This document shows, one piece after another, positions 1 to 52,984 of a stretch of DNA of 52,984 nt (within the stretch, counting starts at the first letter, position 1; the number at the start of each line of letters is the position of its first letter). Source of the DNA: an uncultured Nitrospiraceae bacterium (GTDB lineage Bacteria; Hydrogenedentota; Hydrogenedentia; Hydrogenedentales; SLHB01). The stretch is taken from positions 1-52,984 of the forward strand of contig CAZBQH010000254.1 in NCBI GenBank assembly GCA_964493915.1, in the 5' to 3' direction. The notes beneath the pieces were generated by a model, which saw only the letters and a program-made list of their open reading frames with translations, did not search any database and was not told where the DNA came from. Position numbers and translations under genes: made by a program.

Positions 1-405
1 GGAAATGGCAAGGGCCTTGTGTCGATGGAAAAGACCGGTGGGAAAGCTCCGGATGCAGACGCCTCTGCAGGAAAGCCGCTCAGGACGGAGTTTATCGAAC
101 CGGCGTGGCAACGTGTCACCAGTCCCGATAAAGACGCTGACACCTTGCACCGGCGCGTCGACCACAGGGACGGCACAGCCTGTCGCACGTTTCCAGTAGG
201 TCTGGAACAAATCTCCCGCCTCGAACCGCCATTCAGCTCTGTCTTCGGGCAATACGATATGGAACGACGTGTACTCGTCAGCCGTAACCCACGGTTCATC
301 GGCAGAGCTGCGAGGGGCGAGGACAAGAGAGGTCACGATGATCGCCAACACAGCGGAAAAGGGCAAAACATGGATGAAGTCAACTTGCCGCCCGTGTGTT
401 GACAC
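1..405 (-). CDS. Secreted protein, 5' part only (runs off window); N-domain resembles DUF4838/GH67-type N-terminal domain
   Basis: Manual translation, absent from ORF track because no stop is in the window: GTG at 405, MSTHGRQVDFIHVLPFSAVLAIIVTSLVLAPRSSA-DEPW...FQTYWKRATG...VFIG, open to base 1; signal-peptide-like hydrophobic stretch. Family is a recalled resemblance. Confidence 0.6.
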   Translation of the reverse strand, partial: MSTHGRQVDFIHVLPFSAVLAIIVTSLVLAPRSSADEPWVTADEYTSFHIVLPEDRAEWRFEAGDLFQTYWKRATGCAVPVVDAPVQGVSVFIGTGDTLPRRFDKLRPERLSCRGVCIRSFPTGLFHRHKALAIS

Positions 406-501
406 CCAATGCTGGCAGGGTCGAAAGGGCAGGATTTTGGCAGCAACACTAGGGGCCTTCTGTGACATTCTCCTCCCTTTCCAATCCCCGAAGGACAACG
501 C

Positions 502-2247
502 TCAAGGGCCGATGCCGCCTTGCGCGTCTATAGCGCGCAAGGCGTCGCCGATCCATGCAAGAATCTGGGCTGAAGCATCCTGGACAGGCATAAGGCCCGA
601 TTCCTTTGTGTCGCGGCGTTTCCATTCGAAGAGGCCGTTGCGCAGGTTGCGCTCGGCCACGATGATGCAAAACGGTATGCCGAGCAGGTCTGCATCAGCG
701 AACTGAACACCCGGGCGCTCGTCGCGGTCGTCAAAGAGGACCTCGACGCCGGCGTTTTGCAGTTCGCTGTAAAGGGTATCGGCCGCGTTTTTCACCGCCT
801 CGTTCTTCAGCTTAAGCGCGTTAAGGTGCACCTGCCAAGGCGCAACCGAAATGGGCCACCGAGGCCCGAACTCGTCATGGTGCGCCTCCATGATTGAGCT
901 CATCAGGCGGCCGACGCCGATGCCGTAACAGCCCATGACAGGGGCATGGGATGCGCCCGACTCGTCGTTGTAAGTCATTCCCATCGCTTCGGTGTACTTG
1001 CTGCCAAGCTGGAAGATGTTCCCAACCTCGATGCCTCGGTTGAAAACGAGGGCTCCCTTCCCGTCAGGGCTTCCGTCGCCTTCCCGGGCCTCGACTACGT
1101 CCACCGTCTCGGTACCCGGGAGATCGCGTTCCAGATTGAAGTTCTTGTAGTGGTAGTCGACTTCGTTAGCGCCCGTGACAAGATTGTTCGACGCCTTCAC
1201 GGTATGGTCGACGACGATGCGCCACTTGCTCTGGTCGAGTCCCAAAGGCGATGCAAAACCCGGCTCAGCGCCCGCCGCCCGAATACGGGCTTCGGAGGCC
1301 GGTTCAGGGAATGTCTTTAAAATGCCAGCAAGCTTCGCCTCGTTTACGTCCCGATCGCCCCGGACTACAACCAACACGACTTTCCCCTCGGCATCGTGAT
1401 CGTAGAACACTGCCTTGGCCGTCTGACGCGTTTCAACTCCCAGGTAACCGGCGACCTCCTCGATGGTCTTGCAGTCAGGCGTGTGAACCTTCTCGAGGGG
1501 TTTGACTTCTTCAGGAAAAGCCTGCACGACGCCCTGTGCCACTTCGAGGTTGGCAGCATAGCCGCTTTGGTCGCTCATCACGATGGTGTCCTCTCCGACC
1601 TCTGTGAGCAGCACAAACTCATGCGCCACGCTGCCCCCCATCATGCCCGTGTCCGACTGAACGGCAACCACTTCAGGCACGCCCGTCCGGACGAAAATGC
1701 GCTGGTAGGCTTCGAAACACAGGCGATAGTAGCCTTCGAGGTCCTCGCGGGAAACGTGGAAGGAATAGGCATCTTTCATCGTGAACTCGCGGACGCGGAT
1801 GAGACCGCCGCGCGACCTCGGTTCATCTCGGAACTTGGTCTGGATCTGGTAAACCATAAACGGAAGCTGCGCATGGCTGCTTATCTCATTGCGGCAAAGG
1901 TGAACAACGGCCTCTTCATGGGTCATGGCAAGCACCATACCGTGGCCCGTGCGGTCGTTGAAGCGGGCAAGCTCGGGACCAACAGCAGCATACCGCCCCG
2001 ACTCGTCCCATAGCTCGCGGGGTTGAACCACGGGCATCAGAACTTCCTGGCCTCCGATGCGGTCCATCTCCTCGCGAATGATGCGCTCAATCTTCCGTAC
2101 AACGCGCAGCCCCGGCGGAAGAAGCGAGTAGATGCCGTTGGCTACCTGGCGCGCATAACCGCCCCGCAGTAGAAAGGCATGGCTGTTGAGCGCGGCCTCG
2201 GCCGGCCGCTCTTTGTATCGCATGCCCAGTAGTTGAGTCATTCGCAT
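502..2247 (-). CDS. proS: Prolyl-tRNA synthetase (bacterial type with INS editing domain)
   Basis: GIYSLLP, QIQTKFRDEPRSRGGLIRVREFTMKDAYSF, GIEVGNIFQLG, MGCYGIGVGR, anticodon domain DDRDERPG; start moved to MRMTQLLG (ATG 2247, GGAG upstream). Confidence 0.98.
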   Translation of the reverse strand: MRMTQLLGMRYKERPAEAALNSHAFLLRGGYARQVANGIYSLLPPGLRVVRKIERIIREEMDRIGGQEVLMPVVQPRELWDESGRYAAVGPELARFNDRTGHGMVLAMTHEEAVVHLCRNEISSHAQLPFMVYQIQTKFRDEPRSRGGLIRVREFTMKDAYSFHVSREDLEGYYRLCFEAYQRIFVRTGVPEVVAVQSDTGMMGGSVAHEFVLLTEVGEDTIVMSDQSGYAANLEVAQGVVQAFPEEVKPLEKVHTPDCKTIEEVAGYLGVETRQTAKAVFYDHDAEGKVVLVVVRGDRDVNEAKLAGILKTFPEPASEARIRAAGAEPGFASPLGLDQSKWRIVVDHTVKASNNLVTGANEVDYHYKNFNLERDLPGTETVDVVEAREGDGSPDGKGALVFNRGIEVGNIFQLGSKYTEAMGMTYNDESGASHAPVMGCYGIGVGRLMSSIMEAHHDEFGPRWPISVAPWQVHLNALKLKNEAVKNAADTLYSELQNAGVEVLFDDRDERPGVQFADADLLGIPFCIIVAERNLRNGLFEWKRRDTKESGLMPVQDASAQILAWIGDALRAIDAQGGIGP

Positions 2248-2310
2248 GAAAACGGATCTCCGCACACGTATCCCCCATGGCCAAGCGGTTGTTCAAACAA
2301 GTGCGGCGCG

Positions 2311-2340
2311 AGCATACCTTCCTCTGTCCCGAAAAGGCAA
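2311..2340 (-). promoter_or_regulatory. Putative sigma-70 promoter of proS
   Basis: TTGCCT-N18-TATGCT on minus strand. Confidence 0.45.
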
Positions 2341-2455
2341 CTGAGAAACGCTGAAAAAGGGAGAGCGAAGGGGTCGCACAAGGGTGATCTGACAGCCGGG
2401 AAGGGTGTGTAAGTCTTTTTGCAGCAACCGGTTGTTATACATTCTGATTACATGC

Positions 2456-2484
2456 TTGACACAGGTCTCTTCTTGTGCTATAAA
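2456..2484 (+). promoter_or_regulatory. Near-consensus sigma-70 promoter of the microprotein gene
   Basis: TTGACA(2456-2461)-N17-TATAAA(2479-2484) with extended -10 TG. Confidence 0.8.
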
Positions 2485-2563
2485 CCGCCCGTTTTGTCTT
2501 AGAGGCGTTTCGGAATCAATGAAGGCTAGACACCCTGCAAACGGAAAGGAGGTGACCTTCGGA

Positions 2564-2698
2564 ATGCGCTGCGCATTGTGCAATGAATACATCGAGCCCA
2601 TCGAGCTCGAACTGGGCGATGCCAAGATCGTAGACGGCGAATACTGGCATACTGATTGCTACGCCGAGTATTACGACGAGGAGCTCGCAGAAGCCTAA
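2564..2698 (+). CDS. 44-aa acidic microprotein, putative zinc finger (CxxC...HxxC)
   Basis: MRCALCNEYIEPIELELGDAKIVDGEYWHTDCYAEYYDEELAEA; RBS AAAGGAGGT about 10 nt upstream; own promoter. Confidence 0.8.
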   Translation: MRCALCNEYIEPIELELGDAKIVDGEYWHTDCYAEYYDEELAEA

Positions 2699-2893
2699 CG
2701 GCCCACACCGCCACCCGAACGCTTACACCTCAGGCGGACAGGCGCCCCGCCGGAGGTTTTCCCTCTCGAGGTTCTCCCTCCAGAATCATGCAGACCAGGA
2801 AACCTTTCCCTACCCGATGGGGATTGTCCCCAAGGAACTCAGGACCAAGGGACAGGGCAACGTCGTGCGTCGTCTTCCCATTCCATGAGACTC

Positions 2894-2922
2894 TGCATTT
2901 CCACTCTGCGTTTTGCTATACT
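2894..2922 (+). promoter_or_regulatory. Putative promoter of accA operon
   Basis: TGCATT-N17-TATACT with extended -10 TG; weak -35. Confidence 0.45.
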
Positions 2923-3059
2923 AAGTCGCTCTTGCGATAACCAACGAGCGTCCCTGCCCTTTGAAGTTTGCTGTGCGGCAGGAAATCGCGGGCTGACTTC
3001 ATGTTTTTCTGGAGCGTGGGCGGCGAACATTCGGAACACCCCTCGGGAGACCGGAGCAC

Positions 3060-4043
3060 TTGGCTGAGAATAAAAAGAGGTCGCGGCCTTTGCTTGAGCA
3101 GTGTTTGCCTTTCGAGCGACGGATTATCGAGCTTGAAGACCGCCTTGAACGGGCAGAAACAGACCCGGAACGGGAGACCATCCAGGTTGAACTGGACCGC
3201 GAACGGGAAGCCGTGTTCTCGAATCTGACGGCTTGGCAACGGGTGCAGTTGGCTCGGCATCCGCTCCGGCCGCGAATGCTCGATTACACTTCGCGTATCC
3301 TCGAGGACCTCTTTGAGCTGCACGGCGACCGTTACGCCGGCGACGACCCTGCAATGGTCTGCGGCTTGGGGCGCTTTCGTGGAAAGACGGTCATGGTCGT
3401 AGGCCAGCAGAAAGGCGTGACAACTGAAGAAAAGGTGACCCGCAATTTCGGCATGGCGCACCCCGAGGGTTACCGGAAGGCCTTGCGCATGTTCAAGCTC
3501 GCAGAGCGCATGAAGATTCCGGTGGTCACCTTTGTAGATACGCCTGCAGCCCATCCCGGCATCGAGGCCGAAGCACGCGGCCAAGGTCCGGCTATTGCTC
3601 AAAATCTCTACGAAATGATCCGCCTGAAGACCCCCATATTCTGCGCAGTTCTGGCGGAAGGAGGCAGCGGCGGCGCGCTTGGCATTGCCGTAGGCGACTG
3701 GATCGTGATGCTTGAACATGCGATCTATGTCATTTGTCCGCCCGAGCGATGTGCGGAGATTCTCTGGAGGGACGTCGAGAAGAAAGAGATGGCGGCTTCG
3801 GCCATGCGGGTGACGGCCCAGGACCTGCTGCGTCTCGGGGCAATCGACAAGGTGCTCGAGGAACCCCCGGGCGGCGCCCACCGCGATCCTGACGCTGTTG
3901 CAGCAACTCTTGCGGAGGAGTTGGACGTGTTCCTCTCCGACTGTGCTAAGGGCCGGTGGTCGCCCGAGAACCGTCAACGCAAGTTTCGCAAAATGGGAGT
4001 TTGGCGTGAAAATGGACGCCCCAAGACCTCTCCAGATTCGTGA
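3060..4043 (+). CDS. accA: Acetyl-CoA carboxylase carboxyltransferase alpha subunit
   Basis: LTAWQRVQLARHP, GDDPAMVCGLG, NFGMAHPEGYRKA, EGGSGGALGI. Confidence 0.97.
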   Translation: MAENKKRSRPLLEQCLPFERRIIELEDRLERAETDPERETIQVELDREREAVFSNLTAWQRVQLARHPLRPRMLDYTSRILEDLFELHGDRYAGDDPAMVCGLGRFRGKTVMVVGQQKGVTTEEKVTRNFGMAHPEGYRKALRMFKLAERMKIPVVTFVDTPAAHPGIEAEARGQGPAIAQNLYEMIRLKTPIFCAVLAEGGSGGALGIAVGDWIVMLEHAIYVICPPERCAEILWRDVEKKEMAASAMRVTAQDLLRLGAIDKVLEEPPGGAHRDPDAVAATLAEELDVFLSDCAKGRWSPENRQRKFRKMGVWRENGRPKTSPDS

Positions 4044-4326
4044 CGGGGTGGTCTATATGCATCTGAAGGTGCAGCCTAAGGCATCGCGAAATGCAGTTGC
4101 CTTCGGACCGGATGGGTCGATCCGGATAACGCTTACCGCCCCTCCGATGGAGGGAACGGCCAACCAGGCGCTGACCCTGTTTCTGGCAAAAACGTTGGGG
4201 GTGCCTAAGAGCGCCGTGACGCTGGTCAAAGGCCAGAAGTCGAGAAACAAGACCGTAACGATAAAAGATCTGACATTGGAAGAAGCGGAGAAGCGGCTCG
4301 GCTCGCAAGCTGTTCGGAGGATGTAA
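4012..4326 (+). CDS. yggU: DUF167/YggU family protein
   Basis: LKVQPKASRNAV, LTAPPMEGTANQAL, LVKGQKSRNK; start ATG 4012 (GTG 4006 possible). Confidence 0.88.
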   Translation: MDAPRPLQIRDGVVYMHLKVQPKASRNAVAFGPDGSIRITLTAPPMEGTANQALTLFLAKTLGVPKSAVTLVKGQKSRNKTVTIKDLTLEEAEKRLGSQAVRRM

Positions 4327-4336
4327 GGAACTATTC

Positions 4337-5164
4337 ATGTCGGAGCTGCGGCAAAGAATCAGCGAAGCGACAAACAGTATCAAAACCAAGTGCAGTTTTG
4401 AGCCTCACATAGGCGTCATCCTCGGGACAGGGCTGAATGCGCTGGCCGAGCGCATTGACATCAAAGAACGAATCAGCTACGAGCATATCGCCCACTTTCC
4501 TGAAGCGACTGTGAAAGGACACGAGGGCGGCCTGATCATGGGGGACCTCGCGGGGAAACCCGTAGTCGCAATGGCCGGCCGATTTCACGCCTATGAAGGT
4601 TACACCCTCGAGCAGGTAACGTTCCCGGTGCGCGTTGCGAAAGCTCTGGGCGTCCGCACGCTGGTGGTGTCTAACGCGGCGGGGGGTCTCAACCCGGATT
4701 TTAGAGCGGGCGATCTCATGTTGATTACGGATCACATCAATTTTATGGGAGACAACCCGCTTATTGGTCCGAACGACGACGAACTGGGTCCCCGCTTTCC
4801 CGATATGAGCGAGCCGTACTCTAAAGATCTGATCGAGCTGGCCGAAGCAGTTGCTCTCGAGAAGAGGATTCGCCTCCGGCGCGGGGTTTATCTGGCCTGT
4901 CCGGGGCCCTCGCTGGAAACACGGGCTGAGTACCGGATGATGCGCGCTTTCGGAGCAGACGCTGTGGGAATGAGCACGGTTCCCGAGGTGATTGTTGCCG
5001 TGCATGCCGGTCTGAAGGTGCTTGGCTTCTCCGCCATTACGGATGAATGCTTGCCTGATGCCCTCGAACCGGTCCACATTGAGAGAATCATTGCAACAGC
5101 AAATCGTATTGAACCCGTTCTTACGGAGATTATTGAGGCCGCCGTTGAAAGAATGCCTGACTGA
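4337..5164 (+). CDS. punA: Purine nucleoside phosphorylase (trimeric type)
   Basis: GVILGTGL, GRFHAYEGY, SNAAGGLN, GPSLETRAE, VGMSTVPE. Confidence 0.95.
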   Translation: MSELRQRISEATNSIKTKCSFEPHIGVILGTGLNALAERIDIKERISYEHIAHFPEATVKGHEGGLIMGDLAGKPVVAMAGRFHAYEGYTLEQVTFPVRVAKALGVRTLVVSNAAGGLNPDFRAGDLMLITDHINFMGDNPLIGPNDDELGPRFPDMSEPYSKDLIELAEAVALEKRIRLRRGVYLACPGPSLETRAEYRMMRAFGADAVGMSTVPEVIVAVHAGLKVLGFSAITDECLPDALEPVHIERIIATANRIEPVLTEIIEAAVERMPD

Positions 5165-5190
5165 CAACCCAAGCAAAGGGAAGGACTAGA

Positions 5191-6357
5191 TTGAACGCAC
5201 AGAAAAACAACCAGAAAGCCAGAGCGTACGAGGCGCCATCGCGCGGCGAGGAGGAAGACCGCCAGTCCAGCGCCGCAAAGCCTTCCCATATCTACGAGGC
5301 GGCTTTGGGCGGTCCTCTGATAGTCAGACTTATCCGCGCTCTTTTCGTCGTGGCATGCATCATTATGGGCGTATTGTGGGCCCACTACATTCTAAGCAGC
5401 TACAACGAAACGGCCGCCACGCCGCTTAACGCGCTTCCCTGGCAAATCCTGGGCGGGCTTGCCGGCTGCATCGCGGCGCTGCTGGTCCTGTTTCTGTTGC
5501 AGTTCATCAACCAGGAACTGTTCGAGCGCCTCTCCCCTGCCATGGTGGCTATCGTATTGGCCATGGTCATGGGCTATTTCATTGGGCGCTACATCGTCCA
5601 CTGGATCCCGGGCGCCGATCCCACCCTCCAGGTTTTCATCATTACGACGCTCGTTCTGCTTTTTGGCTTTGCCGGCATTTTTCTTGGGTTGACCCGGGCC
5701 TCGAATTGGGAGTCGCTCATCAAGGCGGTGCGCCATCGCAATTTCGAACACAGAGCCCCAAAACTGGTAGACACAAGCGTCATTATCGACGGCCGCATTA
5801 CCGACATTTGCCAGACTGGATTCATCGAAGGAACGCTGCTGATTCCCCGCTTTGTTCTCAAGGAACTGCAAAGCATCGCCGACTCTTCGGACGTGCTGCG
5901 GCGGGCGCGCGGGCCCCGCGGCCTCGACATCGTGCGGCAGCTTCAAGATGGACAAATGCCCGCCGCTGTCGAGGTAATCGATGACGACCCAACGGATGTC
6001 CAGGAAGTGGCCGGCAAACTTGCCAGCCTGGCGCGCGAGTTTGGGGCAAGCATCGTTACAAACGACCTCAACTTGAACAAGGTGGCCCAGATCGAGGGCG
6101 TAACCGTCCTGAACATCAACGACCTCGCCAATGCCCTTAAACCGGCCGTCTTACCGGATGAGCATATGGAGGTGAAGATCGTCAAGGAAGGCAAGGAAGC
6201 CCTGCAAGGCGTGGGTTACCTTGACGACGGGACCATGGTGGTGGTCGACGGCGGAAAGAGTTATGTGGGGCGTGACGTCAGCGTCGTCGTGACAAGCGTG
6301 CTGCAGACGACTGCCGGCCGCATGATCTTCACGAAGCTCGAGGGCATCCTCTCCTGA
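5191..6357 (+). CDS. yacL: Membrane-anchored PIN/TRAM domain protein (YacL-like)
   Basis: N-terminal TM helices; VDTSVIIDGRI, KELQ, VTNDLNLNKVA, GVGYLDDGTMVVVD, SVLQTTAGRMIF; classic position before ispD-ispF. Confidence 0.93.
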   Translation: MNAQKNNQKARAYEAPSRGEEEDRQSSAAKPSHIYEAALGGPLIVRLIRALFVVACIIMGVLWAHYILSSYNETAATPLNALPWQILGGLAGCIAALLVLFLLQFINQELFERLSPAMVAIVLAMVMGYFIGRYIVHWIPGADPTLQVFIITTLVLLFGFAGIFLGLTRASNWESLIKAVRHRNFEHRAPKLVDTSVIIDGRITDICQTGFIEGTLLIPRFVLKELQSIADSSDVLRRARGPRGLDIVRQLQDGQMPAAVEVIDDDPTDVQEVAGKLASLAREFGASIVTNDLNLNKVAQIEGVTVLNINDLANALKPAVLPDEHMEVKIVKEGKEALQGVGYLDDGTMVVVDGGKSYVGRDVSVVVTSVLQTTAGRMIFTKLEGILS

Positions 6358-6367
6358 TTAACCCAGC

Positions 6368-7078
6368 ATGCTGGACAGGCCATTGGCTTTAAGAACGCAA
6401 CTGCTGATAGCTGCCGCGGGACTTGGCAGACGGCTGGGCAGCCCCGATCCCAAAGCGCTCATCGACCTTGCGGGCCGCCCTATGATTATCCACACGCTCG
6501 ACCGATTCCGCCCCCTTGGTCTTACGGAAAGCGCCGTCGTGCTTTGCCCGGAAGGCGCCCGGCCGGCCTTCGAGAGAGTCCTCCGCCAGGCATACGCTTT
6601 CGCAGCGCTTACAATTATTGAAGGGGGCGCAGAACGGCAGGATTCAGTCGCCAAAGGACTCACGGCTCTGAGGAACGATACAGAGATTGTCGTTATTCAC
6701 GACGCAGCCCGCCCCTTTGTCGCGGCCGAGACCGTGGGGGCCGCAATTGAGGCGGCCGCACAAGACGGCGCAGCCACAGTCGCCATTCCGTCAGCCGACA
6801 CGATATTGGTTGCCGACGAGAACAGCTGTCTTCTGGACACGCCTGAACGCCAACGGCTCTGGGCTTGTCAAACGCCGCAGGTCTTTCGCGTTGAGGTCAT
6901 CCGCGAGGCTCATGAAAGCGCGAAGGTTCATGGGCGCTTATGCACCGACGATGCTACGTTGGTTCAGCGTGCCGGCAAACGAGTACGACTCGTCATGGGG
7001 ACCCGGCTGAACTTCAAAGTGACCACGCCCGCTGATTTGGCATTGGCCCGGCTGGTTGCCGAAGGACGGTTGGCATGA
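6368..7078 (+). CDS. ispD: 2-C-methyl-D-erythritol 4-phosphate cytidylyltransferase
   Basis: [49 protein letters not shown]. Confidence 0.96.
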
Positions 7079-7605
7079 TGCGTGTCGGTCTTGGCTACGA
7101 CCTGCATGTGCTGTCCGGTGGGCGCAAACTCATACTCGGCGGGGTCGAGATTCCTTATGAACAAGGCCTCATTGGACACAGCGACGCCGACGCCCTGGCC
7201 CACGCCGTTACGGACGCACTTTTCGGCGCTGCCGCGCTCGGCAATATCGGCCAGCATTTCCCCGACGACGACCCGCGTTACCGGGATGCTGACAGCATGG
7301 CCCTACTGAGGGAAGCTAAGAGCCTCGTCGGGGCGGCAGGATTCGAAGTGGTCAACCTGGATGCGAATATTGTTGCGGAACGTCCCAAATTGAACCCGTA
7401 CCTGGACCACATGCGACTACGCCTGGCGGAATGCCTGGGCATTGCGATGGAATCCGTTTCCGTCAAGGCAAAGACCAACGAGGGCGTGGGGCCCGAAGGA
7501 CGCGGCGAGGCGATCAGCGCCCAAGCCATCGTCCTGATTCGCAACAAACCCGTTTCGAGAGCGGAAGAGGATGACCCGAGACGACCTAGAAAAAGAGCGC
7601 GTTGA
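7075..7605 (+). CDS. ispF: 2-C-methyl-D-erythritol 2,4-cyclodiphosphate synthase
   Basis: [33 protein letters not shown]; ATGA overlap with ispD. Confidence 0.96.
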
Positions 7606-8359
7606 TTCGCTCGTACAGCGGCAGGCGCAGGTCAGCAGGTCCAAAGCCCAAGGTCTTATCCGAACGGGACATGTCTACGACGGCCAGGGCAACCGACTCG
7701 ACAAACCGGGGATGCGCTTGCCCTCGGCAGCCGTTCTTGATATTCGCCAAGAACGCCGGTTTGTGAGTCGAGGCGGGGAAAAACTCGAAGCCGCATTCAA
7801 GGCTTTCCCATGCAGACCCGCGGGCCGTATCGCGATTGACGTAGGCGCCTCGACCGGCGGGTTCACCGACTGCCTGCTCCAACACGGCGCCGCAAAGGTC
7901 TACGCCGTTGACGTTGGGTATGGGCAAATGGCCTGGCAAATACGGCAGGACACGCGGGTCGTCGTTATGGAACGCACCAATATACGCCGCGCAAGACCGG
8001 AACAGTTCGCCGAACCGCCTGATTTCTTTACGGTCGATTGCTCCTTCATTTCGCTCCGGCTTGTCATTCCTCCCCTCGCACAGATCCTTGCGCCTGAAGC
8101 GGAAGGCGTGGTCTTGATAAAACCCCAGTTTGAAGCCGGCAAAAAGCTTGTAAGCAAAGGCGGCGTCGTCAAGGATCCCGAAGTCCGTCAGAAGACGGTG
8201 CAGGAGGTAATCAAGGCCGCCCGCGTCCTTGGGTTTGAACCCTGCGGAGTGATACCATCGCCCTTGCTCGGCCCGGCCGGGAATGAGGAATTCCTGGCCT
8301 GGTTGCGGCGAGGGTTGCCCAGCGGTGCGGACAGTAACCGCCCATCGCGGAGGGAATGA
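7571..8359 (+). CDS. tlyA: TlyA family rRNA methyltransferase (S4 + FtsJ-like)
   Basis: [51 protein letters not shown]. Confidence 0.95.
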
Positions 8360-8390
8360 CAACCACCAGCAACTCCTGTTGTGGGAACCT

Positions 8391-10058
8391 ATGCTCGAAA
8401 CCCTGCGCATTGCAAATTACGCACTGATTGATGAGGTGGAGATCGATTTCCGCCCAGGCTTCAATGTCCTGACAGGGGAAACTGGCGCAGGCAAGTCGAT
8501 CGTTGTGGAAGCGCTCAATCTCGCCTTGGGCGCGCGCGCTGCCAGCGAGATTGTGCGCGACGGGACGGGCAAGGCCGCCGTCGACGCCGTCTTCCGGATT
8601 GCTCGACCGTCGCCGCGCTTAGGCCAGTTGCTCGCGGAATCGGATATCGCCATCGAAGACGGCGAACTAGTTGTGTCCCGCACCGTTACAGCCGAGGGGC
8701 GCAGCCGGGGCTACATCTCGGGCACCCTTGTGCCCATCGCAGTCCTGGCGCAGGTAGGCGACGAACTCGTGGACCTTCACGGCCAGCACGAGCACCAGTC
8801 CCTTCTCAAAGTGGACCGCCAACTCGAACTGCTTGACGCCTTTGGTTCGATCGAGAAGGACGCCGCCGAAGTCGCGAACGCCGTCGCTGAACTGCGCGCA
8901 TTAGATCGAGCAATAGCCGGCATGGAGACAGACGACCGTGAACAAGCGCGCCGCGCAGATTTCCTCCGTTTCGAGGTCGCTGAGATCGACGCGGCCCGTC
9001 TAGTCCCGGGAGAAGAAGAGAACCTGCGTGCCCGGCGCAACCTGATTGCCAATGCAGAACGTATCGTCAGCCTGGCCTCAAGCGCGTACAGCGCCCTATA
9101 TGAGAGCGAGGAAACGCCTGCGGTCACCTTGATGGGGATGGCTCAGTCCGCACTGGACGAACTGGCCGAAATAGACGAACGCTTTAGAGGACTGGCAGCG
9201 CAACTGACGGAAGCCCGCATAGCCCTCGACAACATTGCTGCCGAGGTCAGGGGCTCTACCGAGACTATCGAGTTCGACCCGGCCGAGCTGGATACGGTCA
9301 ACCAGCGTCTGAGCCTTTTGAGCGATCTGAAACGCAAGTATGGCCCAACCGTCGAGAGCATCCTGAACTATCGTGAAGAAGGCGCAGCCGAGGTGGAGCG
9401 CTTCGAACAACGCGATCAGCGCCTGGATGCCTTGCACAAGCAGAGAGAGGAACGACACAAAACCGCGCTGAACCTGGCCAAGGCTTTGAGCGAAAAACGC
9501 GCAACAGCCGCTGACGAATTGAATCGCCGCGTCACCAGCGCCTTGCAGGAACTGGGCATGAAAGACGGGCGTTTCGAGACAAGAACAGAGGCAGTCGAGC
9601 TTTGCACCAGAGGCCTCGAGCGGGTCGAGTTCATGCTCGCTGCCAATCCGGGGGAAAAGCTCCGGCCACTGCGTCAGGTTGCATCAGGTGGCGAAATATC
9701 CCGGATCATGCTTGCCGTCAAGACGACGCTCGCCCACGCAGACACCATTCCCACCCTGATTTTCGACGAAATCGACGCGGGCGTCGGCGGCGCCGTTGCC
9801 GGGCATGTTGCTCGAGCCCTCTGCCGTCTCTGCGAATCCCATCAGGTCATCTGCATTACCCATCTGCCGCAGATTGCAGCGGCCGCAGAAACGCACTTCA
9901 CGGTGGCCAAATGGACCAAGAAGGGACGGACCTTCACTACAGTAAACCGCGTTGCAGACGACCCGCGGGTCGAAGAAATCGCGAGACTTTTGGACGGTTC
10001 CGTCTCAGAGCTCAGCGTCGAGCACGCGCGCGACTTGCTGGCCCGGAGCATGGGTTAG
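8391..10058 (+). CDS. recN: DNA repair protein RecN
   Basis: MLETLRIANYALI start; Walker A TGETGAGKS; SGGEISR signature; LIFDEIDAGVGG; ITHLPQ. Confidence 0.97.
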   Translation: MLETLRIANYALIDEVEIDFRPGFNVLTGETGAGKSIVVEALNLALGARAASEIVRDGTGKAAVDAVFRIARPSPRLGQLLAESDIAIEDGELVVSRTVTAEGRSRGYISGTLVPIAVLAQVGDELVDLHGQHEHQSLLKVDRQLELLDAFGSIEKDAAEVANAVAELRALDRAIAGMETDDREQARRADFLRFEVAEIDAARLVPGEEENLRARRNLIANAERIVSLASSAYSALYESEETPAVTLMGMAQSALDELAEIDERFRGLAAQLTEARIALDNIAAEVRGSTETIEFDPAELDTVNQRLSLLSDLKRKYGPTVESILNYREEGAAEVERFEQRDQRLDALHKQREERHKTALNLAKALSEKRATAADELNRRVTSALQELGMKDGRFETRTEAVELCTRGLERVEFMLAANPGEKLRPLRQVASGGEISRIMLAVKTTLAHADTIPTLIFDEIDAGVGGAVAGHVARALCRLCESHQVICITHLPQIAAAAETHFTVAKWTKKGRTFTTVNRVADDPRVEEIARLLDGSVSELSVEHARDLLARSMG

Positions 10059-10147
10059 CATCGCGGCACAACCCCTTTTTTTCCACCGACCTGCCTGCGT
10101 CCGGCCACGCCGTCAGGTGAAGGGCCTATCCGGAAAACGCTGGCGCG

Positions 10148-10537
10148 TCACATTTCCAAATAGCCTGTGACGCCTCCCGAACCATCATCCATCAGGTACC
10201 AATCGATATGCGCCTCTTCCTCGAATGCGACCTCCCACTCGACAACCGACGGTGCAGCGCCTGTTGCGCTGAACACAGCCATAAGATCGTAATCATGCGG
10301 GTCAATCCCCTCGATCATGCGCGACTCGCCTGATTCTACGGTGTTGCCGCCAAGCCGCTCCCCTGTCCACTCCGTATCTTCCACGGGGGACACGAAAAGC
10401 TGAACCAGCGGGAGCGACGTGTCGTTGTGGACAGTGAGCGTAGCGCAGCCGTTGGGTATGCAGGACTGCTGACCCAACATCGGGACAGCCACCGCTACGA
10501 GAATCATGACGGGCAGAAAACGAAACACGTGTCTCAT
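10148..10537 (-). CDS. Small putative lipoprotein, beta-rich (paralog A)
   Basis: Signal MRHVFRFLPVMILVAVAVPMLGQQSC; LTVHNDT..LFVSP..W..ERLG; RBS GGAGGAG. Confidence 0.8.
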   Translation of the reverse strand: MRHVFRFLPVMILVAVAVPMLGQQSCIPNGCATLTVHNDTSLPLVQLFVSPVEDTEWTGERLGGNTVESGESRMIEGIDPHDYDLMAVFSATGAAPSVVEWEVAFEEEAHIDWYLMDDGSGGVTGYLEM

Positions 10538-10598
10538 TTAGTCTCCTCCTTTTGGCAAGGGGCCCACGTAAAGCCTCTGGGAACACACTCCAACTGGA

Positions 10599-10627
10599 AG
10601 TATGGCAAAAGCCGGCAGATGCGTCAA
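10599..10627 (-). promoter_or_regulatory. Putative sigma-70 promoter of paralog A
   Basis: TTGACG-N17-CATACT with extended -10 TG. Confidence 0.6.
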
Positions 10628-10658
10628 GTACAAAAACCGTGAAAAACAACAGGCGCAT

Positions 10659-10699
10659 AAGAAAAACGCCCTCTCCACTACCAACGTGAACAGGGCGTT
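10659..10699 (-). terminator. Intrinsic terminator after paralog B
   Basis: AACGCCCT...AGGGCGTT 8-bp stem followed by TTTCTT on minus strand. Confidence 0.65.
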
Positions 10700-10722
10700 A
10701 CAAACTACGACACCCCGGACTT

Positions 10723-11115
10723 CTAATGGATGATTGCGCCGCTGATTTCAGTTCCTTCACCCGACAGGATCCACTGGACATCTTCTCCTGCCCCAATGGA
10801 CACCGCCCACTCATAGACCTCGATCGTACCGCCTTCGTTGCGCTCGAAAACGGCCCGCAAGTCATACACGCCGTCGAGCAGAGAGGTCACCGTACGGGAC
10901 GCGTTCGGAACAACCGTTTCTCCAACGAGCTGTTCATTCGTCCAGTAGGGGTCTGTGATAGGTGAAACGGACAAGCCGACCATTGTTAACGATGTGTTAT
11001 TGAACACGGTCAGATTGCCTTCAGTCTCTGGACAACAGCTCTGCTGTCCCATCATTGGCAATGCCACAACGACCAAAAGGATTACCGGGAGCGTCCGCAA
11101 CAGTTTCTTTTTCAA
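10723..11115 (-). CDS. Small putative lipoprotein, beta-rich (paralog B)
   Basis: TTG start with RBS GAGGAG; MKKKLLRTLPVILLVVVALPMMGQQSCC; LTVFNNT..LSVSP..W..EQLVG; colinear with paralog A. Confidence 0.8.
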   Translation of the reverse strand: MKKKLLRTLPVILLVVVALPMMGQQSCCPETEGNLTVFNNTSLTMVGLSVSPITDPYWTNEQLVGETVVPNASRTVTSLLDGVYDLRAVFERNEGGTIEVYEWAVSIGAGEDVQWILSGEGTEISGAIIH

Positions 11116-11175
11116 CGCTTGATCTCCTCACTGTCAATACATACACCAGCTACCCCAACAGTTGACTTAACCGCC

Positions 11176-11204
11176 AATATATCACTGCGCGATCACCGCG
11201 TCAA
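11176..11204 (-). promoter_or_regulatory. Putative sigma-70 promoter of paralog B
   Basis: TTGACG-N17-TATATT with extended -10 TG. Confidence 0.65.
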
Positions 11205-11248
11205 GGCAGATGGGGCGACGGCTTGCCCCTTAGCAGAAAGCAACGGTC

Positions 11249-11278
11249 TTGGCGCCCCGAGTCGGCTGCACGTATAAT
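11249..11278 (+). promoter_or_regulatory. Putative promoter of sugar isomerase-like gene
   Basis: TTGGCG-N18-TATAAT. Confidence 0.5.
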
Positions 11279-11314
11279 CTCATCTTGAAGGAATCAACAA
11301 AGGGAGCTGCAACC

Positions 11315-12118
11315 ATGCAATTTGGGTTTTCTACGCTGGGGGATCTCGCTTGGCCTCTTGACCGCTTTGCCGACGCACTCAAGCTGTCGCACTACGATCT
11401 GATCGAGATCCGGGGCGTCAACGACGCGCACATCGGTCCCGATGCCGGCGCCGAGGAGCGTCAAACAGTCCGCCGTCTGTTTGAATCGGCCCGTATCGGC
11501 ATCCTGAGCGTCACGGGTTATACGAGCTTCACAGACCGGACGCGCCATAGCGAGGAGACTGCAAAACTTAGGGCTTGGCTCGAGCTTGCTTCAGACCTTG
11601 GCGCGCAGTATGTCCGGGTCTTTGGGGGCAGGCTACTCACGGGTCAGCCGCCGGAAGACGGGGTTGCTGCGCTGGTCGAAGGGCTTAGACAGGTAACGGC
11701 CGACGCGGAACGGCTCAACGTGCAGATTGCTCTCGAGACGCATGACGGTTTTTCCTCAGCAGTCTTGGCAAGCCAAGTGGCCTCCACACTCGCATCGCCT
11801 CACGTGAAGGTCCTCTGGGACGTGCATCACCCGCTACGGACAGGCGAATCGTGGCAGCAAGCTTACGAACACCTGCACAATCACCTTGCGTATTTGCACA
11901 TCAAAGACGCTTTCCCGATGCCTGACGGGAGCGAGCAGCTTTGTCTGCTCGGAGCGGGCGTTTTGCCGGTGGCGGACGTACTGAGGAAACTGGCGAAAGA
12001 AGGCCCCGACGTACCGGTAGTTGTTGAATGGGAAAAGGCTTGGCATCCCGAGCTGCCCGATTGTCGCGTCGCCATACCCCAGCACATCCTTAAAATGCGT
12101 TCGTACATCGAGTCGTGA
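11315..12118 (+). CDS. Sugar phosphate isomerase/epimerase (xylose isomerase-like TIM barrel)
   Basis: GFSTLG, IEIR, YVRVFGG, ALETHD, LWDVHHP, YLHIKD, VVEWEK; RBS AGGGAG before ATG 11315. Confidence 0.88.
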   Translation: MQFGFSTLGDLAWPLDRFADALKLSHYDLIEIRGVNDAHIGPDAGAEERQTVRRLFESARIGILSVTGYTSFTDRTRHSEETAKLRAWLELASDLGAQYVRVFGGRLLTGQPPEDGVAALVEGLRQVTADAERLNVQIALETHDGFSSAVLASQVASTLASPHVKVLWDVHHPLRTGESWQQAYEHLHNHLAYLHIKDAFPMPDGSEQLCLLGAGVLPVADVLRKLAKEGPDVPVVVEWEKAWHPELPDCRVAIPQHILKMRSYIES

Positions 12119-12203
12119 AAGCCGAATCGGGGTATGCGGACAGCGAAGCCGCACCACTGAACGAGTACTTTTAAGCCAGTTCCGGGCAGCCCGTCCGCTG
12201 AGG

Positions 12204-12668
12204 TCAGGAACGACGTTTCAAATCCTGGTCCGCTTCGACTCCATAGGCTTGCCTTTCAAAAAAGTTGTCTCTATACGCGCGTCGCCCGCGGGCAATCTGC
12301 CAAACACTGGATAAGACATAGGCTGGCAAGAAGAATATGCCCCACCGTTCATATTGCTGGACATGGACATGCTCGTGTTGGCGGGCGGCCGAGACTTCTG
12401 CCTGGCTGACGCCAAGAATGACATGGCCAAGGGTCATAGCGTCGAAGCGCAACGAGGCGGGAAGAGCCGTAATGAGCCGGCCCATGAGACCGCCCGAAAA
12501 CTCTGCCGCGCCCCTGAGAAACTGCAGTTGACCGCCAAAACAAAGCATCGTAAGACCCATCGCCATCCCAAGAGCAGTGTTCGGCGCGGCCCAGAGATAT
12601 GCCAGCAAGCGGCAACCAGCAAAACGGGCGTACGTTGGCGGCTTCCGGCGTCTCATGGACACACTCAC
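12204..12668 (-). CDS. Small membrane-associated protein with HExxH motif
   Basis: YLWAAPNTALG, AMTLGHVILG, HEHVHVQQYERWG.FFLPAY, DNFFERQA; start may be ATG 12656. Confidence 0.7.
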   Translation of the reverse strand: MSVSMRRRKPPTYARFAGCRLLAYLWAAPNTALGMAMGLTMLCFGGQLQFLRGAAEFSGGLMGRLITALPASLRFDAMTLGHVILGVSQAEVSAARQHEHVHVQQYERWGIFFLPAYVLSSVWQIARGRRAYRDNFFERQAYGVEADQDLKRRS

Positions 12669-12673
12669 GTTTT

Positions 12674-14152
12674 CTATTTGCGGGCATTCTCGAGAAAAGC
12701 GAAGGGGAAGGTTACGAGCTGACGCATCCCCGCCACCGTAGACACTTGCCTGACCCAGCGTCTCATCTCTGCGAAAATGGCCTGCCGCAACACTTCGTCG
12801 GTTACTTCCCCCTCTTCCCGAACAGCAAGCAAGCGGTGGAGGCTGTAGAGCCCGAAAACAAACCCAATCAGGAAGACAAAGTCCAGGCCCTTCAGATCAA
12901 GCGTACGCAGATTGAGGACGGGGCTGGCCCGAAGCGTATTAACAAAAGACAAAGTCATGCGCAACTCATAGGACTCGAAACTGTCTGCAGCCAGACCGGC
13001 CACAATAGGCGACACCGTTGCGGCAATGCCTGAAATGAGCGCGTTCATGGCGAGATAAGCTGCCGCTTTGCCATAGGGCGCCGACTTCAGAGCGAGGTTT
13101 CCAGCGCACAGGGCCACCCCTGCCGTCGAAATGCCCGACAGGACATGGATGGCAACGAGGAGCGGCACGGTGAGCATGTAGCGTTCCGGCATCGTGGTGA
13201 AGGGCCACATCAGGAAACTGAAAAAGAACAGCGGCACGCAGAACATCAGCACGGACTTATTGGAGAAGCGGTCGGCCAGGCGCCCCCACAAACCGAAGAA
13301 TAAGACGTTGAAAAGCTGACTGAGAACGGATAGGCCCAACACCCAGGCCATGCTCATCCCGAGCCGGCGAATCAAATAGACTGCGAAAAAGGGGCCTGCG
13401 AAGTTCACGGCAAAACTCCACACCCCCAGAAAAACCAGCAGGTGCCGGTAATTGGCATCCCGGAGAGGCTTTATCAGCACTTCGCGAAGGGACGTATCCC
13501 TTTCGTCGGGCATACGCGGTTCGGGAATGCGCCCAATGAAGAATATCGATATAAGACCCGCCGCGCTCGCGATGACGAAAAGAAAGCCGTAGGCCTCCAT
13601 CGCTTCCCCCGCCCTCTTCTCGTATACGTCCACACCAATGCCGCCTAACAAACTGATGACCGCGCCGAACAACGTCGCCAAAGCTAGTCGTTTGGCAAAA
13701 AAACTGCTCATACGGTGTTCGGGGATTAAGTCGCGGATCCAGGAGTTGAAGGCGCATCCACCCACGGCGCCAAAGCCGAAATATGAAAAGAGCAGGAGCA
13801 GGAAAACCGCGAGCCGGTGGTCGGACGGCACAAGCCAAGGCAGCAGCGCCACGAAGATAAGCGAAACCCGGCTGACCGTTGTGGAAACTAACATCAATAC
13901 CTTGCGCAACCGGATGTGCTCGACGAGGTAGATCGCGGGGATCTGGAGGATCTGCGACACGGGACCCACAGCCGCGAGAAGACCGATCGCCTTGTTTGAG
14001 GCGCCCATCAAGAGGGCGTAAGCGATGAGAAACGCCCCTGTGCTGAGAATCGTCATGACCTGCGCCGATGCTCCGTCGTAAAGAAGCATCCTGAGGCCTT
14101 TGTCGATATCGGTCTCGCCCAGGACTTCTTTGGGCTTAAGCCACTGGAACAT
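12674..14152 (-). CDS. MFS transporter
   Basis: About 12 hydrophobic segments; WGRLADRFSNK loop motif; start moved to MFQWLKP (AAGGAAG upstream). Confidence 0.88.
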   Translation of the reverse strand: MFQWLKPKEVLGETDIDKGLRMLLYDGASAQVMTILSTGAFLIAYALLMGASNKAIGLLAAVGPVSQILQIPAIYLVEHIRLRKVLMLVSTTVSRVSLIFVALLPWLVPSDHRLAVFLLLLFSYFGFGAVGGCAFNSWIRDLIPEHRMSSFFAKRLALATLFGAVISLLGGIGVDVYEKRAGEAMEAYGFLFVIASAAGLISIFFIGRIPEPRMPDERDTSLREVLIKPLRDANYRHLLVFLGVWSFAVNFAGPFFAVYLIRRLGMSMAWVLGLSVLSQLFNVLFFGLWGRLADRFSNKSVLMFCVPLFFFSFLMWPFTTMPERYMLTVPLLVAIHVLSGISTAGVALCAGNLALKSAPYGKAAAYLAMNALISGIAATVSPIVAGLAADSFESYELRMTLSFVNTLRASPVLNLRTLDLKGLDFVFLIGFVFGLYSLHRLLAVREEGEVTDEVLRQAIFAEMRRWVRQVSTVAGMRQLVTFPFAFLENARK

Positions 14153-14257
14153 AGAAAAAGAGCTTCCTTGAATTCGGAGAGAAATCCCCACGACGACGCT
14201 CTTGGCCTCCAAAAGGCCCGAGCATCCCGCCTCTCCTTCCGTATCGACTGGCCCTAT

Positions 14258-14287
14258 AGCATAAACATGCGATGCCCGACGGGGCAA
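14258..14287 (-). promoter_or_regulatory. Putative promoter of MFS gene
   Basis: TTGCCC-N18-TATGCT. Confidence 0.4.
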
Positions 14288-14444
14288 GCCATCCGTTGGC
14301 ATACGCGAACCCAGAGCAGAAACGGCCCAGCTTGGCCCGATCAGGGAATGTCCGCTTCGTCCAGAAGGCAAAGGAAATCCCACTCGTGCCGACTCTTTTC
14401 ACTGGACTTATAACACTTGTTTGCACGCTAGGCGCGGTTTCGCC

Positions 14445-14472
14445 TAAAGTTATACCTCGTTGGCGCCGATAA
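14445..14472 (+). promoter_or_regulatory. Sigma-28 (FliA/SigD) promoter
   Basis: TAAA(GTTA)-N16-GCCGATAA, matching the consensus TAAA-N14-16-GCCGATAA, 58 nt before flgM. Confidence 0.85.
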
Positions 14473-14530
14473 ACGAGATGGATGAGTGGGCTGTAAGTAG
14501 GGATCCCAAAAACCTTGAGGAGATAACTGG

Positions 14531-14827
14531 ATGGAAGGCGTTAGAGGAATTGGGGGCGTGCCAGAACCCAATCCTGAACGCCCGTCAGGTGCGCGTGACC
14601 CTCAACGCAGCGAAAGTCAGAGCGATCAGGTCAAGGATGGGGTGCGCATCAGCTCCGAGGCGCAGGAAGTCTCGAATGTCGCCCGTCTTCTACAGGCCGC
14701 AGAGGGCGATGAGGATGTCCGCATTGAAAAGGTCGAGGAGGCCAGGCGGCACATCGCAGAAAAAACGTATAAACTGCCGGAAATGGTAGCGGAAATAGCG
14801 CGGAAACTAAGCAAATTGCTGCCCTGA
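14531..14827 (+). CDS. flgM: Anti-sigma-28 factor FlgM
   Basis: 98 aa; DGVRISSEAQ...DVRIEKVEEARRHIAEKTY...EIARKL, the FlgM C-terminal pattern; RBS GAGGAG; sigma-28 promoter upstream. Confidence 0.85.
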   Translation: MEGVRGIGGVPEPNPERPSGARDPQRSESQSDQVKDGVRISSEAQEVSNVARLLQAAEGDEDVRIEKVEEARRHIAEKTYKLPEMVAEIARKLSKLLP

Positions 14828-14838
14828 CGAGAGCTGAT

Positions 14839-15240
14839 GTGTCTGGAAAGGCGAGGAAACAGAGCGCGGCTGGTGTCGCGCTCTTGGTATTTCTGGCAAG
14901 TGAGGGCTGCCGGTTTTTGCCTTGGTCCGCGCCGGATTATGTCGAGGAGGGGATTGCCTGTTGGTATGGTGACCCGTACGATGGCCGGCGCACCGCTTCC
15001 GGCGAGCGATTTCAGAAGGACGAGCTGACTGCAGCCCATCGCGTGCTGCCTTTCGGGACGATTGTGGCCGTGCAAAACCTGCGCAACGGGAGAGCAGTCA
15101 AGGTCCGTATCAACGACCGCGGCCCTTTCGTTGGAGGCCGGATTATCGATTTGTCCGAGAAGGCGGCACGCAAACTGGACATGATCGACGAAGGCCTTGT
15201 CCCATGCCGGATTGAGGTCGTTAAGTGGGGAAAGCAATAG
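14839..15240 (+). CDS. rlpA: RlpA-type (DPBB) lytic transglycosylase lipoprotein
   Basis: Lipoprotein-like signal ending EGC; WYG, TASGERF, TAAHRVLPFG, VRINDRGPF, RIIDLS. Confidence 0.92.
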   Translation: MSGKARKQSAAGVALLVFLASEGCRFLPWSAPDYVEEGIACWYGDPYDGRRTASGERFQKDELTAAHRVLPFGTIVAVQNLRNGRAVKVRINDRGPFVGGRIIDLSEKAARKLDMIDEGLVPCRIEVVKWGKQ

Positions 15241-15253
15241 GGCGGAACTGTCG

Positions 15254-16603
15254 ATGCCGACACTTTCCGTGGTGATGATCGTCAAAAACGAGGCGCACTG
15301 CCTCGGAAACTGTCTTACAAGCATAAAGGAGATCGCCGACGAGCTTGTTGTTGGCGATACCGGCTCGACCGACGGCACGCAAGACTTGGCCCGCTGCTTC
15401 GGCGCCCGCGTCCTCCCCATCCCATGGCAAGATGATTTCAGCTTGGCCCGCAACGCCGTACTGTCGCAAGCAGGCGGTGACTGGCTCTTGCACATGGATG
15501 CCGACGAGGTGCTGGATACGGGCAGTGCGGCCCGGGTTCGCGCCATTGTGGACGTCGACGGCCTCGGCGCAGACGGCGTCCGGGCCGATGCCGTCGAGGT
15601 GGGCTTAGCTAACTATTGTAACGATCCGCGGGCATGGCGATGGGCGCCCGCAGCGCCCGGCGATCCCATGGCTAAGGGTTGGGCAGGCTACATTCGCACG
15701 GATCTCCTGCGTCTCTTCCGCAACGGACGCGGATTTGCGTATCGCGGCGCAGTTCACGAGAACATCACGCAGAGCGTCCAGGAACGCCACGGCATCGTCA
15801 GACAAGCCAGTTTAATGATTCACCATTACGGGTACGAGCGCAACAGCCCCCGCGGCGCAGCCAAGGCGGATCTCTACCTAGCAATCGGCCAGGCAGAAAC
15901 AGCGGACAACCCCGAGGATCCGAGAGCATGGCATGAGCTCGCGGAACAGCTCGTTGCGGCGGGCCGGACCGCGGAGGCCGAAGCGGCTTGCCGCAGAGCG
16001 CTTTGCGTAGCGCCGCTCCACTTGGGCGCGGCAACAACGCTCGCCAATATTTTGCTGAACCGGGGCGATCTGGATCAGGCTGCCGATATTCTCGCCGCAC
16101 TCGAGGCCGGGGGCGTCCGCGCGCCCCACGTGCAGGTGGCTCTTGGGGCCATTGCCCTGCGAAAAGGGCAACCGTCAGAGGCGCGGCGCCGGCTCGAAAG
16201 CGTTGTGACGGGGAATTCCCCGCAGATCATGGCCCATCTCGAACTCGCGCGCGTCTACGACCAACTTGGCGAAACAGACCAGGCAAGAAGGCAATTAGGT
16301 GAGGCGCTGGCGGCCGCTCCGTCCCTCGACGAAATCAGGCAACGGATCGAAGCCCACCGTCTCCGCGACGAGGGCGAACGTTGTTTTCATGAAGGCGACG
16401 CGCACAAAGCGCTCGCTTGCTTTGCCAAGGCGCTGGCATTGGATCCAGAGGATGCAGTAATCCATAACGACCTCGGGGCGGCTCTCTACGCAATTAACGA
16501 GCAGGAACGGGCATCGCGCTGTTTCGAGCAGGCCTTGAGGTTGGCGCCGGCTATGGCGCAAGCAGCGGCGAACCTGACGCAGTTAAGGGCCCGCAACCGC
16601 TAA
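15254..16603 (+). CDS. GT2 glycosyltransferase with C-terminal TPR repeats
   Basis: LSVVMIVKNE, VVGDTGSTDGT, WQDDFSLARN, MDADE, RLFRN, VHE, IHHYGY; several TPR-like helical repeats. Confidence 0.92.
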   Translation: MPTLSVVMIVKNEAHCLGNCLTSIKEIADELVVGDTGSTDGTQDLARCFGARVLPIPWQDDFSLARNAVLSQAGGDWLLHMDADEVLDTGSAARVRAIVDVDGLGADGVRADAVEVGLANYCNDPRAWRWAPAAPGDPMAKGWAGYIRTDLLRLFRNGRGFAYRGAVHENITQSVQERHGIVRQASLMIHHYGYERNSPRGAAKADLYLAIGQAETADNPEDPRAWHELAEQLVAAGRTAEAEAACRRALCVAPLHLGAATTLANILLNRGDLDQAADILAALEAGGVRAPHVQVALGAIALRKGQPSEARRRLESVVTGNSPQIMAHLELARVYDQLGETDQARRQLGEALAAAPSLDEIRQRIEAHRLRDEGERCFHEGDAHKALACFAKALALDPEDAVIHNDLGAALYAINEQERASRCFEQALRLAPAMAQAAANLTQLRARNR

Positions 16604-16612
16604 TCATCCCAT

Positions 16613-17257
16613 TCACTTCGTTGCGGGTCCGCTCTTCTGTGGGCGTTTTCCCATAGACATTTGGGTAAACGCACCCGCAAGCGTCATAAGCGCCCAGAAA
16701 GCGAACAGAAACCACTGCTCCGTGTTAACTTGGGTTTCTGACGCAAAAACCTCGAGTGATTCCGAACCCATTACCATGTAGGCCATGGTCCCGACGCTCA
16801 GCCAAGCGCCGATTGCAGCCGTAGCGAGAATAAGGATGGGCCGCTCGACAAGCAAAGCGATTACTCCGCCGACAGCGCCGACACCCAAGACGACGAGCGG
16901 ACTTGCGTTCATAAAGTCCTCGAGAGGCAGGCGATAAGCGATCAGGGCGAATCCGAGGAAACCGAGGAGAAACACGCCCGCATAGAAAACAAAAAACAAT
17001 GCGAACGCACCCGCGACGCCGCCCACGATAAGACCGACCACCATGTAGAGTTGGTTGGCGTTCGACGCCCACCCGGCGAGGACGGCAGCAACCGCTCCCG
17101 CCAAGACAAAACCGGTCACGACGATAAGAAGCTTGATAACGCGGTAGCCAAAAAAACAATAGACAAGCCCGGTTACCAGAGCTAAGGCCAGCGCTGCCGC
17201 CGCCTGGGACACTGGCGCCGTCCTCAGTTGCCCGAGAACTTCCCGAAGCGAATCCAA
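16613..17257 (-). CDS. DUF4203 (TM7S3/TM198-like) membrane protein
   Basis: GLVYCFFGYR motif, 6-7 Gly-rich TM segments. Confidence 0.75.
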   Translation of the reverse strand: MDSLREVLGQLRTAPVSQAAAALALALVTGLVYCFFGYRVIKLLIVVTGFVLAGAVAAVLAGWASNANQLYMVVGLIVGGVAGAFALFFVFYAGVFLLGFLGFALIAYRLPLEDFMNASPLVVLGVGAVGGVIALLVERPILILATAAIGAWLSVGTMAYMVMGSESLEVFASETQVNTEQWFLFAFWALMTLAGAFTQMSMGKRPQKSGPATK

Positions 17258-17343
17258 AACAGGTTCCCCGCTCGTCCTACATCTCCTAACCGCGTGCGCC
17301 TTTTTTCAGCGCAGAACTGCACAAACTGGTGCAAAACACAGGG

Positions 17344-18423
17344 TCACCGAACCCTTTGGGCGGCTGCATGCCGCGGCGGCCGGCACATCAGCTCTTCGAT
17401 AACAGCAGCCAGCGTCCCTTCATCGGCCGCCTGCTCGACGACGACCTGCTTGGAGGAGGGATCTGCCGCCCATTCATGCTCGCCCGTGTCGGCCTCGAAA
17501 CGAATTCGATGGCCAGTTCGTTCATGGAACAGATTGCCTGTCCCCCGCACAGCATACAACATAGCGCATTGATCCCAACTCGGCCGGTTCTTGTCGTCCC
17601 GTTTGACATAGATGTCATATATGCGTTTTATTGGGTTTCCCTCGTTTTCTGTAGAGACAAGCCGGCCCCCAGTCATCACTTGGTCGCCCAGCGGCACGAC
17701 AGCCATCGGCCCAGGCCAGCTGTTGAGCACGCGGGCTGCAGAAGGGATATCGCAAGACCAATTGAACGGATCGCGGCCTTTGGGGAAACCCCCCTTGGCC
17801 ATCGTGACGAACAACCGGACTTTCTGGGCGACGAGCGCTTGGCCGTCCAGAGGGGAATAGGTATCGGGCGGGGTATCCAGCAGCTGTGCGAGAGCCGTGA
17901 GCTGACCGGTGGCGCAAATAACGACGCTGTCATCGCTGGAAGCGGCCAATAACTTGCGGTAAAGCAGTGGTCCGTTCATGAACTCTCCGGGACTATGCGT
18001 ACGCGGAAAAGACGAGGCGACGATCTCGAGGTAATCGCTTCCCTGTTTCTCCATTGCCCGTTGAGAAGACCGGTACTGTGCATATGTGGGCGAGGTTTCG
18101 TAGTCGGGCCAAACCGTCGCACCCACATGGACGCCGCCCCGGCCATAGTACGTGTTGACAGCGTCGAGACAGGCGGGCCCCCACTGCGCAGGGGCCGAGT
18201 GAATGGTCCCCACCACTTCCGCCTCCCCCGCATCCGCCAAGGCATGCAGGACGGCCAATGCGCCTGCGTCGTCGCAATCCGTGTGCAGGTCGGTGTCGAA
18301 AATCACGTTGACAGGCTCGATGCCTGGATCTCCTGGTAAGCTCTCTTGGTCCGCTTGAAGGGGGCGTGCAGCAACAACTGTAAGAAAACCCATGCTCAAG
18401 AGACAGATGCTGGGATTTGTCAT
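17344..18423 (-). CDS. Nucleoside hydrolase-like protein with signal peptide
   Basis: VIFDTDLHTDCDDAGALA, TGQLTAL, FNW, SWD; N-terminal MTNPSICLLSMGFLTVVAARPLQA. Confidence 0.85.
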   Translation of the reverse strand: MTNPSICLLSMGFLTVVAARPLQADQESLPGDPGIEPVNVIFDTDLHTDCDDAGALAVLHALADAGEAEVVGTIHSAPAQWGPACLDAVNTYYGRGGVHVGATVWPDYETSPTYAQYRSSQRAMEKQGSDYLEIVASSFPRTHSPGEFMNGPLLYRKLLAASSDDSVVICATGQLTALAQLLDTPPDTYSPLDGQALVAQKVRLFVTMAKGGFPKGRDPFNWSCDIPSAARVLNSWPGPMAVVPLGDQVMTGGRLVSTENEGNPIKRIYDIYVKRDDKNRPSWDQCAMLYAVRGTGNLFHERTGHRIRFEADTGEHEWAADPSSKQVVVEQAADEGTLAAVIEELMCRPPRHAAAQRVR

Positions 18424-18453
18424 ATGTCCTCTCCGCCTAGCTTGTTCATGCTG

Positions 18454-20529
18454 CTATTTTGCGGAAGCGCCCGCTTTCTCCCGCCGCCCGTGCTTGGCCA
18501 CGATCTCGAATACCCGAGCGAAATCGAACTCTGCCTGCGGCTGAGTCAAAGTTGCGGCTGGAACGAATTCGCACTTGTCGCCATCACAGAACACGTCCTG
18601 CGTTTCATCTGTATTCATGTTGCGGAAGTCGAGGGTTTTGATCCGTGCCGAGGCCTGGGCGTACATCTCCTCGGTGATCTCCTGGTAAGGCGCTTGCGCA
18701 TAGGAATGATTTACAAGGGGAAGGAAGCTGACCGACTTGAGACGGGGTTCGTACAGCTCGAGAATCCGAGGGATGTCGGCGGCCTCTTCGGGTTTAAAGG
18801 TAACCGTGGCGCTCACCTGATTATCGGCCCAGTAGTACTGCATCTGGGCCACGTTTTCCACTTGCTCCCAGATCGAGACTTCATCCTTGGCGCGCGAGAA
18901 GTTCTCTTCGCGCACAGGAAAATACACTACCCACGTATTGTCGCCATATACGGACTCCTCGATCCGGTAGCCTGCGCGCCGGATAGGCTCGACGAGAGGA
19001 CTCGTCTTGTCGATGCGAATCGTTCGGTAGTAGAACTTGGAATGAGGATAGTGGATTCCTGGAGTAACGCCCGGCAGCAGTGAAACCGTTCCGCTCGGTT
19101 TCACACTGGTCTTCTTGATGCTTTCGGGAACACACAACCACTGCGAATAGATGCGGTCCAGTTCGCAGACATAGCGGTAGCCCATGTCGCACCACTCGAA
19201 GTGCCGGCGCCGTCCATGACGCTCGAAGGATTCGATAATGCCCGATTGGGACAGCCCGATCCGCCGGTTGCGCAGCATGATTGCATTCGTCCGTTCGTTA
19301 TGAGTGGGCACCAGGGTAACGGTTTTCGCGTAAAGGTAGGCAAACTTCAGGGTCCGCTTGTACTCCTCGAAGCTCTCATGCAGGGAAGGAAAGGTCTCGA
19401 CGAGATTGCAGATCTCGTAGGACTCGAGGCTCTGCTCAGCACACGGGTTGGTCCCCGCGACTTTGTTGTCGATGTCGTTGGGACCGTCCTTCAGCCGGCC
19501 GTAGGAACGGGCATTTTCGAGCCAGAAATAGCCTGGTTCACCATTCTTGGCAGTCTGCTCGCCGAGTTGATTGTAGTCCATTCCCACATAGGCTGATACG
19601 CTATTGTTCGAGGCCCAACGCCACTCCTTAAGCTTCTCGCCGTAGAGTTGGGGGTCCTTGAGCTTCAGATATTCCTCGTCGTCCGGGCTTCCCAAGGCCA
19701 GTTCAGCGGTACGGCGCACGCCGCCGGACACGACGCATTTCCCGATAACGTTCATCAGGTCCGTAATGTCGGTCGAAGAGATGGTCTCGCCTTCGCGACG
19801 ATCAAGCACCTTGTCGATATTCTGGACAGCCTCGATCAACGGCTGGGGTCCCGGCGCGATTCCTCCGAAGGTGCGGATCGGCGAACCGGCCGGCCGGATT
19901 CTCGAATAGTCGATGTGGGCAGGCCGTTTCTCCTTGCCTGCGTACGCATCGAGAATGCGCCGCACAAGATCGCACCAGCCCTCTTTCGAATCATCGACGA
20001 CATACACCTCTTCCTCGACAGGCGGTTGGTGGATTTTGATCTTACCGGCGCCTTTTGTGTCGAACGCTACGCCCACGCCCAGCAAGGACATATCCATCAA
20101 GAAACAGAACGGCTCCGAAAAGTTGAAGTCTATCTGTTCCGTCGATACGAAAGCGCAATTATTCAGGGCTGCCGACCCGCGCTGGTAGATGTAGTCCGTT
20201 CCCATCATCCAGAGACCCCGCCCGGGGGGAAGGAACTTGAACTCCCACATCAGCCGGTACATCTCCTGAGCAGAACGCTGGGCCTTGCGTGCATCCCATG
20301 GGAGCTTCAGATTCCGGCAATGGTTCAATTGGATGGTGTAGCAGCCTTCAACGACCCGGCGGCAGGTTTCCCAGTATTCCTCGGTAGCTCCGCCTGAACC
20401 TGAAGTGCTCCGAGCATACGTGCGTTTGAAGGTGATGTAGCCCAAAGGCCCCCAAGCCGGTTGTTGATCCCTGTAACGATCCAGAAAGTGTTCTGACAGT
20501 TTGAAGATCTCTTTAGCTGGGAAAAGCAT
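18454..20529 (-). CDS. nrdJ: Class II (adenosylcobalamin-dependent) ribonucleotide reductase, monomeric type
   Basis: FLPPGRGLW, NNCAF, GGVRRTA, TNPCAEQSL..EICNL, KPSGTVSLL, C-terminal FCDGDKC; no ATP-cone. Confidence 0.95.
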   Translation of the reverse strand: MLFPAKEIFKLSEHFLDRYRDQQPAWGPLGYITFKRTYARSTSGSGGATEEYWETCRRVVEGCYTIQLNHCRNLKLPWDARKAQRSAQEMYRLMWEFKFLPPGRGLWMMGTDYIYQRGSAALNNCAFVSTEQIDFNFSEPFCFLMDMSLLGVGVAFDTKGAGKIKIHQPPVEEEVYVVDDSKEGWCDLVRRILDAYAGKEKRPAHIDYSRIRPAGSPIRTFGGIAPGPQPLIEAVQNIDKVLDRREGETISSTDITDLMNVIGKCVVSGGVRRTAELALGSPDDEEYLKLKDPQLYGEKLKEWRWASNNSVSAYVGMDYNQLGEQTAKNGEPGYFWLENARSYGRLKDGPNDIDNKVAGTNPCAEQSLESYEICNLVETFPSLHESFEEYKRTLKFAYLYAKTVTLVPTHNERTNAIMLRNRRIGLSQSGIIESFERHGRRRHFEWCDMGYRYVCELDRIYSQWLCVPESIKKTSVKPSGTVSLLPGVTPGIHYPHSKFYYRTIRIDKTSPLVEPIRRAGYRIEESVYGDNTWVVYFPVREENFSRAKDEVSIWEQVENVAQMQYYWADNQVSATVTFKPEEAADIPRILELYEPRLKSVSFLPLVNHSYAQAPYQEITEEMYAQASARIKTLDFRNMNTDETQDVFCDGDKCEFVPAATLTQPQAEFDFARVFEIVAKHGRREKAGASAK

Positions 20530-20553
20530 TATGTAATATCCTCAATTCTCGGG

Positions 20554-21336
20554 TCATACTTTGAGATGGTTCGTTCTGACCCACGGCAGACCGTCCACTT
20601 CCTCCACTTTATAGTCTGCAAACAGATTCGCATAGCGTTTGCGCACCTGTTGAAACACAAGGCCGAAGACAAGACGGATTTCCTCCTCGGCGTCCGGGGC
20701 CGTCCGCACCTCGATCACGTGGCGCAAGGCACGGAAATTGCACGACCATCCGACTGTCGTGGCAACGCCCATCGGGGCAATGCGGCGGAAGGCCGAGGTC
20801 AGTTTCTTCTTAATGTCAAATCCGGTTGTCTTTTCAATCTGAAAGACCGTTGACAGCTTCTGCTGGATTTCCTCGAGCTGGGCCAACGTCTTGGCAAAAA
20901 CCGCCATGCCCTCTTCGTTCTCACGGATATGCATCGGCATATAGGCCGAAAGCCTGTCCAGCCGAACAAAACGCAGGGATTCCTGGGAAACTGCTGTGCC
21001 GGCCCGATGGCGCACAAGCTCATGAGTAAAAACACGGCTCACGCCTGTGAAAATGAAGTTCAGGACGGCATGCTCAAGCACGCTCCCATGTCCCACATCG
21101 ATGACATGACGCAGATACGGCTCATTGCCTTTTCGCACGCGCGTTACGTTCGCATTAAGACCCGGCTCGAAGGAACGGTAACACAGCCTTCCAAAGATTT
21201 CCGTAAGCGTTTCCGCGTCGCTCAGAGCATTCGTTTCCCAGCTCGGTGCGCCAGTGTATTCGAGATAGGCCCGCAGCCCTTCTTCGACGATCCGGCTTTC
21301 GCCAATGAGGAAAACCTTTGGTTCAACGAATTCCAT
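20554..21336 (-). CDS. thyX: Flavin-dependent thymidylate synthase
   Basis: GRLCYRSF, GHGSVLEH, SRVFTHELVRHR...SQESLRF, NFRALRH, EEIR; start moved to MEFVEPK. Confidence 0.95.
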   Translation of the reverse strand: MEFVEPKVFLIGESRIVEEGLRAYLEYTGAPSWETNALSDAETLTEIFGRLCYRSFEPGLNANVTRVRKGNEPYLRHVIDVGHGSVLEHAVLNFIFTGVSRVFTHELVRHRAGTAVSQESLRFVRLDRLSAYMPMHIRENEEGMAVFAKTLAQLEEIQQKLSTVFQIEKTTGFDIKKKLTSAFRRIAPMGVATTVGWSCNFRALRHVIEVRTAPDAEEEIRLVFGLVFQQVRKRYANLFADYKVEEVDGLPWVRTNHLKV

Positions 21337-21468
21337 AAGGCATTCCATTTCATCTGCGGCGTCCGTCATACAAGTCAACGCCGCTAAATCATTCCAGACA
21401 AACGATTTAACTCTGCGGGGAAGGTCGACGCCACACGCCTCTAGCAGCCGCGTAGAATGCGTGCAGGC

Positions 21469-21497
21469 ATTATAGGCGGCCCTGGTTGCATTGTCTA
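21469..21497 (-). promoter_or_regulatory. Proximal sigma-70 promoter (P2) of thyX-nrdJ
   Basis: TAGACA-N17-TATAAT. Confidence 0.7.
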
Positions 21498-21600
21498 TCG
21501 GTCTGAGGCGTGCACGCTTTGCCGCAGACCGCTGACATATGCAAAGGGCATCGCTACGTGCCCTGTCTTGGGGTTGACGACCTTGTCCCCGGCAATTCCG

Positions 21601-21629
21601 AGTATAGCACGAGCTCCGTGCGACGTCAA
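21601..21629 (-). promoter_or_regulatory. Distal sigma-70 promoter (P1) of thyX-nrdJ
   Basis: TTGACG-N17-TATACT with extended -10 TG. Confidence 0.75.
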
Positions 21630-21670
21630 GATATAGTGGCCATTTCTGGAAAGGACACATTATATGGCGG
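21624..21670. promoter_or_regulatory. Tandem NrdR boxes
   Basis: cgtCAAGATATAGtgg (21624-21639) and acaCATTATATGGcgg (21655-21670), 31 bp apart; NrdR consensus acaCwAtATaTwGtgt in tandem at ~31-32 bp; box 1 covers the P1 -35. Confidence 0.8.
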
Positions 21671-21825
21671 TCTCCTGCCCTAAGTGGCCTGTTCGTTAAA
21701 GCCTGTCAGAGAACCATTTTACGGGTCTCCTCCATTCGGGAATTCCGCCCGCCCAACCTTGACAATGACGTGCCCGAAGACGAAGATCTAGCCTGGAATT
21801 CATCTTTGGAAAGGCAGCCGTATTT

Positions 21826-23679
21826 ATGAACCCGCAAGCAAACCGCGTTACGGAGGGATCCCGAGGCAAAACTGGAGAAGCGCCGCCCAGGGTAGTGGTT
21901 CTTCACCCGGCATTACTTGCACTGTATCCGGTCCTTGGGCTTTTTGCACACAATGCAGCGCGGACACCGCACGAAACGGTTATTCGTCCCGCCTTGATCG
22001 CGATAGCAGGCGCCGTGCTCCTCTGGCTGGCTTTGTGGTTGCTGATTCGCAACCGTTACCGGGCGGGCCTCATAGCGACCATTCTTATCTTCTCGACCTT
22101 CTCGGGCTGGAACATCCTGCAATATCTGCTTGGCCGCGTCGACCGGCTCGTCGCCATGCTGCCAGGGCCGCTATGGTTTATCTTTTATGTCTTACTTGTG
22201 GGCGGCGCGATGGCAGTGTTACTGAAACGCGGGGGGCTTTCCCGCGGGAAGGCGGTCGTTTTGTCTTTGACGATCATGGCGGGGGCGATCTTGCTTCTGG
22301 GACTTGTTCGGGAAGTGCTGGCGCCGGCGTTCGGGTCTGTAGAGGGTTGGGCTATCGCGGGATATGTCCTGCTTGTCGGCGCGGTTTTGGTCTACGTCTT
22401 CGAGATCGAGTCGGGCCTACTCTTCATTACGCGCACTGCGAACTGGTTTACGGTAATCCTGCTCCTGCTCACGGTTGCCAATATCTGGTGGAACCGCCCC
22501 TCCTGCCGCGAGATCGCGCCCGAACCGCTTGGCAAAACGGCGCGTCATATCCCTGAGCTGTTGCCGGATGTTTTCGTGTTCGCTTTGGACGGTTATGCAC
22601 GGGGTGATGTACTGCAATCCATGTATGCGTACAACAATTACCCGTTTCTTAATGCCATGCGCAGCAAAGGATTTGTGGTGGCGGAGGAGAGCTATGCCAA
22701 TTACCCGTCCAAGATTCTCTCGATGGCTTCCTGTCTGAACATGTCCTATCTGGACACGTTCTTTTCCGGCGCAGATAATGACTCTGCGGGGCTGCTTGAA
22801 GCGACTAACCTGTACCACAACAACCGCGTGTTTGATTTCATGAAAGCCCAGGGATATGAACTCGTTGCGCTATCCTCATGCAATGAGTCGATTGAACCGC
22901 GTGAGCAGATCGATGTCCAACCGCGGCCGCTTGTGGGAATGCGCGAGTTTGAGGCTGTCCTCATCGAAACGACGGCTTTTGCGCCCATGGTGCAGTATGG
23001 ATATTATCTCAGGCACGGGACAGTTATCCCGGTGCTCGACATGTGCGAGCGGCAGCGGATCGAGACCGCCCGTACAATCCTCCCTGCGCTCGGCAGGGAA
23101 GCATCAGACAAGCCTCGTTTCGTCTTCATCCACTGGACGCTTCCAGACGTCCCCTTTGTATTTGACGAAGAGGGCGGCTATGCCGGCCCTTGCTTAACGC
23201 TCGAGGATTCGGCGCAGGGAAGATTCCAGATCAGGCGGGACGACTATGCAACTTGCTATAAGGAGCAGCTTACCTTTACAAACCGTCTGATTGGCGACCT
23301 TGCAGACCAGCTTATCGCGAACGTCAAACGGCCGCTTGTTATATGGGTCGTATCGAGCCATGGTCCGGGTTCTGAATGGAAACCATCCTCAGCGGACCGT
23401 ACTAATACGTTTGAACGATTCGCTAATCTTATGATGGCCCGCTTCCCGGAGGAATACGCCGAGACGCTGGGGGCTTTGAACCAACGCACAACCCTCGTGA
23501 ACGCCTTCCGGCTCACGCTCAACGCCCTTTTTGATACGGGCCTTTCCTATGAACCGGACAGGCTGGTTTTCGCCTCGGAGATGGGTCCTTTTGGTGCTCA
23601 GGAAATCCCCTTTCCTGAGGCAATACCGGCGGAACTGGACGCATCCACGGCGCCGTCTGAGCAGACGGCAGCCCCGTGA
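21826..23679 (+). CDS. Multi-pass membrane protein with sulfatase/alkaline-phosphatase-like C-terminal domain, catalytic residues degenerate
   Basis: About 7 TM segments, then PDVFVFALDGYAR, SYANYPSKILSMASCLNM, FVFIH..PDVPF, VSSHG. Confidence 0.8.
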   Translation: MNPQANRVTEGSRGKTGEAPPRVVVLHPALLALYPVLGLFAHNAARTPHETVIRPALIAIAGAVLLWLALWLLIRNRYRAGLIATILIFSTFSGWNILQYLLGRVDRLVAMLPGPLWFIFYVLLVGGAMAVLLKRGGLSRGKAVVLSLTIMAGAILLLGLVREVLAPAFGSVEGWAIAGYVLLVGAVLVYVFEIESGLLFITRTANWFTVILLLLTVANIWWNRPSCREIAPEPLGKTARHIPELLPDVFVFALDGYARGDVLQSMYAYNNYPFLNAMRSKGFVVAEESYANYPSKILSMASCLNMSYLDTFFSGADNDSAGLLEATNLYHNNRVFDFMKAQGYELVALSSCNESIEPREQIDVQPRPLVGMREFEAVLIETTAFAPMVQYGYYLRHGTVIPVLDMCERQRIETARTILPALGREASDKPRFVFIHWTLPDVPFVFDEEGGYAGPCLTLEDSAQGRFQIRRDDYATCYKEQLTFTNRLIGDLADQLIANVKRPLVIWVVSSHGPGSEWKPSSADRTNTFERFANLMMARFPEEYAETLGALNQRTTLVNAFRLTLNALFDTGLSYEPDRLVFASEMGPFGAQEIPFPEAIPAELDASTAPSEQTAAP

Positions 23680-23797
23680 AGGCGGTTTTTTCGCGGAGGC
23701 CCCGTCTTAAGGCCGCGGCTTGCCACTGTGCGCGCCCATGCTCTACACTCGGCGCTCAATAGAAGGGCTGCATATAGGAGAGTAAAGGAGGGCGTCC

Positions 23798-24994
23798 TTG
23801 TTTCTTCGCGTAATCAGCTTGTTCGGTTTATTCTGCATGGTGGCGCTGGCGTGGCTGCTGTCCGAAAGTCGTTGGCGGGTGAATTGGCGCTTGGCGATCT
23901 GGGGTCTAGGCCTGCAGCTTTTCGTTGGCATATGTTTTTTCTGGACTCCTCTCGAGGGTCCTATCTTCATGGCGATGCAAAAGGTGGTGGATGTCCTGAC
24001 GGACTCGACGCTTGAGGGCGCTTCCTTTGTCTTTGGGGAACTGCCCAAGGAAGTTCCCCTGGCTTTCCAGGTGCTGCCGGTCATCATTTTCGTCTCTGCC
24101 CTGTCCGCCATTCTTTACCATCTCCGGGTGATCCAAGCGACAGTGCGGGGTCTGTCATGGTTGATGCGCCGAACCATGAAAACCTCTGGTGCGGAAACGC
24201 TGACCGCTGCCCTGCTTATATTCATGGGCATTGAGTCGGTCACGGCGGTGCGTGGTTACCTCTTGCGTATGACGCGGAGCGAGCTTTGTACGGTTATGAC
24301 GACATTCATGGCCACCATCGCGGGCAGCGTCATGGTGGTATACGCGAATTTCGGGGCGAAGGCGGGTCATCTCTTGGCTGCTTCACTCATGAGCGCGCCG
24401 GCTGCCATTGTGATTTCGAAGGTGCTTGTGCCAGAAACGGAGGAACCGGAGACCGCAGGCGAAAAACCTGTCCATGTTGAAATAACCAGTCATAACATTG
24501 CGGACGCCGCCACCCAAGGCACTGCTGACGGCTTACGCATGGCGCTGCAAGTAGGAGCGACACTGATTGTCTTCATCGGGCTGGTCTATCTGTTAAATCT
24601 GTTTCTCGAAGCGGTTCTCGGCTTCACCTTTCAGAGCCTGATGGGCTGGATCTTCCGCCCCTTTGCTTTCCTTCTTGGAACGCCGTGGAAAGACATCGGC
24701 CATGTGTCCGAGCTCCTCGGGACGAAAACCGTCCTGAACGAGTTCCTCGGTTACACGGCCTTGCGCGACAAGATTGCTGAAGGCGTCATGAGCCCACGGG
24801 CCGTGACCATTTCCACCTATGCGTTGTGCGGCTTCGCAAACCCCGGGAGCATCGGGATCATGATTGCCGGGATCGATGCGCTCATCCCTGGGCGCCGGGC
24901 GGAGGTGACCCAACTTAGTCTGCGCGCATTTGTTGGCGGGGCCCTTGCTTGCTTCATGACCGCCTGCGTGGCAGGATTCCTTATCTATGAGTGA
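23798..24994 (+). CDS. nupC: Concentrative nucleoside transporter (CNT/NupC family)
   Basis: [54 protein letters not shown]; RBS AAAGGAGG. Confidence 0.92.
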
Positions 24995-25811
24995 TGCAAG
25001 AATCCCCCGCGTATTAACCATCGCCGGAAGCGACTCGGGCGGCGGGGCGGGCATCCAGGCCGATCTGAAGACCTTTGGGGCCCTGGGCGTATATGGCATG
25101 TCGGCGATTACCTCTGTGACCGCCCAGAATACCCGCGGCGTAACGGGAGTTCACGACCTGCCCCCGGGTTTTGTGGCTGAGCAAATTGACGACGTAGCCC
25201 GCGACATCGGCATCGACGCCGCCAAAACAGGCATGCTCTCGAACGCCGGGATCATCGAGGCGGTAGCCGCCAGCATTGCCAGACATCGCATCGAGAAGCT
25301 TGTGGTGGACCCAGTCATGATTGCAAAAAGCGGCGACGCCTTGCTTGAGACGAAGGCGCGGTCAGCCCTGATCAAACATATGGCGCCTTTGGCCTATATA
25401 CTCACCCCGAATGTGCCTGAGGCCGAGACCATTGCCGGCCTGCCGATCCGCAACGAAGACGATTTAGTGGATATAGGCCGCCGGATCCACGATATGGGGC
25501 CCCGTTATGTGCTTATGAAAGGCGGGCACCTGAGCGGCTCTTTCGCAACGGACTACCTTGTTGGCCATGGAACTGTTGCCGTCTTCTCAGCACCCCGAAT
25601 TGAGACACGGAACACCCACGGCACAGGCTGCACCTACAGCGCCGCCATCGCGGCGTATCTTGCGCGCGGCCTTGAGGTTGAGAAGGCGGTTGCAGAAGCC
25701 AAGGAATACGTCACCGGAGCGATTCGCCATAGCTTGGCCTTGGGCAGAGGTCACGGCCCGCTCGACCATTTCTGGCAGGCCGCACAGCGAAGGGACGCCG
25801 ACCCCGGATGA
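24987..25811 (+). CDS. thiD: Hydroxymethylpyrimidine/phosphomethylpyrimidine kinase
   Basis: [56 protein letters not shown]. Confidence 0.96.
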
Positions 25812-25893
25812 ATTACGCGCCCAAGCCGCGGCCATTGCGTGGAAAATGGGGGGCGTGTAAACTGAAGCGTCGTATGATTCATAGCTGGAAAGG

Positions 25894-26871
25894 ATGACCA
25901 TGAGAAAAGCAGCCGTGTTTTCGTTGGTTCTTTCATTTCTTGCAGCGTGCAGTGGCCCCAACGGCTTGACGGGCGACGCTGGAAACAAAGAGAGACCGAT
26001 CCGCATTGCGTTTGTCACCAACAACAGTTCCGATTTCTGGAAGATTGCCGAGGCAGGCACGGCCAAAGCCGCCAAGGAACTGGGGTGTGAAATCGAGTTC
26101 CGGATCCCTGCCCGTGGCACTTCCGAAGAGCAGCAGCAGATTATCGAGGCCCTGCTCGTAACGGGCGTCTCGGGAATTGCAATCAGCCCAAATGATCCAG
26201 CCAACTGGACCGAGTTTCTCAATGACGTGGCATCAGAAGTAAACCTGATCACCCAGGATTCAGATGCCCCGCAAAGCAACCGTCTTTGTTATCTTGGAAC
26301 AGACAATTACGAAGCCGGCCGTGCAGCGGCCGCGCTCATTAAGCAAGCCCTTCCAAAGGGCGGGGAGATCATGCTTTTCGTGGGCAACCTGGATGCCCAG
26401 AACGCCCAGGATCGGAAGCGGGGCATTGAAGACGCGCTCGCCGGATCGAATACCACAGTCGTCGGAACGCTGACCGATGAAACGGATCGTGCCAAGGCCG
26501 TCTCGAATGTCCAGGACACGCTGGTCGCCTACCCTGAGGTCGACTGCCTCGTGGGGCTGTGGAGCTACAACGGCCCGGCCATCCTGAGCGGCGTGCGGGA
26601 TTCGGGGAAGCTGGGCGAGGTTAAGATCGTGTGCTTCGACGAGCGGGAAGAAACCCTCCAAGGAGTAAAAGACGGCCACATCGTGGGTACAATTGTTCAA
26701 CAGCCCTTCCAGTTTGGGTACCAGTCGGTGATGCTGTTGCACAGGCTTGCCAACGGCGATGCATCCATGATTCCGGAAAACAAACAGGTCTTTATCCCGG
26801 TGAAGACAATCACCAAAGAGAACGTAGACGCGTTCTGGAAGCAGCTTAAAGAACAGATGGGTGCGGCGTGA
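25894..26871 (+). CDS. Sugar ABC transporter substrate-binding lipoprotein (RbsB-like)
   Basis: Lipobox FLAAC; FW..AEAG, GIAISP, DSDAP, GTDNYEAG, CFDE, QQPFQFGY. Confidence 0.92.
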   Translation: MTMRKAAVFSLVLSFLAACSGPNGLTGDAGNKERPIRIAFVTNNSSDFWKIAEAGTAKAAKELGCEIEFRIPARGTSEEQQQIIEALLVTGVSGIAISPNDPANWTEFLNDVASEVNLITQDSDAPQSNRLCYLGTDNYEAGRAAAALIKQALPKGGEIMLFVGNLDAQNAQDRKRGIEDALAGSNTTVVGTLTDETDRAKAVSNVQDTLVAYPEVDCLVGLWSYNGPAILSGVRDSGKLGEVKIVCFDEREETLQGVKDGHIVGTIVQQPFQFGYQSVMLLHRLANGDASMIPENKQVFIPVKTITKENVDAFWKQLKEQMGAA

Positions 26872-27854
26872 GGAAGGTGGTCGGCCTCGCCGTGCTTCTA
26901 GCGGCGCTCATTGGGGTGGCCTGTTTATGGGAGTACATGCACCAAGACGGGGTCGTCAACTTCATCCGATTGGCGAATATCAGGACCTTGCTGACGTGGG
27001 TAGGGCTTTTCGGGATTCTCAGTCTTGGGCAAGCTCTGGTCATCGTAGTGGGCGGCATCGACCTCTCAGTAGGCAGTGTCGTCGGCCTGACAGGCATTCT
27101 GCTCGCCCTGTTGCTGAACCGGGGTCAAGGGATGCCCCCCGTGGCGGCAATCCCGCTTGTTTTGGCCGTTTGTACAGGCATCGGCATCTGGCATGGCGCT
27201 CTAGTGGCGAAGGCGCGTATGCAGCCTTTTGTCGTGACGTTATGCGGACTGTTCTTCTATAGAGGGATTGCCCGGTTGATATCGCACGATCGGCCGCAGG
27301 GTTTCGGCGGGGCTTACCCATGGTTATCATGGTTTGGCAACGGGTATCTCGGCATTCTCGATGATGCGATTGCAGCGCCCTTTGTGATCCTCATGGCGCT
27401 GGGCATTGTCGTCGGCGCGTGGCTTCATTTCGCTCCGAGCGGGCGCCATCTCTTTGCCCTCGGGGCCAACGAAGACACGGCCCGGTTCAGCGGGATCCGG
27501 ACAGACAGGCTGAAGATCCTTGCATATAGCTTGTGTTCACTGCTGACCGGCGTGGGCGGCATGCTTCTGGCCTTTAAGGTCGGCTCGCTCAGCCCAAGTA
27601 CCTTCGGTAGTTTCTACGAACTTTACGCCATCGCCGGCGCTGTTCTCGGAGGGTGCAGCCTGCGCGGAGGGCTGGGCAACATCGCAGGCGTGATCATTGG
27701 TTCATCTCTGATTGTCGTGCTTCGTAATCTCGTTGTAATCCTGCGCATACGCAGCGAACTCGAGTACGTGGTTATAGGAGGCGCCATCCTGATCGGCGTT
27801 TTCGTTGACGAGATGCTGGTGCGCCGCTCAGCTAGGAAGGTGGCTGCCGCGTGA
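26868..27854 (+). CDS. Sugar ABC transporter permease (RbsC-like)
   Basis: GGIDLSVG, PFVVTL, GRHLFALGANE..AR.SGI, YELYAIAGAVLGG; GTGA overlap with SBP gene. Confidence 0.92.
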   Translation: MRKVVGLAVLLAALIGVACLWEYMHQDGVVNFIRLANIRTLLTWVGLFGILSLGQALVIVVGGIDLSVGSVVGLTGILLALLLNRGQGMPPVAAIPLVLAVCTGIGIWHGALVAKARMQPFVVTLCGLFFYRGIARLISHDRPQGFGGAYPWLSWFGNGYLGILDDAIAAPFVILMALGIVVGAWLHFAPSGRHLFALGANEDTARFSGIRTDRLKILAYSLCSLLTGVGGMLLAFKVGSLSPSTFGSFYELYAIAGAVLGGCSLRGGLGNIAGVIIGSSLIVVLRNLVVILRIRSELEYVVIGGAILIGVFVDEMLVRRSARKVAAA

Positions 27855-27878
27855 AAACGATGAGGATTCGTTGAGCCA

Positions 27879-30128
27879 ATGTATCGGTACTCCGGCTATC
27901 TTCGCACGCTTCTCGAATCACCTGACGTTCAGGCCAGCGCCAAAGCCAAGAAGATCGTCTTCAATGCAGACGACCTGGCTCAATGGCACACGAAAGACAT
28001 CGAGTGCGAGCGCGAATGGAAAGGCCTGCCCGTGCATCGCACGCGACGGGAGGAAAGTGTCCGAATCTTGGGACGCTTCGAGGATGTGCGCCGCATCGAC
28101 AATCTCTCCGTTGAGGATGCGCGGTTTTGGGTCCCGCTGAGCACGCTTGGCGTCGAAGATAGTCGTCTTCCGATTGATCTGCGCACGTATCCCGTCGCAG
28201 AGATAACGTACCGGTGTACAAGTGATAATGCGCGGCCTGCTTGGGTTTTGTGTTACGAGGGAGGCGCGAAGTGGGATGGGCTGCACGAGACGCGCCGGTG
28301 GCGCACAATCGCGAGGTTGGTCCGCCACAATGCATTTCCGGATAAGATTGACAACATCATCCTGCGCCTCTATTCAGGCGTCCGCACAACGGAGTCTTTT
28401 GAGGTTTCATCAATCTGTTTCAGGGAGATGACGCCAGCGGAGGAGAAAGCGGTGCGCGCAGACGGCAGACGCATCAAGGGATGCGGCAAGCCGGCGCGTT
28501 ATCCTATTCTCGATGAGTTTATGCCCATGGGGGTATGCATGGACGCCGAGACAACGCGCCGGCTGGCCGAAACCTTGGGCGTGTCGTTGTCCGAGTACTG
28601 GGGACTTGCCTTCGAAGACATTGTCAGGCACCACCATAACTGCGTCTCCTTCGAGAACATTTCCAAGTTCAGCAAAGACGAGTGGCGCGAGCTCCTGGCA
28701 CTGGCGGACGCCTATCAACTGAAAGTGGTGGCTTCGCACGATTTCCCCCTCATGGACGACCCTCTGGATCAACGCGAGCTCATCGAGGAGGGCGTCAAGC
28801 CCTACGCCGACTCGCCGTCCCTATTGGCGTGGAGCCTCGAACATGAACCGCCGGAACACGAACTAAGCAACATCCTGCGAGCCCGCGGGCTTATGAGGGA
28901 AGCCGACGCCGAGCACCCTACGTTTGTTGTTACGCGTCAAACAACGGCGTTCCCGCTGTATGCGCCCCATTTTCCGATTGCCGGCGTAACGCATTACACG
29001 GGGCACTGCCCACTCGACATCGCCCCTATGGTTCAGGCGCACCTGCCTCTGGTGGGCGGTCAGCAGTTCTGGGTATTCGGATCTGGATTCACCTATGCCA
29101 CGGGCACGCCACCATGGAATACGTGTCCTGAGATGCGACTCATGGTGAACCTTGCCGTGGCCAATGGGGTGAGGGGTTGGTTTACCTTCAGCTATCATAA
29201 CGACCCAGTCTGGATAGGCGGGCGTTACCAGAGATCCTTGACAGGGCCTTTCCTGACTTTCAGCGATTTGTGGGCGGAACTTGACGAATCTATGGCCCTG
29301 TTCACCGCGATGGTCCCTCTCCTTTTACATGCGCGTCCGGCGCCTTTGCCCGAGATGCCGTACTTATCAAGCCAGCCGTCCGATGCGAAGAGTGCGCTGC
29401 CCCGAGGGGTCCCGCCGACAACCGCGACGCGTCTTGTAGGAGACGATTTCGAACTCTATTTCATCATCAGCAACACTACGGAAGGGATGATAAGTCTGAA
29501 TCTGGACATCTCTTCGCAGGATTTCGGCGGGCGCGAAGTGTATGATCTCACCGATTTTATCCATACCCGCCAGTGGGCAGGCATGCCGCGGCAACGTCAT
29601 CTCGAAATGTTCCCCGGTCAGGCCCGCATGCTGCTCGTGGCCGACGCAGAGACCTGCATTCATTGGCGCGACGTGGTTGCAAACCGCCTCATCGAAGACG
29701 ATCGGCGTCAACTCGCCTTCAATCTTGAGCTGGCTAAGGCATACGGTTTGGACGTAGCCATGGCCGAGCGCTTTCTGCATAATGCCACAACGGGAGACCC
29801 TTTGGCCGACCTCGAGACCATGGACAAAGCCAGCGACCTGCTTATCAACACAGTCTATGACGAACCCGCTATTTTCCAGGCGCGGAGCCACATTATCGAA
29901 GCGAGCGCGGCCGTTTGCGCCTGCGATGGCGCTCTCTGCCGTCTAATGAACCGCGGGAAAGTCGATCAAGCGCGGGAATGGGGCCTCAGGGTGGCACCTT
30001 TTGCCCGCGAGTTTACGACCCTGCGCCTCGAACTGCGCCGCGGCCAAGGATCCAAAGCGTTCAGCCACTGCGAAGGTCTCGCCAAACGTGCCCTGGCTTT
30101 GCTGAACGATATCCGGGCCAACGCCTAG
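27879..30128 (+). CDS. Uncharacterised 749-aa protein, probable glycoside-hydrolase-like TIM barrel
   Basis: Long ORF, no signal peptide; LLAWSLEHEP and PEMRLMVNLAVANGVRGWFTFSY resemble GH-type barrel strands (recalled pattern). Confidence 0.7.
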   Translation: MYRYSGYLRTLLESPDVQASAKAKKIVFNADDLAQWHTKDIECEREWKGLPVHRTRREESVRILGRFEDVRRIDNLSVEDARFWVPLSTLGVEDSRLPIDLRTYPVAEITYRCTSDNARPAWVLCYEGGAKWDGLHETRRWRTIARLVRHNAFPDKIDNIILRLYSGVRTTESFEVSSICFREMTPAEEKAVRADGRRIKGCGKPARYPILDEFMPMGVCMDAETTRRLAETLGVSLSEYWGLAFEDIVRHHHNCVSFENISKFSKDEWRELLALADAYQLKVVASHDFPLMDDPLDQRELIEEGVKPYADSPSLLAWSLEHEPPEHELSNILRARGLMREADAEHPTFVVTRQTTAFPLYAPHFPIAGVTHYTGHCPLDIAPMVQAHLPLVGGQQFWVFGSGFTYATGTPPWNTCPEMRLMVNLAVANGVRGWFTFSYHNDPVWIGGRYQRSLTGPFLTFSDLWAELDESMALFTAMVPLLLHARPAPLPEMPYLSSQPSDAKSALPRGVPPTTATRLVGDDFELYFIISNTTEGMISLNLDISSQDFGGREVYDLTDFIHTRQWAGMPRQRHLEMFPGQARMLLVADAETCIHWRDVVANRLIEDDRRQLAFNLELAKAYGLDVAMAERFLHNATTGDPLADLETMDKASDLLINTVYDEPAIFQARSHIIEASAAVCACDGALCRLMNRGKVDQAREWGLRVAPFAREFTTLRLELRRGQGSKAFSHCEGLAKRALALLNDIRANA

Positions 30129-30139
30129 CCAGAACGAAA

Positions 30140-33100
30140 TCAACCGATCAGGATCTCCATGCGTTGACCTCTCGCGATCATTGCGTCGCCCGCCAATTCC
30201 ACGTGCAAGACGCCGTTTTCATACCTGGGCGTTGCTTGCACCAGACGGCTGTCTATCGTTGCGCGAACCGGGGCCCCGTCCGATTGCTCGCGCACGCTTA
30301 GCGTTATCTCTTTGATATGGAGCTTGCCCCAGTGGATCGCCATCACATTCCGCTGGGTCGTCTCCTCTCGCACTTGTTCGAACGTCCCCCATCCGTCTGC
30401 CGTCGTGAACGCGGCCCGGAACTGCTCGGGCGTGATGCGCGGCGCGAATCCAATCCGGCCCTCGGGGCCGTGGTAGGCAAACCCCATGAGGGCAAGGTAG
30501 ACGCCCCAACTCGCGAGGGCTCTGGCGTAGTGATCACCGCACTCGACCTCGTTGTACGGGTTGCGCAAAGCCGGCCGGTACCGATCGTGGATCGCACGGC
30601 ACATGACAAGCCCCTCGCGAACAAACCCTTCCCAAATCATGTGGCCGGCCACCTGATACTCAATGCCCGTCCAGACTTCGTTTTTGTAGACCGTTCCTTC
30701 CGGCATGTAGTTGCCTTTAGGCCAAGTGCACGTAAAAAGCCCCGCCTGACCTGGCGTGATAAACCAACGGAAGGGCGGATGCTCCTTGTTGTAGGGTCCG
30801 ATATCCGGCGCCCAGTTGTATTTCCAGATGGACTGCAACGCTGTGTGAACATGCTCCTCCGGATAGATATAGCCCAACCCGAGTTGATGGGCCCACCCTT
30901 GCCCAAACAGATGGTCCGAGAGACAGCCGTCCTTATACTGATGCTGCGGGTGCTCCTCGAGATCGACGTCTTGCTCGAAGTATTCCCCGTTCCATAAACG
31001 CGCGAGGGTCTTCTTTCGGCCGCGGTCGTAGATTGCCCGGCAAGTCTCGGCGAAATCCTCATCGCCCGTTTCGCGGGCCATCTCCTCGCCCGCCCGGAGG
31101 GCGGCGAGATAGAGCGAACCTACGAAGCTGTTCGCCCCAAAGTAGTTAATGTCGTAGGTGTTGTGCTGCAAGTCCTCGATGAGTCCATCGGCATTGCCGT
31201 CATGGCCAATCGAAAACTCGAGAGCCTTCTTAATGCGAGGCCAATTCCGCTTCAGAAAGGCGTTATCAGTCGACATCAGGTGTTCACGGTACGCCTTGAG
31301 GATCGTTCCGCACTGACCGTCTGCAGCGTAGTTGTCGTCGCTCCGGAACCCGACCAAACCTGTGTCCGGGTGGAATCCCCCGCCCTGGTCGCGGGGCGCA
31401 AAGTCCTGCATTTCGCGGATAGTTCGCGCCAGAGAAGGGAACAGACGTGCATGACCATGCGCGTAATTCCAGACATGCGTACACGTTCCGTGGCAAGAGG
31501 CTACGCCTTCATACGCCCAGAAGCGGCCGTTCTTCCACCATTGGCAGGTCCCGGTCGCCAGGTAAGACAGGGTCGAATGCAACCGGTCGAGCAGCCAGTA
31601 GGGCAATGTGCTGTTGTAGTACGTGTCGCGCCAGAGCCGCGTATCCGCGGTGAACCGGTCATGATGATCGAGCACGTAATCCGCAACCTCTTCGGCGTCT
31701 TTGAATCGGACTGCGTAAAAACGGCCGCCCGGCTGCTCATTCGGGAAATGCCACGTCAGTACGAATGTGAACGTATGCGCAGCGGCGGGTTCGAGCTCTA
31801 CCTCCCCCGTTCGGAGTACGCCCACGCGGGCATCGCGGATGTCGTAGCTCGCCACTTCGAAGGGTTGCCCTTGGAACGAAGGGTCGGCAGGCCTGTCCCG
31901 CCTGTCGGCCCACAAGGCCTGCGCGTCGCCATCCGTCGTCGCAAGGGTCATCGTGCCCCAGTCCGCGGCCAGCTCGATGGCGTCCGGAACGTTGCGGGGC
32001 GGGATGTCGACAAACTCGATCTGGTCCAGGTTGATGTGACCCCAGCCGCCCGTTTCTTCGTCGACCGCCTCGATATGGGCAGTCCGGCCTTCGAGATCCG
32101 ACACATCCCATGACGCCCAGAATAGGGTCTCCGAGTTGCGGCCAGTGGCCGTACGTACCACCTCGCCCTCGACCACAAGATTCGCGCAGGTCTTGCCCGC
32201 GTGAGCGCCGCCGCCGATAAGGAAGTTGATGAACCGTCGCTCGATTTGGAAATCCGGAGAGATCAGCCTGCCCGTTGTCCCGTCCCCTTGATAATACGAG
32301 TTGACCAGCCCCTCGCCCTGGTATCCGGTCACTGGGTTCTGGTTGTCGAGCGTCCCTCTCGCAGGACTCGGGCCAAAGGCCTCGCCCTCCGCCGTCCAGT
32401 CTCGATAGTCCGCGCCCTCGAAATCCGCGAAGACGATTTTGGGCCGTTGATGCTCGTAGAAGGTCTTCTTGTCTTCGGCAGATACGTCTTCGGCGGCATG
32501 GGTCAGGACAACACGGCCGTCGTCCCGTGCAACGCGGGAAATGCGCCGGCCGGGCGCCACTAGTCCATAGGCATAGCCTACATGGTTCTCCAGCCACCCC
32601 AACAACCCGGCACTCACCCGCTTGTCCGAGACATTCGACACGGTGATATGGAAAAGTGTTGCAGGTAAGGCCGAATCCTCTGCGTTCAGCGGCACAAACG
32701 GTGAAAACGCCTCCATCTCAACCATGACAGGGAAATCGTCGGCACGATAGCTAACTGTCCCAATCGGATATTCACCTCTAAAGGTTGTCTCAGGAAAGTC
32801 CAGGCGGCACAATCGCTTCGAGACGAGTTCTCCTTGCGTTCGAACGAGAACCGCATACCCCTGCTCGACGGGTTTGGCAATCTTCGTATGCTCATAGGTA
32901 GCATTGGTCCCATCGACCCAGTTCGAAACGGCATTGTTGAAGATTTGCCACGATCCCAGCGTCCCGTCCCCACATAAATAGAGCTGACCGGCGCCAATTC
33001 CGCCGCAAGGCATGCCGATATGGTCCAGTGCTTCGCCGGAGAAAATCTCTTTCGTGCCGCGTTCGAAAAGGTTTTGCACCCATTCCTCGGCAAGACCCTT

Positions 33101-33370
33101 ATCGGCTGGGATAAGGCCCCCATGACCGGTGTCGTCGGCACCAACAGCGCCCGCAATCAGCGCCAACGGCCGCCCGAGAGACGCCGTCGCGACGCCCATG
33201 CCTGTCCGTTGGAGAAACGCCCGCCGGTTGATGCCGGTCTGCGGGCCGGCCTCATCGTTACAACCGCCGGGTTCACGTCCACTCCCTCGCTGCACCTTGG
33301 GGTTTTCTGCCTGACCGTCCCTTTTTGTGTAAGCAATCTTGTCTGCCTGATCATCGCTTGAAGACATCAT
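30140..33370 (-). CDS. GH116 (non-lysosomal glucosylceramidase-like) glycosidase, Tat-exported, with inserted beta-sandwich
   Basis: INRRAFL Tat motif; IGMPCGGIGAG, FSPFVPLNAEDSALP, WAYEG (nucleophile), QHNTYD (acid/base), EVWTGIEY, NEVECGDHYARALASW. Confidence 0.9.
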   Translation of the reverse strand: MMSSSDDQADKIAYTKRDGQAENPKVQRGSGREPGGCNDEAGPQTGINRRAFLQRTGMGVATASLGRPLALIAGAVGADDTGHGGLIPADKGLAEEWVQNLFERGTKEIFSGEALDHIGMPCGGIGAGQLYLCGDGTLGSWQIFNNAVSNWVDGTNATYEHTKIAKPVEQGYAVLVRTQGELVSKRLCRLDFPETTFRGEYPIGTVSYRADDFPVMVEMEAFSPFVPLNAEDSALPATLFHITVSNVSDKRVSAGLLGWLENHVGYAYGLVAPGRRISRVARDDGRVVLTHAAEDVSAEDKKTFYEHQRPKIVFADFEGADYRDWTAEGEAFGPSPARGTLDNQNPVTGYQGEGLVNSYYQGDGTTGRLISPDFQIERRFINFLIGGGAHAGKTCANLVVEGEVVRTATGRNSETLFWASWDVSDLEGRTAHIEAVDEETGGWGHINLDQIEFVDIPPRNVPDAIELAADWGTMTLATTDGDAQALWADRRDRPADPSFQGQPFEVASYDIRDARVGVLRTGEVELEPAAAHTFTFVLTWHFPNEQPGGRFYAVRFKDAEEVADYVLDHHDRFTADTRLWRDTYYNSTLPYWLLDRLHSTLSYLATGTCQWWKNGRFWAYEGVASCHGTCTHVWNYAHGHARLFPSLARTIREMQDFAPRDQGGGFHPDTGLVGFRSDDNYAADGQCGTILKAYREHLMSTDNAFLKRNWPRIKKALEFSIGHDGNADGLIEDLQHNTYDINYFGANSFVGSLYLAALRAGEEMARETGDEDFAETCRAIYDRGRKKTLARLWNGEYFEQDVDLEEHPQHQYKDGCLSDHLFGQGWAHQLGLGYIYPEEHVHTALQSIWKYNWAPDIGPYNKEHPPFRWFITPGQAGLFTCTWPKGNYMPEGTVYKNEVWTGIEYQVAGHMIWEGFVREGLVMCRAIHDRYRPALRNPYNEVECGDHYARALASWGVYLALMGFAYHGPEGRIGFAPRITPEQFRAAFTTADGWGTFEQVREETTQRNVMAIHWGKLHIKEITLSVREQSDGAPVRATIDSRLVQATPRYENGVLHVELAGDAMIARGQRMEILIG

Positions 33371-33632
33371 TGCCCTCCCGGCGTTCAATCTGAGTTCACA
33401 TGCAACGCGCCTATACTAGTTCAAGCATCGATTACAAACAAACGCACGGCCCACGCAGACGCGGTCTCGTGCAGCGGCGCTTCCGTTGTGTTTAGACTTG
33501 GCAGCCGGGAATCCGCGAATTACCGTTTCGCGGCAGCGCAGGTGCATCACACTAATTCTGCGTAGAACGGAGCGTCTCCATCCTGCGCAGTATAAAAGGC
33601 GGCGCGGTGAGCAAAAACAAGGGATCAGGCCG

Positions 33633-34382
33633 TCAGGCCCCTAGAAACGCGATCTTCTCTTCGAGCAGATCCATTGTCGTGTTTGAGAATGCAAAGAAAC
33701 GGCTCAGTGCATGACCCTCCTCGCCCGGTTCGAGCGCGCCGAACGAGGGGGAACAGTGAATACAGGAAAACTCGAGGTTTGAGAACAGGAAAAACGGTTT
33801 GTCTGCCGTAACGCCGATGACGTCCTTCCCGTTATAGGCGCGGACAGCAAGAACTCCTTTCGGATAAAGCTCGGGTGTCGCTTGAAAAGCCTCAACGAAG
33901 TCGAGCGGACGCGGTTGTCCCTCGACGTACCAGAGCTGTATCGTCGGCCGGCGCGAATGGACGCGCGCGACAGACGTGATGGGCTTCCATTCGCCGTCAA
34001 GCAGCAGATAGGTCCGCGCCCCGTCGTAGTCGCCAAACTCGAGCACACGGCTCGGGTTCAGACAATTAAACGCGAACGATCCAGGCCAAGGTTCGGGGCC
34101 CAGATTCGTCAGGTGCATGGTCACGTCTACATGGTTCTCTGAAGGCGCCGCCTTAACGGAAAAGGCTAACACCCCCTCTTTGCGCCAGTCATAGGACCAC
34201 CCGCCGCCGTCTGCCGGCTCCCACGTGGGAGCGATCAACGTCTCGGGCGCCGCGCCCCAGACCGCTTTGCGGGTTGATCCGACGGCTTCGGGAAGGGTGT
34301 AAATGAACGGCCCGCTGGGCCACTTGTCCGAATGTATCGAGAGCGCCTGGCTCTGTTGCGCCGGCTTCAATGTAAGCGACAT
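33633..34382 (-). CDS. Hypothetical protein, beta-rich
   Basis: Open frame coupled to upstream gene; RBS GAGGAGG before ATG 34382 (ATG 34400 alternative). Confidence 0.75.
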   Translation of the reverse strand: MSLTLKPAQQSQALSIHSDKWPSGPFIYTLPEAVGSTRKAVWGAAPETLIAPTWEPADGGGWSYDWRKEGVLAFSVKAAPSENHVDVTMHLTNLGPEPWPGSFAFNCLNPSRVLEFGDYDGARTYLLLDGEWKPITSVARVHSRRPTIQLWYVEGQPRPLDFVEAFQATPELYPKGVLAVRAYNGKDVIGVTADKPFFLFSNLEFSCIHCSPSFGALEPGEEGHALSRFFAFSNTTMDLLEEKIAFLGA

Positions 34383-34396
34383 CGGCTGAATCCTCC

Positions 34397-35206
34397 TCAT
34401 TCCGCGTCCCGCGCGCAGCGGAAACCGAGATACTCTTGCTGATTGGAACTGAACTGCGTCATGCCCCTGTAGGCTGCCCGGAAAAGGTAGGGCTCGTGCT
34501 GTTTCCAGAACCCGCCCTTAACGACGTGGCAGGCTGCCGTATGAGGTGTGTTCGTCCACTCGCACACATTCCCGGCAAGGTCCATGACGCCGAAGGGGCT
34601 CGCGCCGGTCGGATAGGCGCCAACGGGTTTCATGCCTCGTCCATTGGGAACGTTTTCTCCATTGGTGTTGCAACGGGAAGGGTCCCATTGACGCCCCCAG
34701 GGGTAGGCAAAACCGTCGGGACCGCGCGCCGCGTACTCCCACTCCTCCTCTGTCGGAAGCCGTTTGGCGGCCCACTCCGCATACGCTTGCGCATCGAGAA
34801 TGTTCACCCGGACGACCGGGTGCGACGCGATGTCATCCAACTGCTGCATCACGTGACGAAGAAAAGACCATGGGTACTTCGAATCCTGCACAAACGCAAC
34901 GTACGCCGCATTCGTCACGGGATACTTGTCAAGGTAGAACGTACGAAGCTCGACCCTGCGCAACGGGAATTCGAGCGAGAACCAACTTGGGTGGACTGCA
35001 TACGTTTTTGACAGCACCTCCGCCTCGGCGGGGTCCGTCCCGATCACTGCTGTTCCACCCGGAATTTTCACCATCTCCGCGTCGGTCACATCCTGCGCAC
35101 GCACAGCTGCTCCAGCTCCTTTCGACGCCTGAAGACAGGCCGCTGCCGCGGCAGCCACGGAAGCACCAAATCTCCTGCGCGTCATTCCCTCGTTTTCTCT
35201 GCTCAT
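34397..35206 (-). CDS. FGE-sulfatase (SUMF1/EgtB/PvdO) domain protein, Tat-exported
   Basis: TRRRFG Tat motif; PVTNAAY, HPVVRV, RLPTEEEWEYAARG, YPWG, SPFGVMDLAGNVCEW, LGFRCA. Confidence 0.9.
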   Translation of the reverse strand: MSRENEGMTRRRFGASVAAAAAACLQASKGAGAAVRAQDVTDAEMVKIPGGTAVIGTDPAEAEVLSKTYAVHPSWFSLEFPLRRVELRTFYLDKYPVTNAAYVAFVQDSKYPWSFLRHVMQQLDDIASHPVVRVNILDAQAYAEWAAKRLPTEEEWEYAARGPDGFAYPWGRQWDPSRCNTNGENVPNGRGMKPVGAYPTGASPFGVMDLAGNVCEWTNTPHTAACHVVKGGFWKQHEPYLFRAAYRGMTQFSSNQQEYLGFRCARDAE

Positions 35207-35261
35207 TGTCCACTCCTAGCACTCGTTCCCTTTGCATCAACTCACAGGACCGAAACACGCT

Positions 35262-36392
35262 CTAGCAAGCAACTCCAATGTCAATCGCAGCGTCTGTGGC
35301 CCAGGCCGGGGCCGATGCGCCGTCCCATCCTGGAAGGGTGCAGGACTCCCGTTCAACCAGATGCGCCTCGACGAAAGTGTGCCGCCGGACGTGCCCAGTC
35401 TCCTTCATAGCTTGGAAAAGCAGTTCAGCCGCTTTCTTGCCCATCCCCATCGTGTCGTTGTCGATGGCCGTAACAGAGGGCCGGGTCAGCGCAAGACTGA
35501 GGTCGTCCCCCCAAACCACCAGTTCCAAGTCATCCGGCACGCGCACTCCCCCATCGGTCAAACGCTTCAGAAACGGCAGCGCGACATCGTTCCGGGCAGC
35601 AAACACGGCCGTAGGGAGCTGGTCAAGCCCGAGGTAATGCTCGGCTAACGCAGCGCCCATTTCCTCGCCACGGGTGCCGCAAACTACAAGGGCGTCATCA
35701 ATCGGCACGTTTGCCTCTTCGAGCGCAAGCCGATAGCCCGCCATCCGCAACCGGCTCAGCGGCTGTTCGTCGTCAAAAGGTTTGATGAAGCCAATCCGCC
35801 GCCGCCCTTTTTGAAGCATTGCACTAACGACCTGATAGACGATCCGGGAGTTGTCTACGCTTATGCTGGCTACATTGCGCCCCGTGACGTTGGGACCCAT
35901 CAAAACCAGAGGAAGCCCCGAGTCTAGTGCAACTTGAAGCTCAGGGTCTCGGGGATCTACCCCGGCGTAGATCAAGCCGTCGATCAGGTCAACGCAGTTC
36001 TGGATGGCCGATATGTTTTCGTGGAGTTCAATAGGCCAACGATCGATAAGCAAGATTTCATAACCGCACTTGAACGTTACGACGCGGACTCCGCTCTCAA
36101 CGAAGGCATGGCCGTAGACCGCGCGGGCAGCAGAGATTAGGGAGGTCGATGTAGAAGGAGGGTACTCGTGCCAGAGGGACAAGCCAATTACCCCGGTCTT
36201 TCGTGTCGAAAGGCTGCGGGCCAAGCGATTGGGGCGGTAGCCCAGCTCCCGCGCGGCAACAAGGACCCGATCCCGAGTGGCGTTGCTGACTTGCGAACCG
36301 AGTGTTTTACGATTGAGGACGAGCGACACCAAGGTCTTGCTTACCCGGGCCTTGGCGGCCACATCCTGGATCGTAACACGTTTTTTCGCCAT
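35262..36392 (-). CDS. LacI family transcriptional regulator
   Basis: VTIQDVAAKARVSKTLVSLVLN HTH, LGYRPNRLARSL, PTAVFAARND, VPDDL. Confidence 0.95.
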   Translation of the reverse strand: MAKKRVTIQDVAAKARVSKTLVSLVLNRKTLGSQVSNATRDRVLVAARELGYRPNRLARSLSTRKTGVIGLSLWHEYPPSTSTSLISAARAVYGHAFVESGVRVVTFKCGYEILLIDRWPIELHENISAIQNCVDLIDGLIYAGVDPRDPELQVALDSGLPLVLMGPNVTGRNVASISVDNSRIVYQVVSAMLQKGRRRIGFIKPFDDEQPLSRLRMAGYRLALEEANVPIDDALVVCGTRGEEMGAALAEHYLGLDQLPTAVFAARNDVALPFLKRLTDGGVRVPDDLELVVWGDDLSLALTRPSVTAIDNDTMGMGKKAAELLFQAMKETGHVRRHTFVEAHLVERESCTLPGWDGASAPAWATDAAIDIGVAC

Positions 36393-36429
36393 AGCGCCCC
36401 TTCTTGGCTCAGGCACGCAATAACTTAAA

Positions 36430-36456
36430 TAAACCGATTAAGTAAACTGGTTTACT
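36430..36456. promoter_or_regulatory. LacI-type operator(s), probable autoregulation
   Basis: Palindrome AGTAAAC-TG-GTTTACT (36441-36456) plus imperfect TAAACCGATTAA (36430-36441) just after the -10. Confidence 0.7.
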
Positions 36457-36457
36457 T

Positions 36458-36486
36458 ACTATAACCTTTTGAATGCCCTGTGTCAA
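36458..36486 (-). promoter_or_regulatory. Sigma-70 promoter of the LacI gene
   Basis: TTGACA-N17-TATAGT. Confidence 0.75.
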
Positions 36487-36617
36487 GAGGTTTTTCGCTC
36501 GCATCGACTTCCTTGCTAACTCATGCATTGCCAATCCTTTCCAAACACCGCAATCCCTTGCGGAGCTTGGCCCGCAGCCTCCACGGAGGCTGTTTCTTCC
36601 ATCAAATCGAGACTGTT

Positions 36618-36646
36618 TTGACGGTCTGCTTCGGCTCTGGTAGACT
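36618..36646 (+). promoter_or_regulatory. Sigma-70 promoter of hisS
   Basis: TTGACG-N17-TAGACT. Confidence 0.65.
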
Positions 36647-36801
36647 TTCCGGCGATTATGGCGTGCCCATCGTTAAGCCCGCGGACAGTTCACGCCTAGC
36701 GGCGCGTGCCCGGGGCGCATGCATCGCAGCGGCCTGTTTTGCAGGGCCGCAATTTTCCGCAGTTTTTGCCCCCGCAACCTCAGAGATCAGCGAGGAGCGT
36801 C

Positions 36802-38253
36802 ATGTCAGACGGACAGAAGCTCGTGATGCCGAGAACCCTCAAGGGGTTCCAGGATCTGTTGCCGGAGGACGTTATTCCCCGGCGCCGCGTGATTCAAACA
36901 ATGGAAGACGTCTTCAGGCGCTACGGTTTTGTGCCCGTCGAGACGCCGGCGCTCGAATACCTTGAGGCGCTTCTTGGCACGGGCGGCGAAGAGACGAATA
37001 AAGAACTCTTCCGGCTCGAAAGCCCGGAGGAAGAAGCCATTGCCCTGCGCTTCGACCAAACCGTCCCTTTTGCGCGGCTCCTTGCGCAATACCCGGAGAG
37101 GCTCAAGATCCCTTTCAGACGTTACGCTGCCGGATCTGTCTGGCGAGCGGACAAGCCAGGTCCCTCCCGGTTCAGAGAGTTCACGCAGGTGGATATTGAC
37201 GTCGCGGGATCGAACGCCGTTGCAGCCGACGCCGAGGTGGTGGCGGTGGTCTGCGACATCATGACCGCCTTAGGCGCGGACAACTATGCGGTGCTCATCA
37301 ACAACCGAAAGATGGTCGATGTGCTCCTCGAAGGTTGCGGCATCAACGACGAGAAACGATCAAAACACGTTCTGCGGGTGATCGACAAGCTCGACAAGGT
37401 TGGAGAGGAGAATGTGCGCAAGGAACTCGGGGCCGGGCGCATGGACGAGTCGGGCGACCCCATTGCAGGGGTAGGCCTTGACGAGATAGTTATCGAGAAG
37501 GTGCTGGCGCTGATTGGCTTGCAGGGCGGTGTCCGTGCAGAGGTTGTGGACCAGATCGAGCAGGCGCTGCCTCCGGGAAAGGCGGCGGAAGCGGCCGTGG
37601 CCGAGATGCGCGAACTGGATGAATGCCTCACGGCCCTTGGCGTCTCCGAGCACCGTGCACCGTTCACGCCGCGGCTCGCGCGAGGCCTCGACTATTACAC
37701 GGGGCCCGTATTCGAACTGGTCTTCCCCCAGGCCCTCGAGTTCGGCTCCTTGGGTGGCGGAGGGCGTTACAACGGTCTCGTGGCGCGTTTTCTAGACAAG
37801 GAAGTGCCGTGCACCGGCTTTGCCTTCGGCATAGACCGTCTCATGGCGGCACTTCGCCAGGCAGGTCTGACAGATGCAGAACGCACGACGGCCCAAGCCT
37901 TAGTCGTTACGATAGGCAAGGTGCCGCCCTGTGAAACCCTCAGGCTGGCCTCCGACCTCCGGCAGGCAGGGGTGCGCACAGAGACTTATTTCGGCGCGAA
38001 GATGAATATGCAGTCCCAGCTTTCCCATGCGGATTTCTATGGGATTCCCGTGGCAGTGATACTCGGCGAGGACGAATTAGCGCGGGGACTGGTCTCGATC
38101 AAGGATCTTGCCGCCGGCAAAAAGCAACGCGAGAGCATCGCCGATCACGAGACGTACCGGAAGGCAGGGCGCGTGACACAAGTGACCGTCGGCCGCGAAG
38201 AGGCGGCTGCTGCGGTAAAAACGATGCTTAGACAGCAAGGGAAACTTGCATAG
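36802..38253 (+). CDS. hisS: Histidyl-tRNA synthetase
   Basis: PRTLKGFQD, ETPALEY, LRFDQTVP, RFREFTQ, LARGLDYYTG, GGGGRY, GFAFGIDR; RBS GAGGAG. Confidence 0.97.
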   Translation: MSDGQKLVMPRTLKGFQDLLPEDVIPRRRVIQTMEDVFRRYGFVPVETPALEYLEALLGTGGEETNKELFRLESPEEEAIALRFDQTVPFARLLAQYPERLKIPFRRYAAGSVWRADKPGPSRFREFTQVDIDVAGSNAVAADAEVVAVVCDIMTALGADNYAVLINNRKMVDVLLEGCGINDEKRSKHVLRVIDKLDKVGEENVRKELGAGRMDESGDPIAGVGLDEIVIEKVLALIGLQGGVRAEVVDQIEQALPPGKAAEAAVAEMRELDECLTALGVSEHRAPFTPRLARGLDYYTGPVFELVFPQALEFGSLGGGGRYNGLVARFLDKEVPCTGFAFGIDRLMAALRQAGLTDAERTTAQALVVTIGKVPPCETLRLASDLRQAGVRTETYFGAKMNMQSQLSHADFYGIPVAVILGEDELARGLVSIKDLAAGKKQRESIADHETYRKAGRVTQVTVGREEAAAAVKTMLRQQGKLA

Positions 38254-38388
38254 CTGCCTCCGCGCCGCGGGTGCTGAACGGGGCTCTTTTGGGACCCGTA
38301 ATCGACCGGTTCCCCTTCACGCTTCGCTGGCTCGCACATGGAATTGTGGCTCATAAGGGCGCGACTGCCAGGCCGTCCGCTTTAACTC

Positions 38389-38418
38389 TTGACGCCAGAC
38401 AAGTTAAGAGTCTATGAT
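38389..38418 (+). promoter_or_regulatory. Putative promoter of the giant surface protein
   Basis: TTGACG-N18-TATGAT. Confidence 0.55.
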
Positions 38419-38648
38419 TCACGTCATTGAAGGCTGTTTTCCCGGTTTGGGGTACAACGCGTGGGAATGTGCCCGCCGCAGGCGAGGCGCCCCTGCCAAC
38501 AGGGGATATCATGAACAATCGAGGGGTAGTTTCCGAAGGCTCCAGCGAGCAAGCGCGCTGGACGCGTCTGTGCTCTTGCCCAAACACGCAGTGGACTCGG
38601 GTCGTCAGGGTACACCACCGAGCATCTAGCAGGAGGAGTGTTGGCGTT

Positions 38649-41600
38649 ATGAAGAAATGTGCAGTTCTGCTCGTTCTGGCCTTGGCCTTTTATGTTGGCT
38701 TCGCCGCAGAGGCCAGGGATGCGAAAGACAATTGCGGTTCTCACTTCTCCCAGCCGCCCGAGGTGCCAGACGCCGCGAGTCTGCTGACGGCGGCAGGTTA
38801 CGAACCGAGCGCCTGCGAGGTGCTTTTGACGTGGTACGAGGCGCCCCCGAGGGGCGGCGGCGACTTGGTGTTCGGTTTCCGGGTCCGAGATGCCCAAGGC
38901 GAGGAATTCACGCTCTGGGCCGACAGTACGGGCGAACTGCTCAACGACGTAGCCCTGTCTCGACTGGGCCTGGTCCAACGGAGCTGGACCCAGGAGCCCC
39001 GGCAGAAGGCTTGCGAGCCGCCTTCGAACCTTTACGCGGCGAAGGCTGTCCCCCAAGTAATGCCGGCGGGGGTGCGGTACTCGGCGGCCCCTTCGCTTTG
39101 TATCGACATGCCTCTCCTCGACGTCGCAGCGCTTCAGGCGGAGAATCCTTCAGGGGACGGCCCCTGCTTCCACGCAGAGCGCATCGGCGTGACCCAGCAG
39201 ATGCCGGAAAGCCTTGTCCTATCAGGTGGGAGAGCATTCCAAGGCGCGTGGCAGTCCGTAGGGGGTGGCCGGCTCTGGGCGGCAACCATCCAAGCCGCGG
39301 ACGCGGTGGCGCAACGTATTCACTTCCAGAAACTCGCCCTGCCGGCGGGTGTTCAGGTGCTTGTCTACGACGCTGCCGATCCCGGCGAGGTCTATGGTCC
39401 TTATACCGGTCCTTACGGAGACGACAGCGACCTCTGGAGCGCCGCTTGTTTCTCTCAGGAAGTGACCGTCGAGTGTTTCGCTCCTGCAGGTACAAACCTT
39501 GCGGGTCTGGAAGTAGTTATAGACCAGACGCTTTTCATCTATGCCGACTTGAACAACCTAGCCGCCGCGAAACAGGCCGGCGACTGTCATAACGACTTGA
39601 CCTGTTTCCCCGAGTGGGCGGAGACGGCCACCGGCGTAGGCGGCATATCCTTCGTCGCTGACGGGCAAGGCCTTTGGTGCACAGGCAGCCTGATCGCCGA
39701 CACGGACCCGTCGACGCGCGTGCCGCTGTATCTCACGGCGAACCATTGCGTCTCGACGCAAGAGGCGGCGGCGACCATCGCGTTCTTTTGGCTGTGGCAG
39801 ACCAGTGTATGCGACGGCGACCCGCCCGATATTGCGACAGTGCCGCGCACGACGGGCGGCGCGACGTTCCTTGTTGGCTCGGTGTCTGTCTTGAGCGAGA
39901 CCGAAGACCCTGGGGTGGACCTGACCCTCTTGCGCATGCGGCAGAGCCCGCCCAGCAATCTGGCGTTTCTGGGCTGGAACACCCAACCTTGGCCGTTGGG
40001 AACAGACACGACCTGCATCCACCACCCGTCTGGTGATTACAAACGAATCAGCTTCGGCGTCTTGTCCGCACGTGGCATCTGTTTTCCAGTACCCCCGTCC
40101 GACCTCTACTGGGAGGTTACCTGGCAGTCGGGCGTGACCGAGACAGGATCTTCCGGCAGCCCTCTTATGCTCTCGGACACGCAGGAGATAATCGGACAGC
40201 TCTGTTGCGGCTGTTCCTCCTGCGATCTGCCGGACCAAACGGATTTCTACGGCCGTTTCGACAAGAGCTGGCCGGTGGTAGAGCCCTTCCTCGGCGACTA
40301 TGACGGCGACGGCATCCCCGATTCGGTCGAAGGCGACGGCGATGCGGACGGCGACGGCATTCCGAATTATCAGGACACGGATTCGGACGGCGACGGCATT
40401 CCGGACAGCGCCGAAGGGACGGCCGACCTGGACGGAGACGGCATCCCGAACTACCTTGATCTCGACTCAGACGGCGACGGCGTTCCGGACAGTGAAGACG
40501 TGTTCATCATCTATGTTGACAAGAGCAACACGTCAGGAAATGAGGACGGACTGTCGTGGGCAACTGCTTTCACGACGCTTCAGGAAGGCGTGGACCTGGC
40601 CCAGGGTTTTCTGCTGTCTGAGGTTTGGGTAGGCGCAGGCGTTTACGACGAGGCGCGTGCCGCGACGGACGCGTCCGGCGCCTTGGTCCTTTACGAGCGC
40701 GTCAATATGTATGGCGGATTCGAGGGGAACGAGGTTCTTCGAGATCAACGCGACTGGGAGAACAATGTTACGGTCATCGACGGCGGAACAGCTCGCAATA
40801 GCCAGCCGGCTTACCATGTCGTGATTGGCGCCGACGACGCCCGCCTGGACGGATTCACAATTCGCGGGGGTCATGCGACAGGTGCAGACGGCGCCGAAAC
40901 AGGCTTGGGCGGCGGGATACTAAACGTCGCGGCCTCGCCCATTGTGGCGAATTGCCTGTTGGAGGGGAATCAGGCGGTCGAGGGCGGCGCAATGTACAAT
41001 GCAAATGGTGCCGCACCGCAGATCGTCGAGACAGCTTTCCGGAGTAACCGTGCCGACATGGGCGGCGCCATGGCGAACCATGCTGCAGCTCCCTTGCTCA
41101 TCGACGTGCTTTTCGACGCCAATGAGGCGCAGCAGGGTGGTGCTGTAAGCGAGATCGCTGGAAGTGCAGGCCGCTATACCAGCTGCCGGTTCATGGACAA
41201 CGCCGCATCCCTGGGCGGCGTCCTCTATGCCGACAACGGTTCCCCCGTTGTTGAGCAATCAACTTTCGAGGAGAACTCAGCGATATCAGGGGGCGGCGCG
41301 TTGTTTGCTACAGGCAATGCCGTGCTGGAGGTCAACCAGAGCATCTTCAAGGTGAACAACGTTTCGCTCGGCGACGGAGGGGCCGGGATGATCCGTTCCG
41401 GAGCGGCATTGAACTTGAACGGGTCCCGGATTGAACACAACGAGGCCGACAACGGCGGCGCCTTCCGCGTGCTCGACGCTACGCTTGATGCTGCCGAAAC
41501 GTCTTTCACCGGCAACCAGGCGCAGAATGCCGGCGCTATCGATGCCGAGGCGGCCGCGATCAACCTCACACGCTGCTATTTCTCGGGTAATGAGACTACA

Positions 41601-44600
41601 TTGGGGCAAGGAGGGGGCGGGGCCGTTCATAGCCGCGGCGGAACACGTGCAACGATTGCACGCAGCACTTTCGTATCCAACTCGGCCTTGGGCGACGGCG
41701 GCGCGCTGTGCAACAACGACGCGTTGGTCGACATAACTAACAGCGTGTTCGCGCTGAATCTCGGCCAGCGTGGCGGCGCCTCTTTCAGCACGCAAGCAAG
41801 CATCGAGATCGTTAACAGCTCATTTTCTGGCAATGCGGCGCAACCCGGTTGGGAAGGCGGGGCGCTCCATATGCTCGATGCGACGGGCGAGATCCGCAAC
41901 AGCATTTTCTGGGGCAACAGCCCTGAGCAGATCTTCAGCGACGAAAACAGCTCGACTGTGGTCGAGTACACTGACATTCAAGGCGGCTTCGCAGGCGCCG
42001 GCAATATGAGCCAGGACCCGCTCTTTGTGAACGCGGCTGGAGGGGACTTGCGCATCCTTGCAGGCTCGCCGGTTATAGACCGTGCTACCGAACCTGCGCC
42101 GCCTTATGATCTCCCCGGAGTACCTAGACCTCAAGGCGCGGCCCCGGATATGGGCGCCTTCGAGAACGCAGGACCCGACACAGACCTGGACGGACTGCCC
42201 GACGGCCTCGAGGCTGGAGAAGGCACCGACCCGGCAGTTCAGGATGCAGCCTTGGGAATTACCCTCGATGCCCCAAGCGACAATGCCCATTTCCGCGCTG
42301 TCCCAATCAGTTTCATCGGCACGGTCGAGAGTGCCAATATTCTGGACGTACGGCTCAGCACGGACGGGGGAGCTACGTTTACCGAGCTCTGCAATTTGGA
42401 CGGCCTGACTTGGGCGCGCCTCTGGACACCTCCGGGTCCTGGTGTCTATGTCGTCCAAGCACAGGCGCTCAACCGTTTTGGCGGCTCGACCGTGAGCGAC
42501 ATGGTTACGGTCCACTATGACCCCGGCCTACCGGCCGCGGCGATCAGTTCTCCGTCTCGCAACCAACATATCCAAGGCGCCGTGCCGATCCGCGGCACAG
42601 CCAGTTCAGGTCCCTTTGGCTTCGGGCATTATGCCCTCGATTTCGGCTTGGGCGCCGACCCAGCGGCGGTGACGCAATGGACTTCGCTGGCGGCGTCGTA
42701 TGTGCCGGTCGACGAGGGTCTGTTGCTCGACGCTTGGGACGTGTCCACCCTTACGGACGGTTTCTATGTCTTGCGCCTCCAGGTGCTTGACGAGACCCAT
42801 CTGAAAAGGGTCGAGACGACCATGCCGGTCATCGTTGACAGCGACATGACGGCTCCGGCGCCCCCGGGCGAGATAGCTATACGAGGCGATAGACTGCCCT
42901 TTATGGTGACCAGTGGGAATACGGTCCATGTCACGGGCTTGGCCCCGGCAGGAGCCGTGCTCGCACATGCTACGTTACTGGACAGCGACCGGCTCGCTCT
43001 CGAAGACATCACCCCCATGCTGACAGTACACGGCAACGGAAGCTTGCGAGGGAGTTTCATCGTGCCTGAAGCCCTCGTAACAACCGCTCTCTCCATCGAG
43101 GTGGTCGTGAAAGATGCCATGGGCCATCTCTCAGCGCCCAAGCAGTCCAACACGCTTCTGGTGGATAATGCTCCGCCTACGGTTACCATCGCGTATCCGG
43201 AAAACGGGGCGATGGTCCCTCTGGCCCCGGGCACAATCTATGGTTCCGCCCTCGAGAACGGCCCGGCGGGGCTTGACGAGGTGTCCGTCTCCATTGACGG
43301 CGTAGACGGCATCGCACAGGGCACGGAATACTGGTCCTTCTCCTGGACCCCTTCGTCGACGGGAACGAAAACGGTTGCGGTTACGGCCACGGACGTTCTG
43401 GGCAACAGCACGACAAAGATTGTCCAATGCGGCGTTAATGACACGTACCCAGCGGCTTACCTGACCATTCCCAATCACGGAATGGTTCTCAACGAAGGGC
43501 AAGTGCTCGAGATTACCGGTACCGCGCAGGATCCGGTCGATTTCGTGGGCTACGGCGTACGGATCGCGCCGGGAGCAGACAGCTCGGGCCCATGGACCAA
43601 TCTTACGGAGTGGCTGGAAACGACCGCGGTTGTTGACGATGTCTTGGCCACGTGGGACACGACAGGCCAGCCCCTCGGGCTCTACACCATCCAATTACTG
43701 GCGGTGGACAACGGCGACCACAATGTCGTTATCAACGTGGTGGTTCAGCTCCGCTCCCGGCTGAGCCTGGCCGGCTTACCGGATATCATCCTTCTGGTAA
43801 ATGAGAAAAGCCTGGGCGACATCCACTTGCCGGACTATACGACGTTTCTCGCTCCCCCTGCACCCGGAGCTGTAGGACCCATCAGCTACTCGATTGTGAA
43901 CGTCACGGACCCGTTTGTCGACGTCGCCATTGATGTGAACAACGATGTCAACATCCGGCCGGCACCTAACTGGGTCGGTTCGGCAGCAGTAACCGTACGG
44001 GCCACCGACGGCATCTATGCAAGCGAGGACACGTTCAATGTGATCGCCTTCTCAACGCGAAACCCGGACAGCGATCTCGACGGCATCCCGGACAACCTCG
44101 AGGGATCGGAGGATGCCGACGGCGACGGCATACCCAACTACCTGGATGCCGACTCGGACGGCGACGGCATCATTGACGGCGTCGAAGGTCTGGGCGATGT
44201 GGATGGCGACGGCATCCCGAACGTTTTCGACCTGGATTCCGACGGCGACGGCATCCCTGACGAGGTCGAGGGCGTCGTCGATGTAGATGGCGACGGCATC
44301 CCGAACTTCCTGGATATGGACTCCGACGGCGACGGCATCGGGGACGCGGTCGAGGGAACCGTTGACAGCGATGGCGACGGCACGCCGGACTACCTCGATG
44401 CCGACTCCGATAACGACGGCATAGCAGACGCCGTCGAGGGCTCTGGCGACGCCGACGATGATGGAATCCCCAATTATCTCGACCTGGATTCCGACGGCGA
44501 CGGCATTCCTGACGAGGTCGAGGGCGCAGGCGACACCGACATGGACGGCGTGCGCAATTTCCTCGATACTGACTCCGACGGCGACGGCATCGATGACGAA

Positions 44601-46781
44601 GTCGAAGGAACAGACGATCCTGACGGCGACGGCATTCCCAATTACCTCGACGCCGACGCCGACGGCGACGGCATTCGCGACGAAACCGAAGGCGCAGGCG
44701 ACACCGACGAAGACGGCATTCCCAACTACCTTGACACCGACTCGGATGCCGACGGGATCCCTGACGAAGTCGAAGGATCGGCCGATATAGACGACGATGG
44801 TCTGCCCAACTTCATCGATGACGATTCCGACGGCGACGACATACCCGATGAAACCGAGGGCCTGGTCGATACCGATGGGGACGGTGTTCCGAACTACCTG
44901 GATACCGACTCCGATGGCGACGGTATACCTGACGGCGCCGAGGGGACGGATGACGCCGATGGCGACGGCATTCCGAATTACCTCGACGGCGACAGCGACG
45001 GCGACGGCATATCCGACGAGCTCGAGGGAACGGATGACGCCGATGGCGACAGCATCCCAAACTACCTTGACGAAGACAGCGACGGCGACGGGATCCTGGA
45101 CATCGACGAAGGCATCGACGATGTTGACGGGGACGGAGCGCCCAACTATCTCGATGGAGATAGCGATGATGACGGCCTGCTTGACATGGACGAACTGGCC
45201 CTCGGAACGGATGCCTACAACCCTGATACAGACGGCGACGGCATCACGGACGCTCTCGAGCTCACTTATGGGACCAACCCTCTCGAACCGGATACGGCGC
45301 CTTCCTTGGCCGTTACGCCGGATGCGCGCGACGTAGGTGCACGAACTGGCTCGACAACATTTGACGTCATGAACGCGGGCGACGGCGTGTTGACGTGGAC
45401 TGCCCAAGTGATCGACGGCAAGTCGTGGCTTCGGATTCTTACCGGGGCAAGTGGGCAGAATGATGGGGTCATCACGTTGAGCTTCTCCGACAATACGCTC
45501 ACAACCGAGCGGATTGGCACAGTCCAAGTGGAGCCCATCAATGAAGCGCTCGGCGATCCCATCATCGTCAGCGTTGCTCAAACGGCCTGCGTGATACCGG
45601 CGGCCCCGGCTACGGTCTCGGCTTCTGACGGAACCTTCCCAGACCGGGTCCGGGTAACCTGGAGCCTGGTTGAGGACGCAGACAGCTATCTTGTGTATCG
45701 GGCCACAACGGATGAGCCGGCGGATGCGATCCTACTGACGGTCGCACCTGTCCTAGGCACAAGCTTCGACGACACTTCGGCGGCCAGCCCGAGCACCGGG
45801 GCGGGTTGCTTCCCGCAGCCCGTGACCACAACCTACCGTTACTGGGTCGTGGCGCAGAGTCCGTGCGGCTCGAGCCCGTTGACCGTTTCAGACACGGGTT
45901 TTGTAGGCAATGAAGAAAGCGACAAGGTCTATGCCAAGGTCTTGCCGTCTGTAAAACTCGAGAATGGGCTGATAGCCGTTCAACCCGATTCGGCACTGGC
46001 CATCCGCTTGCGTGCCGACAATACCATCGATCCAGCGAGCGTGTGGGGCGTTGTGAGTTCCTCGACGTTGGTGTCGGAAGCCGTCGTCTGGGTCCCGACG
46101 ATCGCTGAACCGCTTACGGACGGCTGGGTAGTTTACCAGCCCGAAACAGCGTGGCCGGTCGGCGAGGTTGTCACGATGACGGCCGGCGGGGCTCTGGCCG
46201 ACGGGACGCCCCTCGTTCCCATCGCCTACGAGTTCGAAGTAGTGGAAGACGCGGCGGCGGTGCAGCCCATCTGGCAGCCGCCACACAGCGAGATCGGGGA
46301 CGGTCTGGCGCTTAAAGACCAGGCCAATCTGGTCGTGGTCAGCGAGCAGGTCCAAGAGGGATTGGCCCTCCTCGACGCGGCGGTTGGACCGGCCTATTGG
46401 ATCGGACCCGAAGAGGTCTTCATGACGCCGCAGCAAGTATGGCTGCCAGTCCCTGAAGACGTGAATCCCGAGAGGATTCAGGTGTTCTACCATCTTGAAG
46501 GCGAGACGCCCAAGTGGCATCCCGCCGAGGACGTCGAGGGCCTGTTGGCTGCCCAGGATTACCTTGTGCTCGACGTCAACGGGGTAGCATACCTCGGGTT
46601 CGTGGTGGAGCACGGCGGCGTCATGCAGCTCGGACTTCCGATGGAAAGCAGCACAGCGCCCGCACCGGCGTCGTCCCTGCCCATGCGTCCCGCCAAGGGA
46701 GACCTGCTGCTGCTCGGATGTGTGATCGCCGTCCTCTTCCTAGTAAGTTGGAAGCGCGACAAGACGCGTATTACTCGCTAA
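38649..46781 (+). CDS. Giant (~2710 aa) cell-surface multidomain serine protease: lysyl-endopeptidase-like S1 domain, TSP3-like Ca-binding repeats, beta-helix, Ig-like, BACON and FN3 domains, C-terminal TM anchor
   Basis: RBS AGGAGGAG and signal [22 protein letters not shown]; CTGSLI, TANHC, DLTLLR, IHHP.GDYKRIS, GSSGSP; GGA-x-N beta-helix repeats; [22 protein letters not shown]; DxDxDG arrays; C-terminal [20 protein letters not shown]. Confidence 0.9.
40296..40499 (+). repeat. Coding 84-bp (28-aa) DxDGDG repeat, 2 full units plus partial
   Basis: [28 protein letters not shown] / [28 protein letters not shown] / [12 protein letters not shown]. Confidence 0.9.
44067..45158 (+). repeat. Coding tandem array of 13 x 84 bp (28-aa TSP3-like Ca-binding units)
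   Basis: Unit [28 protein letters not shown] counted 13 times with no indels; 13x84=1092 bp matches coordinates. Confidence 0.95.
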
Positions 46782-46790
46782 AAGCCGAAT

Positions 46791-46838
46791 AAGAGCCCCG
46801 GATCAGTCCTATCTTGACGGGTCCGGGGCTCTTTATTT
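46791..46838. terminator. Intrinsic terminator, probably bidirectional
   Basis: 12-bp stem AAGAGCCCCGGA/TCCGGGGCTCTT followed by TATTT, between convergent genes. Confidence 0.85.
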
Positions 46839-46901
46839 GTAGACCCGACGGGGAAATGAGCCGAAGGGCAAAGTGCTTCTATCGTCTGTCCGCTTGGGCC
46901 A

Positions 46902-48875
46902 TCAGAGCCCCACTTCTAGGAAGTCCAAGGGCACTACCCCTTGGGTAGCCTGCACGACCACCGCGTGGCGTCCCGGCGGAAGATCGCTTCGGGCCATGAG
47001 CGGGCTCGACGGTTGGCTTTGCCCGGTTTCATGGTCCACTATTCCTGCGCTGACCCCGTCGAGAAACACTTCAGCACGTCCGAAGTCAGGGCCCTTGGGC
47101 GCCCATAGTACGAAGCTGCGCCCCTCGAGATTCCATTTCGCCCGGGTCCTCGGCTTCACAGAAACTGCACCTGTCCCGTAGGTGAAACCTGGATCCTCGC
47201 GGATCTCCCACTGACCGGCCGCTTCTCCGGCCCCCACAATGGCTTCAGTTGCCAGATAGCGCACCGTTGCCGGCTTCGGCTCGCCTTCTACCGCAAATGC
47301 GTCGACACCGAGGTGACTATGGGGCTCAACAAGAAGGCCGAGCATACCCGGAGACGTCTCTACGTGGCCGCACCAAGCATCTTCCCCGTTGAGGAGAAGG
47401 TGTACTGCACCAGCGGCATCAACTGCAAGATGCAGATTTACAGAATGGCGGGTCCCCGGCGAAACCGGCAGAGAAACAGCGCCCTTTCCTAAGACTCGTT
47501 TTGCTCCAACCTCATCGACGGCTGCAACGGCCCACTCCCCTGTTTCGCCCAGTTCAAGAGCGCAATGGCGCGTCCTCATCAGGGCGTGCAATGTCGCATC
47601 AGCCGTTGGCCGGTTTGGACCCAACGGTGCTTGATAAGCCCAAAGAACAGCGGCCTTGCCGCGCAACTCGACGGCCGCATCCAGTGCGAACTCCTGGTAG
47701 AACGACTTGAGAACGGTCAACGACGCGCCCCCGTGGCCTGTCATGACAAAGCCCCGCTCGCGATAGGGCGCATTCCATGGACGCGACGCGAGGTTGATGG
47801 TGCCTCTCCCCTCGACATTCCGGGATGGGAACATCACATGCAGCATTCCCGCCTCGTCTACATGGCCGCTGAAGGTCTGCCCCCAGATGCCGTAGTATTC
47901 GTGGGAAACGTCCGCCGCGTGCCACACCGAGCCGTCCTGGAATATGCGCCAGGCCTCGGGATCCATGGCCTGTTCAACAGGTGCGCGGAACACGGCCTGG
48001 TAGTTGCGGTTCAGTGCCACAGATGTGGCAGGCGCGTAGACATAGCCTTCGTATTGAAATGCCGGGAAAAACTCGAGCAGCGGCGGATGGTAGTAAGCAT
48101 CCTCAACAGCGCGCAGAAAAACAGGCTCAGAGTACGGCCCTTCCGGCTGTTTCGCTGTCATTCCAACAAGGGCCCATCCCATATTGGCGGCCGAGTCCAT
48201 CATCGCCAGAACAAGCCAGTCATCCGTCCGACGCAACAGGGTCGCTGCGTACCCCCGCCTGTACTTTCCGCGGTATGTCGGATGTTTTCGCGTGCTGTAG
48301 ACCGCGGGCGCGGTACGTATAAACGGTCCTTCCGGCCGCTCCGCCCAAGCGTATCCGATGCCGCTGTCGGCGCCTCCCTGAGGGTTCATAATGGTCGACC
48401 AGTCGGAATCCTCGGTGGCCCAGTCATAGATCATGTGGTAGCGCCCGTTCTCGTATACGACCGAAACATCCGGGGCATGGCCGATGGGCGACGATCCTTC
48501 CTCGAAGCGAAAGGGTTCATCGGGCCAGATAGTGCCCACGTACGCCCAGGTAGCCCCATCGTCTGTGGACCGGTATGCAACGCACCCCATGGAGCCCCGC
48601 TCTTTGAGCATCGCGTATCCTTCAGCATAAAGCCCAACATAGACATAACGGTTTCCACTGACCGGGTCATGGAACAGAAACCCGTTTACGGGCCACTCGT
48701 GAGGGGGTCCACCCACACGAATCGGGTTGCCGGGGTGCCTCTGGAACGTGTCGAAAGACGGATCGCCGTAAATGGGGTGACGCAACCACGAGTCCTTCTG
48801 GGGCAGCGCCGCGTAGTCTAGGACGGTGGAAGACGCCTCCAGACACGTTGACGCACACGCAAGAAACAGCCACAT
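46902..48875 (-). CDS. Secreted protein, probable 5-bladed beta-propeller glycosidase-like (GH43/32/130-like) with C-terminal beta-sandwich
   Basis: RBS GAGGAGG before ATG 48875; FQRHPGNPI, Asp-box-like YRSTDDGATW, APDVSVVYENGRYHMIYD, YAWAERPEGPF; family assignment is inference. Confidence 0.7.
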   Translation of the reverse strand: MWLFLACASTCLEASSTVLDYAALPQKDSWLRHPIYGDPSFDTFQRHPGNPIRVGGPPHEWPVNGFLFHDPVSGNRYVYVGLYAEGYAMLKERGSMGCVAYRSTDDGATWAYVGTIWPDEPFRFEEGSSPIGHAPDVSVVYENGRYHMIYDWATEDSDWSTIMNPQGGADSGIGYAWAERPEGPFIRTAPAVYSTRKHPTYRGKYRRGYAATLLRRTDDWLVLAMMDSAANMGWALVGMTAKQPEGPYSEPVFLRAVEDAYYHPPLLEFFPAFQYEGYVYAPATSVALNRNYQAVFRAPVEQAMDPEAWRIFQDGSVWHAADVSHEYYGIWGQTFSGHVDEAGMLHVMFPSRNVEGRGTINLASRPWNAPYRERGFVMTGHGGASLTVLKSFYQEFALDAAVELRGKAAVLWAYQAPLGPNRPTADATLHALMRTRHCALELGETGEWAVAAVDEVGAKRVLGKGAVSLPVSPGTRHSVNLHLAVDAAGAVHLLLNGEDAWCGHVETSPGMLGLLVEPHSHLGVDAFAVEGEPKPATVRYLATEAIVGAGEAAGQWEIREDPGFTYGTGAVSVKPRTRAKWNLEGRSFVLWAPKGPDFGRAEVFLDGVSAGIVDHETGQSQPSSPLMARSDLPPGRHAVVVQATQGVVPLDFLEVGL

Positions 48876-49287
48876 GATCATGCCTCCTCGCCCTTCTTCG
48901 GCGTTTGCTGCGAACACTAAGTGTGGATCAGAAGCACGCGACCTTGCCGGAAACAGGCGCTGTTCAATCGTAGCACAGGGGGAAACCCGTGCAAAAGCCG
49001 CGGCGTTTCCGGTAGAATAGCGCAGGACTCGCGGCAAACTGGTATGGGGAGAGGTTCTCGGGCAACGACAGGCGGCTCGCTCCTTTCTCATATGAAATGC
49101 AGCGGTGCTTTGCATGTTTCATAAAACGACCGTTGAGATGCTTAGAGTCCGCTGAGGAACAGGCAGGCCGAAGCAAATATAGATCAAGCGCTGCTTGCCG
49201 GACCGGTCAATCTGCTTGACGTCATTTAAAAAGCTTGAAGTCAGCATATACAGCAAAGATCAAAATGAGAGAAAATGGGGCAACGCC

Positions 49288-50559
49288 ATGCACGTGACAA
49301 GACGAACCTTCATCATGACATCCGCGGCAGCTACAGGCGCCTTGCTGTCCCCAACACGACGCGCTAAGGCCGCCCCGAATGAACGGATTGGCGTGGCGAT
49401 CATTGGCTGCCGGAACCGCGGTCATCAAGTGGCGGCAAACTGCATCGCATCGGGCCAGTTCGACATCGTCAGCCTATGCGATTGCGACGAGGCAATGTAT
49501 GCCCGAGCTGCCGAGCAACTCAAAGGCAAAGTTGCGGAAACGCCGCCCTATGTCCGAGACTTTCGAGAAGTTCTGGAGAATCCCGCCGTGGATGCCGTGG
49601 TCAACGCGACTCCCGACCATTGGCACGCCTTGATCACTGCGATGGCGCTGGACGCTGGTAAGCACGTCTATATCGAGAAGCCCGTATCGTACAACCTCGA
49701 AGACGGCAAGGCCATGGTGAGGGTGCAGAAGAGGCATCCTGAGTTAAAGGTTCTGGTTGGCACCCAGCAACGCAGCGGCAGCCACTTTCACCAGGCCCGC
49801 GATTTCGTCCGGTCGGGCGGCTTGGGAAAGGTGGCTTTCTGCCGGGCATGGGTAACCCATAACCGGGGAACCATTCCCATCGTGCCGGACAGCGAGCCGC
49901 CGGGCACACTCGACTACGACATGTGGGTGGGACCGGCGCCTTATCGTCCTTACAACGAGCCGCGCGTTCACTACAACTGGCATTTCATGCGGGACTACGG
50001 GACGGGCGAGATGGGCAATTGGGGCGCCCACTGGCTTGATGTGATTCTGTGGTTCCTCGACCTTGACTGGCCTTCGGGGGTGTCCGGCCTCGGCGGCACG
50101 TTTGTGGTGCACGATGCAAAGGAATGGCCCGACACCCAGACCGTTCTTTACCGCTATCCTGATCTGACCATCCTCTGGGAGCAGCGTCTATGGACCGAGT
50201 ATCCCATTCACGGCGAGACCGTTGGCGCTGAGCTAGGCGGCGACAAGGGCTCGCTGATCATCACGCGGAAGGGATGGCTGTTCTACCCCAAAGACGGGGA
50301 ACGCGTCGACCACGCCGGCAGCGAGATGGAAGTGGCCCACGCGTTGAACTTCGCTGAGAGCATCCGCGGTCAGGCGGAACCCGTGGCCCCGCTTGCAGAA
50401 GGGCATCTTACCGCGGGCCTGTGTCATCTTGGCAACATCGCAGCCATGGTCAATCGCCGGATCGCGTTTGATGCAGAGTCTCAGACCATCAAGGATGACG
50501 AGCAGGCCACTGCGATGCTGGGCCGCCCGTACCGGGCGCCGTGGCAGCTCCCGGCATGA
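49288..50559 (+). CDS. Gfo/Idh/MocA family oxidoreductase, Tat-exported
   Basis: VTRRTFI Tat motif; IIGCRNRG, ATPDHWH, HVYIEKP, GTQQRS, GNWGAHWLD. Confidence 0.93.
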   Translation: MHVTRRTFIMTSAAATGALLSPTRRAKAAPNERIGVAIIGCRNRGHQVAANCIASGQFDIVSLCDCDEAMYARAAEQLKGKVAETPPYVRDFREVLENPAVDAVVNATPDHWHALITAMALDAGKHVYIEKPVSYNLEDGKAMVRVQKRHPELKVLVGTQQRSGSHFHQARDFVRSGGLGKVAFCRAWVTHNRGTIPIVPDSEPPGTLDYDMWVGPAPYRPYNEPRVHYNWHFMRDYGTGEMGNWGAHWLDVILWFLDLDWPSGVSGLGGTFVVHDAKEWPDTQTVLYRYPDLTILWEQRLWTEYPIHGETVGAELGGDKGSLIITRKGWLFYPKDGERVDHAGSEMEVAHALNFAESIRGQAEPVAPLAEGHLTAGLCHLGNIAAMVNRRIAFDAESQTIKDDEQATAMLGRPYRAPWQLPA

Positions 50560-50599
50560 GGGGCATGTCCCGTCGCATTAGCCGCACGCGAGGTCTTCA

Positions 50600-51193
50600 G
50601 TGAGCCAATCAAGGCGATTCGATTATTGGGCTATTCCGAATCTTCTTCTATGGCTCATTCTGCTGATCGCGGGTTTTCTTCCGGACAAGACGTTCGAACA
50701 GCTGCGCGAATGGGGCGATGTCCGCATGACGAAGGCATGGGTGAACTCGCCAAGCATGCTGATTCTCGCGTGCCTGGCCTATCTCGCGTTTTTCACCTAT
50801 CAACGGTCGCGAGAGGCCGGCCTGGACGCAGACGACGCCTTTGCACGGGCGCTCCACGTGACGCTGGTCGCTCTTGTTGCGTTTATGCCTGCGTCTTTGA
50901 CTATCGAACTGTTGTTGCGTCTTCGCTCGATTCCGCCGACTTACAGGCGGTTTGTCTATTTTGTTTCTGTTGCGAAAACCGGGGCCTGGCTCTACCTCCT
51001 AGGCCTCATTGTCCGCTATTACTTCTTGCAGCGCGAAAAGGTGTTTAGAGATATGTTCACCTTCTTCCCGCTTTTCCGGCAAAGAGCCGACAAGCAAGTT
51101 GCAGAAGATGGAAAGGGCAAAGAACCAGAGCTTCCTACCGACCCGCTGGCAACGAACGAGTCTTCGAAACCTCCTGCACGGCGAGAGCCGTAG
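50600..51193 (+). CDS. Hypothetical membrane protein (about 4 TM)
   Basis: Four hydrophobic segments and a charged C-tail; GTG start after AGG. Confidence 0.75.
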   Translation: MSQSRRFDYWAIPNLLLWLILLIAGFLPDKTFEQLREWGDVRMTKAWVNSPSMLILACLAYLAFFTYQRSREAGLDADDAFARALHVTLVALVAFMPASLTIELLLRLRSIPPTYRRFVYFVSVAKTGAWLYLLGLIVRYYFLQREKVFRDMFTFFPLFRQRADKQVAEDGKGKEPELPTDPLATNESSKPPARREP

Positions 51194-51232
51194 GTTATGG
51201 ACCATCCTCGTTGTCAACCGGGGGGTCCGTGC

Positions 51233-51261
51233 TTGCGTTGACTATTTGAGGTTACTACAAT
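51233..51261 (+). promoter_or_regulatory. Putative promoter of cohesin-like gene
   Basis: TTGCGT-N17-TACAAT. Confidence 0.55.
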
Positions 51262-51296
51262 TCCACGGGGTCTCTAAATAGACAAGCAATTGGAAG

Positions 51297-52514
51297 ATGG
51301 ATATGAAAAACCGATTCGCCGTCTACCTGGTTCTTGTTCTTTCTTCGTTCTTGACAGGCGCCGTTCTTGCCGAAGGCGCTCTTCGCCTCGGTCAAGCCTC
51401 AATTGCCGGAGACACGGTAACAATTCCCGTCACACTTCAAGGGGACGTCGGTACGGGCGTGTCAGCTATCGGGTTCGAGCTCAACTACGACCCCAGCGTC
51501 TTTGAGCCGGTCGCGGCGCAGCCAGGAACGGCGGCCACAACTGCCGACAAGGATGTCCAGGCTAATATGACCGAACCGGGCTCATACCGTGTACTAATGG
51601 TCGGCTTTAACACGAACACGTTAACCGATGGCGAGGTGGCCCGCATCACGTTGAGCCGCGTAGGCGATCCCCCAAGCGGCCGTTCCGAAGTGCGCATCAG
51701 CAACACGAGCATGTCCACGGCCGACCCGGTCATGGAGATTCCCTCGACTGGCAGCACAGGAGCGATTGCATTCACCGACGTCCCCTCGGAAGATCCTGTC
51801 GACGACGAGCCCGGCGATAGGCCTTCTTCCGCCAATGACAGGGACGAAAGCACCCAGCGTCGGACTACGCCAGACCAGCAAAGCCAGAACTCTGAGGAAC
51901 AGCCAGTCGTTGCTACAGAGGCAGACCCCAATGAGACAGGGGCACCGGCGTCTCAGGATGAGGGGCAACGCATTGTTACGGGAAGGCTGCCCGTGACGGA
52001 CGTCGATTCCGGCGTCGGTGAACATGGCGTAAGCACAACGCGCTCAGGCACGGGCACGCCAACCTCCAGGCGCCAGAGCACGACGAGAGGCGAGGCCTCG
52101 ACTTCAGTTGGAAGCGGTGCCAAACGCCTGTCTTCAGCAGTAAGCGCTGCCGACGCTGTCCGCGCGGGGATTCGGACGCCGGGCAGTCCCTTGTCTATGG
52201 ACACGGAGGCGACGCCTGATACAGGGGCGCCTCAGACCGCGGAATCCGATGTAAACGAGAGCGTAGCTTCAGAACAGCTAGCAAAGGGTGCAGAGAAAAC
52301 AGGGACAGCGGCCGACAAAACCTTAGCCGCCGTGTCGCCCTCCGCTGAACCGGGTCTCGCAGCTCCAGTCGGTATAGCTGCCGATGCCCCGCCCACGAAG
52401 CAGACTTCTGATAAGGCAGAGACGAAAGGCCGAGCGCTGAAGATCGCGATTGTTGGGGCCCTCGTGGTACTGGTTGTCGCGGTCTTCTTTGTGAGAAAAC
52501 GGCTGTTTGCATAA
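51297..52514 (+). CDS. Cohesin-like domain protein with long Ser/Thr/Asp linker and C-terminal TM anchor
   Basis: Signal peptide; VTIPVTL...VSAIGFELNYDPSVFE cohesin pattern; tail IAIVGALVVLVVAVFFVRKRLFA. Confidence 0.78.
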   Translation: MDMKNRFAVYLVLVLSSFLTGAVLAEGALRLGQASIAGDTVTIPVTLQGDVGTGVSAIGFELNYDPSVFEPVAAQPGTAATTADKDVQANMTEPGSYRVLMVGFNTNTLTDGEVARITLSRVGDPPSGRSEVRISNTSMSTADPVMEIPSTGSTGAIAFTDVPSEDPVDDEPGDRPSSANDRDESTQRRTTPDQQSQNSEEQPVVATEADPNETGAPASQDEGQRIVTGRLPVTDVDSGVGEHGVSTTRSGTGTPTSRRQSTTRGEASTSVGSGAKRLSSAVSAADAVRAGIRTPGSPLSMDTEATPDTGAPQTAESDVNESVASEQLAKGAEKTGTAADKTLAAVSPSAEPGLAAPVGIAADAPPTKQTSDKAETKGRALKIAIVGALVVLVVAVFFVRKRLFA

Positions 52515-52634
52515 AGGAGCCCGCTCCGTTGGCCGTGGTCGTTTTACTGGGGATGGTCTCAGGCTTGAGGAGGGGCGCCTGCTTGAACCGCTGACATTGA
52601 CCTTGCCCATGACGCACAGAAAACAGCAGGCAAG

Positions 52635-52984
52635 TTATTTCCTGGCGGTCTTCACGGATTTATCCTTACGGTCCGTCCCTGTTTCTTCGTCCAGGTTCGA
52701 GGCCACGACCTCATTCCCCTCGTCCTTCGTGGCAGCGGCATCATCGGTGTCCACTTCGCTCGGTCTCATCTTACCGTTATCGGCCTCGCCAGCCGGCGTC
52801 GATTCCATCTGCGAAGGAGAACCCGTTTGGACAGGTTGCCCCTCGTCGCCCCCGGCGGTCTGCGTAGACTCATCCTGGGAAGCAAGCGCTTGTTCGGGTT
52901 TATCCTCGGCCCGGCCGTTCACAAGCCCGAGGATCTGGGCGGCCAGTTTGGCCGCTTCGAGCTGAACATCGTCCTGTGCAGCAT
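52635..52984 (-). CDS. C-terminal end of a gene entering from the right edge; possibly an S41 (CtpA-like) peptidase tail
   Basis: Frame is open upstream of the listed ORF: AAQDDVQLEAAKLAAQIL, then an acidic low-complexity tail; DxQLxxA only resembles the S41 C-terminal motif. Confidence 0.45.
   Translation of the reverse strand, partial: AAQDDVQLEAAKLAAQILGLVNGRAEDKPEQALASQDESTQTAGGDEGQPVQTGSPSQMESTPAGEADNGKMRPSEVDTDDAAATKDEGNEVVASNLDEETGTDRKDKSVKTARK

Follow-up and report, generated by a model that had tools for sequence, protein, structure and literature searches.

A single-copy, highly acidic microprotein of the phylum Hydrogenedentota with a predicted treble-clef zinc finger and conserved expression signals

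INTRODUCTION

The LIM domain (PF00412; PDB 2d8y, 3ixe, 2co8) is a eukaryotic module of two contiguous zinc fingers that places eight ligands within about 55 residues, and its first finger follows the consensus spacing C-x2-C-x16-23-H-x2-C. Another eukaryotic finger, the C-terminal CCHC finger of Pcf11 (PF21936; PDB 2nax, 5m9z), is a domain of a large mRNA 3'-end processing factor. Zinc fingers that stand alone as microproteins are already known as a kind. In Bacillus subtilis, CsfB (Gin) is a treble-clef zinc anti-sigma factor of 64 aa (PDB 5n7y), and its flexible C-terminal tail becomes ordered on binding to sigma E (PMC5890618). The archaeon Haloferax volcanii has one-domain zinc-finger micro-proteins of the C(P)XCG type, which are shorter than 70 aa, lineage-restricted and mostly of unknown function (PMC6562870, PMC10716476, PMC11241148).

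Here we describe a protein of 44 residues that is encoded in a 52,984-nucleotide stretch of DNA (contig CAZBQH010000254.1 of assembly GCA_964493915.1) from an uncultured bacterium of the Hydrogenedentota; this whole stretch is called the window below. We know of no well-studied cultured member of this phylum. A literature search on this protein family in the Hydrogenedentota and on bacterial LIM-like fingers returned nothing specific. An earlier, sequence-only reading of the window had proposed that the gene encodes an abundant, uncharacterized zinc-binding microprotein, perhaps a regulator or a metal store. Our analysis places the protein in a new, as yet unnamed family, and we discuss which of the functions open to such a small protein are compatible with its conservation, its predicted fold and its genomic setting.

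RESULTS

The gene and its start codon

The features of the locus are the following (window coordinates).

2456..2461, + strand: -35 hexamer TTGACA; most of the 59 distinct leaders of orthologues have TTGAC[AT] in this position
2476..2484, + strand: extended -10, TGcTATAAA (TGc 2476-2478, TATAAA 2479-2484), separated from the -35 by a 17-nt spacer
2491..2563, + strand: 5' leader of about 73 nt, with its putative start about 7 nt past the -10
2544..2555, + strand: Shine-Dalgarno sequence GAAAGGAGGTGA, 12 nt, 8 nt to the ATG
2564..2698, + strand: coding sequence (P0001), 44 aa plus stop, for the predicted C2HC treble-clef zinc-finger microprotein
2728..2760, + strand: intrinsic-terminator-like hairpin (2728-2756, about -15 kcal/mol) followed by TTTT (2757-2760)
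3060..4043: accA

The open reading frame begins with the ATG at 2564 and ends with the TAA at 2696-2698 (MRCALCNE...EELAEA). Its product contains the candidate zinc ligands C3, C6, H29 and C32 in the arrangement CALC-x22-HTDC, with an acidic tail after them, and proS (502-2265, minus strand) is oriented divergently from the gene. Coordinates and translation bear out what the sequence-only reading had said on each of these points. The protein collection also holds a 59-aa form (P0002). In many orthologues an in-frame stop lies 2 to 5 codons 5' of the ATG and the distance from the Shine-Dalgarno sequence to the start is kept; hence the start of the 44-aa form is the correct one and not that of P0002. 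The frame is a real gene, and both frame and start are established.

Expression signals

Hand scoring over the whole window gave the promoter 11 of 12 points plus the extended TG, a combination that no other site in the window has. This agrees with the earlier claim that the window's best sigma-70 promoter (TTGACA-17-TGcTATAAA) and a ribosome-binding site drive the gene, and we found, in addition, that these signals are conserved across the phylum. A promoter scan that demands T as the last base of the -10 made no call here, a miss that this requirement explains. The combination TTGACW-N13-15-TGNTATAA occurs once in the window versus not at all in 100 shuffles, and seven times in the 5.6-Mb genome versus once for the reversed control; one of the seven precedes a tRNA gene. 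The 12-mer GAAAGGAGGTGA has six copies in the genome versus a control count of 0, and one of them lies before rplI. Another 44-codon open reading frame (MRRMDERGNL...) is found 5 nt behind one of the six copies (minus strand of contig C308 in G000, L117) and may be a second small gene.

When 79 distinct 200-nt regions upstream of orthologues were compared with TTGACA-N16-18-TATAAT, 62 reached a score of 9 of 12 or more, and nearly all of these have the TG extension; most orthologous leaders read TTGAC[A/T]-17-TGnTATAA[G/A]. The -10 ends 79 nt before the ATG here and mostly 58 to 85 nt before it in orthologues, and GAAAGGAGGTGA or a one-base variant of it stands 6 to 9 nt before the start in nearly all 81 orthologous loci. 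The last base of the -10 in the 59 orthologous leaders is G (47 leaders), A (11) or C (1), and never the canonical T. In the orthologous promoters the discriminator, the six bases past the -10, has a G+C content of 73% versus 46% in the remaining leader. The TGnTATAAG ending and the G+C-rich discriminator may reflect a preference of the phylum's sigma-70 or a stringent-type control. The sequence of the promoter spacer is not conserved among orthologues. A hairpin is frequent in the 5' leader (z < -1 in 26 of 59 leaders) without being significant, and an Rfam scan of positions 2150-3150 at E values up to 1 gave no match. The 16S rRNA, sought in this genome for the anti-Shine-Dalgarno sequence, was not assembled.

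The terminator hairpin, which the sequence-only reading did not include, has 9 pairs, is G+C-rich and begins 30 nt past the stop codon. A hairpin with a T-run follows within about 130 nt of the stop in 70 of the 81 loci, mostly ending 50 to 100 nt after it, and many of these are textbook terminators. The conservation of promoter, Shine-Dalgarno sequence and terminator in most orthologous loci argues that the gene is a monocistronic unit. Judged by these signals, it is probably highly expressed.

Distribution and sequence conservation

The host genome carries a single copy of the gene. Six-frame searching detected it in 33 of 41 relatives, and the family profile retrieved it from 101 of 135 Hydrogenedentota genomes, always as a single copy and in 14 of the 15 families. 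It was not found in the other 34 genomes, and since two of these (G018 and G024) are 100% complete, the gene is dispensable in some lineages. There was no match outside the Hydrogenedentota among 185,579 species genomes. Some contigs are titled 'uncultured Nitrospirales/Nitrospiraceae' or 'Rhodothermaeota' in NCBI; these titles are unreliable for taxonomy. Two of them were checked, and the loci (L042 and L095) are identical to contigs C186 of G031 and C755 of G078, genomes that GTDB places in the window's order. We infer that the NCBI titles suggesting an occurrence outside the phylum are mislabels.

Across 68 distinct sequences of the family C3, C6, N7, W28, H29, C32, E35 and Y36 are invariant and L5, E8, E26 and E42 nearly so. 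The gap between CxxC and HxxC is 22 or 23 residues across the family. In close pairs of genes up to 42% of the synonymous sites differ with zero amino-acid change. Pooling 16 close pairs, which are not independent of one another, gave 108.5 synonymous versus 21.5 nonsynonymous differences and a pN/pS of 0.043, the lowest of the six frames. The sequence-only reading had made its case depend on homologues that keep the four ligands and on a dN/dS ratio away from 1; such homologues exist, with all four ligands invariant, and the pooled ratio in this frame is far from 1. Going by these substitution patterns, the whole peptide is under strong purifying selection. The protein has a net charge of -11 (family median -12, range -17 to -7), and its only basic residues, R2 and K21, are both unconserved in the family. 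Most members keep the C-terminal end [L/F]-E-x-[V/A].

The gene is indeed uncharacterized, as the earlier reading had it, and belongs to no Pfam or NCBIfam family. Searches of NCBIfam and PADLOC gave no match, PHROGs gave a single match of unknown function (E = 0.13), and the ESM Atlas returned only clusters of 'hypothetical protein', which is also what the microprotein is called in the sources that name it at all. A search of 1.84 billion representatives yielded about 20 small relatives. No fused or longer form was found in these searches apart from one protein of 97 aa, which is probably an over-long gene call. Several metagenomic proteins of 200 to 450 aa (P0003, P0018, P0021, P0023 and P0027) consist of 3 to 8 tandem half-LIM-like units with the pattern C-P-x-C-G ... 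G-x-x-W-H-x-x-C-Y, and some of them have zinc-ribbon ends or a match to Prok-RING_1.

Predicted fold and structural relatives

AlphaFold2, run with the 68-sequence alignment, produced a model with a pLDDT of 88 overall and 94-95 at residues 1-30. In this model C3 and C6 form a knuckle in the first turn, which is followed by a short helix (residues 12-16), a hairpin (residues 20-29, with strands 20-23 and 26-29) and a helix (residues 30-41) that begins at H29/C32; the final residues are disordered. A knuckle, a beta-hairpin and a helix whose N terminus supplies ligands are the elements of a treble clef, and all three are present in the model. The predicted fold is thus a treble-clef zinc finger similar to the first half of a LIM domain. 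The treble-clef or LIM-type zinc site proposed from the ligand pattern, for which structure prediction had been named as a check, is upheld at the level of a predicted fold by the AlphaFold2 model, the partial Pfam LIM match and Foldseek.

The matches to known structures are weak and identify the generic fold only. Foldseek against the PDB ranked the Pcf11 CCHC finger at the top (TM 0.53-0.54), followed by many LIM first fingers, with a best E value of 0.25 and no match at E <=0.001. A VIA-align comparison with 48,161 chains placed CsfB and a plant RING finger together at the top (Z 3.8), followed by other RING fingers and the zinc-binding domain of ClpX, and no chain in it reached Z 5. These structural neighbors (LIM, RING, the ClpX domain and CsfB) all have treble-clef folds. 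Searching PDB sequences with the family profile returned LIM and Pcf11 only, at E values of at least 0.011. The Pfam LIM model aligned over its positions 1-27 of 58 with 15.2 bits (E = 0.027), below the gathering cut-off of 22.9 bits.

The spacing C-x2-C-x22-H-x2-C lies within that of the LIM first finger, with which the microprotein also has the motif W-H-x2-C-[Y/F] in common, and its model superposes on such fingers with an rmsd of 1.2-1.5 Å over 31 residues. However, the microprotein has four candidate ligands in its 44 residues, and past C32, where a LIM domain has its second finger, it has a 12-residue helix and an acidic tail without Cys or His. Moreover, LIM fingers are eukaryotic, whereas the microprotein is bacterial, stand-alone and extremely acidic. 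We do not assign it to the LIM domain, because it shares only the spacing of the first finger, has one finger instead of two and stays below the Pfam cut-off. The Pcf11 finger has the same order of ligands and the motif aromatic-H-x2-C-Y-x-E in common with the microprotein, but the match is nonsignificant (E 0.25; Pfam E 1.7) and the domain is eukaryotic. The Haloferax C(P)XCG proteins are likewise single-finger and lineage-restricted; they differ in being archaeal and in having two C(P)XCG knuckles of the zinc-ribbon type. The motifs of the microprotein are CALCNE and HTDC rather than two C(P)XCG, and there is no sequence similarity, hence it is not of the Haloferax type.

Gene neighborhood

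The gene accA lies on the same strand 140 to 474 nt downstream (median about 300) in 50 of the 77 loci with enough downstream DNA, and 2.5 to 3.1 kb away in 4 further loci. Five loci without accA still have the gene before DUF167-PNP-PIN-IspD, which links it to a conserved gene-order block and not to accA itself; in other loci serA or a Cys/Met PLP enzyme comes next. In the window this block, whose gene order is conserved across the phylum, occupies positions 3060-6357 and beyond with accA, DUF167 (YggU), a purine-nucleoside-phosphorylase-family gene, a PIN-domain membrane protein and IspD, and the microprotein gene marks the 5' edge of the accA-IspD block. An extended -10 without a good -35 (TGcTATACT, 2914-2922) is located about 140 nt before the accA start, past the microprotein terminator, and is a possible accA promoter. 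The upstream neighbor varies, with alaS or an Exo_endo_phos gene in other loci. The sequence-only reading had looked to synteny with proS and accA for support. Its proS part did not stand, as proS is the neighbor in only 1 of the 81 loci compared, that of this genome; its accA part stood as a common arrangement and failed as a functional link, given the phyletic pattern described below. At E <= 1e-20, accA was not detected in 37 of the 135 Hydrogenedentota genomes; several of these are nearly complete, and all 10 genomes of family f13 are among them. The usual AccA-type carboxyltransferase may be missing from part of the phylum.

DISCUSSION

Why would most members of a phylum keep a gene for such a small protein? 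We favor, with a probability of about 0.55, the explanation that it is a monocistronic housekeeping gene whose very acidic 44-residue product folds round one zinc and acts by protein contact. C3 and C6 of the N-terminal knuckle, together with H29 and C32 at the start of the C-terminal helix, would bind zinc 1:1, and the expression signals suggest that the microprotein is abundant. The acidic helix (residues 30-41) and the free C terminus [L/F]-E-x-[V/A] would then dock onto a basic surface of a partner with a housekeeping function, and the microprotein would serve as a small regulatory or adaptor subunit. The charge of -11, the lack of any conserved basic residue, the conserved E8, E26, E35 and E42 and the C-terminal motif argue for binding to protein rather than to nucleic acid. 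Several points weigh against this explanation: the structural matches are weak, the gene was not found in 34 of the 135 genomes, there is no fusion, operon partner or co-occurring gene that points to a target, and most of the invariant residues (W28, Y36 and N7) could be purely structural.

The nearest working model for an action by protein contact is CsfB, taken as a likeness of mechanism rather than of membership. Both are stand-alone bacterial microproteins, with a treble-clef finger (predicted, in our case) and a flexible C-terminal tail; in CsfB, a protein that binds sigma G and sigma E, the tail takes part in partner binding together with the finger. However, CsfB has four Cys ligands instead of C2HC and forms a homodimer specific to sporulation; it matches our model weakly (Z 3.8, rmsd 1.9 Å over 37 residues, 11% identity), and there is no detectable sequence relationship. 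We also put forward, tentatively, a more specific idea. The microprotein might be a phylum-specific, abundant acidic subunit or regulator of the core machinery, a zinc finger that mimics DNA or RNA and occupies the surface with which RNA polymerase, a sigma factor, a nucleoid protein or the ribosome binds nucleic acid, and its GC-rich discriminator might tie its level to the growth rate.

Could the metal itself be the purpose? In other bacteria, abundant zinc-ribbon ribosomal proteins are thought to act as zinc reserves. The microprotein could by analogy buffer or store zinc, or act as a switch that senses zinc or redox state, holding or releasing the metal as supply or thiol oxidation dictates. 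In favor of this are its one Cys3His site and the expression signals, which predict abundance. Although this is the main rival explanation, we consider it unlikely. One zinc per 44 residues makes a poor store, no operator is visible in the near-consensus promoter, where the sequence of the spacer is unconserved, and metal binding alone does not need the conserved acidic residues and the C-terminal motif. The earlier suggestion of a metal store therefore finds little favor in our data. Its other suggestion, a regulator, fares no better if taken to mean a protein that binds nucleic acid. Many small zinc fingers do bind DNA or RNA, as a regulator resembling Halobacterium Brz or Ros/MucR would. 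Brz is a small zinc-finger regulator whose gene adjoins that of its target (PMC2253796). A function of this sort is highly improbable for a protein with a net charge of -11 whose sole basic residues, R2 and K21, are not conserved.

The position of accA directly downstream on the same strand in many loci invites the idea that the microprotein is an accessory or regulatory subunit of the carboxyltransferase (AccA/AccD) of acetyl-CoA carboxylase, for example the equivalent of a detached AccD zinc finger. The phyletic pattern contradicts it. Of the 10 genomes in family f13, 9 have the gene and none has accA, five f1 genomes (G002, G014, G106-G108) have the gene without accA, and at least 9 genomes, including G017, G018, G024, G019 and G012, carry accA but lack the gene; the DNA upstream of accA in three of these 9 or more genomes contained no diverged copy of it. 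In 70 of 81 loci the microprotein gene is followed by a terminator of its own, and the host AccD keeps its own zinc ribbon: a genome-wide search for the AccD finger (PF17848) matched AccD itself (28.1 bits, contig C127) and not 2564-2698, and a Pfam scan of the microprotein found no PF17848. A role in acetyl-CoA carboxylase, which we deem very unlikely, is largely refuted, and the gene is independent of accA. We give least credence to the idea that the reading frame is the leader peptide of a transcription attenuator controlling the downstream genes. The layout is classical, with a promoter, a short open reading frame, a terminator 30 to 60 nt past the stop and biosynthetic genes next to it. 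However, the whole peptide is under purifying selection and has a confidently predicted fold, it contains no regulatory codon runs, and the downstream gene differs by lineage (accA, DUF167, serA or the Cys/Met PLP enzyme). In addition, 100 to 400 nt separate the terminator from the next gene, and here this interval holds the separate extended -10 at 2914-2922. In an attenuator leader it is translation, and not the product, that controls a fixed operon; here the product is selected and the operon varies, so we do not class the gene as one.

In summary, our work describes a new, unnamed family in an already known kind of protein, the stand-alone zinc-finger microprotein. The family stands out in being retained across the phylum, in being extremely acidic and in having conserved expression signals that are close to maximal. 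The gene is single-copy, is kept by most genomes and has expression signals that are among the strongest of its genome, hence its product probably ranks among the more abundant proteins in these cells. The protein is small enough for chemical synthesis, which makes its zinc binding, structure and partner directly testable. The conserved promoters offer an initial picture of the sigma-70-type consensus in this phylum, TTGAC[A/T]-17-TGnTATAAG, and with this family the growing list of 'half-LIM' fingers that stand alone would gain a bacterial example.

Follow-up and report, generated by a model that had tools for sequence, protein, structure and literature searches.

A probable late flagellar transcription unit of a Hydrogenedentota bacterium, with a covarying terminator hairpin between flgM and genes for an RlpA-like protein and a GT2-TPR glycosyltransferase

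We analysed a DNA stretch of 52,984 nucleotides (the window) from a Hydrogenedentota MAG of 5.58 Mb, which consists of 613 contigs and has an estimated contamination of 4%. Three genes follow each other closely on the forward strand. These are flgM, encoding an anti-sigma-28 factor of 98 aa (14531-14827; Pfam PF04316), an rlpA-like gene of 133 aa with a GTG start (14839-15240; DPBB_1, TIGR00413), and a gene for a GT2-TPR protein glycosyltransferase of 449 aa with an ATG start (15254-16603; Pfam GT2 and TPR). The gaps between them are 11 nt (flgM to the rlpA-like gene) and 13 nt (the rlpA-like gene to the GT2-TPR gene). A Shine-Dalgarno sequence, GAGGAG, was read from the sequence on the same strand at 14517-14522, 8 nt before the flgM ATG, and is preceded by a sigma-28 (FliA) promoter at 14445-14472. 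The first-pass annotation had described this order of promoter and genes with the same spacing, and all its statements about the sequence were found to be correct. The unit is flanked by genes for an MFS transporter (12674-14383) and a TM198-like protein (16613-17257), both on the opposite strand. Pfam analysis of 32 other predicted ORFs of the window identified no flagellar families, in agreement with the earlier claim that no further flagellar gene is present here, and the ORFs that could be named were housekeeping, sugar-use or nucleotide genes. An ORF of 109 aa that overlaps flgM in another frame (14460-14789) was rejected as spurious.

The promoter is composed of a -35-like element, TAAAGTTA (14445-14452), a 12-nt spacer and a -10-like element, GCCGATAA (14465-14472), and transcription is predicted to start near 14480. 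The pattern TAAA-N15/16-GCCGATAA was matched in the window by the flgM promoter only and in none of 100 shuffles; in the 5.58 Mb of the genome it had 3 matches, against approximately 0.5 expected from base composition. When the genome was searched with a PWM, the flgM promoter ranked second, behind flgK, and the seven best sites in 5.58 Mb included flgK, this flgM, two further flgM paralogues and fliD. Across the genome, the genes preceded by this motif include the classical late flagellar ones. The motif was not found in the approximately 200 nt upstream of the flagellin gene on contig C281, where the contig ends. Among 30 loci (our own and those of 29 relatives), TAAAGTTT-N11/12-GCCGATAA was kept in 25, with a constant spacing of about 80-90 nt to the start of flgM. 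A sigma-70-type scan of 14300-16900 predicted no promoter, although an internal one with a consensus peculiar to this phylum is possible.

Flagellar proteins were found to be encoded on other contigs of the genome, namely FlhA (901 bits), FlhB, FlhF, FliA (contig C259; 260 bits, cut-off 189.6), FliN, flagellin, FlgK, FlgL, FliD, FlgN and FlgJ. Of the genes that the first-pass annotation had named for a genome search, fliA, the flagellin gene, flhA and flgN are present. The flgN gene is located in a flgJ-flgN-flgL group, and FlgJ is a single-domain protein of 102 aa with the rod-binding domain only. The GC content of the flagellar contigs equals that of the window (0.59-0.60), and FlhA was detected in 38 of the 41 genomes of the order. 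It had been suggested that the locus belongs to an undescribed system, in which a bacterium without a flagellum uses the sigma-28/FlgM switch to steer envelope remodelling and FlgM is released by some other mechanism. The window, which holds no other flagellar gene, would agree with this; however, an export gate, C-ring, rod, hook-associated proteins, cap, filament, FliA and FlgN are all present in the same genome, FlhA is found in nearly the whole order, and sigma-28 sites precede flgK and fliD. Unless the bin is contaminated by the flagellar contigs, these genes refute a repurposed switch, which we consider extremely improbable, and the claim of an undescribed system has to give way to the ordinary flagellar gene set on the other contigs. 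The label "orphan" was also not upheld, since it reflects no more than the dispersed arrangement of flagellar genes in this lineage and an assembly broken into 613 contigs.

The flgM product scored 30.7 bits against the Pfam FlgM model (PF04316, cut-off 25) and 28.4 bits against TIGR03824, the stricter NCBIfam equivalog, for which the cut-off is 40.75. The proposed FlgM identity was therefore confirmed by the former model and not by the latter; the TIGR03824 miss fits a divergent lineage and is compatible with the outcome for Pfam. PF04316 was matched by 18 of 19 aligned flgM orthologues and paralogues. Searches of the PDB with the single sequence gave spurious matches only, and a 19-sequence profile was needed to reach FlgM (best match chain 9wsf_B, E 1.2e-3). 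The flgM product was matched in 36 of the 41 genomes of the order, our own included, and the best matches were full length with 40-51% identity. A sigma-28-like site accompanies each of the three flgM paralogues of the genome. Both a cognate sigma-28 factor (FliA on C259) and a sigma-28 promoter on flgM itself (in 25 of 30 loci) are present, and from its family FlgM would be expected to bind sigma-28 and to be exported by the flagellar type III apparatus. The locus shares with the sigma-28/FlgM class III checkpoint of Salmonella, E. coli and Bacillus the near-consensus TAAA-N15/16-GCCGATAA before flgM, an encoded FliA, the motif before flgK and fliD, and a 98-aa FlgM with a C-terminal family match. 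It differs from this checkpoint in the absence of flgN directly behind flgM, in the presence of three flgM paralogues, and in the placement of rlpA and the GT2-TPR gene behind a terminator.

This terminator-like element is located on the forward strand at 14861-14894, within rlpA codons 8-19, and consists of a hairpin followed by an imperfect T-run. The hairpin (14861-14884) is GC-rich, has a 10-bp stem and a 4-nt loop (dG -18.2 kcal/mol), begins 33 nt past the flgM stop codon and overlaps the lipoprotein signal-peptide codons of the rlpA-like gene. The T-run, TGGTATTTCT, occupies 14885-14894, and the terminator tail reads UGGUAUUUCU. The first-pass annotation had overlooked this hairpin inside the 5' end of rlpA. 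No second such hairpin was present on the forward strand in 14400-16700. An equivalent hairpin with a T-run was found 3' of the flgM stop codon, usually at 20-40 nt, in 22 of 30 loci as compared to 5 of 502 control windows (Fisher p ~8e-28). Over the 13 rlpA-linked loci 98.5% of the cells were paired and 7 of the 10 pairs had compensatory changes, a result that was reached by none of 500 shuffles. The element thus has the GC-rich stem-loop, U-tract, conserved position and compensatory changes of an intrinsic terminator, and this covarying hairpin 3' of flgM is the new observation made here. The 120-nt flgM-rlpA junction as a whole was not unusually stable (folding z = -0.85), so the signal lies in the local hairpin and its conservation, not in the overall stability of the junction. 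In our genome and about a dozen relatives the signal-peptide codons of the gene that follows contain the terminator sequence.

Because a conserved terminator separates flgM from the main part of the genes behind it, the unit is not a simple equimolar operon, and the position of the terminator inside the signal-peptide codons implies that rlpA and the GT2-TPR gene would be expressed from the sigma-28 promoter via read-through only. We infer co-transcription, terminator efficiency and the read-through ratio from the DNA sequence; the imperfect U-tract of our own locus suggests that read-through may be higher here than in the relatives. A strong conserved terminator 3' of flgM would also be expected if flgM were monocistronic and its neighbours were there by coincidence, that is, if rlpA and the GT2-TPR gene were envelope genes unrelated to motility, with an unrecognised promoter inside flgM and a non-flagellar substrate for the glycosyltransferase (a SunS/ThuS-like peptide, or an adhesin or pilin). 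Against this, the rlpA start codon is located upstream of the terminator, just 11 nt past flgM, and no sigma-70-like promoter was predicted in the region.

The rlpA-like product was assigned by DPBB_1 (PF03330; 88 bits, cut-off 28.8) and TIGR00413 (141.5 bits, cut-off 82.15). It is built of a signal peptide with Cys24 and a double-psi beta-barrel (DPBB) lytic-transglycosylase domain. The N-terminus, MSGKARKQSAAGVALLVFLASEGC, is an imperfect lipobox, the lipoprotein signal peptide being judged by eye without a predictor, and the orthologues have canonical lipoboxes (e.g. ...FVAGC, ...SAGC, ...MSGC). DPBB_1 was the sole Pfam match over the 133 aa, with no SPOR domain. The closest solved chain was P. 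aeruginosa PA4485 (4avr, E 7e-28, 92 residues aligned). The protein shares the DPBB domain with its conserved NDRGP and IDLS segments, as well as a lipoprotein-type signal peptide, with RlpA of P. aeruginosa and E. coli and with PA4485. In comparison to P. aeruginosa and E. coli RlpA it is without the septal-targeting SPOR domain and resembles the stand-alone PA4485 type, and it differs from RlpA and PA4485 by its place in a separate, flgM-adjacent paralogue clade.

In the relatives RlpA similarity was bimodal, with a flgM-linked class of 50-64% identity and a near-universal paralogue of 38-49%. We named the flgM-linked clade, to which our own copy belongs, RlpA-F. Its members adjoin flgM wherever the context could be read (a second copy in one genome, G017, lies on contig C28 in surroundings that were not read), which speaks against coincidental neighbours. 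An rlpA gene is located directly 3' of flgM in approximately 13 of 29 relatives examined, and flgM-linked rlpA is missing in about half of the flagellated relatives; judged by gene content, the rlpA-like gene is dispensable for flagella. In the near-complete, non-flagellated genomes G007 and G034, FlgM, the GT2-TPR orthologue and RlpA-F are absent and the housekeeping RlpA paralogue is kept. We propose that a housekeeping RlpA-like enzyme was duplicated and that the RlpA-like lipoprotein is its flagellum-associated copy. FlgJ open frames in the relatives (109-1060 aa from stop to stop), compared to see if RlpA-F might make up for a missing muramidase domain of FlgJ, were too noisy a measure and showed no pattern with the presence of RlpA. 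No link between RlpA and the flagellum was suggested by the titles and abstracts found in a literature search on RlpA and FlgJ. It is conceivable, albeit doubtful, that RlpA-F is a dedicated flagellar peptidoglycan enzyme that is timed by sigma-28 and dosed, along with the glycosyltransferase, by the terminator in its own signal-peptide codons. In Bacillus subtilis the sigma-D regulon includes flagellin, FlgM and the peptidoglycan hydrolases LytC, LytD and LytF, and this co-regulation couples motility to cell separation. The hydrolase families differ from the one found here, where the wall enzyme is encoded within the flgM transcription unit, behind a terminator.

The GT2-TPR protein matched Glycos_transf_2 (65.5 bits) and many TPR families in Pfam. 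A GT-A domain covers approximately residues 1-200 (15254-15853) and contains the DxD motif D82-A83-D84 (15497-15505), which is invariant in 12 homologues; the TPR domain follows at approximately residues 200-449. The TPR matches at about 225-465 are numbered on the 468-aa form of the ORF, and 19 should be subtracted for the 449-aa protein. A TTG start at 15197 was rejected because the orthologue alignments start at MPTLSV. The protein is without a signal peptide, its gene is single-copy in the genome, and the DxD and HHYGY motifs are invariant across phyla. The AF2 model (pLDDT 92.1) has 14 helices past residue 199.

The best natural sequence match in the PDB was GmaR (22ao_A, E 6.5e-27), followed by SunS/ThuS at ~1e-15, and in bits the similarity to GmaR was higher than to SunS (98 vs 61). 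The top fold matches of the model were the two-domain peptide glycosyltransferases SunS/ThuS (Foldseek E 4e-17, TM ~0.55). These glycocin S-glycosyltransferases (PDB 7msn, 7msk) share the GT-A domain and the helical-repeat substrate-binding domain, and this fold likeness indicates that the architecture acts on protein or peptide substrates. This fold match, which is best for SunS/ThuS across the two domains, could favour coincidental neighbours with a peptide substrate. However, the protein scored 74 bits against the SunS model TIGR04195, far below the cut-off of 350, its sequence is nearer to GmaR, and no glycocin precursor or exporter was found near the gene, where the neighbours are flgM, rlpA and the TM198-like gene in a flagellar context.

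In Listeria monocytogenes GmaR is a flagellin O-GlcNAc transferase that modifies flagellin by its GT domain, and it also sequesters the repressor MogR (PMC9638930). GmaR and the GT2-TPR protein both have an N-terminal GT2/GT-A domain followed by TPRs, with roughly 50% identity over the first 90 aligned residues and a later LR.F.N...HE...HHYGY region that also aligns. Both are cytoplasmic and both are encoded among flagellar genes, although the GT2-TPR gene is linked to flgM and that of GmaR to flaA. With 449 aa as compared to 637 aa, the GT2-TPR protein is without the linker and antirepressor domains of GmaR (PMC9638930). MogR_DNAbind had no match in our genome, but the model did not match any control genome either. 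Another modular flagellin glycosyltransferase with the same logic is FlmG of Caulobacter crescentus, in which the TPR domain binds flagellins and the GT domain modifies them in the cytoplasm (PMC7591256). In FlmG the TPR domain is N-terminal and the catalytic domain is of the GT-B type, with pseudaminic acid as the sugar transferred (PMC7591256), and this catalytic part is analogous, not homologous, to the GT2-TPR protein.

The GT2-TPR orthologue was found in 32 of the 38 FlhA-positive genomes and in 0 of the 3 FlhA-negative ones (p = 0.008). Its absence from non-flagellated relatives argues against coincidental neighbours; from its absence in six flagellated relatives the gene would be dispensable for flagella. 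It adjoins flgM in 17 of the 32 genomes with both genes, in at least seven families of the order. Together with the 13 of 29 for rlpA this amounts to a conserved synteny, with linkage lost in about half of the genomes. Outside Hydrogenedentota, 23 of 71 homologous loci have flagellin genes no more than 4 kb away, and full-length homologues adjoin flagellin genes in Atribacteria, Acidobacteria, Calditrichota, Desulfobacterota-type MAGs, Lachnospiraceae and Listeria, so the enzyme class reaches well beyond Firmicutes. GT-domain homologues are also found in non-flagellated taxa, e.g. cyanobacteria and Moraxella, and flagellin is thus not the only possible substrate of the family. These homologues, and the location of the gene away from flgM without a sigma-28 motif nearby in some Hydrogenedentota, are in favour of coincidental neighbours, which on all of this evidence we regard as unlikely. 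Based on the N-terminal GT2 (GT-A) domain with a DxD motif closest to GmaR, the TPR domain behind it, and the flagellar gene context and co-occurrence, the protein is most likely a GmaR-type flagellin O-glycosyltransferase, flagellin being its presumed substrate.

The linkage to flgM in this order and to flagellin in other phyla could alternatively mean that the TPR domain binds FlgM or sigma-28 and tunes the checkpoint, for which the gene would be kept by flgM. GmaR is a precedent for such a dual function (PMC9638930), and the TPR region had weak, sub-threshold matches to the type III secretion chaperone families SycD/LcrH and SctY. The 449-aa protein is, however, without the ~190 aa of linker and antirepressor domains that carry the regulatory function of GmaR (PMC9638930), no MogR was matched (by a model that was silent in the control genomes too), and the flgM linkage is lost in about half of the genomes. 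A regulatory role of this kind therefore seems very improbable.

We conclude that this flagellated member of the Hydrogenedentota very probably has an ordinary class-III (late) flagellar transcription unit at the locus, with flgM followed by a leaky terminator, rlpA and the GT2-TPR gene. Established directly were the promoter, what the genes encode, a flagellar regulon on other contigs, synteny, co-occurrence with flagella and terminator covariation. The idea of the first-pass annotation that late flagellar expression is wired to a wall enzyme and a glycosyltransferase agrees with synteny, phyletic co-occurrence and GmaR homology, but the terminator excludes a simple equimolar operon. In the proposed sequence of events, RNA polymerase with FliA (sigma-28) would initiate at TAAAGTTA-N12-GCCGATAA and transcribe flgM. 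FlgM, as is typical of its family, would block sigma-28 as long as the hook-basal body is unfinished, and would then leave through the flagellar type III apparatus. Transcription would reach the conserved hairpin and T-run 33 nt past the flgM stop codon, where most transcripts would stop as monocistronic flgM mRNA, and the read-through transcripts alone would carry rlpA and the GT2-TPR gene. The outcome would be much FlgM, a stoichiometric and consumed regulator, and little of both enzymes. In the cytoplasm, the TPR domain of the GT2-TPR protein may hold flagellin prior to export and the GT-A domain transfer a sugar, possibly HexNAc. The RlpA-like lipoprotein may remodel peptidoglycan at a late, motility-linked step, either around the base of the flagellum or its stators, or when daughter cells separate.

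Our analysis removes a false lead, as no orphan or repurposed sigma-28 switch has to be assumed in an organism with ordinary flagella. A FliA promoter consensus, TAAAGTTT-N11/12-GCCGATAA, and a late flagellar regulon can now be stated for the uncultured phylum Hydrogenedentota. The GmaR-like GT2-TPR enzyme, without the regulatory domains of GmaR and with relatives beside flagellin genes in many phyla, is a likely flagellin glycosyltransferase. The terminator within the signal-peptide codons of an RlpA clade tied to flgM represents a compact form of dual coding that would set expression ratios within one transcription unit. If the dedicated role considered for RlpA-F is true, it would be the first flagellum-specific RlpA/DPBB member, in a lineage with a FlgJ without a muramidase domain, and the same ~35 nt would end flgM transcripts, attenuate read-through and encode the export signal of the lipoprotein.

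We identified a sigma-28 promoter matching TAAA-N15/16-GCCGATAA at positions 14445-14472 (+), which was the sole match in the window and had no counterpart in 100 dinucleotide-preserving shuffles of it. Downstream lie flgM (14531-14827, +; 98 aa, preceded at 8 nt by the ribosome-binding site GAGGAG), an rlpA-like gene with a GTG start (14839-15240, +; 133 aa) and, with an ATG start, a gene for a glycosyltransferase family 2 and TPR domain protein (GT2-TPR; 15254-16603, +; 449 aa), separated by gaps of 11 and 13 nt. This agrees with the arrangement described in the first-pass annotation, as does the lack of flagellar genes in the rest of the 53 kb, since no flagellar Pfam family was found in the 32 other predicted ORFs scanned. 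The ORFs that Pfam could name included proS, ispD, ispF, an RNA methyltransferase, recN, a class II ribonucleotide reductase, thyX, a nucleoside transporter, thiD, parts of a sugar ABC transporter, GH116, a LacI-type regulator and hisS. The unit is flanked by an MFS transporter gene and a TM198-like gene, both on the opposite strand. The assignment of the 98-aa protein to FlgM held with Pfam (30.7 bits, cut-off 25), but not with the stricter TIGR03824 (28.4 bits, cut-off 40.75). The rlpA product matched DPBB_1 (88 bits) and TIGR00413 (141.5 bits, cut-off 82), and the third protein matched Glycos_transf_2 (65.5 bits) and many TPR families. A 109-aa ORF at 14460-14789 (+), in another frame over flgM and starting within the promoter -10, was Arg-rich and antisense-like and is almost certainly spurious.

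Flagellar genes were detected on other contigs of the same genome, a MAG of 5.58 Mb in 613 contigs (94% complete, 4% estimated contamination) in which the window is contig C254. The search for flhA, fliA, flagellin and flgN found all four. FlhA (901 bits) is encoded on contig C357 in an apparent fliR-flhB-flhA-flhF-flhG group, in which Pfam confirmed FlhB and FlhF. FliA (260 bits, cut-off 189.6) is on C259, directly after a Pfam-confirmed FliN-type gene, and a gene further upstream resembles fliM. C281 carries a flagellin of 271 aa, C607 FlgK and C168 FliD, while C392 carries FlgJ-FlgN-FlgL, preceded by genes that by position and sequence resemble flgH and flgI. The GC content of these contigs equals that of the window (0.59-0.60), and FlhA was found in 38 of the 41 genomes of the order, this one included. 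The proposal that the sigma-28/FlgM switch has been repurposed in a cell without flagella is refuted by this gene set, which comprises FlhA, FlhB, FlhF, FliA, FliN, flagellin, FlgJ, FlgN, FlgL, FlgK and FliD, and by the occurrence of FlhA across the order. Two further genes were observed next to flagellar ones. A second GT2 glycosyltransferase (C392 20166-21140, +; 103.6 bits, no TPR) lies directly 3' of flgL and may also be part of a flagellar glycosylation pathway. Adjoining flgK, C607 1903-2535 (+) encodes a secreted protein with a PEP-CTERM-like tail, IPEPASMTLMGLGAGALALRRYLKKRS, and exosortase-type sorting appears to be in use in this genome.

Scanned genome-wide, the strict motif occurred three times, against about 0.5 expected from composition, ahead of the window flgM, a second flgM paralogue (C39) and flgK (C607). 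We also made a weight matrix from the flgM promoters of relatives and ran it over the genome. The highest scores were those of flgK (27.9), the window flgM (27.3), a site near the end of C467 (24.8), a third flgM-like gene on C35 (24.8), the C39 paralogue (24.2), a C396 site ahead of an unannotated ORF (21.0) and fliD (20.3). With flgK, fliD and the three flgM paralogues among them, the best-scoring sites are a classical late flagellar set. The C467 site (4149-4175, +; TCAAGTTT-N11-GCCGATAA) is some 240 nt away from the end of its contig, where its presumed target gene is cut off. No sigma-28 motif was found in the approximately 200 nt 5' of the C281 flagellin, up to the contig end; either its promoter lies beyond that end or another sigma factor is used. 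The three FlgM-like proteins share 24-31% mutual identity, and each gene has a high-scoring sigma-28 site upstream. The C39 gene (476-778, -; site at 858-832) was marginal at the Pfam cut-off (24.4-24.5 bits), and the C35 gene (2774-3097, -; site from about 3158) had no Pfam match and is followed by a terminator 24 nt past its stop. At least two FlgM-like paralogues were present in most relatives.

The window FlgM was matched in 36 of the 41 genomes, with the best matches full length at 40-51% identity, and the closest public loci were from Candidatus Hydrogenedentota MAGs. Its promoter, TAAAGTTT-N11/12-GCCGATAA about 80-90 nt 5' of the start codon, was kept in 25 of 30 loci (this genome and 29 relatives, from at least ten families of the order). 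Among the 29 relatives examined, rlpA lay directly 3' of flgM in 13, and the GT2-TPR gene followed flgM, directly or behind rlpA, in 12; neither gene was found there in nine. By whole-genome coordinates, flgM adjoined the GT2-TPR orthologue (E < 1e-100) in 17 of the 32 genomes having both, from at least seven families. This orthologue was present in 32 of 38 FlhA-positive genomes and in none of the three FlhA-negative ones (Fisher p = 0.008), of which G007 and G034, each at least 97% complete, also lacked FlgM.

Within rlpA we found a terminator-like hairpin that the first-pass annotation does not mention, AGAGCGCGGC-TGGT-GTCGCGCTCT followed by TGGTATTTCT (hairpin 14861-14884, +; dG -18.2 kcal/mol), the sole one on the + strand of 14400-16700. 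By itself it was not above regional chance (3 sites found, 2.8 expected), and the case for a terminator is made because the hairpin is conserved. An equivalent hairpin (a stem of at least 8 bp with at least 5 T within the next 10 nt) was found no more than 150 nt past the flgM stop, usually at 20-40 nt, in 22 of 30 loci as compared to 5 of 502 control windows, and it was present whether rlpA, the GT gene or nothing followed. In a gap-free alignment of the 13 rlpA-linked loci 98.5% of cells were paired, with compensatory double changes in 7 of 10 pairs; none of 500 shuffles was as good, and slid controls were 35-61% paired. At these loci the hairpin and T-run lie within the rlpA frame and encode the hydrophobic core of the lipoprotein signal peptide, e.g. 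MKLFRSAAVVVLLFSFVSAGC. As rlpA starts upstream of the terminator, only 11 nt past flgM, expression of rlpA and the GT gene from the sigma-28 promoter requires read-through. The flgM mRNA would be mostly monocistronic, and the two enzymes would be made in a fixed but smaller proportion. In this genome the U-tract is interrupted, which suggests that the terminator is leakier than those of relatives. At relatives' loci L024, L025, L031, L039, L041 and L045 the GT2-TPR gene directly follows flgM across a gap of 88-128 nt with a strong long-T-run terminator, and may there have its own promoter or depend on read-through.

In the window RlpA-like protein, a signal peptide with Cys24 is followed by a DPBB domain only, without SPOR, and its closest solved chain was the small P. 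aeruginosa PA4485 (4avr). Across the genomes, similarity to the window protein was bimodal. A clade of 50-64% identity, found in 15 relatives and this genome, adjoined flgM wherever context could be read, leaving aside a second copy in the related genome G017 (C28), whereas a paralogue of 38-49% identity was near-universal and kept in non-flagellated genomes (here C425 43089-43508). This split and the flgM linkage indicate that the window rlpA is a flagellum-associated duplicate, and an accessory one, since the clade is missing in roughly half of the flagellated relatives. Both paralogues of this genome have intact NDRGP and IDLS segments, which bear the fold's catalytic Asp. FlgJ (C392 18283-18591, +; 102 aa, flgN 33 nt downstream) has the rod-binding domain only, without a muramidase domain, so that wall opening for the rod needs a separate enzyme encoded elsewhere. 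Two observations speak against an essential role of the window rlpA in rod penetration: it has a late sigma-28 promoter, and half of the flagellated relatives do without its clade. We tentatively predict a late, accessory role, although with somewhat less than even confidence; the protein could act in remodelling around the basal body or stators, or in coupling cell separation to motility. In B. subtilis, sigma-D autolysins couple cell separation to motility. No RlpA-flagellum link was found in the published titles and abstracts searched.

The GT2-TPR protein has no signal peptide. The motifs MIVKNEAH, DTGS.D.T, ARN, DAD (DxD), HE and H.G were invariant in 12 homologues from at least four phyla. 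Its best natural PDB sequence match was the GT domain of Listeria GmaR (22ao_A, E 6.5e-27), with roughly half of the residues identical over the first 90 aligned positions and a second block spanning the HHYGY region; matches to SunS/ThuS were weaker (about 1e-15). GmaR (637 aa) comprises GT, TPR, linker and antirepressor domains, and its GT domain O-GlcNAcylates flagellin (PMC9638930), whereas the window protein has the GT and TPR parts only. For the AlphaFold2 model (pLDDT 92.1) the best full-length fold matches were the two-domain peptide glycosyltransferases ThuS and SunS (E 4e-17), indicating an architecture that acts on protein or peptide substrates. Membership of SunS itself was rejected (74 bits, cut-off 350; no glycocin genes nearby). 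Outside Hydrogenedentota, a flagellin gene lay within 4 kb at 23 of 71 homologous loci, often immediately adjacent, among them loci of Atribacteria, Acidobacteria, Calditrichota, Syntrophobacteraceae and other Desulfobacterota-type MAGs, Ignavibacteria, Lachnospiraceae and Listeria. Based on this homology, the flagellin-adjacent homologues, the linkage to flgM and the co-occurrence with flagella, cytoplasmic O-glycosylation of flagellin is the most likely function and a probable one, with the caveats that GT-domain homologues are found in non-flagellated taxa too and that in some Hydrogenedentota the GT2-TPR gene lies away from flgM, without a sigma-28 site. Recognition of flagellin through the TPR part would fit the analogous FlmG, for which it has been shown (PMC7591256), and GmaR, for which it has been proposed.

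The unit had been put forward as the best candidate for an undescribed system, a reading that found no support. The sigma-28/FlgM late flagellar unit present here is of the ordinary kind and carries two accessory genes typical of the lineage. What is new lies in the details: a flgM-(rlpA)-GT2-TPR arrangement that is conserved within an order of Hydrogenedentota, a GmaR-like enzyme that lacks the regulatory domains, an RlpA paralogue clade bound to flgM, and signal-peptide codons that harbour a covarying terminator.

Follow-up and report, generated by a model that had tools for sequence, protein, structure and literature searches.

In the window, i.e., the whole stretch of 52,984 nucleotides that was analyzed, an 8.1-kb ORF on the forward strand codes for a protein of 2,710 residues, a real cell-envelope protein of an uncultured Hydrogenedentota bacterium. 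The frame contains no internal stop, and its ATG start codon is found 12 nt downstream of an AGGAGG motif. An alternative TTG start at 38427 would lengthen the ORF and gains no signal peptide. Gene calls from JGI likewise give a product of 2,710 residues, in agreement with the preliminary description of the locus. As described there, the gene is preceded by its own putative promoter, which matches the sigma-70 consensus at 10 of 12 positions, and by a leader of about 225 nt. It is followed by a terminator-like hairpin located between convergent genes. The leader folded no better than shuffled sequences (z = +1.1) and matched no Rfam family. Genes for HisRS, a LacI regulator, glycoside hydrolases and an oxidoreductase surround the ORF, and, as already observed, no transport genes adjoin it.

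Analyses of the sequence predict that the protein joins a lysine-cutting protease, via a long Ca-binding stalk, to a widespread and so far unmodelled C-terminal membrane anchor. The proposed order of domains was confirmed. Taken singly, the parts of the protein are ordinary; the anchor family and this fusion are new. The features of the locus are as follows.

38389..38418, +, sigma-70-like promoter TTGACG-18-TATGAT
38425..38648, +, untranslated leader, with AGGAGG at 38631-38636
38649..46781, +, ORF of the giant protease, 2,710 aa
38649..38714, +, signal peptide, residues 1-22 (hydrophobic window; cleavage site judged by eye)
38715..39572, +, propeptide, residues 23-308, ending at K308 (N-pro region and Lysyl_endopep_N-type beta domain at ~200-308)
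39573..40292, +, S1 serine protease domain of the lysyl-endopeptidase type, residues 309-548 (profile and phmmer matches)
40293..40523, +, short thrombospondin-type-3 (TSP3) Ca-binding array, residues 549-625 (5 DxDxDG motifs, 2.4 copies)
40524..42173, +, right-handed beta-helix with Chlam_PMP (GGA-x-N) repeats, residues 626-1175
42048-42164, +, choice-of-anchor Q segment, residues 1134-1172 (NF041518, 39.6 bits, cut-off 25)
42174..44066, +, Ig-like region, residues 1176-1806 (Big_7 at 1510-1578, a weaker copy near 1295, remainder beta-rich)
44067..45293, +, long TSP3 Ca-binding array, residues 1807-2215
45294..45578, +, BACON-like domain, residues 2216-2310 (BACON_2 at 2220-2299)
45579..45908, +, conserved Cys-containing beta domain, residues 2311-2420, found ahead of the anchor in many members of the family
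45909..46643, +, ectodomain of the anchor module, two Ig-like beta-sandwiches, residues 2421-2665 (family profile and AlphaFold)
46644..46781, +, tail: SSLP linker, Gly-Asp boundary motif, TM helix, basic end KRDKTRITR and stop codon
46793..46839, +, intrinsic-terminator-like hairpin with a perfect 10-bp stem and a 19-nt loop, then TTTATTTG

A lysyl-endopeptidase-type protease unit

The preliminary description reported a signal peptide and an intact His/Asp/Ser triad, and both were confirmed. The N terminus is hydrophobic, and the Trypsin_2 profile matched residues 344-516 (32.8 bits, cut-off 27.6). Comparison with solved lysyl endopeptidases using phmmer yielded E values of 8.5e-26 (PDB 4nsy) and 3.6e-21 (1arb). 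H366, D424 and S502 (at 39744, 39918 and 40152, in the contexts TANHC, DLTLL and GSSGSP) align with the catalytic residues of these enzymes, as do all six disulfide Cys residues. The Asp of QTDFYGR, conserved in relatives, aligns with the D of RSDYYGR in the S1 pocket. The latter is Asp225 of Achromobacter protease I (1arb), the acidic residue that selects Lys. The predicted protease is a homologue of lysyl endopeptidase (Lys-C/Achromobacter protease I; MEROPS S1). The two have in common the fold family, the triad, three disulfides, the S1-pocket Asp and a long propeptide that includes a Lysyl_endopep_N domain and meets the mature part at a Lys. Precomputed annotation of the 2,710-aa product includes a weak match to PF27052 (Lysyl_endopep_N), and paralogues and relatives show conservation of the propeptide region. 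In the giant protein and in relatives, a Lys residue is found 4 to 6 residues ahead of the first mature Cys.

The protein differs from these enzymes in several respects. Identity is ~30%, a CCGC cluster precedes a conserved Cys, and Cys occupies the position of His210 of Achromobacter protease I. Lysyl endopeptidase is made as a precursor of ~650 aa and secreted in free form, whereas the giant protein has ~2,160 additional residues and a membrane anchor. We infer enzymatic activity and Lys specificity, although strict Lys specificity is not assured because of the Cys at the His210 position. Cleavage after Lys is hinted at indirectly by K308, where propeptide and mature protease meet, and by a low Lys content (26 Lys in 2,710 aa, i.e., 0.96%, versus a genome median of 3.0%). 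Other large, acidic secreted proteins encoded in the genome are likewise depleted of Lys.

A stalk of Ca repeats and beta domains

TSP3 motifs occupy residues 550-620 and 1807-2215 (29 motifs by regular expression), and the TSP_3 and TSP3_bac models matched with 41.2 and 30.9 bits, respectively (cut-off 25). The long array comprises 12.1 copies of an 84-nt unit, coding for 28 residues with two Ca motifs each, so that the initial description of 13 units was close; its composition is 32% Asp and zero Lys. With bound Ca2+, these 409 residues should form a long acidic spacer.

Between the two arrays, Beta_helix and Chlam_PMP repeats were detected at about residues 830-1010, and the NF041518 match supports the proposed choice-of-anchor-Q-like end of the helix. 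The beta-helix has many paralogues in the genome. GGA-x-N repeats in a right-handed beta-helix are also found in chlamydial Pmp proteins. In contrast with Pmp proteins, however, the giant protein has no autotransporter beta-barrel, and its helix is internal, between the protease and the Ig domains. Membership in the autotransporter/Pmp family was rejected, as the C terminus consists of two Ig-like domains and one helix with no beta-barrel translocator, and no autotransporter domain was found in the protein by Pfam or NCBIfam. The helix had also been called lyase-like; that term is unsupported, as the helix is of the Chlamydia Pmp/choice-of-anchor-Q type and carries no lyase signature. Its role would most likely be ligand binding or adhesion.

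About 630 residues of Ig-like domains would separate the helix from the long array. Of the several such domains proposed, the one matching Big_7 was confirmed, while evidence for the copy near residue 1295 was weaker. The BACON-like domain was found where it had been placed, with scores of 23.4 bits for BACON_2, just under the cut-off of 25, and 14 bits for BACON. Clear BACON domains hold the matching position ahead of the anchor in relatives, and a paralogue with 44% identity is present on another contig of the genome (C263). The FN3-like label for residues 2311-2420 was not confirmed: no model matched this segment, a conserved Cys-containing beta region that other members of the anchor family also have.

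A widespread C-terminal anchor family

The domain of ~250 aa and the TM tail that had been noted at the C terminus are present. They are no orphan, however: at least 418 representative protein clusters matched at E <= 1e-3 (89 at E <= 1e-30), which together form a family. No Pfam or NCBIfam model matched this module. A family profile built from 15 members matched 45891-46772 with E = 3.3e-109, and the consensus motifs DGWVVY, PQ(R/Q)VWLPVP and YLGFVV(R/E)HGG are present in the protein. The AF2 model of the anchor, calculated from a 34-sequence alignment (pLDDT 88, pTM 0.78), consists of two beta-sandwiches and a helix at 263-289.

The module ends at most 40 residues from the C terminus in 145 of 149 cases. 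Hydrogenedentota account for 18 of the 22 named genome loci that have it, and 43 of 61 related genomes code for 1 to about 20 copies each. ORFs with the module range from about 100 to 6,838 aa, the shortest of them truncated where a contig ends, and its passengers include PKD arrays, CotH+LTD, FG-GAP+Peptidase_C13, Peptidase_S8 (subtilase), BACON and Cohesin. Judging from these comparisons, the last ~500 residues of the giant protease, from the BACON-like domain to the Lys-Arg tail, are a cassette put on the C termini of many different extracytoplasmic Hydrogenedentota proteins. Membership in this large, phylum-centred family indicates that the tether is a standard part of the phylum and not an oddity of one gene. 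As 27% of the family members have no TM tail, the two Ig-like domains may also serve a separate function. The genome harboring the giant protease codes for a single anchor-module protein, which is unusual for a dedicated sorting system.

Covalent fusion of protease and anchor

The protease unit is present in 58 of 61 relatives, in ORFs of 490 to 1,250 aa and never longer. These ORFs typically end with Dockerin_1, as does that of the paralogue on contig C310, and L004, L018, L021 and P0276 combine the anchor with a cohesin. With a dockerin on the protease and the anchor on the cohesin, enzyme and cell anchor are joined noncovalently in relatives, in the manner of cellulosome-type scaffoldins. 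The giant protein, in contrast, has neither cohesin nor dockerin, and its enzyme and anchor form one polypeptide; unlike in cellulosomes, the cargo is a protease and not a glycoside hydrolase. Given the dockerin on the relatives' protease and the anchor on their cohesins, the giant protein looks like a direct covalent fusion that bypasses cohesin-dockerin docking. Relatives would serve the same purpose with two partners.

The architecture had been called unusual, and a search bore this out. The protease-anchor fusion was found in 0 of 60 related genomes, and the whole architecture was not found elsewhere. The protease unit recurs in just five other proteins longer than 1,490 aa, all of which lack the remaining architecture. 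An N-terminal Lysyl_endopep_N and S1 unit like that of the giant protein is present in the long, multidomain secreted proteins P0122 (Bryobacteraceae, 1,613 aa), P0123, P0124, P0125 and P0126 (1,571 aa), with 27 to 36% identity limited to that unit. P0126 also has a beta-helix after the protease, and it bears a T9SS tail. Passenger domains and sorting signals, such as PPC domains and T9SS type A, set these proteins apart from the giant protein, and none has a TSP3 stalk or the Hydrogenedentota anchor.

Tail, membrane tether and probable surface display

The protein has a tripartite tail at its extreme C terminus, consisting of a boundary motif, one hydrophobic helix (residues 2681-2702) and a basic cluster. 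Among 99 tails of the family, G is found at -2 in 63% and D or N at -1 in 74%. The Gly-Asp motif is identical in L023, an orthologue fragment of 84% identity, whereas TM residues of the latter have changed. The organism is a diderm, with 2 Omp85 proteins and 7 secretins encoded in its genome. With its C-terminal TM helix, the protein is at first anchored in the inner membrane, and a processing and export step would be needed to reach the surface. The protease may therefore not be presented far from the cell, as had been proposed.

[quoted passage not shown] In VesB, cleavage of the tail at the membrane boundary goes along with re-attachment of the protein to lipid, and the T2SS takes it across the outer membrane. 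Tail-less VesB is released (PMC6219818). Ahead of its tail, VesB resembles the giant protein in combining an S1 protease with a signal peptide, a propeptide and an Ig-fold domain. Both hosts are diderms with type II secretins, and tail-less variants also occur in the anchor family. The giant protein differs from VesB in being ~7 times longer and in having its motif, Gly-Asp, after a conserved 240-aa double-Ig module and not after a Gly/Ser-rich stretch.

No match of the tail to a model of a known sorting system was found. No GlyGly-CTERM model matched it, and rhombosortase (TIGR03902) scored above cut-off in 0 of 61 genomes, the rhomboids of which are of generic kinds only. For PEP-CTERM, TIGR02595 gave no match, and 12 genomes with the anchor module, including the closed genome G047, have no exosortase. 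An LPXTG model did not match either, and sortase (PF04203) is present in 1 of 61 genomes and absent from that of the giant protease.

As a whole, the protein is probably best explained as a Sec-exported, membrane-tethered giant lysyl-endopeptidase displayed on the cell surface. Its signal peptide, TSP3 arrays and C-terminal TM helix fit the tethered, Sec-exported multidomain protease with long Ca-repeat spacers that had been proposed. After export by Sec, the pre-pro unit would probably activate itself by a cut after K308, and the activated protease would then cleave substrates after lysine. The C-terminal cassette would tether the protein to a membrane, the tail acting like other motif-TM-basic sorting signals such as the GlyGly-CTERM of VesB. 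A cut at the membrane boundary, re-attachment to lipid and passage across the outer membrane by a type II system would leave the protease tethered on the cell surface. As for its role, foraging or biofilm remodelling would be a guess.

Alternatively, the protein might be a plain type-I inner-membrane protein, with the helix as an uncut stop-transfer anchor and the protease acting on envelope proteins from the periplasm or inner membrane. We consider this less likely. In its favor, the tail matched no known sorting-domain model, whereas a PEP-CTERM control from the same genome did (31.5 bits). The absence of sortase, rhombosortase and a consistent exosortase also fits an uncut helix, as do the single anchor substrate of the genome, the presence of an outer membrane and the finding that anchor-module genes have no conserved neighbor. 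The cohesin protein encoded in the window ends in a plain TM tail, too. However, a periplasm would hardly accommodate an ectodomain of ~2,650 residues that includes a beta-helix, at least 8 beta domains and ~490 residues of Ca repeats in extended form. The passengers of the anchor, among them cohesin, PKD arrays, CotH and subtilase, are also of kinds typically found outside the cell. A mere hydrophobic anchor also needs no Gly-Asp boundary, yet this motif is conserved in about 60 to 75% of the 99 tails and unchanged in L023 despite the altered TM residues.

Another alternative is that the protease leaves its stalk. The precursor of Achromobacter protease I carries extensions at both its N and its C terminus, which are removed. 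By analogy, the giant protease might free itself after export, e.g., after K539 or K625, and act as a free secreted enzyme, leaving the beta-helix, Ig domains and anchor as an adhesin, with the stalk as a delivery vehicle. These are single Lys residues just past the protease and the first TSP3 array, and the long array has none. We nevertheless regard self-release as improbable: by alignment K539 is inside the protease fold, the strong depletion of Lys throughout the protein suggests that the stalk is shielded from self-cleavage and not that a cut is programmed, and the relatives' protease stays attached to its dockerin, docked and not free.

Authenticity of the giant ORF

An assembly artefact would have merged two or three genes, for a ~600-aa protease, a beta-helix protein and an anchor protein, into a single frame via their similar TSP3 arrays. 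It could account for a fusion unique among 60 relatives and for domain boundaries that coincide with repeat arrays, but such a chimera is very unlikely in view of the agreement among three assemblies and of how far the repeats have diverged. The ORF and its neighbors are the same in contigs from three projects (NCBI MAG, JGI 3300001533 and JGI 3300077563). The two JGI contigs (54.4 and 25.9 kb), assembled separately, code for products of identical length, differ from the MAG by 2 to 3 nt in the ORF and keep its synteny. At 99.97 to 99.99% identity the three assemblies represent a single population and are therefore not fully independent. At the DNA level, the TSP3 repeats share 69 to 76% identity, both among themselves and with arrays on other contigs. 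A BLAST search of the whole genome gave no repeat match exceeding 76%, and there is no long exact repeat by which an assembler could be misled. In addition, the orthologue fragment L023, with 84% identity, is found elsewhere.

A 2,710-residue protease with a C-terminal membrane tail

The window is the entire contig C254 (52,984 bp) of genome bin G000, which comprises 5.58 Mb in 613 contigs and is 94.5% complete. A single frame without stop codons runs from 38427 to 46781 on the forward strand. The ATG at 38649, located 12 nt past an AGGAGG motif, begins a canonical signal peptide and yields a product of 2,710 residues. A TTG at 38427 was considered as another start and rejected, as it has neither a signal peptide nor an RBS and as two JGI gene calls, which also yield 2,710 aa, support the ATG. 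Scans with Pfam and NCBIfam bore out the domain order proposed in the preliminary description, and the catalytic triad predicted there was found as H366 (TANHC), D424 (DLTLL) and S502 (GSSGSP).

Features of the target gene (38649-46781, forward strand) and its product
38389-38418: promoter-like TTGACG-18-TATGAT in the upstream flank
Residues 344-516: Trypsin_2 (Pfam/NCBIfam scan)
Residues 550-620: short array of TSP3 (thrombospondin-type-3 Ca-binding) repeats, 84-nt period, 2.4 copies
Between the short TSP3 array and choice_anch_Q: Beta_helix with Chlam_PMP repeats (Pfam/NCBIfam scan)
Residues 1134-1172: choice_anch_Q, 39.6 bits (cut-off, 25)
Residues 1510-1578: Big_7, with a weaker copy at ~1295 (Pfam/NCBIfam scan)
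Residues 1807-2215: long array of TSP3 repeats, 84-nt period, 12.1 copies
Residues 2220-2299: BACON_2, 23.4 bits, slightly below the cut-off
46793-46839: 10-bp hairpin and T-run in the downstream flank

Strongly hydrophobic stretches are confined to the signal peptide and residues 2681-2702, the latter followed by KRDKTRITR. The leader of ~225 nt had no Rfam match and did not fold better than shuffled sequences, which ruled out a riboswitch or structured leader. The neighboring genes code for HisRS, a LacI regulator, an FGE-sulfatase protein, GH116, a GH43-like protein, an oxidoreductase and a cohesin protein, and no transport genes adjoin the target gene in the window. The β-helix, for which a lyase-like function had been suggested, is of the Pmp/choice-of-anchor-Q type, with many paralogues in the genome, and that function found no support. 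A homologue search with the whole protein was dominated by the TSP3 repeats and uninformative on architecture.

That the gene is an assembly chimera is highly improbable. The 90% cluster of its product has three members, each of 2,710 aa, encoded on contigs of 52,984, 54,399 and 25,915 bp (from an NCBI MAG and JGI 3300001533 and 3300077563). Across the 8,133-nt gene, the other two contigs show 2 and 3 differences from the window, and their flanks are syntenic; the three assemblies were drawn from one population, so that their independence is incomplete. When the gene was compared with the genome by BLAST, no repeat match, whether inside the gene or on another contig, exceeded 76% identity, and there was no long exact repeat able to mislead an assembler. 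In addition, an orthologue of the last 209 residues, 84% identical, lies on a separate metagenome contig (locus L023).

The protease is a distant relative of Lys-C

Residues 301-550 matched lysyl endopeptidases of solved structure (4nsy, 8.5e-26; 1arb, Achromobacter protease I, 3.6e-21), with the triad and the six Cys residues of three disulfides aligned between them and the target. The Asp of QTDFYGR in the target aligned with that of RSDYYGR, which we take to be Asp225 in the S1 pocket of 1arb. In the precomputed Pfam list the segment preceding the protease is PF27052 (Lysyl_endopep_N), common to other long relatives; this identity ruled out PF27052 as the anchor family. K308 lies five residues ahead of the first mature-domain Cys, and relatives have a Lys 4-6 residues ahead. 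A Lys at the pro/mature junction is consistent with self-activation by a Lys-specific enzyme.

The target contains 26 Lys residues (0.96%, versus a genome median of 3.0%), with none in the long Ca array. This depletion is suggestive of protection against its own protease without being specific to it, and we count it as a hint only, because other large acidic ORFs are equally Lys poor. The description of the target as a Lys-C-like protease that is tethered to the envelope and carried on a Ca stalk is well supported. Its protease is only distantly related to Lys-C, which has wide use as an enzyme in proteomics.

The C-terminal anchor module defines an unmodelled family

The C-terminal part of the target (residues 2421-2710, here the anchor module) had been described as an unknown domain with a TM tail. 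Neither the anchor module nor its tail matches a Pfam or NCBIfam model (as a control, a PEP-CTERM tail of the same genome scored 31.5 bits); the module is not an orphan. A word-indexed search with the C-terminal piece returned three proteins only, and a full profile-free scan of 1.84 billion representatives with HMMER reached 418, of 183 to 5,429 aa, 89 of them at <1e-30. The match stops at most 40 residues from the C terminus in 145 of 149 cases. The consensus, a sharp one, includes LAxRLRS..IDPxSVWG, DGWVVYxP, PQRVWLPVP, YYYH..G..GWYPAE.VEGWLVPDSYL and YLGFLVRHGGVVQLG, followed by a linker of ~23 residues, often with AS(V/I)LP. Directly ahead of the TM helix come Gly (63%) and then Asp or Asn (74%), and a mean of 4.7 Lys/Arg residues lies past the helix.

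AlphaFold2, supplied with a 34-sequence alignment from the fetched loci, modelled the anchor with a pLDDT of 88 and a pTM of 0.78, with β-sandwiches at ~20-111 and 143-242 and a helix at 263-289; the alignment was needed, as residues 2307-2710 run as a single sequence gave a pLDDT of 40. Foldseek comparison of the model with the PDB yielded generic tandem-Ig matches only (e.g., Fabs and the EPO receptor; best E = 1.8e-3, TM <= 0.24) and no specific structural relative. The anchor is an unmodelled, phylum-centered family of ordinary fold.

A search for genome loci run with an alignment of 6 closer sequences found the anchor at 22 loci, 18 of which are labelled Hydrogenedentota/Hydrogenedentes. 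The module is present in 43 of 61 genomes of the same order, with 1 to about 20 copies each. The target genome has one anchor-module protein only, most relatives have 1-8, and G016, a genome of the same family, has 44 half-module matches, i.e., ~20 or more anchor proteins. The passengers of the module differ widely and include PKD/REJ arrays (3,300-3,400 aa); CotH with lamin-tail domains; FG-GAP, TSP3, NHL and Peptidase_C13; Peptidase_S8 with a P-domain; BACON; and Cohesin. At L005, L006, L013 and L017, an ORF of 1,100-1,700 aa lies upstream of a BACON-anchor protein, together with one to three tandem paralogous ORFs of ~330 aa at L005, L006 and L017; these ORFs may form a conserved surface-protein operon. 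Three loci with typical Hydrogenedentota anchor proteins (L001, L003 and L021) come from MAGs labelled "uncultured Nitrospiraceae" (binchicken co-assemblies), and L021 shares synteny with L004, L015 and L016, which are Hydrogenedentota loci. The Nitrospiraceae label of these MAGs may be wrong.

About one-quarter of the anchor representatives end straight after the second Ig domain, and at L008, L012 and L020 this end is a genuine stop codon within the contig. A tail-less subfamily (YYYHP...VRHAGIVQLG.P; L007, L008, L012, L020, L022, L029, L034 and L035) has a genuine stop codon directly past the second Ig domain and no TM tail. Its members may be released forms.

Protease and anchor are joined in a single chain

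The first 548 residues of the target (signal peptide, propeptide and S1 domain) have relatives in 58 of the 61 related genomes, with up to 45% identity, often as tandem pairs and never in open frames above 1,250 aa. A paralogue outside the window (C310:9359-11182, forward strand) is a 590-aa protease with 45% identity in the S1 domain and a Dockerin_1 end. Its orthologues in relatives, often tandem duplicated, mostly have the same end, and the dockerin-tagged form is therefore the usual form of the protease in the lineage. Among 5.8 billion proteins searched, the protease unit occurred in only five others longer than 1,490 aa, none of which contains the remainder of the target architecture. 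Within the reach of these searches, the fusion is thus unique to the target population. Relatives have the dockerin on the protease and the anchor on the cohesin; the target has protease and anchor in a single chain. This is evidence of the fusion type that anchor and protease act at the same place.

The window also encodes a 405-aa protein (51297-52514, forward strand) with a Cohesin domain, a plain C-terminal TM helix and a basic tail, a possible docking partner of the dockerin-bearing paralogue. Other Hydrogenedentota have the cohesin fused to the double-Ig anchor instead of a plain TM tail.

Possible roles of the anchor tail

The organism, which has two Omp85 proteins and seven secretins, is a diderm. 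Sec export combined with a C-terminal helix whose inside end is positive implies an inner-membrane, N-out protein, so that display far from the cell, as initially proposed, would require processing and passage across the outer membrane. Of the known precedents, VesB of Vibrio cholerae has been studied best. This S1 protease, which has an Ig domain and ends in a tripartite tail, is cut by rhombosortase, modified with lipid, exported by the T2SS and kept on the surface, and it is released when the tail is missing (PMC6219818). The anchor family resembles VesB in layout only; its motif is Gly-Asp, which the counts across the family bear out, and rhombosortase was rejected as the processing enzyme, with none above the cut-off in the 61 genomes. 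Sortase, which is absent from the target genome, was likewise rejected, as was exosortase, which 12 of the genomes with the module lack, a closed genome among them. No conserved neighbor or partner gene was found across the 22 loci.

On these results, we propose only tentatively that the tail is a processed sorting signal; a plain inner-membrane anchor is unlikely. Extending the processed-signal reading, the ~280-residue cassette (two Ig-like domains, the Gly-Asp boundary motif, the TM helix and the basic tail) might be what an undescribed Hydrogenedentota sorting pathway recognizes, a possibility that we consider rather doubtful. A membrane enzyme would cut at the Gly-Asp boundary of the cassette, and the cargo would be passed to an outer-membrane translocon and then fixed again to the cell surface. 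The proteins displayed in this way would be proteases, cohesin scaffolds, PKD adhesins and the giant fusion, and family members that lack the tail would represent a form set free.

Significance and additional observations

Hydrogenedentota are an uncultured phylum, seen here in sediment metagenomes and reported from microbial mats and digesters. The gene points to a phylum-wide anchor cassette unmodelled in current domain libraries (found in 43 of the 61 related genomes and in at least 418 clusters of proteins) and joins three previously separate things: Lys-C-like proteases, cohesin-dockerin docking and the anchor cassette. With a cassette profile, annotators could recognize the surface proteome of the phylum, and phylogenetic profiling would gain a handle for locating the processing enzyme, if one exists. 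All modules of the target except the anchor belong to known families, and their fusion is a new arrangement, in the class of giant mosaic surface or envelope proteases. The other domains are nothing unusual, and metagenomes often contain giant mosaic surface proteins, so that we regard the finding as useful, not startling. The anchor family, with its connection to protease display by cohesin and dockerin in Hydrogenedentota, is of more interest than the gene.

A second unmodelled C-terminal tail class, G(T/S)DPLDP..S.PG(L/M)P(V/L)AG followed by a TM helix and RRR, occurs in at least 15 ORFs of the target genome (e.g., on contigs C488, 702 aa; C68, 650 aa; C363, 640 aa; C27; and C2). It is frequent on β-helix paralogues, and no NCBIfam sorting-domain model matches it at the cut-off. 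The same genome also has PEP-CTERM tails and two exosortases. Three ORFs of the window, of 749 aa (27879-30128, forward strand), 255 aa (33633-34400, reverse strand) and 197 aa (50600-51193, forward strand), had no Pfam match at E <= 1e-3. A relative of the 749-aa ORF adjoins the anchor protein at L008.
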